A stretch of DNA of 64,000 bases from Macrostomum lignano (Eukaryota), in assembly GCA_002269645.1 (NCBI GenBank), contig NIVC01000592.1, positions 186,001 to 250,000 on the forward strand, given 5' to 3'. The first letter of the stretch is position 1; each line of letters starts with the position of its first letter. Of the stretch, positions 1 to 64,000 are shown in pieces. A program made the position numbers and the translations under genes. A model generated the notes under the pieces. The model made no database searches. It saw only the letters and a program-made list of their open reading frames with translations, and was not told the origin of the DNA.

Positions 1-344
1 CGCGAGCTTCGAATGGCGCAACAGTTCAGACCGCTGCACTGGCTGGCTGGGAGGCTGCGGAGAGGAGATGAGGCGCTAGGGATGCTGGAGCTGCGGGATC
101 TGGGGATGCGGCAGCGGCTGAGCGGCATTGATTTACAGCGGCTGGCCGGGGCTCGGACAAAATCGGGCGGGAGATTCGAATCTTCGAGTTCGAGCTTTCG
201 AGTTCGATTAACGGCTTGAGAGATCGGCGTCAGCCCGCATGCTGGCAGCCAGGAAACAGCCGAGGACTCAAAAGCAATAATCAGAATAGTTTATTAACAC
301 TACAAGGCGACTGCAGGGTGGAGGGTGAAAAGCGAAGTGAGAGG

Positions 345-1140
345 GATTATCATCAGGGGTGGCAGGGATTAGCAGGGGTGGCAGGTATTAGCAGGGGTGG
401 CAGGAATTAGTGGGGGTGGCAGGGATTAGCGGGGGGCAGGGATTAGCGGAGGTGGCAGGAATTAGCGGAGGTGGGAGGAATTAGCGGGGGTGGCAATGAT
501 TAGCGGGGGTGGCGGGATTAGCGGGGGTGGCGGGGATTAGCGGGGTGGCAGGGATTCGTGGGTGGCATGGATTAGAGGGGGTGGCAGGGATTAGCGGGGT
601 GGCATGGATTAGCGGAGGTGGCAGGGATTAGCGGGGGCAGGGATTAGAGGGGGTGGCATGGATTAGCGGGGGGGCAGGGATTAGCGGAGGTGGCAGGAAT
701 TAGCGGAGGTGGCAGGAATTAGCGGGGGTGGCAATGATTAGCGGGGGTGGCGGGGATTAGCGGGGGTGGCAGGGATTAGTGGGGTGGCAGGGATTAGAGG
801 GGGTGGCATGGATTAGCGGAGGTGGCAGGGATTAGCGGGGGCAGGGATTAGAGGGGTGGCATGGATTAGCGGGGGGCAGGGACTAGCGGAGGTGGCAGGA
901 ATTAGCGGAGGTGGCAGGAATTAGCGGGGTGGCAATGATTAGCGGGGTGGCGGGGATTAGCGGGGGTGGCAGGGATTAGTGGGGTGGCAGGGATTAGAGG
1001 GGGTGGCATGGATTAGCGGAGGTGGCAGGGATTAGCGGGGGGCAGGGATTAGAGGGGGTGGCATGGATTAGCGGAGGTGGCAGGGATTAGCGGGGGTGGC
1101 ATGGATTAGCGGAGGTGGCAGGGATTAGCGGGGGTGGCAG
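345..1140. repeat. G-rich ~19-20 bp minisatellite (GGCAGGGATTAGCGGGGGT)n
   Basis: Direct reading; ~40 degenerate units. Confidence 0.95.
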
Positions 1141-2149
1141 CAGTAAGCAGGAGTTCCAACCCCTGCAGTTTCCGGTTTCTGCAGTCACCACTCGCCCAGC
1201 CAGAGCCCCCTGACCCTCAGTCCCATCCAAGGCCGAGTGCCGCAGGCGGACCTGGAATTCGGGACCCCCGCTGAGCTCTCCGGTCTTCCCTTTCCCACTG
1301 CGCCAGCCGCAGGGGAAGCGCCGCACCGATCGGCTTTGGGAGCCGCCTGCCGCACAGGTCGGGGTGTTGGTGGGAGTTTTATCCCAGGAATTCGCTGCGG
1401 GGACAATCGAGATAAAATATCAGTGTTGTGGCAGTTCGAATTTGCATAATTGACAATCCGCAACTCGCTCGCTCGGGTGGGAGGCGGAGAAGGCGGGGAT
1501 CCGCGAGCGCTCGCGACTCCCGCTGCGAGCATCGGGAAGAATTCAAAGAGGGAAAATATCCCAATCTCGTGGTTTTTTGCGCAGATGAAGCTAGGCAAGG
1601 AGGTCGCGGGGAGATCGCGGGCGACCCGCTGCGCGCGAGCTGGGCTGGGAGGTGGGGCGGTGCTAATGAGCCTGAGATAAATGGCTTTGGCGATTTTGTA
1701 AATACGATAACACAGCGGGGGGGGGCGGTGAGAGGTGGGGGTGGGCGACCTTGCAAGCCGATCTGTTGGACAAGTGGCTGCCACTTCAGCTATCAGATTG
1801 TCCCGCACAGCCTATCTTTCACTCTGCTAAGCTGTTGTTTAACTATCAGGTGTCGCAGTAAGCGGTTCGCGGTTCTTAAGTAACCCGCCTTCGAGTCCGC
1901 TGGTCCTTTAACTTTTATTGCTAAGACTTGTGTCCATGGCGACTGGGACCACTCGGCTGGACTGGCTCAGGTGTCAACTGTAAACACTTGGATTTCAATG
2001 GGATTTCAGCGCCACGGCCGCCTTTTTTATTAATCCTTCGAGTAGTTTAAAACTTTTTTGTGGACACTTTGGGTTTGGGGCCGGCTTCGATTTCACGCCA
2101 AGGAAACTACCCTTGTTGGGCGATAAGCGCGCGTTATGCTAGATTTAGG

Positions 2150-2510
2150 CCCCCATTTAGCGCCTCAGCCATGCTTTTAGCGCCGCAGCCAAAATTTTAG
2201 CCCCATTTTAGCGCCTCAGCCAAGATTTTAGCGCCTCAGCCAAGATTTTAGCCCCATTTTAGCGCCTCAGCCATGCTTTTAGCGCCTCAGCCAAGATTTT
2301 AGCGCCTCAGCCATGCTTTTACCGCCTCAGCCATGCTTTTAGCGCCTCAGCCAAGATTTTAGCGCCTCAGCTTTGATTTTAGCGCCTCAGCTAAGATTTT
2401 AGCGCCTCAGCCAAGATTTTTGTGCCTCAGCCAAGATTTTTGCGCCTTAGCCAAGATTTAAGCGCCTCAGCCAAGATTTTAGCGCCTCAGCCAAGATTTT
2501 AGCGCCTCAG
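2150..2510. repeat. 20-bp minisatellite (TTTTAGCGCCTCAGCCAAGA)n
   Basis: Direct reading. Confidence 0.95.
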
Positions 2511-2931
2511 GCGTTTTACACTGAGTCTAATATCTAAAAAAACTCAATCTAAAAATTAAAAAAACGACAAATAAAGATGGATGAATGAATTTCATGGCAT
2601 AAATTTTATTTTTATCGCTACAGTTCACCTTCAGTTGGTGCGTTTTGTTTTACAGGTTATATTTTCAATTTCGCGGAGTCAGACAGGAAGACGAAATCAA
2701 TAATGCTTCATCAATACTTATTAATTACGATTAACTAACCGGCACACTGCGGCTCTGTACACAGGTGGTAGGGTTTAATCAAGAAGGAGAGTGTAGGGGA
2801 ATAGCAAGTTAATTATTCAAAGATTGCACTGCAGTTATGTACAGGGAAGAAGTCCTGCAACCTGGAGACCGCAGCAATGGCCAAAATATCAAATTTCAGT
2901 ATTGTTGAGAGTCAGAGCGCATCTGCTTGGG

Positions 2932-5900
2932 TCAGTTGGCCGCCTCCAGGTGGGTGAGCAGGGTCGGATTGGTCTTCGGCGAGATGTTCTCAACGATGGA
3001 GCTCAGCCGGTCGAGGCTGCTCACCTCCTCGGGCGCGGAGCCGCCGCAGTCGAAGCCTGGAATTTGAAATGCCGCCAATGTCGTAACGTGTCGTAATTGA
3101 TTTTCCAAGAAAGCATGCGGGGTTGCTACTTGAGACCCCCCCCCTGTGCCCTGGGGCGACTCCAGTCCTCATGGACTCTTGAATCGCGCGATAAACCCCC
3201 TGCAAAACGTGTCCGACTCTGGCCGCTGAAGGACCCGGGTTCGAATCCGTGCGTGGTCACATTCATTCAGGGCTTGTACAGTTCACGCAAGTCGATTAGA
3301 AAGTCGGGGCAGCTGTGCACCCTGTGTGAGCGCGTGTTTGAGTGCGTGCCCCTGCACGCCTAACTAACTAACGTCGCTGCGATGGAGGGGGATTCAAACC
3401 CAGGGACCGTAAATAAACCCACATGACATCGAATTTCATGACATCGAGTACTTTGAAAGACTCACCCACGGACATGTAGGCGTCGTGTCGCCGGGACTTC
3501 CACTGTGAGGCATCGCCACCGCCTTCTTCAACATCCTCCTCGTCTTCTTCTTCTTCATCATCCTCGTCATCCTCGTCGCCATCCTGATCCATCCTGGCAT
3601 CGAGGGAGTCCTCGGCGCCGCCTTTGCCTTTGGGTTTGCCCGACTTGTAGCCGACGTCCAGCCCGACGCCGCCGAGGTCGCAGGAGATTTTTGCCACGGA
3701 CTTGCCGGTCCGGTGCAGCATGTCTTCCAGGCACTCGATGTACTCGATGGCCTGGCGCAGGATCTCCACCTTGGGCATGCGCTGGCTCGGGTTGGCGCTG
3801 GTCCGACGTTTCAGCGCCTCGAACGCGTCGTTGACTTTGCGCAGCCGACGGCGCTCGCGCATCGTGGCGGCCTTGCGCCGGTCCACCGTGATGGTCTTCT
3901 TCTTGCAGGCCTTGCAGGCCCACAGCAGGCACTTGCCGTGGCCGCCCGGGGCCACCACATGCTCCTCCTGTGATGGCGAATGGCATGTCGAATCAGTGAG
4001 CAGCTGAGGGTTTGAGCTGCTTATCAGTGAGCAGCTGAGGGTTTGAGCTGCTTATCAGTGAGCAGCTGAGGGTTTGAGCTGCTTATCAGTGAGCAGCTGA
4101 GGGTTTGAGCTGCTTATCAGTGAGCAGCTGAGGGTTTGAACTGCTTATCAGTGAGCAGCTGAGGGTTTGAACTGTTTATCAGTGAGCAGCTGAGGGTTTG
4201 AGCTGCTTATCAGTGAGCAGCTGAGGGTTTGAGCTGCTTATCAGTGAGCAGCTGAGGGTTTGAGCTGCTTATCAGTGAGCAGCTGAGGGTTTGAGCTGCT
4301 ATCAGTGAGCAGCTGAGGGTTTGAGCTGCTATCAGTGAGCAGCTGAGGGTTTGAGCTGCTTATCAGTGAGCAGCTGAGGGTTTGAGCTGCTTATCAGTGA
4401 GCAGCTGAGGGTTTGGGCGGACTTTTTAAGTACGCGTGGTACTTTTAAGTTTTAAATAGAAGTCATTGGGATTTCTTACCTTGTGACCGGCATTCGGACA
4501 CACCGGCAGCGGGGTCTGATGCTGCAGCTCTTCACTTTGATGCTGCTGAGGCTGTTGCTGAACTTCCAGTGAGTCAGCGGTGCCAGCGGCGGCAGCAGCT
4601 GGCAGGAGCTTTCGTGGAGGTTTCGCGTCGATGTCAACTGAATGAGCAGCCGAGGTGGCCGCGCCAGTGGCGGCAGCCTTTGAAGTTGCCGACGTTGAAG
4701 TGGCGACGATGCAGTCCGCGGACTTCCTGTCAGTTGGCTGCTGCTGCAGCTGCTGCTGGTGCTGCTGGTGCTGGTGCTGAGGGTTCAGCTGCGCCTGGCT
4801 CTGGTGCTGATGATGCTGCTGCTGCACCTGATGCTGCTGCAACTGCTGCTGAGGCTGCTGCAGGTTAATCAAAGAGCCGCCGATCGTGGGCGAATGGCCG
4901 AACTTCGGGCTTAGCGAGCTGAGCGAGCTCGAATAGGAGTTGGCGGGGCTCATGTAGCTCCCCACCGCTGCGTATCCGCCTGCGTAGGCGGCCGCGGCTG
5001 CCGGGGCGCCGTAGAACATGTCCGGCTGTGGGGGGAGCGGAGTAGATTCTCAGGTGAGTGAGGGTAGATTCTCAGGTGAGTGAGGGTAGATTCTCAGGTG
5101 AGTGAGGGTAGATTCTCAGGTGAGTGAGGGTAGATTCTCAGGTGAGTGAGGGTAGATTCTCAGGTGAGTGAGGGTAGATTCTCAGGTGAGTGAGGGTAGA
5201 TTCTCAGGTGAGTGAGGGTAGATTCTCAGGTGAGTGAGGGTAGATTCTCAGGTGAGTGAGGGCAGATTCTCAGGTGAGTGAGGGTAGATTCTCAGGTGAG
5301 TGAGGGTAGATTCTCAGGTGAGTGAGGGTAGATTCTCAGGTGAGTGAGGGTAGATTCTCAGGTGAGTGAGGGTAGATTCTCAGGTGAGTGAGGGTAGATT
5401 CTCAGGTGAGTGAGGGTAGATTCTCAGGTGAGTGAGGGTAAATTCTCAGGTGAGTGAGGGTAGATTCTCAGGTGAGTGAGGGTAGATTCTCAGGTGAAGA
5501 GAGGGTAGGCTCTCAGGTGAAGAGAGGGTAGGCTCTCAGGTGAAGAGAGGTAGGCTCTCAGGTGAAGAGAGGGTAGGCTCTTAGGTGAAGAGAGGGTAGG
5601 CTCTCAGGTGAAGAGAGGGTAGGCTATCAGGTGAAGAGAGGGTAGGCTCTCAGGTGAAGAGAGGGTAGGCTCTCAGGTGAAGAGAGGGTAGGCTATCAGG
5701 TGAAGAGAGGGTAGGCTATCAGGTGAAGAGAGGTAGGCTCTCAGGTGAAGAGAGGGTAGGCTCTCAGGTGAGTGAGGGTAGGCTCTCAGATGAAGAGAGG
5801 GTAGGCTCTCAGGTGAGTGATGTTCCTGATAACTGGTGTACCATACTAGTCATATAATATATTAGTATACTGTAATGCACACATACGGAGGCCGAGCACC

Positions 5901-6517
5901 CACACCCTTACCTGTTGATAGCCTCTGCCATAGTAAGTCCCATAGTAGTCTGCAGATCCGTACAGGTAGGAGTTGATGGCGACCTGGCCGGGCGGCTGAG
6001 CAGCATTGTTGCCCTGGTGGCCGCAGCTACTTATAGATGCAGCTGCCGCAGCTGCCGCAGCCGCCGCAGCCGCCGCTGCCACCCCGCCGCCGCCGCCTCC
6101 TCCTCCGCAGCTGAGCGGGTCATGCTGCTGCTGCTGCTGCTGCTGCAGAGGACAAGCTGACAGGCCGGCCGCAGCTGCTTGGTTGGCAGCGCAGCCGTTT
6201 GTGAGAACAGTTGTTGAGGATGAGGGATCGCAGGGGAAATAGCCCTGGCCGGCATAGGCGGATTGACAATCGCGCATGGCTTGGCGCGGATGGGGGACAG
6301 AGCGGGGCGACAGGAGGCTGCGCGAGAGACAGGCGGTCGGCCGGCTCTGCTGACTTTTTTTCTTCTTTTGCTCGGAGTCTCGGAAACGCTCTCTCGTCAG
6401 CTGCTGCTGCTCAGAGGAAGCTGCTTGGGCAGTTGTTGCAAGCGGCTGGCGACATTTGCTGCCATACATTATAGCCGGCCAGAGGGGAGGCGGACGGCGC
6501 TGCAGTTGGTGATCCAT
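2932..6517 (-). CDS. myoD: MyoD-family myogenic bHLH transcription factor, 4 exons, ~592 aa
   Basis: Exons (minus) 6517-5912, 5025-4480, 3967-3466, 3056-2932, all GT-AG, phases 0/0/1. Exon 3 has [72 protein letters not shown] (His/Cys region + bHLH). The last exon, absent from the ORF track, encodes the MRF helix III motif [14 protein letters not shown]. The start codon is uncertain (6517 or a downstream ATG). Confidence 0.95.
3992..4415. repeat. 31-bp minisatellite in myoD intron 2 (ATCAGTGAGCAGCTGAGGGTTTGAGCTGCTT)n
   Basis: 14 units, each with CAGCTG. Confidence 0.97.
5041..5820. repeat. 22/23-bp minisatellite in myoD intron 1
   Basis: GTAGATTCTCAGGTGAGTGAGG to ~5497, then GTAGGCTCTCAGGTGAAGAGAGG; ~34 units. 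Confidence 0.97.
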
Positions 6518-6877
6518 TGGCCGGCTGTGGCCCGCCTGTCGGGCTCGGCCGCCTGCAATTGGCTGCTGGGCCCTGCTGGACCCCGTGGTGAAAATGGATC
6601 CTTGGATCCCCTGTCTCCTTGGCGGAGAGGGGGGGGGGAGTTGGGGCTAATGGGATATTCGGGTAGGCTGGGAAATCAATGTCTGTAGCTGCGCCTGCCG
6701 GAGATTTTTACACTTGACTGCCTTCTGCTCTTTGCCTGGCGTCTTTTGCTTTACGAAATTGGCAAAATCTTATGATGACTGACTGTTGCAAGAACAGCGG
6801 CCTGCCTGCCTTGGCACATCCTGTGACTGAACGGACTCGCTTCTTTAATACTGTCACCATTTTCATTATTGCTCCCC

Positions 6878-7362
6878 ACTGTCACTGCCCCCGTTGTCAG
6901 TCCCTCTTTCACCCCTACTGTCACCCCCTCTTTTTTTACTCCCACCTTCACTCCCTCTTTCACCCCCCTGTCACTCCCTCTTTCACCCCCACTGTCACTC
7001 CTTCTTTCATCCTCACAATCACCCTCACCCTCATCTACCCTCACTGTCACCCCCTCTTTCACCCCACTGTCACTCCCTCTTTCACCCCACTGTCACTCCC
7101 TCTTTCACCACGTTATCACTCCCTCTTTCAGCCCCACTGTCACTCCCTCGTTCACCCCCACTGTCACTCCCTCTTTCACATCCACTGTCACTCCCTCTTT
7201 CACCCCCACTGTCACTCCCTCTTTCACATCCACTGTCACTCCCTCTTTCAGCCCCACTGTCACTCCCTCTTTCACCACATTGTCACTCCCGCTTTCAGCC
7301 CCACTGTCACTCCCTCTTTCACCACATTGTCACTCCCGCTTTCACCCCCACTGTCACTCCCA
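6878..7362. repeat. 24-bp minisatellite (CACTGTCACTCCCTCTTTCACCCC)n upstream of myoD
   Basis: Direct reading. Confidence 0.93.
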
Positions 7363-7934
7363 TTTTCCAACACGGAGGCCAAGTCCCAGAAGGATTCTAT
7401 CAAAGATTTTGCTAATACGAGCAAGTTTACGAACAGTTTCACAGGTTTAATTTTTCATTTTTGCAGCAAACTGGTTCCACGCCATTGGCGTTCGAATTCA
7501 CGTCATACACTTCGAATGAAAGTTCACAGACCAACCTGTCAAATTTGATGCAGATTTTGTGGGCAAATTTCTAGGATTCATTCAAAACAAAAGACACTGA
7601 CTATAGGCTTAATAGAATCCCAAAATTGATGGGATATTTGCATAAGGATATTATTTCTGGAGTTGCGTCATTTGCACCTTTTTTATAGCAGACAGGTTAA
7701 AAATTGTTTGCTACGGTAAATGAAGCCCTGCGACCTCGCCTGCCCACCCGCCGCGCGAGACCGCGGACTGGACGAATGTGGGCCTCGCCAATCCCAGCGG
7801 GGGGGGGGGGCGAGTCGGCCGGAACTCGAAAGCCGTTTAGCTGTCCGCTCGGTGCGATTCTGCCATTTTGGATGCGTTGGTTCGAGTCTGCTGCGGGGTG
7901 TCCTTCTTAGCGAAATGTTGTGCAGAGTCAGACA

Positions 7935-8575
7935 GATGGGAGAGTCAGACAAGATGAGAGAGTCAGACAAGATAGAAGAGTCAGACAAGATAGAAGAGTC
8001 AGACAAGATAGAAGAGTCAGACAAGATAGAAGAGTCAGACAAGATAGAAGAGTCAGACAAGATAGAAGAGTCAGACAAGATAGAAGAGTCAGACAAGATA
8101 GAAGAGTCAGACAAGATAGAAGAGTCAGACAAGATAGAAGAGTCAGACAAGATAGAAGAGTCAGACAAGATAGAAGAGTCAGACAAGATAGAAGAGTCAG
8201 ACAAGATAGAAGAGTCAGACAAGATAGAAGAGTCAGACAAGATAGAAGAGTCAGACAAGATAGAAGAGTCAGACAAGATAGAAGAGTCAGACAAGATAGA
8301 AGAGTCAGACAAGATAGAAGAGTCAGACAAGATAGAAGAGTCAGACAAGATAGAAGAGTCAGACAAGATAGAAGAGTCAGACAAGATAGCAGAGTCAGAA
8401 TCAGGGGGAGTCAGAATCACTGGGAGAGTCAGACAGAATCAGGGGGAGTCAGAATCACTGGGAGAGTCAGACAGAATCAGGGGGGGGGTCAGAATCACTG
8501 GGAGAGTCAGACAGAATCAGGGGGGGGGGGGTCAGAATCACTGGGAGAGTCAGACAGAATCAGGGGAAGTCAGAA
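7935..8575. repeat. 18-bp minisatellite (GAGTCAGACAAGATAGAA)n followed by a longer derivative
   Basis: ~25 near-perfect units, then GAGAGTCAGACAGAATCAGGGG..GTCAGAATCACTGG units. Confidence 0.95.
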
Positions 8576-9660
8576 TAACAGAACATTCAAACAGTCCAGT
8601 GTGTCAAAAATGGCAAGCCGGCAACAATGACGCGCTGAATTTCAATTCCAACATTCGCTCTCGCATCCCTGTGCCGCGCACCTGTTGCAGAAATTGTCTG
8701 CAATAAAAGCAACTGAAAGATGGAAAAAATATTGCTGGAAGATGGAGCTGTCACCAAGCGACCGAAGCTACGTCTGACAAGGCTCGGGGCACGCACGAAC
8801 TGCAGGAATAGAAAAACAAAAAACCCTGTGCACTGCAGCTCCATCCCGCTCCAGCGCACCTGTCAGTCGTGTGTTCCCAGAATCCCCATACCTTCTCCTC
8901 AGCCTCCCCGAATCTCACACGAGTCCCCGAGCTCGAGCCGCAGACTTCTGAAACCTTGTTCATCAGACCGCACTGATCCCACAGGCCGGTGACAAAGGGG
9001 ACATTTTCAATTGCGATCCCTGTTCGCTAATTACTGCTGTCCCAGACTGTGCAAATGAAAGTATTAACAAAATATCCCCAAATATCCCCATTGCCGCCGT
9101 GTGCGCGGCAGGTGCAGACGGCGGAGGCTGAATATTCCGCTGGCCGCTCCATCAGGCGGTGAGGGGGGGTGCGGCCGCTGCCCCCTGCTGCTTGACACGA
9201 TCGCAGAGTCAATAAAACTGCAGGGAGGGTGGGGGAGGGCGGAACACGCAAGGCAAGATGTTGAACAAGGGGAGAATTCCCGGAGTCTGTGCGGCGGGCC
9301 TGACAATTTCGATTTTCTCCCAGCCTCAATATATTTCCCACAGTTCTTCTTCGAGGCAGCGCTTTCTTCTTCTTCTTCTGCTTTGCTTTTTTGCCCCTCG
9401 TGTCACTTTATGGACGGCTCGAAAAAGCAAAAGACGGTCGGGGGACATGCGACAAGAAATTGGGGAAGAAGCCGCATTGTTGCACCTGTCATCATCGAGC
9501 AAAGTGGAGGCGGGGAACAGGGGAGGAGCCTGGGGGTCTGGAATGGGTTCTGTGCATGACTTTTGCAGAATTCGATTATTCGTCAAGTGCTTCGCGAATT
9601 ACACGAACCGAAAACTGGAGCGGTGCGTGATGTCTGACATGGGGGCTGACCTGCATCAAG

Positions 9661-10400
9661 GATGCAGTGCTGTGTACTGAGATGCAGTGCTGTGTATTGA
9701 GATGCAGAGCTGTGTACTGAGATGCAGAGCTGTGTACTGAGATGCAGTGCTGTGTACTGAGATGCAGTGTTGTGTATTGAGATGCAGTGTTGTGTATTGA
9801 GATGCAGTGCTGTGTACTGAGATGCAGTGCTGTGTACTGAGATGCAGTGCTGTGTACTGAGATGCAGTGCTGTGTACTGAGATGCAGTGCTGTGTACTGA
9901 GATGCAGTGCTGTGTACTGAGATGCAGTGCTGTGTACTGAGATGCAGTGCTGTGTACTGAGATGCAGTGCTGTGTACTGAGATGCAGTGCTGTGTACTGA
10001 GATGCAGTGCTGTGTACTGAGATGCAGTGCTGTGTATTGAGATGCAGTGCTGTGTACTGAGATGCAGTGCTGTGTACTGAGATGCAGTGCTGTGTACTGA
10101 GATGCAGTGCTGTGTACTGAGATGCAGTGCTGTGTACTGAGATGCAGTGCTGTGTACTGAGATGCAGTGCTGTGTATTGAGATGCAGTGCTGTGTACTGA
10201 GATGCAGTGCTGTGTACTGAGATGCAGTGCTGTGTACTGAGATGCAGTGCTGTGTACTGAGATGCAGTGCTGTGTACTGAGATGCAGTGCTGTGTATTGA
10301 GATGCAGTGCTGTGTACTGAGATGCAGTGCTGTGTACTGAGATGCAGTGCTGTGTATTAAGATTTAGTGCTTTGTACTGAGATGCAGTGCTGTGTACTGA
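9661..10400 (+). repeat. 20-bp minisatellite (GATGCAGTGCTGTGTACTGA)n, left arm
   Basis: ~37 units. Confidence 0.97.
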
Positions 10401-11687
10401 GATTAAACGAGACTGAGACTGTGAAATGAAACTGACTGATGCCGTATGAGGCTGTGTGATGCTGTGTGAGTCTGTCCTCAGCTGAACTCAGCTTGCTTGT
10501 CACCTTGATTCCACCTGAGCCTTTAACCCTAGCCGCAACGGAGCTGAACAAATAAACAACTGCGGTCGCACTGGGGTGTCTCATGCCGCAGGCAGGCCGT
10601 TTAGCACTGCACTGGGGCAGTCAGGGACAGAACTGTTTACAAACGTATTCACCTGTTGAGTTTCAATTACTTTTTTTGACTCGTGCTCACATTGACTCAG
10701 AAAGTCTTCACAGGCAACTCTAATTCCTTGTTGCCGGGCAACAATTTAGTGGAAATTCAGCAGCCGCTGAAATTGCAGACTGAATTCCCGCAGCCTGGCG
10801 CACGGAAACCAAATGTTTAGTGCAGCTTATAGTTTTCCTGCATTTCCACCCCCTCCCGGAAGATAATTTCCAAGTCGCAAAAGCAGCGACAGCTGACATT
10901 TTTCTTCTTCCTCTGCTTTCGCTTAAACTTTGGTCTTTTGTGCAGAAGCAAATCCTGCAGTGTTGGATGATGGGGGATTTCCTTTGAACACGGAAGGAAA
11001 AAACCGGTGGGCTGGAGGTGCCTGCCGGCCCTGCTCAGGCGGCAGCTGTCGCCGGGGCTCTCGGGTCGGGGGGGGGGTTTATCGGGCAGCCTCCGCTCGG
11101 CAACCAGAGGAGGAGGAGGAGGCAGCGGAGCCGATGGGGACACGAGAGCCTTAATGACCCTCTTAGATTCCGCATTCCTCAAGCGGCAGCTGCGGCTCTC
11201 TTGACGCCCCGGACGGCCCTTGGATGAGGAACCAGCGGCAGCTGACGCCCGCCCGGCGCATGGCAGCTGCGCCTGGACCAAAGGTTTTTTCTTTCTCGAA
11301 GCTTCAGCATCTTTCATCTTCCATTTCGGCTGATCCTGCGGAAGAGGCAGGCAGGCTGGGGAAGGTCTTTGGAGCCCCGTCCGAGCCGCGTGCAATTTAA
11401 CTGTTCAATGTTTCTGGCGCACAAAACTTTTGCAGATTCTGTCTCTGACACGGGGGATCGGGAATATAAAAGGAGGCGCATGGAAGATGATTTTTGTACG
11501 AGTGTAGCTCCCGATATTTTTGCCTTTAGAGTTGTCGAGATGTCGCAAACTCCAAACAAGTCTTGGGAGTTTTGGCTGCTTTGCCAGCTTCAGTCTGCTG
11601 CAGTCTTATTCATCTCTTCATCAGCATCTGATCCTCTGCATTTCTCTAATCATTAACTCCGTCTAAACTTCAGAGCCTTGCTCAGGT

Positions 11688-12668
11688 ATTGCTCGGATAC
11701 CTGCAGGTGCTCACGGGGCTCACGGGGTATTGATCGGATACCTGCCGATGCTCACATTGGGTATTGATCGGATACCTGCCGATGCTCACATTGGGTATTG
11801 ATCGGATACCTGCCGATGCTCACGGGGTATTGATCGGATACCTGCTGATGCTCACGGGGTATTGATCGGATACCTGCTGATGCTCACGGGGTATTGATCG
11901 GATACCTGCCGATGCTCACGGGGTATTGATCGGATACCTGCCGATGCTCACACGGGGTATTGATCGGATACCTGCTGATGCTCACGGGGTATTGATCGGA
12001 TACCTGCCGATGCTCACACGGGGTATTGATCGGATACCTGCTGATGCTCACGGGGTATTGATCGGATACCTGCCGATGCTCACACGGGGTATTGATCGGA
12101 TACCTGCTGATGCTCACGGGGTATTGATCGGATACCTGCCGATGCTCACACGGGGTATTGATCGGATACCTGCTGATGCTCACGGGGTATTGATCGGATA
12201 CCTGCCGATGCTCAAGGGGTATTGATCGGATACCTGCCGATGCTTACATTGGGTATTGATCGGATACCTGCTGATGCTCACGGGGTATTGATCGGATACC
12301 TGCCGATGCTCACACGGGGTATTGATCGGATACCTGCTGATGCTCACGGGGTATTGATCGGATACCTGCCGATGCTCACACGGGGTATTGATCGGATACC
12401 TGCTGATGCTCACGGGGTATTGATCGGATACCTGCCGATGCTCAAGGGGTATTGATCGGATACCTGCCGATGCTTACGTTGGGTATTGATCGGATACCTG
12501 CTGATGCTCACGGGGTATTGATCGGATACCTGCCGATGCTCACGGGGTATTGATCGGATACCTGCCGATGCTCACGGGGTATTGATCGGATACCTGCCGA
12601 TGCTCTCACGGGGTATTGATCGGATACCTGCCGATGCTCACGGGGTATTGATCGGATACCTGCCGATA
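11688..12668. repeat. 30/32-bp minisatellite (GGGGTATTGATCGGATACCTGCYGATGCTCAC[AC])n with higher-order structure
   Basis: Alternating 30- and 32-bp units; variant block repeated at a 230-bp offset. Confidence 0.95.
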
Positions 12669-13334
12669 CTCATCGCCGATGCCAAAGCTCATAGGGAATC
12701 GCTCATGGAGCATTACATGTAGACAAATGTTTTGCATCATACCACACGACTGGCCATTGTGTCTCATGTTCCGTACCAGATGAAAACACATGGAAAGCGA
12801 AAAAGCTTTTGAATAGGCTAACATAAGGCAGGCTAAGGACCCGAGGTCAGCGTCTGTTCTCGAATATGCGGCTTCCTACCAGCCAGCACTTCACTAACAG
12901 TCAAACAGCATTCTGAAAAAACAGGCGGGTGAAAACTCTGTTCTGTCGAATAGGTAACCAGCACCCAGAGATAAGTTTGAACTTCATTTCTCCAAGCTTG
13001 AAACAACCGGTGCAAAAGAAAACAAGAGATAGAAAAACATTATTGAAAGTCAAATAAACAAAAAAAGTGAAAAGCAGCACAAAGTGGTTGCGGGCACAGC
13101 ATAAACAGTTCTGTCCCTGGCTGCCCCAGTGCAGTGCTAAACGGCCTGCCTGCGGCATGAGACACCCCAGTGCGACCACAGGTGTTTATTTGTTCAAAGC
13201 GTTGCGGCTCGGGTTAAAGGCTCAGGTGGAATCAAGGTGACAAGCAAGCTGAGTTCAGCCTAGGACAGACTCACACAGCATCGCACAGCCTCATACGGCA
13301 TCAATCAGTTTCATTTCACAGTCTCAGTCTCGTT

Positions 13335-13820
13335 TAATCTCAGTACACAGCTCTGCATCTCAGTACACAGCACTGCATCTCAGTACACAGCACTGCATCT
13401 CAGTACACAGCACTGCATCTCAATACACAGCACTGCATCTCAGTACCAAGCACACTGCATCTCAATACACAGCACTGCATCTCAGTACACAGCACTGCAT
13501 CTCAATACACAGCACTGCATCTCAATACACAGCACTGCATCTCAATACACAGCACTGCATCTCAGTACACAGCACTGCATCTCAGTACACAGCACTGCAT
13601 CTCAGTACACAGCACTGCATCTCAGTACACAGCACTGCATCTCAGTACACAGCACTGCATCTCAGTACACAGCACTGCATCTCAGTACACAGCACTGCAT
13701 CTCAATACACAGCACTGCATCTCAATACACAGCACTGCATCTCAGTACACAGCACTGCATCTCAGTACACAGCACTGCATCTCAGTACACAGCACTGCAT
13801 CTCAGTACACAGCACTGCAT
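13335..13820 (-). repeat. Same 20-bp minisatellite, inverted, right arm
   Basis: (CTCAGTACACAGCACTGCAT)n, ~24 units. Confidence 0.97.
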
Positions 13821-15067
13821 CCTTGATGCAGGTCAGCCCCCATGTCAGACATCACGCACCGCTCCAGTTTTCGGTTCGTGTAATTCGCGAAGCACTTGAC
13901 GAATAATCGAATTCTGCAAAAGTCATGCACAGAACCCATTCCAGACCCCCAGGCTCCTCCCCTGTTCCCCGCCTCCACTTTGCTAGATGATGACAGGTGC
14001 AACAATGCGGCTTGTTCCCCAATTTCTTGTCGCATGTCCCGTCTTTTGCTTTTTCGAGCCGTCCATAAAGTGACACGAGGGGCAAAAAAGCAAAGCAGAA
14101 GAAGAAGAAGAAAGCGCTGCCTCGAAGAAGAACTGTGGGAAATATATTGAGGCTGGGAGAAAATCGAAATTGTCAGGCCCGCCGCACAGACTCCGGGAAT
14201 TCTCCCCTTGTTCAACATCTTGCCTTGCGTGTTCCGCCCTCCCCCACCCTCCCTGCAGTTTTATTGACTCTGCGATCGTGTCAAGCAGCAGGGGGCAGCG
14301 GCCGCCCCCCCCTCACCGCCTGATGGAGCGGCCAGCGGAATATTCAGCCTCCGCCGCCTGCACCTGCCGCGCACACGGCGGCAATGGGGATATTTTGCTA
14401 AGACTTTCATTTGCACAGTCTGGGACAGCAGTAATTAGCGAACAGGGATCGCAATTGAAAATGTCCCCTTTGTCATCGGCCTGTGGGATCAGTGCGGTCT
14501 GGTGAACAAGTTTTCAGAAGTCTGCGATTTCCCACAGTGCATGAGCCGGGGCTCGAGCTCGGGGACTCGTGTGAGATTCGGGGAGGCTGAGGAGAAGGTA
14601 TAGGGATTCTGGGAACACACGACTGACAGGTGCGCTGGAGCGGGATGGAGCTGCATTTGGGGGGGGGCCGGGTTGTTCCAGCACGCAGTTCGTGCCCTTG
14701 TCGCGTTCAGTTTAAGCTGGTTGTTTGTTTCAACAATAATTGATCTGCTTTCAGTCGGCAGCAGTTTTTTACTAATTGGCTTTGAAAGGAATCATAAAAA
14801 TATTTGATCCAGACTGGCGCCCGCGCTTTTCAGTTCATCGCTGCCACGGCCCATTAAACAGCTAGCTTCTGAAGCCTCACGACATCGGTTCTGCTGACTC
14901 TACCAGAAAGCCAACTTTTATCGATTTCAACTCGTGCTTTTTACATCTTTCAAATGTGGGGCAATGCTACACAGACATTGTTTGTCTCAGATCTTTACAA
15001 AAAGTCAAATAAATTATCTATAAAACCGACCACGTTGACAAATCAATGCTTGGAATTTTCTTTCACT

Positions 15068-16080
15068 TCTGTCGCTTCCGCTGTCGCTTCCGCTGTCGCT
15101 TCCGCTGTCGCTTCCGCTGTCGCTTCCGCTGTCGCTTCCGATGTCGCTTCCGCTGTCGCTTCCGGTGTCGCTTCCGGTGTCGCTTCCGCTGTCGCTTCCG
15201 CTGTCGCTTCCGCTGTCGCTTCCGCTGTCGCTTCCGCTGTCGCTTCCGCTGTCGCTTCCGCTGTCGCTTCCGCTGTCGCTTCCGCTGTCGCTTCCGCTGT
15301 CGCTTCCGCTGTCGCTTCCGCTGTCGCTTCCGCTGTCGCTTCCGCTGTCGCTTCCGCTGTCGCTTCCGCTGTCGCTTCCGCTGTCGCTTCCGCTGTCGCT
15401 TCCGCTGTCGCTTCCGCTGTCGCTTCCGCTGTCGCTTCCGCTGTCGCTTCCGCTGTCGCTTCCGCTGTCGCTTCCGCTGTCGCTTCCGCTGTCGCTTCCG
15501 CTGTCGCTTCCGCTGTCGCTTCCGCTGTCGCTTCCGCTGTCGCTTCCGCTGTCGCTTCCGCTGTCGCTTCCGCTGTCGCTTCCGCTGTCGCTTCCGCTGT
15601 CGCTTCCGCTGTCGCTTCCGCTGTCGCTTCCGCTGTCGCTTCCGCTGTCGCTTCCGCTGTCGCTTCCGCTGTCGCTTCCGCTGTCGCTTCCGCTGTCGCT
15701 TCCGCTGTCGCTTCCGCTGTCGCTTCCGCTGTCGCTTCCGCTGTCGCTTCCGCTGTCGCTTCCGCTGTCGCTTCCGCTGTCGCTTCCGCTGTCGCTTCCG
15801 CTGTCGCTTCCGCTGTCGCTTCCGCTGTCGCTTCCGCTGTCGCTTCCGCTGTCGCTTCCGCTGTCGCTTCCGCTGTCGCTTCCGCTGTCGCTTCCGCTGT
15901 CGCTTCCGCTGTCGCTTCCGCTGTCGCTTCCGCTGTCGCTTCCGCTGTCGCTTCCGCTGTCGCTTCCGCTGTCGCTTCCGCTGTCGCTTCCGCTGTCGCT
16001 TCCGCTGTCGCTTCCGCTGTCGCTTCCGCTGTCGCTTCCGCTGTCGCTTCCGCTGTCGCTTCCGCTGTCGCTTCCGCTGT
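15068..16080. repeat. 12-bp satellite (GTCGCTTCCGCT)n
   Basis: ~84 almost invariant units. Confidence 0.98.
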
Positions 16081-16614
16081 TTACACCCTTTAGCACTAAA
16101 ACTATTTTAACCCAACCGAACATGCGCGATCTCCTACTAACAAGTAGAAAATGTGAGCTAGAATACTGTATGATGCAAATTAAAAAAAAGTGTGCAGAAT
16201 TTTCTGATCGATAGTCAGGCTGCATATTGGCGATATTTATCGCAATTATCAAAGCTGAGCGAGCTACAGACTTCGCCGCAGGTTTATTTGGCAGGTAGTG
16301 AGAAGCGGACAGAACAAGGATGGTGCTATCACTTGAAGCATCAGCAAATCAGGCAGACAAAGGGCCCTTTAGGAGCATTAATTCTGATTAAGCTATAGAA
16401 GCGAAAAAATTCTGTTTTACAATCAAATCGTTGGCAATTTCAAAGGCCCTGATTTGTTTGCTGTTCTAAACATTGAGAAAATATGCAGCAGAAACCATGG
16501 CAACGGAAACCCTCAGATCAGAGCCGCTCTTTGATGAGCCGCTCCAGCTACTCGGCTTAATCTGTCGTGAGAATCTCAGTAGCAAAAGGGCTGCAATGAG
16601 CTGGCAAACACTAA

Positions 16615-18645
16615 AATACCTCAATACTGCATCACTGCAACACTGCAACACCTCAATACTGCATCACTGCAACACTGCAACACCTCAATACTGCATCACT
16701 GCAACACTGCAACACCTCAATACTGCATCACTGCAACAGTGCAACACCTCAATACTGCATCACTGCAACACTGCAACACTGCAAGACTGCATCACTGCAA
16801 CACTGCAACACTGCAAGACTGCATCACTGCAACACTGCAACACTGCAAGACTGCATCACTGCAACACTGCAACACTGCAAGACTGCATCACTGCAACACT
16901 GCAACACTGCAAGACTGCATCACTGCAACACTGCAACACCTCAATACTGCAACACTGCAACACTGCAACACTGCAACACTGCATCACTGCATCACTGCAC
17001 CACTGCAACACTGCATCACTGCAACACTTCATCACTGCATCACTGCAACACTGCAACACTGCATCACTGCAACACTGCAACACTGCAACACTGCATCACT
17101 GCAACACTGCAACACTGCAACACTGCATCACTGCATCACTGCAACACTGCAACACTGCATCACTGCAACACTGCAACACTGCATCACTGCAACACTGCAA
17201 CACTGCAACACTGCATCACTGCAACACTGCAACACCTCAATACTGCAACACTGCAACACTGCAACACTGCAACACTGCAACACTGCAACACTGCAACACT
17301 GCAACACTGCAACACTGCAACACTGCAACACTGCATCACTGCAACACTGCAACACTGCATCACTGCAACACTGCAACACTGCATCACTGCAACACTGCAA
17401 CACCTCAATACTGCAACACTGCAACACTGCAACACTGCATCACTGCATCACTGCAACACTGCAACACTGCATCACTGCAACACTGCAACACTGCAACACT
17501 GCAACACTGCATCACTGCATCACTGAACCACTGCAACACTGCATCACTGCAACACTTCATCACTGCATCACTGCAATGCTTCATCACTGCAACACTGCAA
17601 CACTGCAACACTGCAACACTGCATCACTGCATCACTGCAACACTGCAACACTGCAACACTGCATCACTGCAACACTGCAACACTGCAACACTGCAACACT
17701 GCATCACTGCATCACTGCAACACAGCATTACTGCAACACTGCAACACAGCAATGCTTCATCACTGCAACACTGCAACACTGCAACACTGCAACACTGCAA
17801 CACTGCAACACTGCATCACTGCATCACTGCAACACTGCAACACTTCATCACTGCATCACTGCAACACTTCATCACTGCATCACTGCAACACTGCAAAACT
17901 GCAACACTGCAATGCTTCATCGCTGCATCACTGCAACACTGCAACACTGTATCACTGCAACACTGCAACACTGCATCACTGCAACACTGCAACACTGCAA
18001 CACTGCATCACTGCAACACTGCAACACCTCAATACTGCAACACTGCAACACTGCAACACTGCAACACTGCAACACTGCAACACTGCAACACTGCAACACT
18101 GCATCACTGCAACACTGCAACACTGCAACACTGCATCACTGCAACACTGCAACACTGCATCACTGCAACACTGCAACACCTCAATACTGCAACACTGCAA
18201 CACTGCAACACTGCATCACTGCATCACTGCAACACTGCAACACTGCATCACTGCAACACTGCAACACAGCAATGCTTCATCACTGCAACACTGCAACACT
18301 GCAACACTGCATCACTGCATCACTGCACCACTGCAACACTGCATCACTGCAACACTGCATCACTGCATCACTGCAACACTGCATCACTGCATCACTGCAA
18401 CACTGCAACACTGCAACACTGCAAGGCTTCATCACTGCAATACTGCAACACTGTATCACTACAATGCTTCATAACTGCATCACTGCATCACTGTATCACT
18501 GCAACACTTCATCACTGCAACACTGCAACACTGCAATGCTTCATAACTGCAACACAGCAACACTGCATCACTGCAGCACTGCAGCACTGCAGCACTGCAT
18601 CACTGTAACACTGCAATGCTCCAATACTTGAAGCACTGGAGCACT
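16615..18645. repeat. 8-bp-based array (ACTGCAAC/ACTGCATC mosaic)
   Basis: 2 kb of shuffled 8-mers. Confidence 0.97.
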
Positions 18646-18893
18646 GACACCTTGCACCACAGAAGAGTGCTAATACCGGATATTGAATACTGAACGTAAA
18701 ATTAATATTTTAATCTCTGCATTTTCAATTAAGTGGCACCATTGGCTGGGAATTCTGAACGGAACCAATTATAAATTGGGTGTTGCCGCTTCAGTCGAGC
18801 AGACTAAGGAATCGCTGCTGATTTGATTCCTAAAGTCAAAGCCTTGTTTGTCAGACCGAAGACTCCAAGCCTGCCACATTAACCCGCAGTTCA

Positions 18894-19803
18894 ATGAAGC
18901 TGTCAAGCCGTCAATTCTTGAAGCTGGCCGTGCCAGCCTGCGCTCTCCTTGTGCTGCTTCCGGCTGCCATCTCCGCCGGCCGGCAGGTAGTCAGCATGAA
19001 GTACCTGGGCTGCTACCTGGACTATGTTGGCGGCTTGCCGGAAATCAACGGCCTTGTTGGCCTCCACAAGATTGGCGACTACAGCAAAGGTGGTACAGGA
19101 CCTTTCTACGTGTCTGGCAGCATGACCTGGCAGCTGTGCTTGGACGTGTGCTCAACTGCCGGCTTCCCCTACATGGGGCTGCAGTCTGCCATCGGCTGCT
19201 ATTGCGGCAACCACTACGGGGCGTACGGTGAGGCTCCGGAGTCGCAGTGCAACCAGGAGTGCAAAGGCAACAGCTCGCAGGTGTGCGGCGCCGCCAGTCG
19301 CAACTCCGTCTTCGAACTGACCTACCAAGGTGAGCGCGTCATGCAGGTCGGTGATGCGGTCGTTTTTAGTTAGAGGCCGGGGGCTGTGTGCACGCCAGGG
19401 TACTTTAGGTGACATTGTTACACAACGGGCGAGAGGCATTACTGCCCATTCCGCCGACTCCCCTAAGAAGGCACACAAGCGCGCGGATAATTGCGTTTAA
19501 TGCATAATTTTTTTTTCAATTTTACTGCCTGATCCCGCCCACGTGATTTCAGAAAATGGGCTGCTCCGACTGCAGGCTGGCAAGCCGATTGTTGAGGCCG
19601 TGAGCTCGTACACCCAGCCGCTCTACTCACTTGCTGAAGCTTTTACTGTCCGCCAGTGCGCCAGCCTCTGCTCCATGGCTGACTGCCAGGGTGTGTTATT
19701 CAACCAGCAGGCCGCAGGCAGCAACCCCTGCTACCTGCTGAAGTTTCCGCTGGTCCCTACGAATCTGAGCAGCGTCGTGGGGGATTTCTACGCTCTGGTT
19801 TAG
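18894..19803 (+). CDS. Secreted WSC-domain protein with C-terminal PAN/apple-like Cys module, 2 exons, ~228 aa
   Basis: Exons 18894-19329 and 19553-19803 (phase 1). Signal peptide (LAVPACALLVLLPAAISA), then YLGCY..SMTWQLCLDVC..GFPYMGLQSAIGCYCGN..CNQECKGNSSQVCGAASRNSVF (WSC pattern). Exon 2 has CASLC..C.GVLF..CYL. Confidence 0.85.
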
Positions 19804-20114
19804 AAGCCTCTAGCTTAAGCATCTTGAGCGATTGAGCATCTGTGCAATCCCCCCCCCAGCCACGTTGTTGAGCGATGGAAATAGTCTGTCGCAGAAAAAA
19901 TGGTTGCATGGATTAATCAGTCAGCCTCACGAGTTCATGACCAATTCGAACTGCACTTGATGCTCAATAAAACAAAATCAATTGATGCGCGATTGTTGCA
20001 CTGCATGGCGTTTTACGAGCGTACGAGCGGTACTTAGGAGAAATACGAGAGAAGTCGCATTGAATTGAGGGTTTTATTGCCTTTTAATTTCTCATTATCT
20101 CAATAAGAGTGCGC

Positions 20115-20720
20115 GTACCTCACTGATGTATCTCACTGACATTTCTCCCTCACTGACGTATCTCACTGACGTATCTCACTGACGTATCTCACTGATGTAT
20201 CTCACTGATGTATCTCACTGACGTATCTCACTGACATATCTCCCTCACTGATGTATCTCACTGACATATCTCCCTCACTGATGTACCTCACTGACGTATC
20301 TCCCTCACTGACGTATCTCACTGATGTATCTCACTGACATATCTCCCTCACTGATGTACCCCACTGACGTATCTCCCTCACTGACGTATCTCACTGATGT
20401 ATCTCACTGACATATCTCCCTCACTGATGTACCCCACTGACGTATCTCCCTCACTGATGTACCTCACTGACGTATCTCCCTCACTGATGTACCTCACTGA
20501 CGTATCTCCCTCACTGATGTACCTCACTGACGTATCTCACTGACGTATCTCCCTCACTGACGTATCTCACTGACGTATCTCCCTCACTGATGTACCTCAC
20601 TGGCGTATCTCCCTCACTGACGTATCTCACTGACGCATCTAACTGATTATCTCTGACGCTTCTCAAATGACGCATGTCAATGACGCATCTCAATGACGTA
20701 TCTCAATGACGTATCACTGG
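20115..20720. repeat. 13/17-bp array (CTCACTGAYGTAT / CTCCCTCACTGAYGTA)
   Basis: Direct reading. Confidence 0.93.
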
Positions 20721-22408
20721 CATATGGTCTTAGAGCCTGCGCACGGAGGGCTGTTGACGGCGTCAGCATCCAGGGTCAGGGTCCTGTTGTTAGCTCTCTC
20801 TCGAGAGCTCAGTATCTACGATGCCCCAGCGGTGTCGGTGAGCCACAGGCAGCAATGCAGGGCAGGCAACGCCTTTCGGCTAGCAAGGTTTATGACATCC
20901 AGTTAAGGCATCCAGGTTTGCTTAAGGTGCGGGTAGCATCAGCTGCTCCTGACCTGGTGCGGAACCTGGACGGCGAGGACACGTCGGTACCGCGGAAATC
21001 CGCGGTAAGTACAGACAAGAGCTTGTCGTCTACTGTCTGCCAAGGACTTCTAGACTAGAAGTACTTGCTGTCTGCATGGTAAAAACGCGGTATTTTTCGT
21101 TGTTCTTTACAGCGAGTCATTAGCTTGTACTTGTAGCATTAAGCACAAGAGTTCAAAAGGAAAGCAATTTCTGATTTCTGTCTGACCTATGGACAGACAA
21201 AATGGTCCGTTCTACTTTAGTTAACTTTAGTTGGGAATCTACTTTACGTCGATACATGTACATGTAGCTGCAATTAACAAGACAACAAAGTACTACTATG
21301 CTAATGTGAATTGATGGCCCAATTTTTAAAATGCTACAACCATAGATAATGTAAGATTACTACTAGGCTTTCGAGTGACCCTAGGTTTACGAGTAAGCCT
21401 AGTAGTAGGCATATTGTCCCATGACTGAGCGTGCGTTGAAAAAATTCTTCGTCACAGCACTGTACTTTATTATCTGCACGCTTTTTGTTCCTGCAGCTAG
21501 GAGTTCCTAACATAGACATTTTCTTAGTGACCATAGACACGCTATTATCTGCACGCTTTTTTCATTATCTGCACGCTTTTTTCATTATCTGCACTCATGG
21601 GACAATAAAAACACTAGAGGGTCTGCACTCGCCTAATTTCATGTGAATAAGCTACTTATTGGGCGTCTGTATAGAGTTTTTTGGATATAAATGTTAATTC
21701 TATATTTTGATTATGATGTATTGTAGATTAAAAATTTATAACATTTCGGATCCTCATTTTTCCATTCATGCATGCAGTCGTAGAAATGATGCAGAGCAAG
21801 ACGCAGTTGGTTCTAGTGGAGCTGCGCTAGGTAAATCAACTGCCATTGAAGGAATCTGTGTACTTAATGTGTACTTAATACTTAATTTGTATTAAGTGAC
21901 CCATCTAGTGTTTTTAGTATCTGTGGCTACAACTAAGTTATCAGGAATACAAGTTTCCTTCTCAGGTCAACAACTAGTTAGATAAATTTACATAATACTT
22001 TGACGCAGATATTACAATCAATATCTTTAGATAGCAATTACATCTTAAAACTTTTATTTGTCCTGAAATTAAACTACTAAGCCTGAAACCATAATAGTGC
22101 TTTTGCTGCTGATGCTTCCTAACATTTGTTTAAAATAGTGAACTCGAAGTCTGTTGACGTTGAATGAATTCAAACGTAATATTTTATTGGAACTAAGTTG
22201 TTAATACATCTGATTCTGATGTGCTATGTGATATTCTTTATCTGAGTTTCACTTTAACCTTTTCAAACTGTTTTTTAAAAAAAGAGGTTCTGGTCATTTG
22301 ATCCTTGGTTTAAAAAATCGAGAATTAGTTTAAAAATAAATGAAAAAGCTAGCTACAATACTAGATACTTATTATTGAAAAATTACTTCAAATAGCCCGA
22401 CAGGGTCA

Positions 22409-34695
<12,287 letters not shown>

Positions 34696-34699
34696 AAAC

Positions 34700-35105
34700 C
34701 GATTTGAAAACTCGCTGGTTGCCTACCGTTAGTAGAGTAAAGAGGACACAGAATTATTTAATTTGAGAACTCGCTTGCTGCCTACTGTTAGTAGAGTGAT
34801 GAAGAGGACATGGAATTATTTAACTTGAAAACTCGCTGGTTGCCTACTGTTAGTAGAGTGATGAAGAGGACATGGAATTATTTAATTTAAAAACTCGCTG
34901 GTTGCCTACTGTTAGTAGAGTGATAAAGAGGACATGGAATTATTTAATTTAAAAACTCGCTGGTTGCCTATTGATAGTAGAGTGAGGAGGATGCGGAATT
35001 ATTTTATTTAAAAACTCACTGGTTGCCTACTGATAGTAGGGTGAAGAGGATGCGGAATTATTTAATTTAAAGACTCACGGGTTGCCTACTGATAGTAGGG
35101 TAAAA
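34700..35105. repeat. ~60-bp array x7 starting just after the NHE stop codon
   Basis: AAAACTCGCTGGTTGCCTACTGTTAGTAGAGTGATGAAGAGGACATGGAATTATTTAATTT. Confidence 0.93.
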
Positions 35106-35564
35106 AAGAGTTTTCACATCTTTTAAAAATTACGTTTTTTGATTCAATTTTTTTGCTTTCAGCTTTCGAGTGTATTCAGTATATATACATATATTAAATA
35201 TTAATATGATTATGACATTCTTCACTTGCCAATCATTTGCTCGAATGCTTAATTACGATTCAATGAGCAATGAGCCGGCTCTACTAAATTTGTCTGGTAA
35301 TTTTTTTCCTTTGCTCTTTTTGCAAGCAAATTTCTTCCCTATTGCAGTTTTTTACGTTTAATTTCTTTGCCTTTCGACTTTGGAATCTGTTTACTCTGAT
35401 AGGCTAAATCAGCGCTGTACATGTTGGACTGCCCGCTCTCACTAATCTAGTCTGTGCTGATTCATACCAACCTTTCTCATTAAATCTCCAACCGCATCTC
35501 ATGCTGTCCACTGGCGCGATTTTGTTTCTGATAGCTGTGGGCGTAATCTATTGTTATGCTTGTA

Positions 35565-36092
<528 letters not shown>

Positions 36093-36754
36093 AGCTAGCA
36101 AGTCTCTGCTAGCAAGTCTTCAGTCGGCATTATGGAAGCAGTTTGCCGGCTTACTCAAACTTGGACTCGCAGTTACACAGATCTTATCGCTTCCTTGTAT
36201 TTTGAGTTTTTGGCCAGTCCATCACTGCGTAAGCCTTCATTGCTCAGCTCAGTATAATTAATTCTCTTCTATCTATTTATATTCGAAGTATATTTTTATC
36301 CCGAGTTTTCATTTATTCGAACTGGTTTATCGCAGCTTATATCTGTCCGAATAGTTGATTGATAGAAATTGAAAAATTTCAATAATAATAATAATAATAA
36401 TGACACCGAACTTCGGTTTGTCCTGTTAACCGATATTATACGGGACGGGAAATTGTTAGTTATCGATTATTAGAGCTGGATCGCTGACTTTATTGCTTAA
36501 TTTTCTGTTTTTAATAAGAACCAGACTAATGTTTTTAGTTAGCTCATGTTGAGTAGGTTTTGGTTGTCAAGATAGCAAACTGCTGTAATTGAATAAGTAG
36601 AGACTTGTAACTTAGTCTTCGGAACTTCCGATAGTGCATTTGTACTTTACAAAGTTAACCTGCACGAAAATTACTAATAGATGTTTGAACTTTTTATAAG
36701 ATAATTTTTGCATTAAAAATGTTTTCTATCGTAAGATTTTTCCACTACGAGAGT

Positions 36755-36890
36755 ACTTCTTAAGGGCGCGAGTACTTTCTAAGTACGCGAGTACTTTTTA
36801 AGTGCGCGCCTACTTTCAAGTGCGCGAGTACTTTTTAAGTGCGCGCATACTTTTAAGTGTGCGAGTACTTTTTAAGTACGCGAATACTTT
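36755..36890. repeat. ~19-bp array (GCGCGAGTACTTTTTAAGT)n upstream of the periphilin-like gene
   Basis: ~7 units. Confidence 0.85.
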
Positions 36891-37006
36891 TGTTTAATGC
36901 ACACAAACTTAAGAGAAGCAGCTTATAATAACGGTATCAGTGTACTTTTATTGATTGCTGCAAACCACCCCATGCCCGTGCCAGAGGCAGCCAGCAGCCA
37001 TTGGCC

Positions 37007-38529
37007 ATGAACGACGCCGTAGACCCGGCGCTGGTCGCGCCGTCCCGTCACTGCCTGTACATCCGGGGCCTGCCGTCGCGCATCAAAGCCGACGAAGTTC
37101 GTCGCTACTTTATCGACAAAGAGGCCGACTGTTCCATCGATTTTTTCTCCTACACGGGCAGCCAGGCTGCGCTGAACATCGCCCTGCGATTCGATTCTCA
37201 CGAAGTTGCCAAGCAGATCATGCGCCGGTACAATGAGTCCGGCCTGCTCGGCTGCAAAGTCAGCATAGTCTGGTTCAAGGACATGATCCGCGCCCGGCAG
37301 CGGGTCCGGGCCGACCCGCAGCTGAGGGCTCGAGTTCAGCGGGCGCAGGAGGGCCGCGGACTCTCCGGCTCCCGGTCGCCGCCGCCCGCGCCTGGCTGGC
37401 GATTCGGACAGCAGGTGCGCGCCGACTCCAGCTTGGGGCCTCAGCCACCCTTGCCTCTTGTATTGTCTCACCTGTCTCTTTCCTGTCCCTCACCTGTCTC
37501 TTGCCTGTCCCTCACCTGTCTCTTGCCTGTCCCTCACCTGTCTTTTGCCTGTCCCTTGCCTGTCCCTTGCCTATCCCTTGCCTGTCTTTTGCCTGTCCCT
37601 CACCTGTCTCTTTCCTGTCCCTCACCTGTCTCTTTCCTGTCCCTCACCTGTCTCTTGTCTATCTCTCCCCTGTCCTTCACTTGTCTCTCACCTGTTCCTC
37701 ATTTTCCTTATAATACAATTGAGCAGTGACCTCAGTCCCTCCCTGTTGTCATTCTCCTATCTACAGCTGCACTACACGCGCCCACTGCAAAGTAATCCAG
37801 TGCCTCGTGTACCTCTATCCAACAAGACTCTCACATGCCTTCCGATCCCCCTCACCCGCTAAGCAGAACCGCAGTCGGTCTGGCAGCCAGCGCCGCCGCA
37901 GTCGCAGCCGCAGCCCGACCAGCCGCAGCCGCAGCCCCAGCAGGAGCAGCAGCACTCGAAGCGCCGCCCGTCGGGGCCCGCGCAGCCCGCCAGAGGAGGA
38001 CGAGGAGGCCGCGGCGACGTCAGCATCAGCGGCAAACAACGGCATCGACAATTCGAATGGCGGCGTCGAGCCCCGGCGGCTGGGACCGAGGTCTCCGCCA
38101 TCGCCGCCGCCCGTGTCTTCTCCGCCGCCTCCGCCTCCACCGTCGCCGCCGCCGCCAACAACATCGGCTCGGCCTTCGACATCGTCCTTGGCAACGCCGC
38201 TTCAGCCGCCGTCGTTGCCGCAGATGTCGCAGCCGCCGTTTTGCGACGCCGACAATCACGGCGTTAGCGCCGATGCCGGCGACGGCATCCTGCGTCTGGT
38301 GCGCGCCAAGAAGGCCGAATTGGAGCGAGCCTACAGGCAGGACTGCGACACCTTCGCTGTGGTGGCCAAAGTGCTGGTTAGCAAGAATTCCAGCTTGGAA
38401 GGCCCGGTGCGCGACGCTCTGCGCGAAGCTCTGCGCGACATTGGGCAGCACTGCGTGGAGGAGTTGCGCGAGTTCGCCCGCACTCTGGCCATCGCTCAGC
38501 AGCAGCGCCAGCCGGCTGGACAGCGATGA
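37007..38529 (+). CDS. PPHLN1: RRM + RS/Pro-rich + periphilin-like C-terminal domain protein, 2 exons, ~356 aa
   Basis: Exons 37007-37414 and 37867(or 37864)-38529, phase 0. N-terminal RRM-like fold (CLYIRGLPSRIKADEVRRYF..IALRF..AKQIMRRYN..LLGCKVSIVW), RS repeats, and C-terminal ELERAYRQDCDTFAVVAKVLVSKNSSLE..ALREALRDIGQHCVEELREF matching the periphilin-1 C-terminal domain as I recall it. Confidence 0.85.
37450..37700. repeat. 22-bp pyrimidine-rich array, periphilin-like intron
   Basis: CCTGTCTCTTGCCTGTCCCTCA variants. Confidence 0.9.
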
Positions 38530-39404
38530 CCTTGGCCGGAGTCCTTCCGTTATCTAAAATGCGATTATGTCATTTTGTGACTAAATTTATCAAGTTTTAC
38601 CAGCAATACCCTGATATTTCTACTGACTCAGTAGTCAACTGAGGATTTTTTATCGGTTTTTCCGTAGTTTTTTCTGTACAGCTCGGCTAATTACAATCAA
38701 GATTCATTCGTTTTTACATAATTTTGTAACCCGCCTAAAGCTAGCGGCCACAGAAGCACTTGCTGGCCTTTTTAACATCGGCAGTTTTTACCACTCAACT
38801 TGTCAACCTGTCGTTATTTGTGTTTCTATAGCTCTGTTTCATTCATATTCATTGCCCGAGTCCGAAAAACTGTGACAGCTGTGACCTGAATTCAAATCGG
38901 TGCGAGTTCATTCCAGCTACTGTTAGTAGCATGGGCTTGAAATTCTACATTCCCATCGTTATTAGGTGACATCACGCACTAATGACCCACCCAATCACCC
39001 CCCCCCCTAATATCCGACCCAATCATCCACTCCAAACCCACCCATTGACCCTAATAACCCAACTAATGACCCACTAATGACCCACCCAATCACCCACTCA
39101 AAACCCACCCAATGACCCACCTAATGACCCAACCGCAACCCTGATTTGTAAAAAATTTCCAATTTTTTGCATATAAACAATAATTAATCATTATCGTTTG
39201 TTAATCTTTCGCGATAAAAATAATGAATTCTGTTGTATCTCCATACTGTTTTTGTTTTGCTGTGTGATGTTTTTCTGATTTTGCTTTTTTTAGTAAAATG
39301 CTTCTTATTCCTGCGTGTTGTTTTCTCTGCCAAGGTGCGCGCATATTGCTTGATTCTCGGGCCTCAGCGGCTCCTCAGCACAAGGCAACGCTTAATAAAT
39401 TAAG

Positions 39405-39975
39405 CGTTGACACCCATCTCTGACTCCCATCTCTGACTCCCATCTCTGACTCCCATCTCTGACACCCATCTCTGACACACATCTCTGACTCCCATCTCTG
39501 ACACCCATCTCTGACACCCATCTCTGACTCCCATCTCTGACACCGATCTCTGACACCCATCTCTGACTCCCATCTCTGACTCCGATCTCTGACACCGATC
39601 TCTGACTCCCATTTCTGACACCCATCTCTGACACCCATCTCTGACTCCCATCTCTGACACCCATCTCTGACTCCCATCTCTGACACCCATCTCTGACTCC
39701 CATCTCTGACACCCATCTCTTACTCCCATCTCTGACACCGATCTCTGACTCCCATCTCTGACACCCATCTCTGACACCGATCTCTGACACCTATCTCTGA
39801 CTCCCATCTCTGACTCCGATCTCTGACACCGATCTCTGACTCCCATTTCTGACACCCATCTCTGACTCCCATCTCTGACACCCATCTCTGACTCATCTCT
39901 GACACCCATCTCTGACACCCATCTCTGACACCGATCTCTGACACCCATCTCTGACTCCCATCTCTGACACCCTTA
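39405..39975. repeat. 14-bp array (TCTGACWCCSATCTC variants)
   Basis: Direct reading. Confidence 0.95.
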
Positions 39976-40039
39976 CCCAACCCTCAGCTCCAGCAGCAGT
40001 GACAAACACCCGTGCCTAAAATTCCTGTTTCCAATCTGT

Positions 40040-40268
40040 TTCACTCATTCACCCATTCACCCATTCACTCATTCACTCATTCACCCATTTACTCATTCAC
40101 TTATTCACCCATTCACTCATTCACCCATTCACTCATTCACTCATTCACCCATTTACTCATTCACTCATTCACTCATTCACCCATTCACTCATTCACCCAT
40201 TCACTCATTCACTCATTCACCCATTTACTCATTCACTCATTCACTCATTCACCCATTTACTCATTCAC
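40040..40268. repeat. (CACTCATT/CACCCATT)n array
   Basis: Direct reading. Confidence 0.92.
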
Positions 40269-40914
40269 GGTGCTGGCTGCGGCCCGAAGCCAGCTCAGTG
40301 GCCGGCAGAGAATTTTCATATCTAACAATAATTCCTGATCCTAAGCGTTGTTGAATTAATAATGCCAAAAATTTTATCGTCTACAATTTTTTTACTATAC
40401 TACTGACAAGCCACTGTTGTGCCAATAGTCAGTGAATTGAAACTGTTGTTTTATAATCAAACTTAACTTTTATAGTGTTCTGTACTTTCGTTGTTACATT
40501 CTTAGAGTGTCGCTATTAGTGTAGATATTAGCTGCCTGAGCTGAGCCCGTCTTGCACTGTTTCAAAAATCGTTTTTTGCTGGTTTTTCTGTTTTTGCTCT
40601 TCTTTTGTCTGGTTTTTTCCGGACACGCCTGTACGAGTTTTTCGTGTTGCTGCTGTTTTTGGTACTTCAATTCATATTTAACCGCATTGGCAATTGAATT
40701 AGTTTTTGTGTGACAGCAGTATCTTGACAATTAAACTGTTTCATTTTAAACTTGCCTCCAAGTTCTTCAGTTTGAGGCTTTTTTTGGTGTAAAATGTTTG
40801 TTTGGCTTCTTTGTTGCTGGGTTGGTTGCTAGGCTAGCAACTATGTTGCTCGGATGGTTGTTAGTCTCACTTGTATATCTTGTATTTTAGCTTATATTTT
40901 GTATCTAAAGCTGA

Positions 40915-41470
40915 TGCTATGCGGTATCTAGGCTGTTGCTAGGCGGTATCTAGGCTGTTGCCAGGGCATATCTAAGGTGTTACTAGGCTGTTGCTAGGCA
41001 AGATCTTGGCTGTTGCTAGAAGGTATCTAGTCTGATGCCAGGCGGTATCTCAGGCTGTTGCTAGGCGGTATCTAGTCTGATGCCAGGCATCTCAGGCTGT
41101 TGCTAGGCGGTATCTAGTCTGATGCCAGGCATCTCAGGCTGTTGCTAGGCGGTATCTAGTCTGATGCCAGGCATCTCAGGCTGTTGCTAGGCGGTATCTA
41201 GTCTGATGCCAGGCATCTCAGGCGCTACTAGGCTGTTGCTAGGCGGTATCTAGTCTGATGCCAGGCGATATCTCAGGCGGTATCTAGTCTGATGCCAGGC
41301 GGTATCTCAGGCGGTATCTAGTCTGATGCCAGGCGGTATCTCAGGCGGTATCTAGTCTGATGCCAGGCGGTATCTCAGGCGCTACTAGGCTGTTGCTAGG
41401 TGGTATCTAGGCTGTTGCTAGGCGATGTCTTAGGCGGTGGCTAGGCTGCATCTAGGGCGTTACTAGGCTG
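40915..41470. repeat. Mosaic array of GGCTGTTGCTA / GGCGGTATCTA / GTCTGATGCCA blocks upstream of ZnT6
   Basis: Direct reading. Confidence 0.9.
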
Positions 41471-41554
41471 ATTCTAAACTATAATTTTGTTTCTACTCCA
41501 TTTTACTCCAATCGTTCCGTTGTTATGCCGTTGTTATGCCGTTGTTATGCGCAG

Positions 41555-44500
41555 GCAATTCTAGCGCTGCTGCACGAGCTCAGGGACGCCTACAGCAATG
41601 TAGTGGCATTTGTCAGGGAGCTGGCGGTGCAGCTGGCCATGCTGCAGGCCGAGGAGAAGCGGGCCAAGCGAATCCTGGCCGTTGGAGGCCTCCTGCTGAT
41701 CAGCGTGTGCCTGCTGACTGTGTGGGGCCACCTGAACCCGAGCATGACCCTGGGCGCCTTCACCTGCCTGCTGCTGTTTGACCTGTGCTACATCGGCGTC
41801 GCCCTGGTCAGCCTCTGGGTTGAGCGGCGCCAGCGCTGTCTGGCCTACACGTTCGGCTACGAGCGATTCGAAGTGCTGGCGGTGTTCGCCTCCCTGATGC
41901 TGGCCATCCTCGGCGTGTTCTTCGTGCTGAAGGAGTGCGTGGAGCGGGCCTTCGAACCGCCCGATGTCACGCCTAGCGGCCTGGCGCTTGGCGGCCTCGT
42001 TGGACTCGTGGTGCATCTAGTGGCTGTGTACAGGTGTGTGGGTTTCTGTTTGTGGCTGTGTACAGGTGTGTGGGTTTCTGTTTGTGGCTGTGTACAGGTG
42101 TGTGGGTTTCTGTTTGTGGCTGTGTACAAGTGTGTGGGTTTCTGTTTGTGGCTGTGTACAGGTGTGTGGGTTTCTGTTTGTGGCTGTGTACAGGTGTGTG
42201 GGTTTCTGTTTGTGGCTGTGTACAGGTGTGTGGGTTTCTGTTTGTGGCTGTGTACAGGTGTGTGGGTTTCTGTTTGTGGCTGTGTACAGGTGTGTGGGTT
42301 TCTGTTTGTGGCTGTGTACAGGTGTGTGGGTTTCTGTTTGTGGCTGTGTACAGGTGTGTGGGTTTCTGTTTGTGGCTGTGTACAGGTGTGTGGGTTTCTG
42401 TTTGTGGCTGTGTACAGGTGTGTGGGTTTCTGTTTGTGGCTGTGTACAGGTGTGTGGGTTTCTGTTTGTGGCTGTGTACAGGTGTGTGGGTTTCTGTTTG
42501 TGGCTGTGTACAGGTGTGTGGGTTTCTGTTTGTGGCTGTGTACAGGTGTGTGGGTTTCTGTTTGTGGCTGTGTACAGGTGTGTGGGTTTCTGTTTGTGGC
42601 TGTGTACAGGTGTGTGGGTTTCTGTTTGTGGCTGTGTACAGGTGTGTGGGTTTCTGTTTGTGGCTGTGTACAGGTGTGTGGGTTTCTGTTTGTGGCTGTG
42701 TACAGGTGTGTGGGTTTCTGTTTGTGGCTGTGTACAGGTGTGTGGGTTTCTGTTTGTGGCTGTGTACAGGTGTGTGGGTTTCTGTTTGTGGCTGTGTACA
42801 GGTGTGTGGGTTTCTGTTTGTGGCTGTGTACAGGTGTGTGGGTTTCTGTTTGTGGCTGTGTACAGGTGTGTGGGTTTCTGTTTGTGGCTGTGTACAGGTG
42901 TGTGGGTTTCTGTTTGTGGCTGTGTACAGGTGTGTGGGTTTCTGTTTGTGGCTGTGTACAGGTGTGTGGGTTTCTGTTTGTGGCTGTGTACAGGTGTGTG
43001 GGTTTCTGTTTGTGGCTGTGTACAGGTGTGTGGGTTTCTGTTTGTGGCTGTGTACAGGTGTGTGGGTTTCTGTTTGTGGCTGTGTACAGGTGTGTGGGTT
43101 TCTGTTTGTGGCTGTGTACAAGGCTGTAACAGTTGCGTATACCTTCACAGCCGCAGATTCCATTTATTGCCCAACCGTTCCCCCCCCACTCCAGCGTGGA
43201 GAACCCGGCCTACAATCACGTGATCGACGCCAGCACGTCCAGCTGGCTGCAGGAGCACGTGACTGACATCAGCGAGAGCCTGTGCCATCACGTGCCGGGC
43301 CTGAGCAAGCTGCTGCTGCCCAGGCTGAACCCCCTGGCCCTGCTGGGGGTGTCCTCGGCCATGTGCCTGTTCCTGGCCAGCTGCCTACTCGACGCCTACC
43401 AGTCCTCGCTGGCCGACATCACAATGGCCGTACTGGCCGCCTTCGTTGTCGTGGTGACCATGGCGCCAATGGCCGCCTACTGCGGCAAGATTCTGCTGCA
43501 GAGCACCCCGGCTCACCTGGTCGGCCAGCTGGACAAGGCGCTCGGCGAGGCCGCCACGCTTGACGGGGTGCTGGAGCTTCGCAAGGAGCGCACCTGGCTG
43601 ACCGGCTTCGGACAGCTCAACGGCTGCCTGCAGGTGAGGCCTATTTGATGTATTTTGTGTAGTTTATTCATGACTGTGTACAGGTCTGTGTGTTCTGTTC
43701 GTGTCTGTGTACAGGTCTGTTTATTTTATTCGTGTCTGTGTACAGGTCTGTGTACTCTATTCGTGTCTGTGTACAGGTCTGTGTACTCTATTCGCGTCTG
43801 TGTACAGATCTGTGTACTCTATTCGTGTCTGTGTACAGGTCTGTGTACTCTATTCGTGTCTGTGTACAGGTCTGTGTACTCTATTCGCGTCTGTGTACAG
43901 ATCTGTGTACTCTATTCGTGTCTGTGTACAGGTCTGTGTACTCTATTCGCGTCTGTGTACAGATCTGTGTACTCTATTCGTGTCTGTGTACAGGTCTGTG
44001 TACTCTATTCATGTCTGTGTACAGATAGGTACAGTGTATCCAATTAGTGACTGTCATTTTTCAGAAAATTTTTGCCATTTTTCGCCTATTTTCTGTTCGT
44101 AAAAATCTGCAAAAGCAGAGTAAATTCTAATCCCAACGTCCCAGGTTCGAGTCCGCCGCGACGCCTCCGAACAGCTTGTGCTGGCCCACGTGACCAACCG
44201 GCTGGCCCACCTGGTGCCCGGCCTCACAGTGCAGGTCTACAAAGATGACTGGAGCCGCGGCCTGCAGCCCTCCGCCAGCTGGGTGGCGCCCCGCTTCAAC
44301 CCGTTCGCCCCGCCCGCCGCCCCATCCGCAGCCGCCGCCTCCCACGCCGTCGCCCCAGCCTCCTCGGCTTCTTCATTTCTCGCCGGTTCTTCATCGCCAC
44401 ATCCGTCAGCAGCGTCGACCGCGGTGTCCGAGGCCAACCTGCCGGACCTGCTGCTGCCCGCCAGCTTCGCTCCGCCGAACCCCTTCACTAGCCACGCCGG

Positions 44501-44585
44501 GGTCAGCTTCATGCTGCCGCCGCCCCCGCCGCCTCCGCCGATGCCTCCGTCGACATCCAGTTCGACGTTTCATCAGCGCTACTAA
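41555..44585 (+). CDS. SLC30A6: Zinc transporter ZnT6 (CDF family), 3 exons found, ~450 aa; N-terminus uncertain
   Basis: Exons 41555-42033, 43195-43633, 44145-44585 (phases 2, 0). Motifs YTFGYERFEVLAVFAS, ASTSSWLQEHV, LLPRLNP, GKILLQSTPAHLVGQLDK, TLDGVLE, VRRDASEQLVLAHVTNRL, VQVYKDDW are ZnT6-type. The 5' end is an acceptor at 41554; the first in-frame ATG is 41639. Confidence 0.92.
42020..43120 (+). repeat. 32-bp array spanning the ZnT6 exon/intron 1 junction
   Basis: (GTGGCTGTGTACAG|GTGTGTGGGTTTCTGTTT)n, ~34 units. Confidence 0.98.
43672..44025. repeat. 31-bp array, ZnT6 intron 2
   Basis: (TGTGTACAGGTCTGTGTACTCTATTCGTGTC)n. Confidence 0.95.
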
Positions 44586-44970
44586 GCTGCATGACAATTG
44601 CCTCGCAATGCGCATATCCGGGGATGTACATATACACAGTGGGGCTTGCTTTTGTTCAGCTATTATGGTAACTATGCTGAGCCTTTTGGTGAATGGTTCT
44701 TGGACTGATTTAGCTCGTACAATATTATTACTTGCTGTCTCAATAAATCATTGATGAATAAATAATCTTGAGTTTTGTTGGTTGCGAAATTGTTTCACTG
44801 CTTTTATCTTTTTTTACTAGGCTAGTTATTTTCACCCTTAGTGATCAAGTTTAGTCATGTCTCCGTGATGCTTCAGTCATGCCTCAGTCATTAATCGCCT
44901 CAGTCATGCCTCAGTCATACCTGAATAGCCAGTTCAGTCATTAATTCCCTCGCCTATCGGCCACGTTCCA

Positions 44971-44984
44971 GTTGTCATGGCAAC
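44971..44984. promoter_or_regulatory. Candidate RFX X-box (GTTGTCATGGCAAC) centred on the PARG start codon
   Basis: 13/14 match to the palindromic X-box GTTGCCATGGCAAC; function untested. Confidence 0.35.
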
Positions 44985-47900
44985 GCCAGTCGCCCTACCA
45001 ACGGACCTGGCCAATTGGCCCAAGCTGAAGCGCCACCTGGAGGCCCTGAAGCGAATCGAGCCGAACCCTGAAGCGCTGGTGAAAGTGCTGGACGACCTGC
45101 ACGAGGAGTACATGCTGAACTACGTCAGCCCGGCCACGGGCGCCGGTTCCGCGCGCTCGTTTTTCACTGGACTGCGCCGGTTCATTGAGCAGCGCATGAG
45201 CGATGAGCAGCGCAAGCAGTTCTTCCAGGGCCTGCTGCCCTTCCTGGTGGACCGCGTGCTGGCCTTGGAGGCTGGCAGGGAGCCCCTGAACTACGCCTGC
45301 CAGCAGGAGGGTGAGATGCTCTCTGTGTGGTACAGCCTGTGCTTACAGCCTGTTTACAGACTGCACAGTGTGTTACAGCCTGTGCTTACAGACTGGACAG
45401 TGTGTTACAGCCTGTGCTTACAGACTGGACAGTGTGTTACAGCCTGTGCTTACAGACTGTTTATAGACAGGACAGTGTTACAGCCTGTGCTTACAGACTG
45501 TTTACCGACAGGACAGTGTTACAGCCTTTGCTTACAGACTGGACAGTGTGTTACAGCCTGTGCTTACAGACTGGACAGTGTGTTACAGTCTTTGCTTACA
45601 GCCTGTTTACAGACTGGACAGTGTGTTACAGCCTGCGCTTACAGACTGGACAGTGTGTTACAGCCTGCGCTTACAGACTGGACAGTGTGTTACAGTCTGC
45701 TTACAGCCTGTTTACAGACTGGACAGTGTGTTACAGCCTGTGCTTACAGACTGGACAGTGTGTTACAGTCTGCTTACAGCCTGTTTACAGACTGGACAGT
45801 GTGTTACAGCCTGTGCTTACAGACTGGACAGTGTGTTACAGCCTGTGCTTACAGACTTGACAGTGTGTTACAGCCTGAATACTGTACAGAGTATACCAGT
45901 CTAACAGTTAAATAATCCCAACCAAAATCCCTAGCCTCGGTCACTGTGCTAAGTCGCGAGTTCGTATCCTCGCTATTGTCGGCCGCGTTCCTCTGCGTGA
46001 TGCCGCAGCACCCCAAGGACCTGGCCATCAGCATGTCCGCCAACGGCTTTCCCGCCTTCTTCGCCGCCATTCAGGAAGCGTGAGCGATTTTTCACAGTAT
46101 TTTCTAGTGTATTACTATAAGTAGAGCAGTGAAGGATTTGCTGCTAATAATTTCTGCTGCAGGACTCCGCACCAAGCAGAGAAGCTGCAATGCGTTCTCA
46201 GCTACTTCGAACGGCTGCAGCGGGAGGGCCTGCCCGCCGGCAAGCTGGTTGTCGCCCGCTCCGTCTTGCCGTCCAAGGAGCTGCTGACCTCCGCCAAGCT
46301 GGCCGCCAGCTCCCACCCGCTCTGCCGCTTGCTGGTGGAGCCCGAGGCCTCCATGAAGGACGCCGACACCAACCTGCTGCATGTCTGCTTTGGCAACAGC
46401 TTCCTGGGCGGCGGGGTGCTCTTGACTGGCGTGTTGCAGGTGCGTCTTCTGCTTCTCATCCCCTCCCATCTCATCCCCTCCGATCTCATCCCCTCCCATC
46501 TCATCCCCTCCGATCTCATCCCCTCCCATCTCATCCCCTCCGATCTCATCCCCTCCCATCTCATCCCCTCCCATCTCATCCCCTTCCACCTGATCCCCTC
46601 CCATCTCATCCCCTCCCATCTCATCCCCTCCGATCTCATCCCCTTCCATCTCATCCCCTCCGATCTCATCCCCTCCCATCTCATCCCCTCCGATCTCATC
46701 CCCTCCGATCTCATCCCCTCCCATCTCATCCCCTTCCATCTCATCCCCTCCGATCTCATCCCCTCCCATCTCGTCCCCTCCGATCTCATCCCCTCCCATC
46801 TCATCCCCTCCCATCTCATCCCCTCCCATCTCATCCCCTTCCACCTGATCCCCTCCCATCTCATCCCCTCCCATCTCATCCCCTCCCATCTCATCCCCTC
46901 CCATCTCATCCCCTCCCATCTCATCCCCTTCCACCTCATCCCCTTCCATCTCATCCCCTCCCATCTCATCCCCTCCGATCTCATCCCCTCCCATCTCATC
47001 CCCTCCCATCTCATCCCCTCCGATCTCATCCCCTCCCATCTCATCCCCTCCCATCTCATCCCCTCCCATCTCATCCCCTCCGATCTCATCCCCTCCCATC
47101 TCATCCCCTCCCATCTCATCCCCTCCGATCTCATCCCCTCCGATCTCATCCCCTCCGATCTCATCCCCTCCCATCTCATCCCCTCCCATCTCATCCCCTC
47201 CGATCTCATCCCCTCCCATCTCATCCCCTCCCATCTCATCCCCTCCGATCTCATCCCCTCCGATCTCATCCCCTCCGATCTCATCCCCTCCTATCTCATC
47301 CCCTCCCATCTCATCCCCTCCCATCTCATCCCCTCCGATCTCATCCCCTCCCATCTCATCCCCTCCCATCTCATCCCCTCCCATCTCATCCCCTCCCATC
47401 TCATCCCTTCCATCTCATCCCCTCCCATCTCATCCCCTCCCATCTCATCCCCTCTTATCTCATCCCCTCCCATCTCATCCCCTCCCATCTCATCCCCTCT
47501 CATCTCATCCCCTCCCATCTCATCCCCTTCCACCTGATCCCCTCCCATCTCATCCCATCCCATCTCATCCCCTCCGATCTCATCCCCTCCGATCTCATCT
47601 CCTCCCATCTCATCCCCTCCCATCTCATCCCCTCCCATCTCATCCCCTCCCATCTCATCCCCTCCCATCTCATCCCCTTCCACCTCATCCCCTTCCATCT
47701 CATCCCCTCCCATCTCATCCCCTCCCATCTCATCCCCTTCCACCTCATCCCCTTCCATCTCATCCCCTCCCATCTCATCCCCTCCCATCTCATCCCCTCC
47801 GATCTCATCCCCTCCCATCTCATCCCCTCCCATCTCATCCCCTCCGATCTCATCCCCTCCCATCTCATCCCCTCCCATCTCATCCCCTCCCATCTCATCC

Positions 47901-50900
47901 CCTCCGATCTCATCCCCTCCGATCTCATCCCCTCCGATCTCATCCCCTCCCATCTCATCCCCTCCCATCTCATCCCCTCCCATCTCATCCCCTCCCATCT
48001 CATCCCCTCCCATCTCATCCCCTCCGATCTCATCCCCTCCCATCTCATCCCCTCCCATCTCATCCCCTCCCATCTCATCCCCTCCCATCTCATCCCCTCC
48101 GATCTCATCCCCTCCCATCTCATCCCCTCCGATCTCATCCCCTCCCATCTCATCCCCTCCCATCTCATTCCCTCCGATCTCATCCCCTCCCATCTCATCC
48201 CCTCCCATCTCATCCCTTCCATCTCATCCCCTCCCATCTCATCCCCTCCCATCTCATCCCCTCTTATCTCATCCCCTCCCATCTCATCCCCTCCCATCTC
48301 ATCCCCTCTTATCTCATCCCCTCCCATCTCATCCCCTCCCATCTCATCCCCTCCCATCTCGTCCCCTCCGATCTCATCCCCTCCCATCTCATCCCTCCCA
48401 TCTCTTTCTCACTTCACCCCTTCTCCCTATCTCTCCCCTACTCTGACTCTCCCATCTTACTAAAAGTAGTCAGTTCATGGTTAAACCCAGCCCTGCCGCC
48501 AACCCCACCCCAGGAGGAGACCCTGTTCGTGCACAACCCGGAGCTCATCACCTCCATGCTATTTGTGGAGGCCATGGACAACAACGAGGCCGTGTACATC
48601 ATGGGCTACGAGCCGTTCAGCCAGTCCGACGGCTACGGGCTGAAAATGAAATTCACCGGACAGGTGCGCGAATCGCTCCAGCCGGACGAAGCCGGCATTC
48701 TGCCGCGCCGCCTCGTCTCCATGGACGCCGTGCCGTACCGCGGCTTCCCCGCTGAGCAGTACGTTAAGCAGAACCTGCTGCGCGACACCAACAAGGCTTA
48801 TGTGGCATTTCGGCAGTCTTATAAACAGGTGAGAGTTTTGGCCTTTATAATGAACCCGCTTGCTCATTATATACGATATCCCACACCCCATGTACATATG
48901 ACTCTCCCCCACCCCATTGACATATGCCTCTCCCCCACCCCATGTACATATGCTTCTCCTCCACCCCATGTACATATGCTTCTCCTCCACCCCATGTACA
49001 GATGCCTCTCCCCCACCTCATGTACATATGCCTCTCCTCCACCCCATGTACATATGCCTCTCCCCCACCCCATGTACATATGCCTCTCCCCCACCCCAGT
49101 GTACATATGCCTCTCCCCCACCCCATGTACATATGCCTCTCCCCCACCCCATGTACATATGCCTCCCCCCACCCCATGTACATATGCCTCCCCCCACCCC
49201 ATGTACATATGCCTCTCCCACCCCATGTACATATGCCTCTCCCCACCCCATGTACATATGCCTCCCCCACCCCATGTACATATGCCTCCCCCCCCCATGT
49301 ACATATGCCTCTCCCCACCCCATGTACATATGCCTCTCCCCCATCCCATGTACATATGCCTCTCCCCCACCCCATGTACATATGCCTCTCCCCCACCCCA
49401 GTGTACATATGCCTCTCCCCCACCCCAGTGTACATTTGCCCTACATATTGAATAAATTGCGGCATGCCTCAATGAGACTCTGAGCCTGTCCTCATGGCGT
49501 TGAATGACTGGCTTTACAAACGATTGCTCTGTTTCACAACAAATAATAAAGCGATTTTTTGCAGTCATTAATTGAAAAGCAGTGAACGACGTTCAGTCAT
49601 TATCTAAACTACTCAGTAAGTAGTAAGTTTGCTATGCAAAAGAGCAGCGTATATTTTTATGTGGATTTTCTCGTTTTTCGACGTTATTTTTTGCTCTTGT
49701 ACTCGCTTTTAGTTCCAGCATGTCTGTCTGTCTATTATTTCAATTTCATTTTTTAGTCTTTATTTCTAACAGTGCTTCCTGGAGTGAAAGTCCAGAGTGC
49801 TACTTGGAGTGACAGTTCAGACTGTTACTTGGAGTGACAGTCCAGAGTGCTACTTGGAGTGAAAGTCCAGAGTGCTACTTGGAGTGACAGTCCAGAGTGC
49901 TACTTGGAGTGACAGTTCAGACTGCTACTTGGAGTGATAGTTCAGACTGCTACTTGGAGTGATAGTTCAGAGTGCTACGGAGAGTGAAAGTCCAGAGTGC
50001 TACTTGGAGTGACAGTCCAGAGTGCTACTTGGAGTGACAGTCCAGAGTGCTACTTGGAGTGACAGTCCAGAGTGCTACTTGGAGTGACAGTCCAGAGTGC
50101 TACTTGGAGTGACAGTCCAGAGTGCTACTTGGAGTGACAGTCCAGAATGCTACGGGGAGTGACAGTCCAGAATGCTACGGGGAGTGACAGTCCAGAGTGT
50201 TACGGGGAGTGAAAGTCCAGAATGCTACTTGGAGTGAAAGTCCAGAATGCTACTTGGAGTGACAGTCCAGAATGCTACGGGGAGTGACAGTCCAGAGTGT
50301 TACGGGGAGTGACAGTCCAGAGTGCTGCGGGGAGTGACAGTCCAGAGTGCTACGGGGAGTGACAGTCCAGAATGCTACGGGGAGTGACAGTCCAGAGTGC
50401 TACTTGGAGTGCCCCAGGAGTGACCGTGGTGTGCAGATCAGCTTCCGAGCAGTTGCCCCCCACCTTGCTCTTCATCCCGCTTCAGTGTCCCGAGCTGGCT
50501 GCCAGCGCGCCCCGCGGCGTTGTCACGGGCAACTGGGGCTGCGGCGCCTTCGGCGGCGACCCTCAGCTGAAGTCTCTGCTGCAGTGGCTGGTGGCCTCCC
50601 AGCTGGAGCTGCCGGTGCTGCAGTATCACAAATTTTCCGATTCTCGGGTTGACCGGGTAAGTGCAAATTTATGACTGGTTAAATAGATTTCGAAACATAT
50701 CGGCATTTAGTAGCAGCAGTAGAAGTTCTCATTTCTAGTTAGTAGCATAAATAGAGTTTTTCGTTATAATTATCTAATCTTACAAAATGAAAGCATCGGA
50801 TTTCCATCCCCGTTCAACCGCGGCAGCTGGAGGAGGTGTCCGAGAAGCTGCAGTCGGCCAAGTGCACAGTCGGACAGCTGTGGAAGCGCATCCTGGATTA

Positions 50901-50982
50901 TTGCAAGATCGCCTCGAAAGAGTTCGAGAAGACAGACTCGCTGCAGACCGAGCTGTTCGCCCACCTGCTCAAGACTGCTTAG
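44977..50982 (+). CDS. PARG: Poly(ADP-ribose) glycohydrolase, catalytic-domain-only form, 6 exons, ~465 aa
   Basis: Exons 44977-45310, 45935-46079, 46163-46439, 48514-48828, 50486-50656, 50827-50982 (phases 1,2,0,0,0). GGG-x7-QEE signature split by an intron ([11 protein letters not shown]|[11 protein letters not shown]), plus [10 protein letters not shown] and [12 protein letters not shown]. Confidence 0.93.
45325..45880. repeat. ~32-bp TTACAG-rich array, PARG intron 1
   Basis: TGTGTTACAGCCTGTGCTTACAGACTGGACAG variants. Confidence 0.95.
46455..48400. repeat. 15-bp array (TCATCCCCTCCCATC)n, PARG intron 3
   Basis: ~130 units. Confidence 0.98.
48870..49440. repeat. ~25-bp array (CCCCACCCCATGTACATATGCCTCT)n, PARG intron 4
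   Basis: Direct reading. Confidence 0.95.
49778..50412. repeat. 25-bp array (GGAGTGACAGTCCAGAGTGCTACTT)n, PARG intron 4
   Basis: Direct reading. Confidence 0.95.
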
Positions 50983-51131
50983 GCGCTTGTTGAGGCCTCC
51001 AGTTGCCGTGACCCCCTCTCAGTTTTAGCTCCGAGGGTCTCCACCGACCTACTGATAGTAGAGCAGACAGAAAGTCTTTGAAACTTTATAAATCAGTTCG
51101 AGCACATTTCTGTAGAAGTTTCTAGCGATCA

Positions 51132-51156
51132 TCCCTGGCCAGGAATCGAACCCGGG
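51132..51156 (-). other. tRNA-like 3' half (T-arm/B-box + acceptor strand), probable SINE or tRNA relic
   Basis: Minus strand CCCGGGTTCGATTCCTGGCCAGGGA resembles the 3' end of eukaryotic tRNA-Glu; no matching 5' half. Confidence 0.4.
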
Positions 51157-51819
51157 ACGCCAAATTACACTCTTTGCATACCCCAGCTGTTTTATGCCTC
51201 CCTGTAGGCTGTGTCTTTTTTAAAACTTTTTTACTCATTGAAATTTTATTCTTTTCGAGTTTTTCCCATTTTAAGGTGCCCAGTTTTGCTCAAACACAAT
51301 TTGGCATGTTCTGCCTTTGCTGCTTGTTGCTAACCGCCTTGTCGTGTGTAAAAATTGGCCTTTTTAATTATCGGAAAGAAACCGATCTCGCCGCCCCATT
51401 GCTTCTCCCATTGTTTTGATGTTTTTTGCGGAATTCGAACCAAATTCCGCGTCTTAGTACTGTGCAGTTCGTATTGAAATTTTGCACAGTTTAACCGAGT
51501 TTTACTCTTAGCAACCGGCTTTTTCTAGCTAACCCTTTTTTCCTGTGTTCTATTCAGAGCCTCTGACTTAACCATTCGCGAATTTTTTAAAGACGCCGTC
51601 CGTCCCAGTCACTTCTGTTTTGTGCGGCTGTTTGGTGTCCGCTTATTTCAGATTGGCTTTTCCATAAATATAAACTGAGCTGCCCGCTTCTGGTCATCAT
51701 CAGCTGATCATAAGGAGCTGCTGGTCTGGCAGATTCACTTGAAACATTTTGCCTGCCTTAATTGTTACTTTTTTTCTATGATATATGGAGTTCCTGTGTT
51801 TCTGTAAGGGCATCAGTTC

Positions 51820-53335
51820 TGTGAATGCATCGATTCTGTGAAAACAGTGATTGTGTGAATGTATCGGTTGTGTGAATGCATCGGTTGTGTGAATGCTTCG
51901 ATTCTGTGAATACTGTGATTGTGTGAATCTATCGATTCTGTGAATGCATCGATTCTGTGAATGCATCGATTCTGTGAATGCATCGATTCTGTGAATGCAT
52001 CGATTCTGTGAATGCATCGATTCTGTGAATGCATCGATTTTGTAAATGCATCAATTCTGTGAATGCATCGATTCTGTGAATACAGTGCTTGTGTGAATGC
52101 ATAGATTCTGTGAATACAGTGCTTGTGTGAATGCATAGATTCTGTGAATTAATCGATTGTTTGAATGCGGTAATTTTCTGATTACATTGATTCTGTGACT
52201 ACCAGTGATTCTGTGAATTCATCGATTCTGTGGTTTTTTTAATGCATCGTCTCTGTGAATATAGTGGTTTGTGAATGCATAATTCTGTGAATTCATCGAC
52301 TTTGTGAATATAGTGGTTTGTGAATGCATAATTCTGTGAATTCATCGACTTTGTGAATATAGTGGTTTGTGAATGCATAATTCTGTGAATTCATCGACTT
52401 TGTGAATATAGTGGTTTGTGAATGCATAATTCTGTGAATTCATCGACTTTGTGAATATAGTGGTTTGTGAATGCATAAACTCTGTGAATTCATCGACTTT
52501 GTGAATATAGTGGTTTGTGAATGCATAATTCTGTGAATTCATCGACTTTGTGAATATAGTGGTTTGTGAATGCATAATTCTGTGAATTCATCGACTTTGT
52601 GAATATAGTGGTTTGTGAATGCATAAACTCTGTGAATTCATCGACTTTGTGAATATAGTGGTTCTGCGATTGAATTATTTCTGTGAATATAGAAGTTCTG
52701 CGATTGAATTAATTCTGTGAATATAGAAGTTCTGCGATTAAATTAATTCTGTGAATATAGAAGTTCTGCGATTGAATTAATTCTGTGAATATAGTAGTTC
52801 TGCGATTGAATTAATTCTGTGAATATAGAAGTTCTGCGATTGAATTAATTCTGTGAGTATAGAAGTTCTGCGATTGAATTAATTCTGTGAATATAGTAGT
52901 TCTGCGATTGAATTAATTCTGTGAGTATAGAAGTTCTGCGATTGAATTAATTCTGTGAATATAGTAGTTCTGCGATTGAATTAATTCTGTGAATATAGTT
53001 CTGCGATTGAATTAATTCTGTGAATATAGTAGTTCTGCGATTGAATTAATTCTGTGAATATAGTAGTTCTGCGATTGAATTAATTCTGTGAATATAGTTC
53101 TGCGATTGAATTAATTCTGTGAATATAGTGGTTCTGCGATTGAATTAATTCTGTGAATATAGAAGTTCTGCGATTGAATTAATTCTGTGAATATAGTTCT
53201 GCGATTGAATTAATTCTGTGAATATAGTAGTTCTGCGATTGAATTAATTCTGTGAATATAGAAGTTCTGTGATTGAATTTATTCTGTGAATATAGTGGTT
53301 CTGTGAATTCACTGATTCTGTGAATGCATCAACTT
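51820..53335. repeat. Compound array: 17-bp, 49-bp and 34-bp domains sharing a TGTGAAT core
   Basis: Direct reading. Confidence 0.95.
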
Positions 53336-53682
53336 TCACAGTATCAAAATTTTCAAATGGACTATAGTTTTGCAAACACAATTGTTCTGTGAATGCAGTA
53401 GCTTGGTGAATGGGTTAAATAAAAAGATAAGTGAAAAGCAATTAATATATGTGATACAAAGCTTTTTTGCAATACCTCTATTTCAAGAATTAATTTGTCA
53501 ATTATCAAAGACCGCCAGGTCTGTCTCTGCCGTCTATGGCATGCAGACCCTGAGCAGATGAATTAGGCTAAACTGTGATCTTGGTCAGTTGTTTATAGCA
53601 CTTAACTCAAATCGATGTGAGATCTTGACCGGATCGGCACCAAGATCAAACAAATAGCAGCTCAAGTCGTTTTTGCAAAGCA

Positions 53683-56026
53683 ATGCAAGCACCTGGCTTC
53701 AGTCGCACTGCGGCCGTGTCTGCAGCCGCCAGCACCGACCTGGTGAGCACGGCTGAACAGCCCACTGGCACCTCGGTTGAGGCCGCCTTCCAGCAGCAGC
53801 CAAAGTCTGCGTCAGCAGCACCGCAACAACCGCCGCAGTTGGCGTTGAGTGCCTCGTCTTCATCGGCGTGCCGTCAGGCCAACTGGCTAGTGGGCGTCGA
53901 GCCGCAGGATATCCGGTTTCCGGTGAGGAATGAGGGGTGCTGGCTGAGGGGTTGTCAGAGAGAGGAATGAGGGGTGCTGGCTGAGGGGTTGTCAGAGAGA
54001 GGAATGAGGGGTGCTGGCTGAGGGGTTGTCAGAGAGAGGAATGAGGGGTGCTGGCTGAGGGGTTGTCGGAGAGAGGAATGAGGGGTTGCCGGAGAGAGGA
54101 ATGAGGGGTTGGCGGAGAGAGAAATTAAGTTTAGATTACGGAAATCAGACTAGAAATTTATAACCCTTAGGGCTCTTAAAAATTAATTAGATATTTTACC
54201 TTGGCATATTTGAACTCTACGATCCACACATGTCTCATGTAGCTACATGTAAGCTAAAAATACTTGCTTAGTACTCATCACCCTACTTTCCAGGTGAACA
54301 TCGCCCAGGTAGCCTTCACCGCCACCTACTTTGCCGCGCTTACCTCCGACCGCCGCAAAGTCTACGTCAACCGCCGGCAGCCTGGCGCCGCCGGCAACTG
54401 CAAGCGACGCGCCATCGACTTCCCGGCGGCCGATCGGCGGCCAGTCAGCCTGGTTTCCTTCGACCACCGCGATGTGCTCTGCGTGGTCCTGCGCAGCCGA
54501 GTCGAATTCCACTGCCTGGCCAGCGGCACCCGGGTCGGCGCGTACGAGACCCCGACAGCCGAGGTCGTCGCCGCCGCGTCCAGGCACGGCCGGTCGCCGC
54601 TCGGTGCTCTCTGGTGCTCCTTCGGGGGCAGCGGCAGCTCCTCGCGCAAGTCAGCCTCCTCCGAGGCCGCCTTCACCGTGTGGACGGACCGGACAGACGC
54701 ACCGAAGCGGGCGCTGCTGCTCGGACAGTCAGTGGCCGGCAGGGCGGAGAGGTTCCTCCGCTTCCACTGGACCTCTGAGGACGCCGTGCTGCTCGTGTCT
54801 CGGCTGGCCGGCTCGGGCTCCAGCCAGGTGCGGCTTCTGTAGATCTCTTTTGAGTTCTGTAGATCTTTTTTGGGTTCTGTATATCTTTTTTGGGTTCTGT
54901 AGATCTCTATTGGGTTCTGTAGATCTCTTTTGGGTTCTGCAGATCTCTTTTGGGTTCTGTAGATCTCTATTGGGTTCTGTAGATCTCTATTGGGTTCTGT
55001 AGATCTCTATTCGATTCTATAGATCTATATTCGGTTCTGTAGATCTCTATTGGGCTCTGTAGATCTTTAATGGGCTCTGTAGATCTCTATTTGGTTCTGT
55101 AGATCCCTATTGTGTTCTGTAGATCTCTATTGGGTTACGTAGATCTCTACTGGGTTTTATAGATCTCTATTGGGTTACGTAAATATCTACTGGGTTTTGT
55201 AGATCTCTATTAGATTCTATAGATCTATATTCGGGTCTGTAGATCTCTATTGGGCTCTGTAGATCTCTATTGGGTTCTGTAGATCTCGGTGGGCTCTTGA
55301 AAATTGATATCAGGATTCCGAGAGGTTTCCTTGCTCGCCATTAGATCTTGCTGTTTAGGGTTCACTAGACCATTTGTATAGAGCCTGTAGATCTTGTTCT
55401 CTAGACCAACCAGTAGCAAGCAGCGAACCGCTCCCAGAACCCCCCTCTCCCACCGGTCGCAGCGCCAGCAGCAGCAGGCGGAGCCGCAGCCGCTCATCTT
55501 CAGCGCCTTCGACACGGCCGGGCGGCGCCCAATGCAGCGGCTCTGCCGGCGCAGCGTCCACTCGGCCCGCCAGTTCTGCCTGTCCCCAGACGGCTCCCTC
55601 CTGCTGCTCAGCGGCGGCTCCCGCCACCAGCTGCTTGAAGCCGCCACGCTGCGGCCGCTGCTGACCCTGCCCCGCCGGCAGTCCTCGCCGCTGCCCATTG
55701 CCGTCACCAACGCCGGCGACCTGCTGCTGCTGCGACCGCAGCCGCCGGCCTGCCTGGAGATTCACCGTCGCGGCGTCGGCCTCGGGCCGCCGAAGAGCTT
55801 CGAGCTGGCCGGCCTCCTGCTTGGCGGCGGCGGCGGCGTCGGCGGAACCGCCAGCGGCGAGTTTCGCCTCTACGCCATCGGCGACTTCGCCGCGCTGCTG
55901 GTCTTCGAGCGGGGCGCCCGGGCGACTGGCGCTGACGACGCCACAGCGGGCACCGGCGGAGGCGGCGGTGGCGACTGCGTAGACGGCCGAAGGACCAGCA
56001 ACTCGGAGCTGCCGCACTCGCAGTCG

Positions 56027-56063
<37 letters not shown>

Positions 56064-56981
56064 GCCTCTGCCTGGTGGCCCTGGTGGATCTCAATGGTGA
56101 GCTGAAGCTTCTAGAAGAGAGTGAAGATGACTGCGTCTGTGACTGATTGGTCCGTACGGGGTCATTTCCTATTAGCCGGTATAGGTCTCTTTCTACCTGA
56201 TTGGTCAGCACGTGTCGCTTTCTGATTGGTCAGCACATGTCGCTTTCTGATTGGTCAGCACATGTCGCTTTCTGATTGGTCAGCACATGTCGCTTTCTGA
56301 TTGGTCAGCACATGTCACCGTTTGATTGGTCAGCACGTGTCGCCTTCTGATTGGTCAGCACATGTCGCCTTCTGATTGGTCACCATATGTCGCTTTCTGA
56401 TTGGTCAGCACATGTCGCTTTCTGATTGGTCAGCACATGTCGCCTTCTGATTGGTCAGCACATGTCGCCTTCTGATTGGTCACCATATGTCGCTTTCTGA
56501 TTGGTCAGCACATGTCGCTTTCTGATTGGTCAGCACATATTGCTTTCTGATTGGTCTGTCTAGGCCGGTTTTATTGGTCCGTACAGGTCTCTATCTGATC
56601 AGTGAGCAAAGTTTGAGCTCTCTAATTGGTCTGTGCACAAATTGCGCTCACCCTCCGCCAGGCAATTTGCTCATGCGAGCCGAGTGGCCCAGGGCCCGCG
56701 TGCAGCTCGTCTCCGACGACCTTCTGGTGTACCTGCGCCGCATGTCCCTCCGGCCGTTCTCGGCTGCCCACGCCTGCATCTTCGACTTCAACGCGCCGCT
56801 GGTCAGGCGCTCCTGCTGGGCTGCTGGCGGCGACTCGCTGAACCCGCCGGCCGCCGTCGCCGCCTCCTCCTCCGGCGGCGGCAAGCACGAGGCGAAGTCG
56901 GGAGCGGCTCGAAATGCGACAGCGCTGGACGCCAACGGAACCGCCATCGTCTTGGCGCCGAATTTGCCAACCAGCGAGTGA
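53683..56981 (+). CDS. Uncharacterised protein, probably beta-propeller-like, 4 exons, ~590 aa
   Basis: Exons 53683-53922, 54294-54827, 55424(or 55421/55391)-56096, 56662-56981 (phases 0,0,1). GC-rich codons, good splice sites, beta-strand-rich segments (VYVN, SLVSF, FCLSPDGSLLLL, FRLYAIG). No family recognised. Confidence 0.7.
53925..54122. repeat. ~37-bp G-rich array, orphan gene intron 1
   Basis: GAGGAATGAGGGGTGCTGGCTGAGGGGTTGTCAGAGA; starts at the donor. Confidence 0.9.
54835..55285. repeat. 20-bp array (GGGTTCTGTAGATCTCTATT)n, orphan gene intron 2
   Basis: Direct reading. Confidence 0.95.
56200..56560. repeat. 25-bp array (GATTGGTCAGCACATGTCGCTTTCT)n, orphan gene intron 3
   Basis: Direct reading. 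Confidence 0.95.
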
Positions 56982-57379
56982 CAGGCGAGTGACTAGCGAG
57001 TGACAGGCGAGTGACAAAGTGATCAAATGTACTTTAGTGCCGAAGCAGTCGAGTAAATAATTTACACTTCCTTATTTTTTACCGCTTCGTGATTTATAGC
57101 AAGAGACTGTCACACAGGCTTCTCTGAAGCGCGTCAATTTCGTTATTTTTCTGTCCTAAACCTTATCGTATGGGCCTGGAATTGCGCCAATTTTTTATTA
57201 CCTATTGTGAAACACCTACGCGAACTCTTAATTGACGTTTCCGGCACTGCAGTAAACCCGAATTTATATTGCACCATCGTTTAATCAATTTTTGGCTTTC
57301 TGTTTTATTGCGTTTTTTCGTTAATTAACTGAAGAAAATGAGCAATTTGATAATTAGACAGGTGCAATTGTAAATTTGT

Positions 57380-58302
57380 CGCCGAAGTCACGTGACAAGC
57401 AAGTCTAGTAAATGTAGACCAAAGCAAATGTACATTAGTCTCCGAAGTCACGTGACAAGCAAGTCTAGTAAATGTAGACCAAAGCAAATGTACATTAGTC
57501 TCCGAAGTCACTCGATAAGCTAGTCTAGTAAATGTAGACCAAAGCAAATGTACATTAGTCTCCGAAGTCACGTGACAAGCAAGTCTAGTAAATGTAGACC
57601 AAAGCAAATGTACATTAGTCTCCGAAGTCACGTGACAAGCAAGTCTAGTAAATGTAGACCAAAGCAAATGTACATTAGTCTCCGAAGTCACGTGACAAGC
57701 AAGTCTAGTAAATGTAGACCAAAGCAAATGTACATTAGTCTCCGAAGTCACTCGATAAGCTAGTCTAGTAAATGTAGACCAAAGCAAATGTACATTAGTC
57801 TCCGAAGTCACGTGATAAGCAAGTCTAGTAAATGTAGACCAAAGCAAATGTACATTAGTCTCCGAAGTCACTCGATAAGCTAGTCTAGTAAATGTAGACC
57901 AAAGCAAATGTATATTAGTCTCCGAAGTCACGTGACAAGCAAGTCTAGTAAATGTAGACCAAAGCAAGTGTACATTAGTCTCCGAAGTCACTCGATAAGC
58001 TAGTCTAGTAAATGTAGACCAAAGCAAATGTACATTAGTCTCCGAAGTCACGTGACAAGCAAGTCTAGTAAATGTAGACCAAAGCAAATGTACATTAGTC
58101 TCCGAAGTCACGTGACAAGCAAGTCTAGTAAATGTAGACCAAAGCAAATGTACATTAGTCTCCGAAGTCACTCGATAAGCAAGTCTAGTAAATGTAGACC
58201 AAAGCAAATGTACATTAGTCTCCGAAGTCACTCGATAAGCAAGTCTAGTAAATGTAGACCAAAGCAAATGTACATTAGTCTCCGAAGTCACGTGATAAGC
58301 TA
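57380..58302. repeat. 60-bp array x16, two variant classes
   Basis: CCGAAGTCACGTGACAAGCAAGTCTAGTAAATGTAGACCAAAGCAAATGTACATTAGTCT. Confidence 0.97.
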
Positions 58303-59134
58303 GCCTGCCCGACTGAAGTTGAGTGGGGCACAAAATAAAAAACCAGGTATCCTTGAAAATTCATGGAAAGTTTGTTTGGATGAGCCGTCGAAAAATAGTG
58401 GTTTTCATATTTTTCAATATATTTGACCAGAAAACAACAACAATAACATAGAAGGGTATATTGTAGTCGTAGGTTCTGAGATGACCAGAGAAAAAACAAG
58501 ACAAAGATGAGTGGTGATAAATAAATTTTACCAGCCGTTCGCATTCAGCGCTACTCATTAAAATGAATAGTAGTCAGAAAAGATTATAAAATCCGATTTC
58601 AAAATGTACTTATTTGTTATGAAACCTGGTTAATGTCAGTTCAAACACCGCAAAACATCCCAAAAATTATCAAACTTAAAAAAACAATTATTGCACATTA
58701 TTATTAACAAAACTGTTAAGATAAAAAAAGGAAAAATGACTTAGTAATTAGAATTTCAGATATTCGCTGCTTTAGTTCATTCAGCTGAAAAAAATATAAA
58801 CTGACAAAACACAACATGCTACTGTTTTATGGCCGATGTAAGTAGAATCCAAAGCAAATTATGCTCAGAATTTTGTCGAGGGCACAAAAATGAATATATA
58901 ATATTTCTGGAGAAAGATTTTTCAGAGAGAACTGTCAAATATCAACTGACGGACGAGTTTGGATAGAAAGGGGGTGAGTGCGGCGTCACGGATACAGGAA
59001 ACCAAGGATAAACCAATTGCCACCAGTAATAAAAGGAGCTGCTACACTTCACAACCTCCAATATATTGATAAATGTGGCGCACCCGCTTTAATTAAAGGC
59101 AGTGCAGTTTGAGGGCTACAGATTGCGAACAAAA

Positions 59135-59645
59135 CTGCTACCCTATCTACCCTATGGCTACCTTATCTACCCTATGGCTACCCTATCTACCCTATGGCTA
59201 CCCTATGGCTACCCTATGGCTACCCTATGGCTACCCTATCTACCCTATGGCTACCCTATCTACCCTATGGCTACCCTATCTACCCTAGGACTATCCTATC
59301 TACCCTAGGACTATCCTATCTACCCTAGGACTATCCTATCTACCCTAGGGCTACCCTATCTACCCTATGGCTACCTTATCTACCCTATGGCTACCCTATC
59401 TACCCTATGGCTACCCTATGGCTACCCTATGGCTACCCTATGGCTACCCTATCTACCCTATGGCTACCCTATCTACCCTATGGCTACCCTATCTACCCTA
59501 GGACTATCCTATCTACCCTAGGACTATCCTATCTACCCTAGGACTATCCTATCTACCCTAGGGCTACCCTATCTACCCTAGGGCTACCCTATCTACCCTA
59601 GGGCTACCCTATCTACCTATGACTAACTATCTACTCTAGGGCTAC
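59135..59645. repeat. CTACCCTATGG/CTACCCTATC mosaic array with higher-order duplication
   Basis: Direct reading. Confidence 0.93.
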
Positions 59646-59949
59646 CCTAACCGAGACTGCTCCTAGGGTTACCTTACCCAAAGCCGCTACCCTATCGCAG
59701 AATCGTACTAACCGCAGCCGACTGTGCTTAACTTGCGAGCCAGCCGAGCCATAAGTGTATACACAGCAAATCCTTTTACCACTGCGCGGCTCCTTGAACA
59801 CGACAACAAATTGTATTGCAAAGTAGAAATATAGTTTATCAATAACACAATTCGTGCTCAAACATAAACAAAGCGAATTACGAGTTGCTCAGGTCTCCCT
59901 TATCAGCTTCCGAAATTCTCTTTCCAACAGGATCAGCCTTGCCCTCTCC

Positions 59950-62900
59950 TCACAGGTACATGCCGTTGATCAGGTAGTCCGCCTCGTCGCTGGTCAGCGC
60001 TTTGCCGCCGCGCCGGAACCGGGCCCTCAGCTGGCGGATGCGGCAGGTCAGGAACAGCACAGCGACCAGGCTGAGGCCCAGGCCCAGGGCCAGCGCGACC
60101 ACGGCTGTGCGGGACTGCCGGTAGTTCTCCATCAGGTCGGCCAGCTTCGCCTGCGACTGGCCGGTCAGGCCGACTGGCGGCCGCGGCTTCTGCGGCTTCG
60201 ACGGCTTCGGAGGCTGCGGCTTCGACGGCGTCGACTTGCGGCTGGAGTCTGCAGCGATTGACGTGTTGAAATGGATTTCGATACATATCTGATTATGCCA
60301 ATAATAGTAATAGCAGTAGTAATTTCCGGAAAATACAAGCAACCTGGTGGTTTTCGAAAATACAAAGACTACGCTTTCTAGGAAAGACACTAAGCTTTTT
60401 AGGAAAGACACTAAGCTTTATAGGAAAGACACTAAGCTTTCTAGGAAAGACACTAAGCTTTATAGGAAAGACACTAAGCTTTATAGGAAAGACACTAAGC
60501 TTTCTAGGAAAGACACTAAGCTTTCTAGGAAAGACACTAAGCTTGCTAGGAAAGACACTAAGCTTTCTAGGAAAGACACTAAGCTTTCTAGGAAAGACAC
60601 TAAGCTTTCTAGGAAAGATTTCTAAGAATCATAAGAACAACCCAATTCCAGGAAAAATTGAAGCTTTTAAAAGAAAAATTCTGCATTTCCAACCTCTCAG
60701 AGGCGCCTCGGTGGCGGCAGTGCGGGCTCGCTGCTTGGCCCGCCGACCAGATGGCAAGTCCAGCTCGCCGATTTCAGCGGCTCTGCCCGAAGACCGAGGC
60801 CTCCACGGCGGGTCAGCGGCGGCGGTGGCGGCGGCGGCCGAGGCTGCCAGCTGTTTGAGACGCTGGCGCCGTCGCTGCGACTCGGCGGAGCTCCAGTCGG
60901 TGTAGCCAGGCGCGGCGTCGTAGGCGCTGACTGGCGGAGCGCTGTCGGGGTCCCGGTCGGCGTAGGCGGCGGCGCCAAGTCGGTAGTAATCGGCGTCGGC
61001 TGCGTCAGATTTTTCCAGCGCGGCGGCGGCCTTGTCGGCTTTGTCTGGAAAGCGAATAAATTATCTATGACCACACAGATCTATGACCACACAGATCTAT
61101 GACCACACAGATCTATGACCGCACAGATCTATGACCACACAGATCTATGACCACACAGATCTATGACCACACAGATCTATGACCACACAGATCTATGACC
61201 GCACAGATCTATGACCACACAGATCTATGACCACACAGATCTATGACCGCACAGATCTATGACCACATATTTATGACCACACAGATCTATGACCGCACAG
61301 ATCTATGACCGCACAGATCTATGACCACACAGATCTATGACCACATATTTATGACCACACAGATCTATGACCACACAGATCTATGACCGCACAGATCTAT
61401 GACCACACAGATCTATGACCACACAGATCTATGACCGCACAGATCTATGACCGCACAGATCTATGACCACACAGATCTATGACCACACAGATCTATGACC
61501 GCACAGATCTATGACCACACAGATCTATGACCGCACAGATCTATGACCACACAGATCTATGACCACATATTTATGACCACACAGATCTATGACCACACAG
61601 ATCTATGACCACACAGATCTATGACCACACAGATCTATGACCACACAGATCTATGACCACACAGATCTATGACCACACAGATCTATGACCACACAGATCT
61701 ATGACCACACAGATCTATGACCACACAGATCTATGACCACATAGATCTATGACCACACAGATCTATGACCACACAGATCTATGACCACACAGATTTATGA
61801 CCACACAGATCTATGAACACACAGATATATGACCACACAGATCTATGACCAGACAGGCGCAGCATGACTCACCCAGGTTGTAGATGGTCTCGGGCTCCAG
61901 CCTGTTGGCCAGCTGGTCATAATCCAGCGACCTGTCGCTGGCTGGCAGCCACCGCTGCCTCGTTTTGTCCGACGATCCCCAATCGTCTGCCGACTTCCTC
62001 AGCAGCAGTTCGGCCGCGGTGGCGTCATCCAAGCCGTAGCGGGAGGCCGCCGGGTTTTTCAGAAAGCTGTCCGGCCCATTCGGCAGCTGGTCCTCGGCCA
62101 GCACCGGCGCCCGGCTGAGCTGCAGGCTGCCTTGGGCGCGCGGCAGGTCGGACATTCGGCCGCCGGGGGGCAGCGGCGTCGGGACGCTCTGGGCCAGCAT
62201 GTGGTGCTCAGCCACCTTACCCGTGTGGTGCTGCTGCTGCTGCTGCTGCAGTTGCTGCTGTTGTTGCAGGATCTGCTGCTGCTGTTTGGTTCGAGCGGAT
62301 GCCTCGGCAGCGGCGGCGGCGGCAGCTTGCAAAATCGATTTGGCGTCGGCTGTAAGCAGTCAGGAATAAATTGAATCAATCGAGGGTAAACAGTGCGAGT
62401 AAACTATGCTCTAAATACCTCGTCGCCTAATTAGTACCCTAATATTGAATACTGCAGTACTTACCATAGCTCTTGGACTGCTCAGCGCTTCCGGGGGCGG
62501 TCGCAACGGCGGCGGGAGAGGAGGAGGCGGCAGAAGCGGCCGTGCAATCGACCTCGTCGCTGCCATCGCCGCAGTGGACAATGCCGTCGCAGCGGTCGTA
62601 GATGGCGATGCAGTGCGGCGCCTTGGTGATGTCCCGGCATTGGAACTGTAGGTCCGGGTAGCGACAAACTGAAGCCGGCTTCTTCTGCTGCAACTGCGGT
62701 TGCGGTTGCATAGCAACTGGAGCTTGAGTCGGAGCCGGCTGCTGCTGTGGCGGCTGTGGCGGCGGCGGCAGCGGCAACTGAGTGGTTGCAGGATCTGCTC
62801 AGAGAACAAAGTCAAACAGTTTTACAATGCGCTGAAAAAAACTTCACACTGCTATTGTTTTAACAATAACGATGGATTCCATGCATTAAATACTGGGAAA

Positions 62901-64000
62901 TTAAATTCCAAGGCCTCTTTGTCACTGAAAAATATTGATAATTGGATATTTCGCAGTTCACACAACTCCGCTCCGCTACTACCAGTAGCAGCATGCTGAA
63001 TGATGCAAAATGAACAAGCAATGTACTTTTATATAACATTCTAAACTCCTTTTAGGTTCCAACAACCAAATGTATACAGCATTATCTGCACCAAAACCAG
63101 TTAGAAATGAGCAAAGCACCCAGCACCAAAAATTCCAATTTGGTAACAGTCAAACAATTTGAACAAGCCAATTTTGCAACAAATCAGAAACCAGAAGTTA
63201 AAAAAGTTTTTTCTCATAATTTTCTTACATATTCAGTGCAGATGGGTAAGCTGAAAAAAGTTAATTAAAATAATACAAAATGACACAATTGCAAAATTAA
63301 TTATTTTTTCATCATAATCAATAAAGCAAATATATTGCTGTTGTTTCAATCAATAACAAAGTTTTTTTTAAATCTCAACAAATATGCTAAGCAAGCTATG
63401 GTAAGCAATTTTTAGCATAGAAATTAATTGTGATATTTATACACTTTTATATAAAGAAACATACTTACTATTAGCCAGTGTGGGTTTAGCAGTTATAGCC
63501 ATAGATGCCTTGGAGTCTTTAGTCTGGCTATGAGTAGGAGGGATTATTGCCATCCGCACAGCTGCCACATAGCGATTATGGCTTTCAAAGTTGCATAAGG
63601 TAGCAGCAATTCCACAGTTGAATAGGTAGCACAGGTTTTTGTTCTGTTTTAATGAAATGAAATAAGAGAAAAAATAAATGTTTACTTCGTTTATAAGTAT
63701 TATATACAGTATAAAATACTATTAGATTTGTAAATAGCTTTTTAATACTTTATATATGTGATACTTAAAATAACAATAGTATATTACATGAATAGTTGGT
63801 ATATCAAAAAATATTTTTAAAGCTCAGATTTAACTATAACTAAATACATAAAATCTATTCAAATTCAAGATTTTTTTATGTTTTAATTGAACTCATTACA
63901 CATGCTCATTAGAAGAAGCTTAGCAGATAATAAATTAAAAGGTAGGAGCCAAAACTGAAATATTATTGCAAATCAACATACCGCAACTTCAAAAATTGCA
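59950..64000 (-). CDS. LRP11: LRP11-like type I membrane protein (MANEC + LDLa + TM), 5' part outside window
   Basis: Exons (minus) >64000-63982, 63643-63469, 62794-62465, 62349-61873, 61044-60694, 60248-59950 (phases 0,1,1,1,1). MANEC half AIFEVA|NKNLCYLFNCG..CNFESHNRY, LDLa CRYPDLQFQC..CIAIYDRCDGIVHCGDGSDEVDC, TM VVALALGLGLSLVAVLFL, tail TSDEADYLINGMYL*. Confidence 0.88.
60375..60620. repeat. 21-bp array (CTAGGAAAGACACTAAGCTTT)n, last LRP11-like intron
   Basis: Direct reading. Confidence 0.95.
61065..61850. repeat. 16-bp array (GATCTATGACCACACA)n, LRP11-like intron
   Basis: ~48 units. Confidence 0.97.

Follow-up and report, generated by a model that had tools for sequence, protein, structure and literature searches.

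A gene of Macrostomum lignano that combines a predicted RRM, an SR-like tract and a Periphilin_C domain, an architecture found in at least seven bilaterian phyla

Introduction

Within the transposon-silencing complex HUSH, it is periphilin that connects the machinery with its target RNA; how this RNA is recognized, and how HUSH spares genes with introns, are questions in the field. Residues 20-291 of human periphilin are disordered and rich in Ser, Arg and Tyr, and low-complexity regions taken from RNA-binding proteins can stand in for the N-terminal domain (PMC7544229); the RNA-binding module is therefore exchangeable. In the C-terminal domain, residues L326, L333 and I337 form the dimer interface and L356 contacts TASOR, and mutation abolishes the TASOR pull-down (PMC7544229). 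The first-pass annotation of the DNA described here, a reading of the letters made without database searches, had stated that RNA binding by human periphilin uses a disordered, Arg/Tyr-rich N-terminus and no folded domain, in agreement with the same study.

HUSH is described as acting "from fish to mammals", and the papers searched state that it has no classical RRM. TASOR-like proteins with the DUF3715-SPOC-DomI arrangement have been reported throughout Metazoa, in a text that names no phyla and does not list flatworms (PMC10578480). During RNA-directed heterochromatin formation in Schizosaccharomyces pombe, the RITS subunit Tas3 binds Chp1, a SPOC/PIN-containing scaffold that has been likened to TASOR (PMC7532188).

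Results

A two-exon gene of M. lignano

The window, that is, the whole stretch of DNA analyzed, is 64,000 nucleotides long, and all positions given below refer to it. It matches contig NIVC01000592.1 of assembly GCA_002269645.1 with 100% identity. A two-exon gene with a product of 356 aa was found on the + strand at 37007-38529. An in-frame stop is located upstream at 36929-36931 and the first in-frame ATG thereafter is at 37007. The parts of the gene are:

36977..37006, + strand: 5' leader of the 5'-partial annotated CDS BOX15_Mlig022724g1, whose protein begins RARGSQQPLA ahead of the Met
37007..37414, + strand: exon 1, aa 1-136, with the start codon, the RRM-fold domain and its C-terminal helices (junction matching the annotated protein)
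37415..37866, + strand: intron of 452 nt, GT..AG, phase 0 (read from the sequence)
37867..38529, + strand: exon 2, aa 137-356 and TGA (ORF and annotated protein)

The exon 1 donor is CAG/GTGCGC. The 3' end of the intron carries a tandem AAG/CAG acceptor, the acceptor reading ...CTAAGCAG/AAC, and the TGA stop occupies 38527-38529. The predicted product is 100% identical to NCBI protein BOX15_Mlig022724g1 (locus 10001-11553, which corresponds to 36977-38529 of the window), in which the splice junction GWRFGQQ/NRSRSG is also present. The GenBank annotation of GCA_002269645.1 was drawn from RNA-seq transcript assemblies only (PMC5730564), which supports the joining of the two exons proposed in the first-pass annotation. 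The locus is thus read as an expressed gene with two exons.

The gene is one of two paralogues in M. lignano, each occurring twice in the redundant assembly. A word-indexed protein search with the full-length product as query returned two Macrostomum proteins only, and the same type of search with the isolated N-domain or C-domain gave no match, not even to the query protein itself. The small number of full-length matches is probably due to word matches being dominated by the low-complexity linker.

The C-terminal Periphilin_C domain

38293..38481, + strand: Periphilin_C domain, aa 279-341 (Pfam PF25234, 6SWG match, AF2 and Foldseek)

The C-terminus of the protein is a bona fide Periphilin_C domain, with a match far above chance: Pfam PF25234 reached 80.2-83.7 bits (cut-off 27), with E-values of 1.4e-22 when the full protein was the query and 1.1e-23 when the domain was taken by itself. 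A phmmer comparison with 6SWG_A (human periphilin-1) gave E=2.9e-14 over aa 280-340, where 29 of the 61 residues are identical (48%). The periphilin C-terminal domain proposed from the letters thus passed the profile check, and the human sequence given beside it agrees residue for residue with PDB 6SWG chain A in the aligned part. The quoted peptide, ELERAYRQDCDTFAVVAKVLVSKNSSLEGPVRDALREALRDIGQHCVEELREF, is indeed encoded (aa 287-339); it had been placed at the end of exon 2 but lies only near it, 17 further residues preceding the TGA.

A helical hairpin was modelled over aa 271-349 with AF2, from a 2-sequence alignment (pLDDT 87.7; two helices, spanning residues 2-40 and 42-80 of the model). 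When this model was used as a Foldseek query, the sole matches with E<0.01 were 6SWG_B and 6SWG_A (TM 0.80-0.83), and it superimposes on 6SWG with an rmsd of 0.9 A over 61 residues. Human L326, L333, I337 and L356 correspond to L306, L313, V317 and L336, three of them identical and I337 replaced by Val, so that all four experimentally tested human dimer and TASOR-contact positions are kept in the Macrostomum protein. The four positions are hydrophobic throughout 38 family members. Retention of these interface residues across the family for some 600 My argues for a conserved partner surface. An Lge1-type identity was also considered and dropped, as Pfam gave no Lge1 match on the Macrostomum protein even at E<=10.

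The N-terminal RRM-fold domain

37049..37270, + strand: RRM-fold core, aa 15-88 (AF2, Foldseek, alignment with the U1A and SRSF1 RRMs)
37274..37351, + strand: conserved WFKD motif and two basic helices extending the RRM, aa 90-115 (AF2 model, family alignment)

An RRM fold for the N-terminus, as the first-pass annotation had it, is supported by the predicted structure. DSSP assignment on the AF2 model (pLDDT 83) placed beta1 at 16-23, alpha1 at 28-37, beta2 at 42-50, beta3 at 55-62, alpha2 at 65-78 and beta4 at 86-88, which is the beta-alpha-beta-beta-alpha-beta order of the RRM core. The best 50 matches of the N-domain model in a Foldseek search of the PDB were all RRMs, with probabilities of 0.98-1.00. 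Pfam PF00076 (RRM_1) scored 12.1-15.3 bits on the Macrostomum protein (E=0.019), below its gathering cut-off of 20.7, and the RRM call accordingly rests on the predicted structure and on the orthologues, not on Pfam for this protein alone. The homologous N-domains of C. elegans (35.0 bits), Clonorchis (26.1), Branchiostoma (25.5), Amphiura (21.2) and Owenia (21.0) passed the RRM_1 threshold. The motif "WF.D.R" that follows the core is shared by 70% or more of the family.

In the family alignment with the U1A and SRSF1 RRMs, the RNP2 aromatic residue is present (Y18) and RNP1 is degenerate: its position 3 is Asn57, where most relatives have Phe or Tyr, and its position 5 is Ala59, an Ala that is invariant in the whole family. 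RNP1 has no aromatics, which makes RNA binding of the canonical kind, on the beta-sheet, doubtful; the N-domain may be a protein-interaction module rather than a canonical RNA binder.

The RS tract and the linker

37867..37992, + strand: RS tract, aa 137-178 (composition count)
38089..38235, + strand: Pro-rich low-complexity linker, aa 211-259, 45% Pro (composition count)

The RS tract is 42 aa long, consists of 69% Arg and Ser and contains 16 RS/SR dipeptides. It is internal, about 180 further residues being located C-terminal to it. In a definition attributed to Manley and Krainer (2010), classical SR proteins carry one or more RRMs at the N-terminus and, at the C-terminus, an RS domain with consecutive RS/SR repeats that is 50 aa or longer and whose RS content exceeds 40%. 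The Macrostomum tract is shorter than 50 aa and not C-terminal, which makes the protein SR-related at most. The SR-type RS repeats of the first-pass annotation are present, then, in the form of an SR-like tract rather than a classical SR domain. RS/SR-rich linkers are general among family members.

Distribution of the architecture among the Bilateria

An exhaustive HMMER profile search with the N-domain yielded 74 cluster representatives. Periphilin_C was found at the C-terminal end of 38 of these by local HMMs, or of 39 by Pfam. Taxon names were looked up for 30 of the 74, the others being assigned through their nearest labelled neighbour. The succession of RRM, RS-rich region and Periphilin_C is found in no fewer than seven bilaterian phyla, namely flatworms (Clonorchis, Dibothriocephalus), nematodes (many, including C. 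elegans Y57G11C.9), a nematomorph (Gordionus), annelids (Dimorphilus, Owenia), echinoderms (Amphiura, Acanthaster), a hemichordate (Ptychodera) and amphioxus (Branchiostoma). No vertebrate-, arthropod- or mollusc-like proteins were among the 74 matches to this profile; as two sequences, both of Macrostomum, went into it, divergent lineages may have escaped it.

Between the human C-domain and those of the RRM-bearing deuterostome and annelid proteins, identity is 52-59%, a degree that fits orthology over domain shuffling. Since invertebrates widely share this layout, RRM-RS-Periphilin_C is probably the ancestral, common bilaterian form and not a flatworm oddity. Vertebrate periphilin would then be derived, having lost the RRM and kept the disordered, Arg/Ser/Tyr-rich RNA-binding region. 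Of the two origins that had been offered for the combination, ancestral or lineage-specific, the first is favoured by this distribution and the second is rejected. As to whether this is a common, already described invertebrate form, the survey found it to be common; the literature searches returned no paper describing an invertebrate or RRM-bearing periphilin, or reporting a phenotype for the RRM-bearing form.

Discussion

We propose, with a probability of roughly one half, that the Macrostomum protein is a member of an RRM-periphilin subfamily and acts as a dimeric RNA-tethering adaptor that recruits a TASOR-like scaffold, vertebrate periphilin being the derived form. Such a protein would be nuclear. 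Its RRM, its phosphorylatable RS tract, or both, would engage nascent RNA or pre-mRNA, or RS-domain proteins bound there. The C-terminal hairpin would homodimerize and expose the same hydrophobic surface as the one bound by TASOR in humans, and this surface would recruit the TASOR-like scaffold, leading to co-transcriptional repression. Any HUSH-like role of the Macrostomum protein is one that we infer from its sequence. The good preservation of the family in nematodes counts against such a role; no description of a HUSH complex in nematodes was found in the literature searched. So do the lack of aromatics in RNP1, the account of HUSH as acting "from fish to mammals" and the NMD-targeted isoforms of the C. 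elegans orthologue, which are taken up below.

It is quite possible, if short of probable, that the protein is instead an SR-related RNA-processing factor, with a part in splicing, export or surveillance, in which Periphilin_C serves only for dimerization or for another partner and no HUSH-like silencing takes place. In that case an older RNA-protein adaptor would have entered its partnership with TASOR later, in the vertebrate lineage. The order of an RRM at the N-terminus and then an RS tract is that of SR-related proteins, some family members show weak matches to the splicing-associated SR-25 family, and retention of the family in nematodes is in line with a function outside HUSH. Production of NMD-targeted isoforms is typical of splicing regulators. 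C. elegans Y57G11C.9 is listed as a producer of such isoforms beside the SR genes rsp-5, rsp-6 and rsp-7, a grouping of NMD-regulated, alternatively spliced genes (PMC5777819). On the other hand, the human TASOR-contact and dimer residues are kept across the family over about 600 My, TASOR-like proteins have been reported across Metazoa (PMC10578480), and a short RS tract (42 aa) together with an RRM that has no RNP1 aromatics is unlike classical SR proteins.

The adaptor reading may be extended to the bilaterian ancestor, whose periphilin would have been an SR-like protein with a folded RRM that tethered a TASOR-like scaffold to nascent transcripts, the RRM being lost in vertebrates. We hold this extension to be tentative and, taken as a whole, rather doubtful.

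A chimeric gene model, in which two adjacent genes or ORFs have been misjoined over a repeat-filled gap, is very improbable. A 22-nt minisatellite does fill the intron (37467-37701) and at least one model of the gene in the assembly (P0013) is fused or frameshifted. However, the junction is a canonical, phase-0 GT-AG junction that is identical in an annotation based solely on RNA-seq, exon 2 is unable to stand alone because it has no in-frame ATG before aa 256, and the same N-to-C order is found in paralogue P0002 and in about 36 orthologue clusters; on these grounds we reject a chimera. A flatworm- or Macrostomum-specific gene fusion, which the absence of an RRM from human periphilin and the return of only two Macrostomum proteins by the full-protein word search might suggest, is refuted by the wide bilaterian occurrence of the architecture, the N-domain HMMER search having found it in all the non-flatworm groups named above.

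Under the adaptor reading, the disordered N-terminus of vertebrate periphilin would be a derived state, and the predicted RRM provides a folded, assayable RNA-binding candidate. C. elegans and M. lignano would offer two genetically tractable organisms in which to examine whether a HUSH-like pathway is older than the vertebrates. If the ancestral periphilin was SR-like, its RRM/RS module would couple the HUSH-type silencing of repeats directly with the splicing machinery and would give an evolutionary handle on how HUSH tells intronless from intron-containing transcripts, and HUSH-like silencing would become testable in C. elegans (Y57G11C.9) and M. lignano. If the protein is only an SR-related splicing factor, the periphilin C-domain would be re-dated as an old dimerization or partner module that was later recruited to HUSH.

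Comparison with described systems

S. pombe Tas3, proposed as an analogue of periphilin, resembles the Macrostomum protein in being small and largely disordered, with a C-terminal self-associating helical module (PMC7532188). Tas3 differs in having no RRM or RS tract and in connecting to Argonaute; the likeness is architectural only, no sequence homology having been detected between the two proteins.

The classical SR proteins (SRSF1-12) and SR-related proteins share with the Macrostomum protein an N-terminal RRM that is followed by an Arg/Ser repeat tract. Unlike theirs, the tract of the Macrostomum protein, at only 42 aa, is internal and not C-terminal, and the RNP1 of the Macrostomum RRM is degenerate. 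We know of no SR protein with a Periphilin_C domain.

C. elegans Y57G11C.9 (UniProt Q9U203) carries at its N-terminus an RRM from the same subfamily and at its C-terminus Periphilin_C, with an RS-rich linker in between, and scores above the Pfam thresholds in both domains (RRM_1 35 bits, Periphilin_C 38 bits). The tripartite architecture is also that of two uncharacterized proteins, the Ptychodera "periphilin-1-like" XP_070558571.1 and Branchiostoma XP_035675850.1; the literature search found no published function for any of these three orthologues. Compared with them, the Macrostomum protein is shorter (356 aa versus 475-760 aa) and its RRM is more degenerate, with the RNP1 position-3 aromatic residue replaced by Asn and a score below the Pfam threshold.

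Human periphilin-1 (PPHLN1), the RNA-binding subunit of HUSH, lacks a folded domain for RNA binding; residues 1-127 form a disordered, Arg/Tyr-rich region that self-associates. The Macrostomum protein, in contrast, has an N-terminal RRM fold followed by an RS-repeat tract instead of an R/Y tract. TASOR binding and silencing have been demonstrated for the human protein; a HUSH subunit of this kind would be marked by a 2:1 complex with TASOR and by being required for H3K9me3-based silencing. What the two have in common is a homologous C-terminal helical hairpin (PDB 6SWG in human), located in both C-terminal to a long disordered Arg/Ser-rich region.

Gene structure and locus

The gene is compact (36977-38529, + strand) with GC-rich exons (65-69% GC), in a repeat-rich window whose GC content averages 49% and locally falls to 25-40%. 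Contig NIVC01000592.1 (GCA_002269645.1) matches the window at 100% identity, and NIVC01001762.1 carries a second copy that is 99.5% identical across the gene region.

Features of the gene and its flanks (slash, splice site)
35567-36089: simple array (TCTG)x131, flanking the gene
37007, +: start codon ATG, the first in-frame ATG past an in-frame stop at 36929-31
37007-37414, +: exon 1, donor CAG/GTGCGC
37415-37866, +: intron (452 nt), filled by a 22-nt minisatellite (37467-37701); 3' end CTAAGCAG/AAC
37867-38529, +: exon 2, with TGA at 38527-38529
39408-39972: simple array, 13-nt unit x44, flanking the gene
40040-40268: simple array, 8-nt unit x29, flanking the gene

The exon junction is in phase 0 and the spliced product has 356 aa. 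Product and junction are both identical to those of a database entry, P0001 from the free-living flatworm Macrostomum lignano ("hypothetical protein BOX15_Mlig022724g1, partial"). The sole source of the GenBank annotation of GCA_002269645.1 was RNA-seq, with transcripts assembled both de novo and under genome guidance and ORFs called by TransDecoder (PMC5730564); hence the joining of the two exons proposed by the first-pass annotation is transcript-based at the annotation level. An artefact of the gene model is essentially excluded.

A tandem AAG/CAG (NAGNAG) acceptor closes the intron at 37860-37866: the downstream AG is used in the annotated protein, and the upstream one would add a single in-frame Gln. 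Another ATG, out of frame, lies 35 nt before the start codon, at 36972-36974; since the 5'-partial CDS in the annotation opens just beyond it, at 36977, this ATG may precede the transcript start. A 19-nt tandem repeat, GAGTACTTTTTAAGTGCGC (36751-36891, 7.5 copies), about 115 nt 5' of the start codon, likely lies in the promoter region. Because of the flanking simple arrays, numerous long ORFs that are spurious show up on either strand.

The C-terminal domain is a periphilin domain

The peptide quoted in the first-pass annotation is encoded at aa 287-339, and the human periphilin sequence given there agrees with PDB 6SWG chain A at every residue. Searched separately, as had been proposed, the domain was recognized by both profile and structure. 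Pfam Periphilin_C (PF25234), whose cut-off is 27 bits, scored 80-84 (E ~1e-23), and the only significant phmmer match in PDB was periphilin-1 (6SWG, E=2.9e-14), with 29 of 61 residues identical to human. The AlphaFold2 model of aa 270-356, built on a two-sequence alignment, is a two-helix hairpin (pLDDT 87.7); among known structures, only the two chains of periphilin in the TASOR-periphilin core complex resembled it significantly (TM 0.80-0.83, rmsd 0.9 A across 61 residues).

In human periphilin, L326, L333 and I337 make up the dimer interface, and L356 is a TASOR contact; TASOR pull-down is lost when these residues are mutated, and silencing is reduced by L326A and L333A/I337A and abolished by L356R (PMC7544229). 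Their flatworm equivalents are L306, L313, V317 and L336, the numbering fitting the alignment exactly.

The N-terminal domain has a non-canonical RRM fold

Alone, the N-terminal domain scored 12-15 bits with Pfam RRM_1, under the threshold of 20.7. Its AlphaFold2 model (pLDDT 83), also built on a two-sequence alignment, shows a beta-alpha-beta-beta-alpha-beta topology followed by two helices, and all 50 best PDB matches were RRMs, including raver1, ALY, Tra2-beta, La, Npl3, RBM7 and U2AF65. The domain profile also recovered homologous N-terminal domains above the RRM_1 threshold in other species. For these reasons the RRM-like fold claimed initially stands, although the Macrostomum domain itself is sub-threshold.

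Judged from alignment with U1A and SRSF1, the RRM is non-canonical. The RNP2 aromatic Y18 is kept; RNP1 position 5 is Ala throughout the family, and position 3 is Asn in both Macrostomum paralogues and Phe/Tyr in most relatives. Beyond beta4 come a conserved "WF.D.R" motif and helices that are basic. With RNP1 degenerate, canonical beta-sheet RNA binding is not assured.

The linker at aa 137-178 is 69% Arg+Ser with 16 RS/SR dipeptides; next come an acidic stretch and a Pro-rich (45%) tract. The SR-type repeats first described are thus present; being short and internal, they form what we take, by the usual definition, to be an SR-related tract and no classical SR domain.

The architecture is widespread among Bilateria

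When 1.84 billion cluster representatives were searched exhaustively by HMMER, a two-sequence N-domain profile made from Macrostomum sequences only yielded 74 matches. Periphilin_C was present in 39 of them by Pfam and in 38 by local HMMs, the latter nearly always in the layout N-terminal RRM, RS/SR-rich linker, C-terminal Periphilin_C. Taxon names were looked up for 30 of the 74; the unnamed matches are similar to flatworm, nematode, hemichordate or nematomorph members.

Members of the family
Flatworms: Clonorchis, Paragonimus, Protopolystoma, Dibothriocephalus
Nematodes: many, including C. elegans Y57G11C.9 (Q9U203)
Other protostomes: Gordionus (nematomorph); Dimorphilus, Owenia (annelids)
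Deuterostomes: Amphiura, Acanthaster (echinoderms); Ptychodera flava (hemichordate, annotated "periphilin-1-like"); Branchiostoma

Both domains exceeded the Pfam curated thresholds in C. elegans, Branchiostoma, Amphiura, Owenia and Clonorchis. Identity to the human C-domain is 52-59% for the deuterostome and annelid RRM-bearing proteins, 48% for Macrostomum and 23-41% for the fast-evolving nematodes, the pattern that would be expected of orthologues.

Since the architecture occurs in Spiralia, Ecdysozoa, Ambulacraria and one cephalochordate, the simplest reading of these sequences is that RRM, RS tract and Periphilin_C together were ancestral to Bilateria, with the RRM lost in vertebrate periphilin. 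Of the two origins first offered, ancestral or lineage-specific, the former is retained; a lineage-specific fusion is essentially excluded by the same layout in nematodes, annelids, echinoderms, a hemichordate and amphioxus.

Database names are all automatic ("hypothetical protein", "RRM domain-containing protein", "Periphilin-1 C-terminal domain-containing protein", "periphilin-1-like"), and a full-text literature search found no paper describing an RRM-bearing periphilin or the function of any member; Y57G11C.9 appeared in gene lists only. The form is common across phyla, as the first-pass annotation had allowed, but by this literature search not "already described": we take it to be an undescribed, widespread architectural form of periphilin, of which the Macrostomum gene is an ordinary member and no Macrostomum novelty.

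A paralogue in a duplicated segment

The paralogue P0002 (BOX15_Mlig019216g2) is 47-52% identical to P0001 in both domains and has the same module order, with a different intron pattern.

Neighbouring genes in the window
26977-34695: Na+/H+ exchanger, preceding the RRM-periphilin gene
41561-44585: cation-efflux gene
44974 onward: PARG (poly-ADP-ribose glycohydrolase) gene

At the P0002 locus the order is Vma12, paralogue, PARG, the last a few kb downstream on the same strand. PARG lies downstream of both paralogues, which places them in duplicated segments. Each segment occurs twice in the assembly, fitting the known redundancy and hidden polyploidy of M. lignano. Outside the window, the P0013 model (784 aa) seems to fuse part of another protein with the RRM-periphilin gene described here: the RRM match lies at aa 409-474, and the C-domain runs through a +1-frame stretch (..WKAGATLCAKLCATLGST..) before returning to CVEELREFA. 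Probably P0013 represents this locus or an allele of it, either as a frameshifted copy or through mis-assembly of the model.

Proposed role and comparison with human periphilin

We propose, with a probability of about 0.5, that the protein acts as an adaptor for a TASOR-like partner. It would be a nuclear dimer, whose RRM/RS end would engage nascent RNA or RS-domain proteins and whose C-terminal hairpin would homodimerise and recruit the partner through a surface equivalent to the human TASOR-binding one. This HUSH-like role is favoured because the RRM-periphilin family keeps the interface residues probed in the human protein, because TASOR-like proteins are reported throughout Metazoa (PMC10578480), and because the N-terminal part of human periphilin is modular, in that low-complexity regions of RNA-binding proteins can stand in for it (PMC7544229).

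A role as an SR-related RNA-processing or splicing factor is somewhat less probable, though a serious competitor. The degenerate RNP1 counts towards it, or at least against the HUSH-like role, as does retention of the family in nematodes, where HUSH has not been described. Alongside three genes for SR proteins (rsp-5, rsp-6, rsp-7), Y57G11C.9 (P0025) is listed among genes whose alternative isoforms include NMD targets (PMC5777819), which hints at SR-gene-like autoregulation in the family. The conserved TASOR and dimer interfaces, and the reported metazoan spread of TASOR-like proteins, speak against this alternative.

As the first-pass annotation had held, human periphilin has no folded RNA-binding domain: disorder is predicted for residues 20-291 and, according to the authors, HUSH lacks a classical RRM (PMC7544229). 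Human periphilin-1 and the Macrostomum protein share a homologous C-terminal domain, whereas a folded N-terminal RRM is found only on the Macrostomum side.
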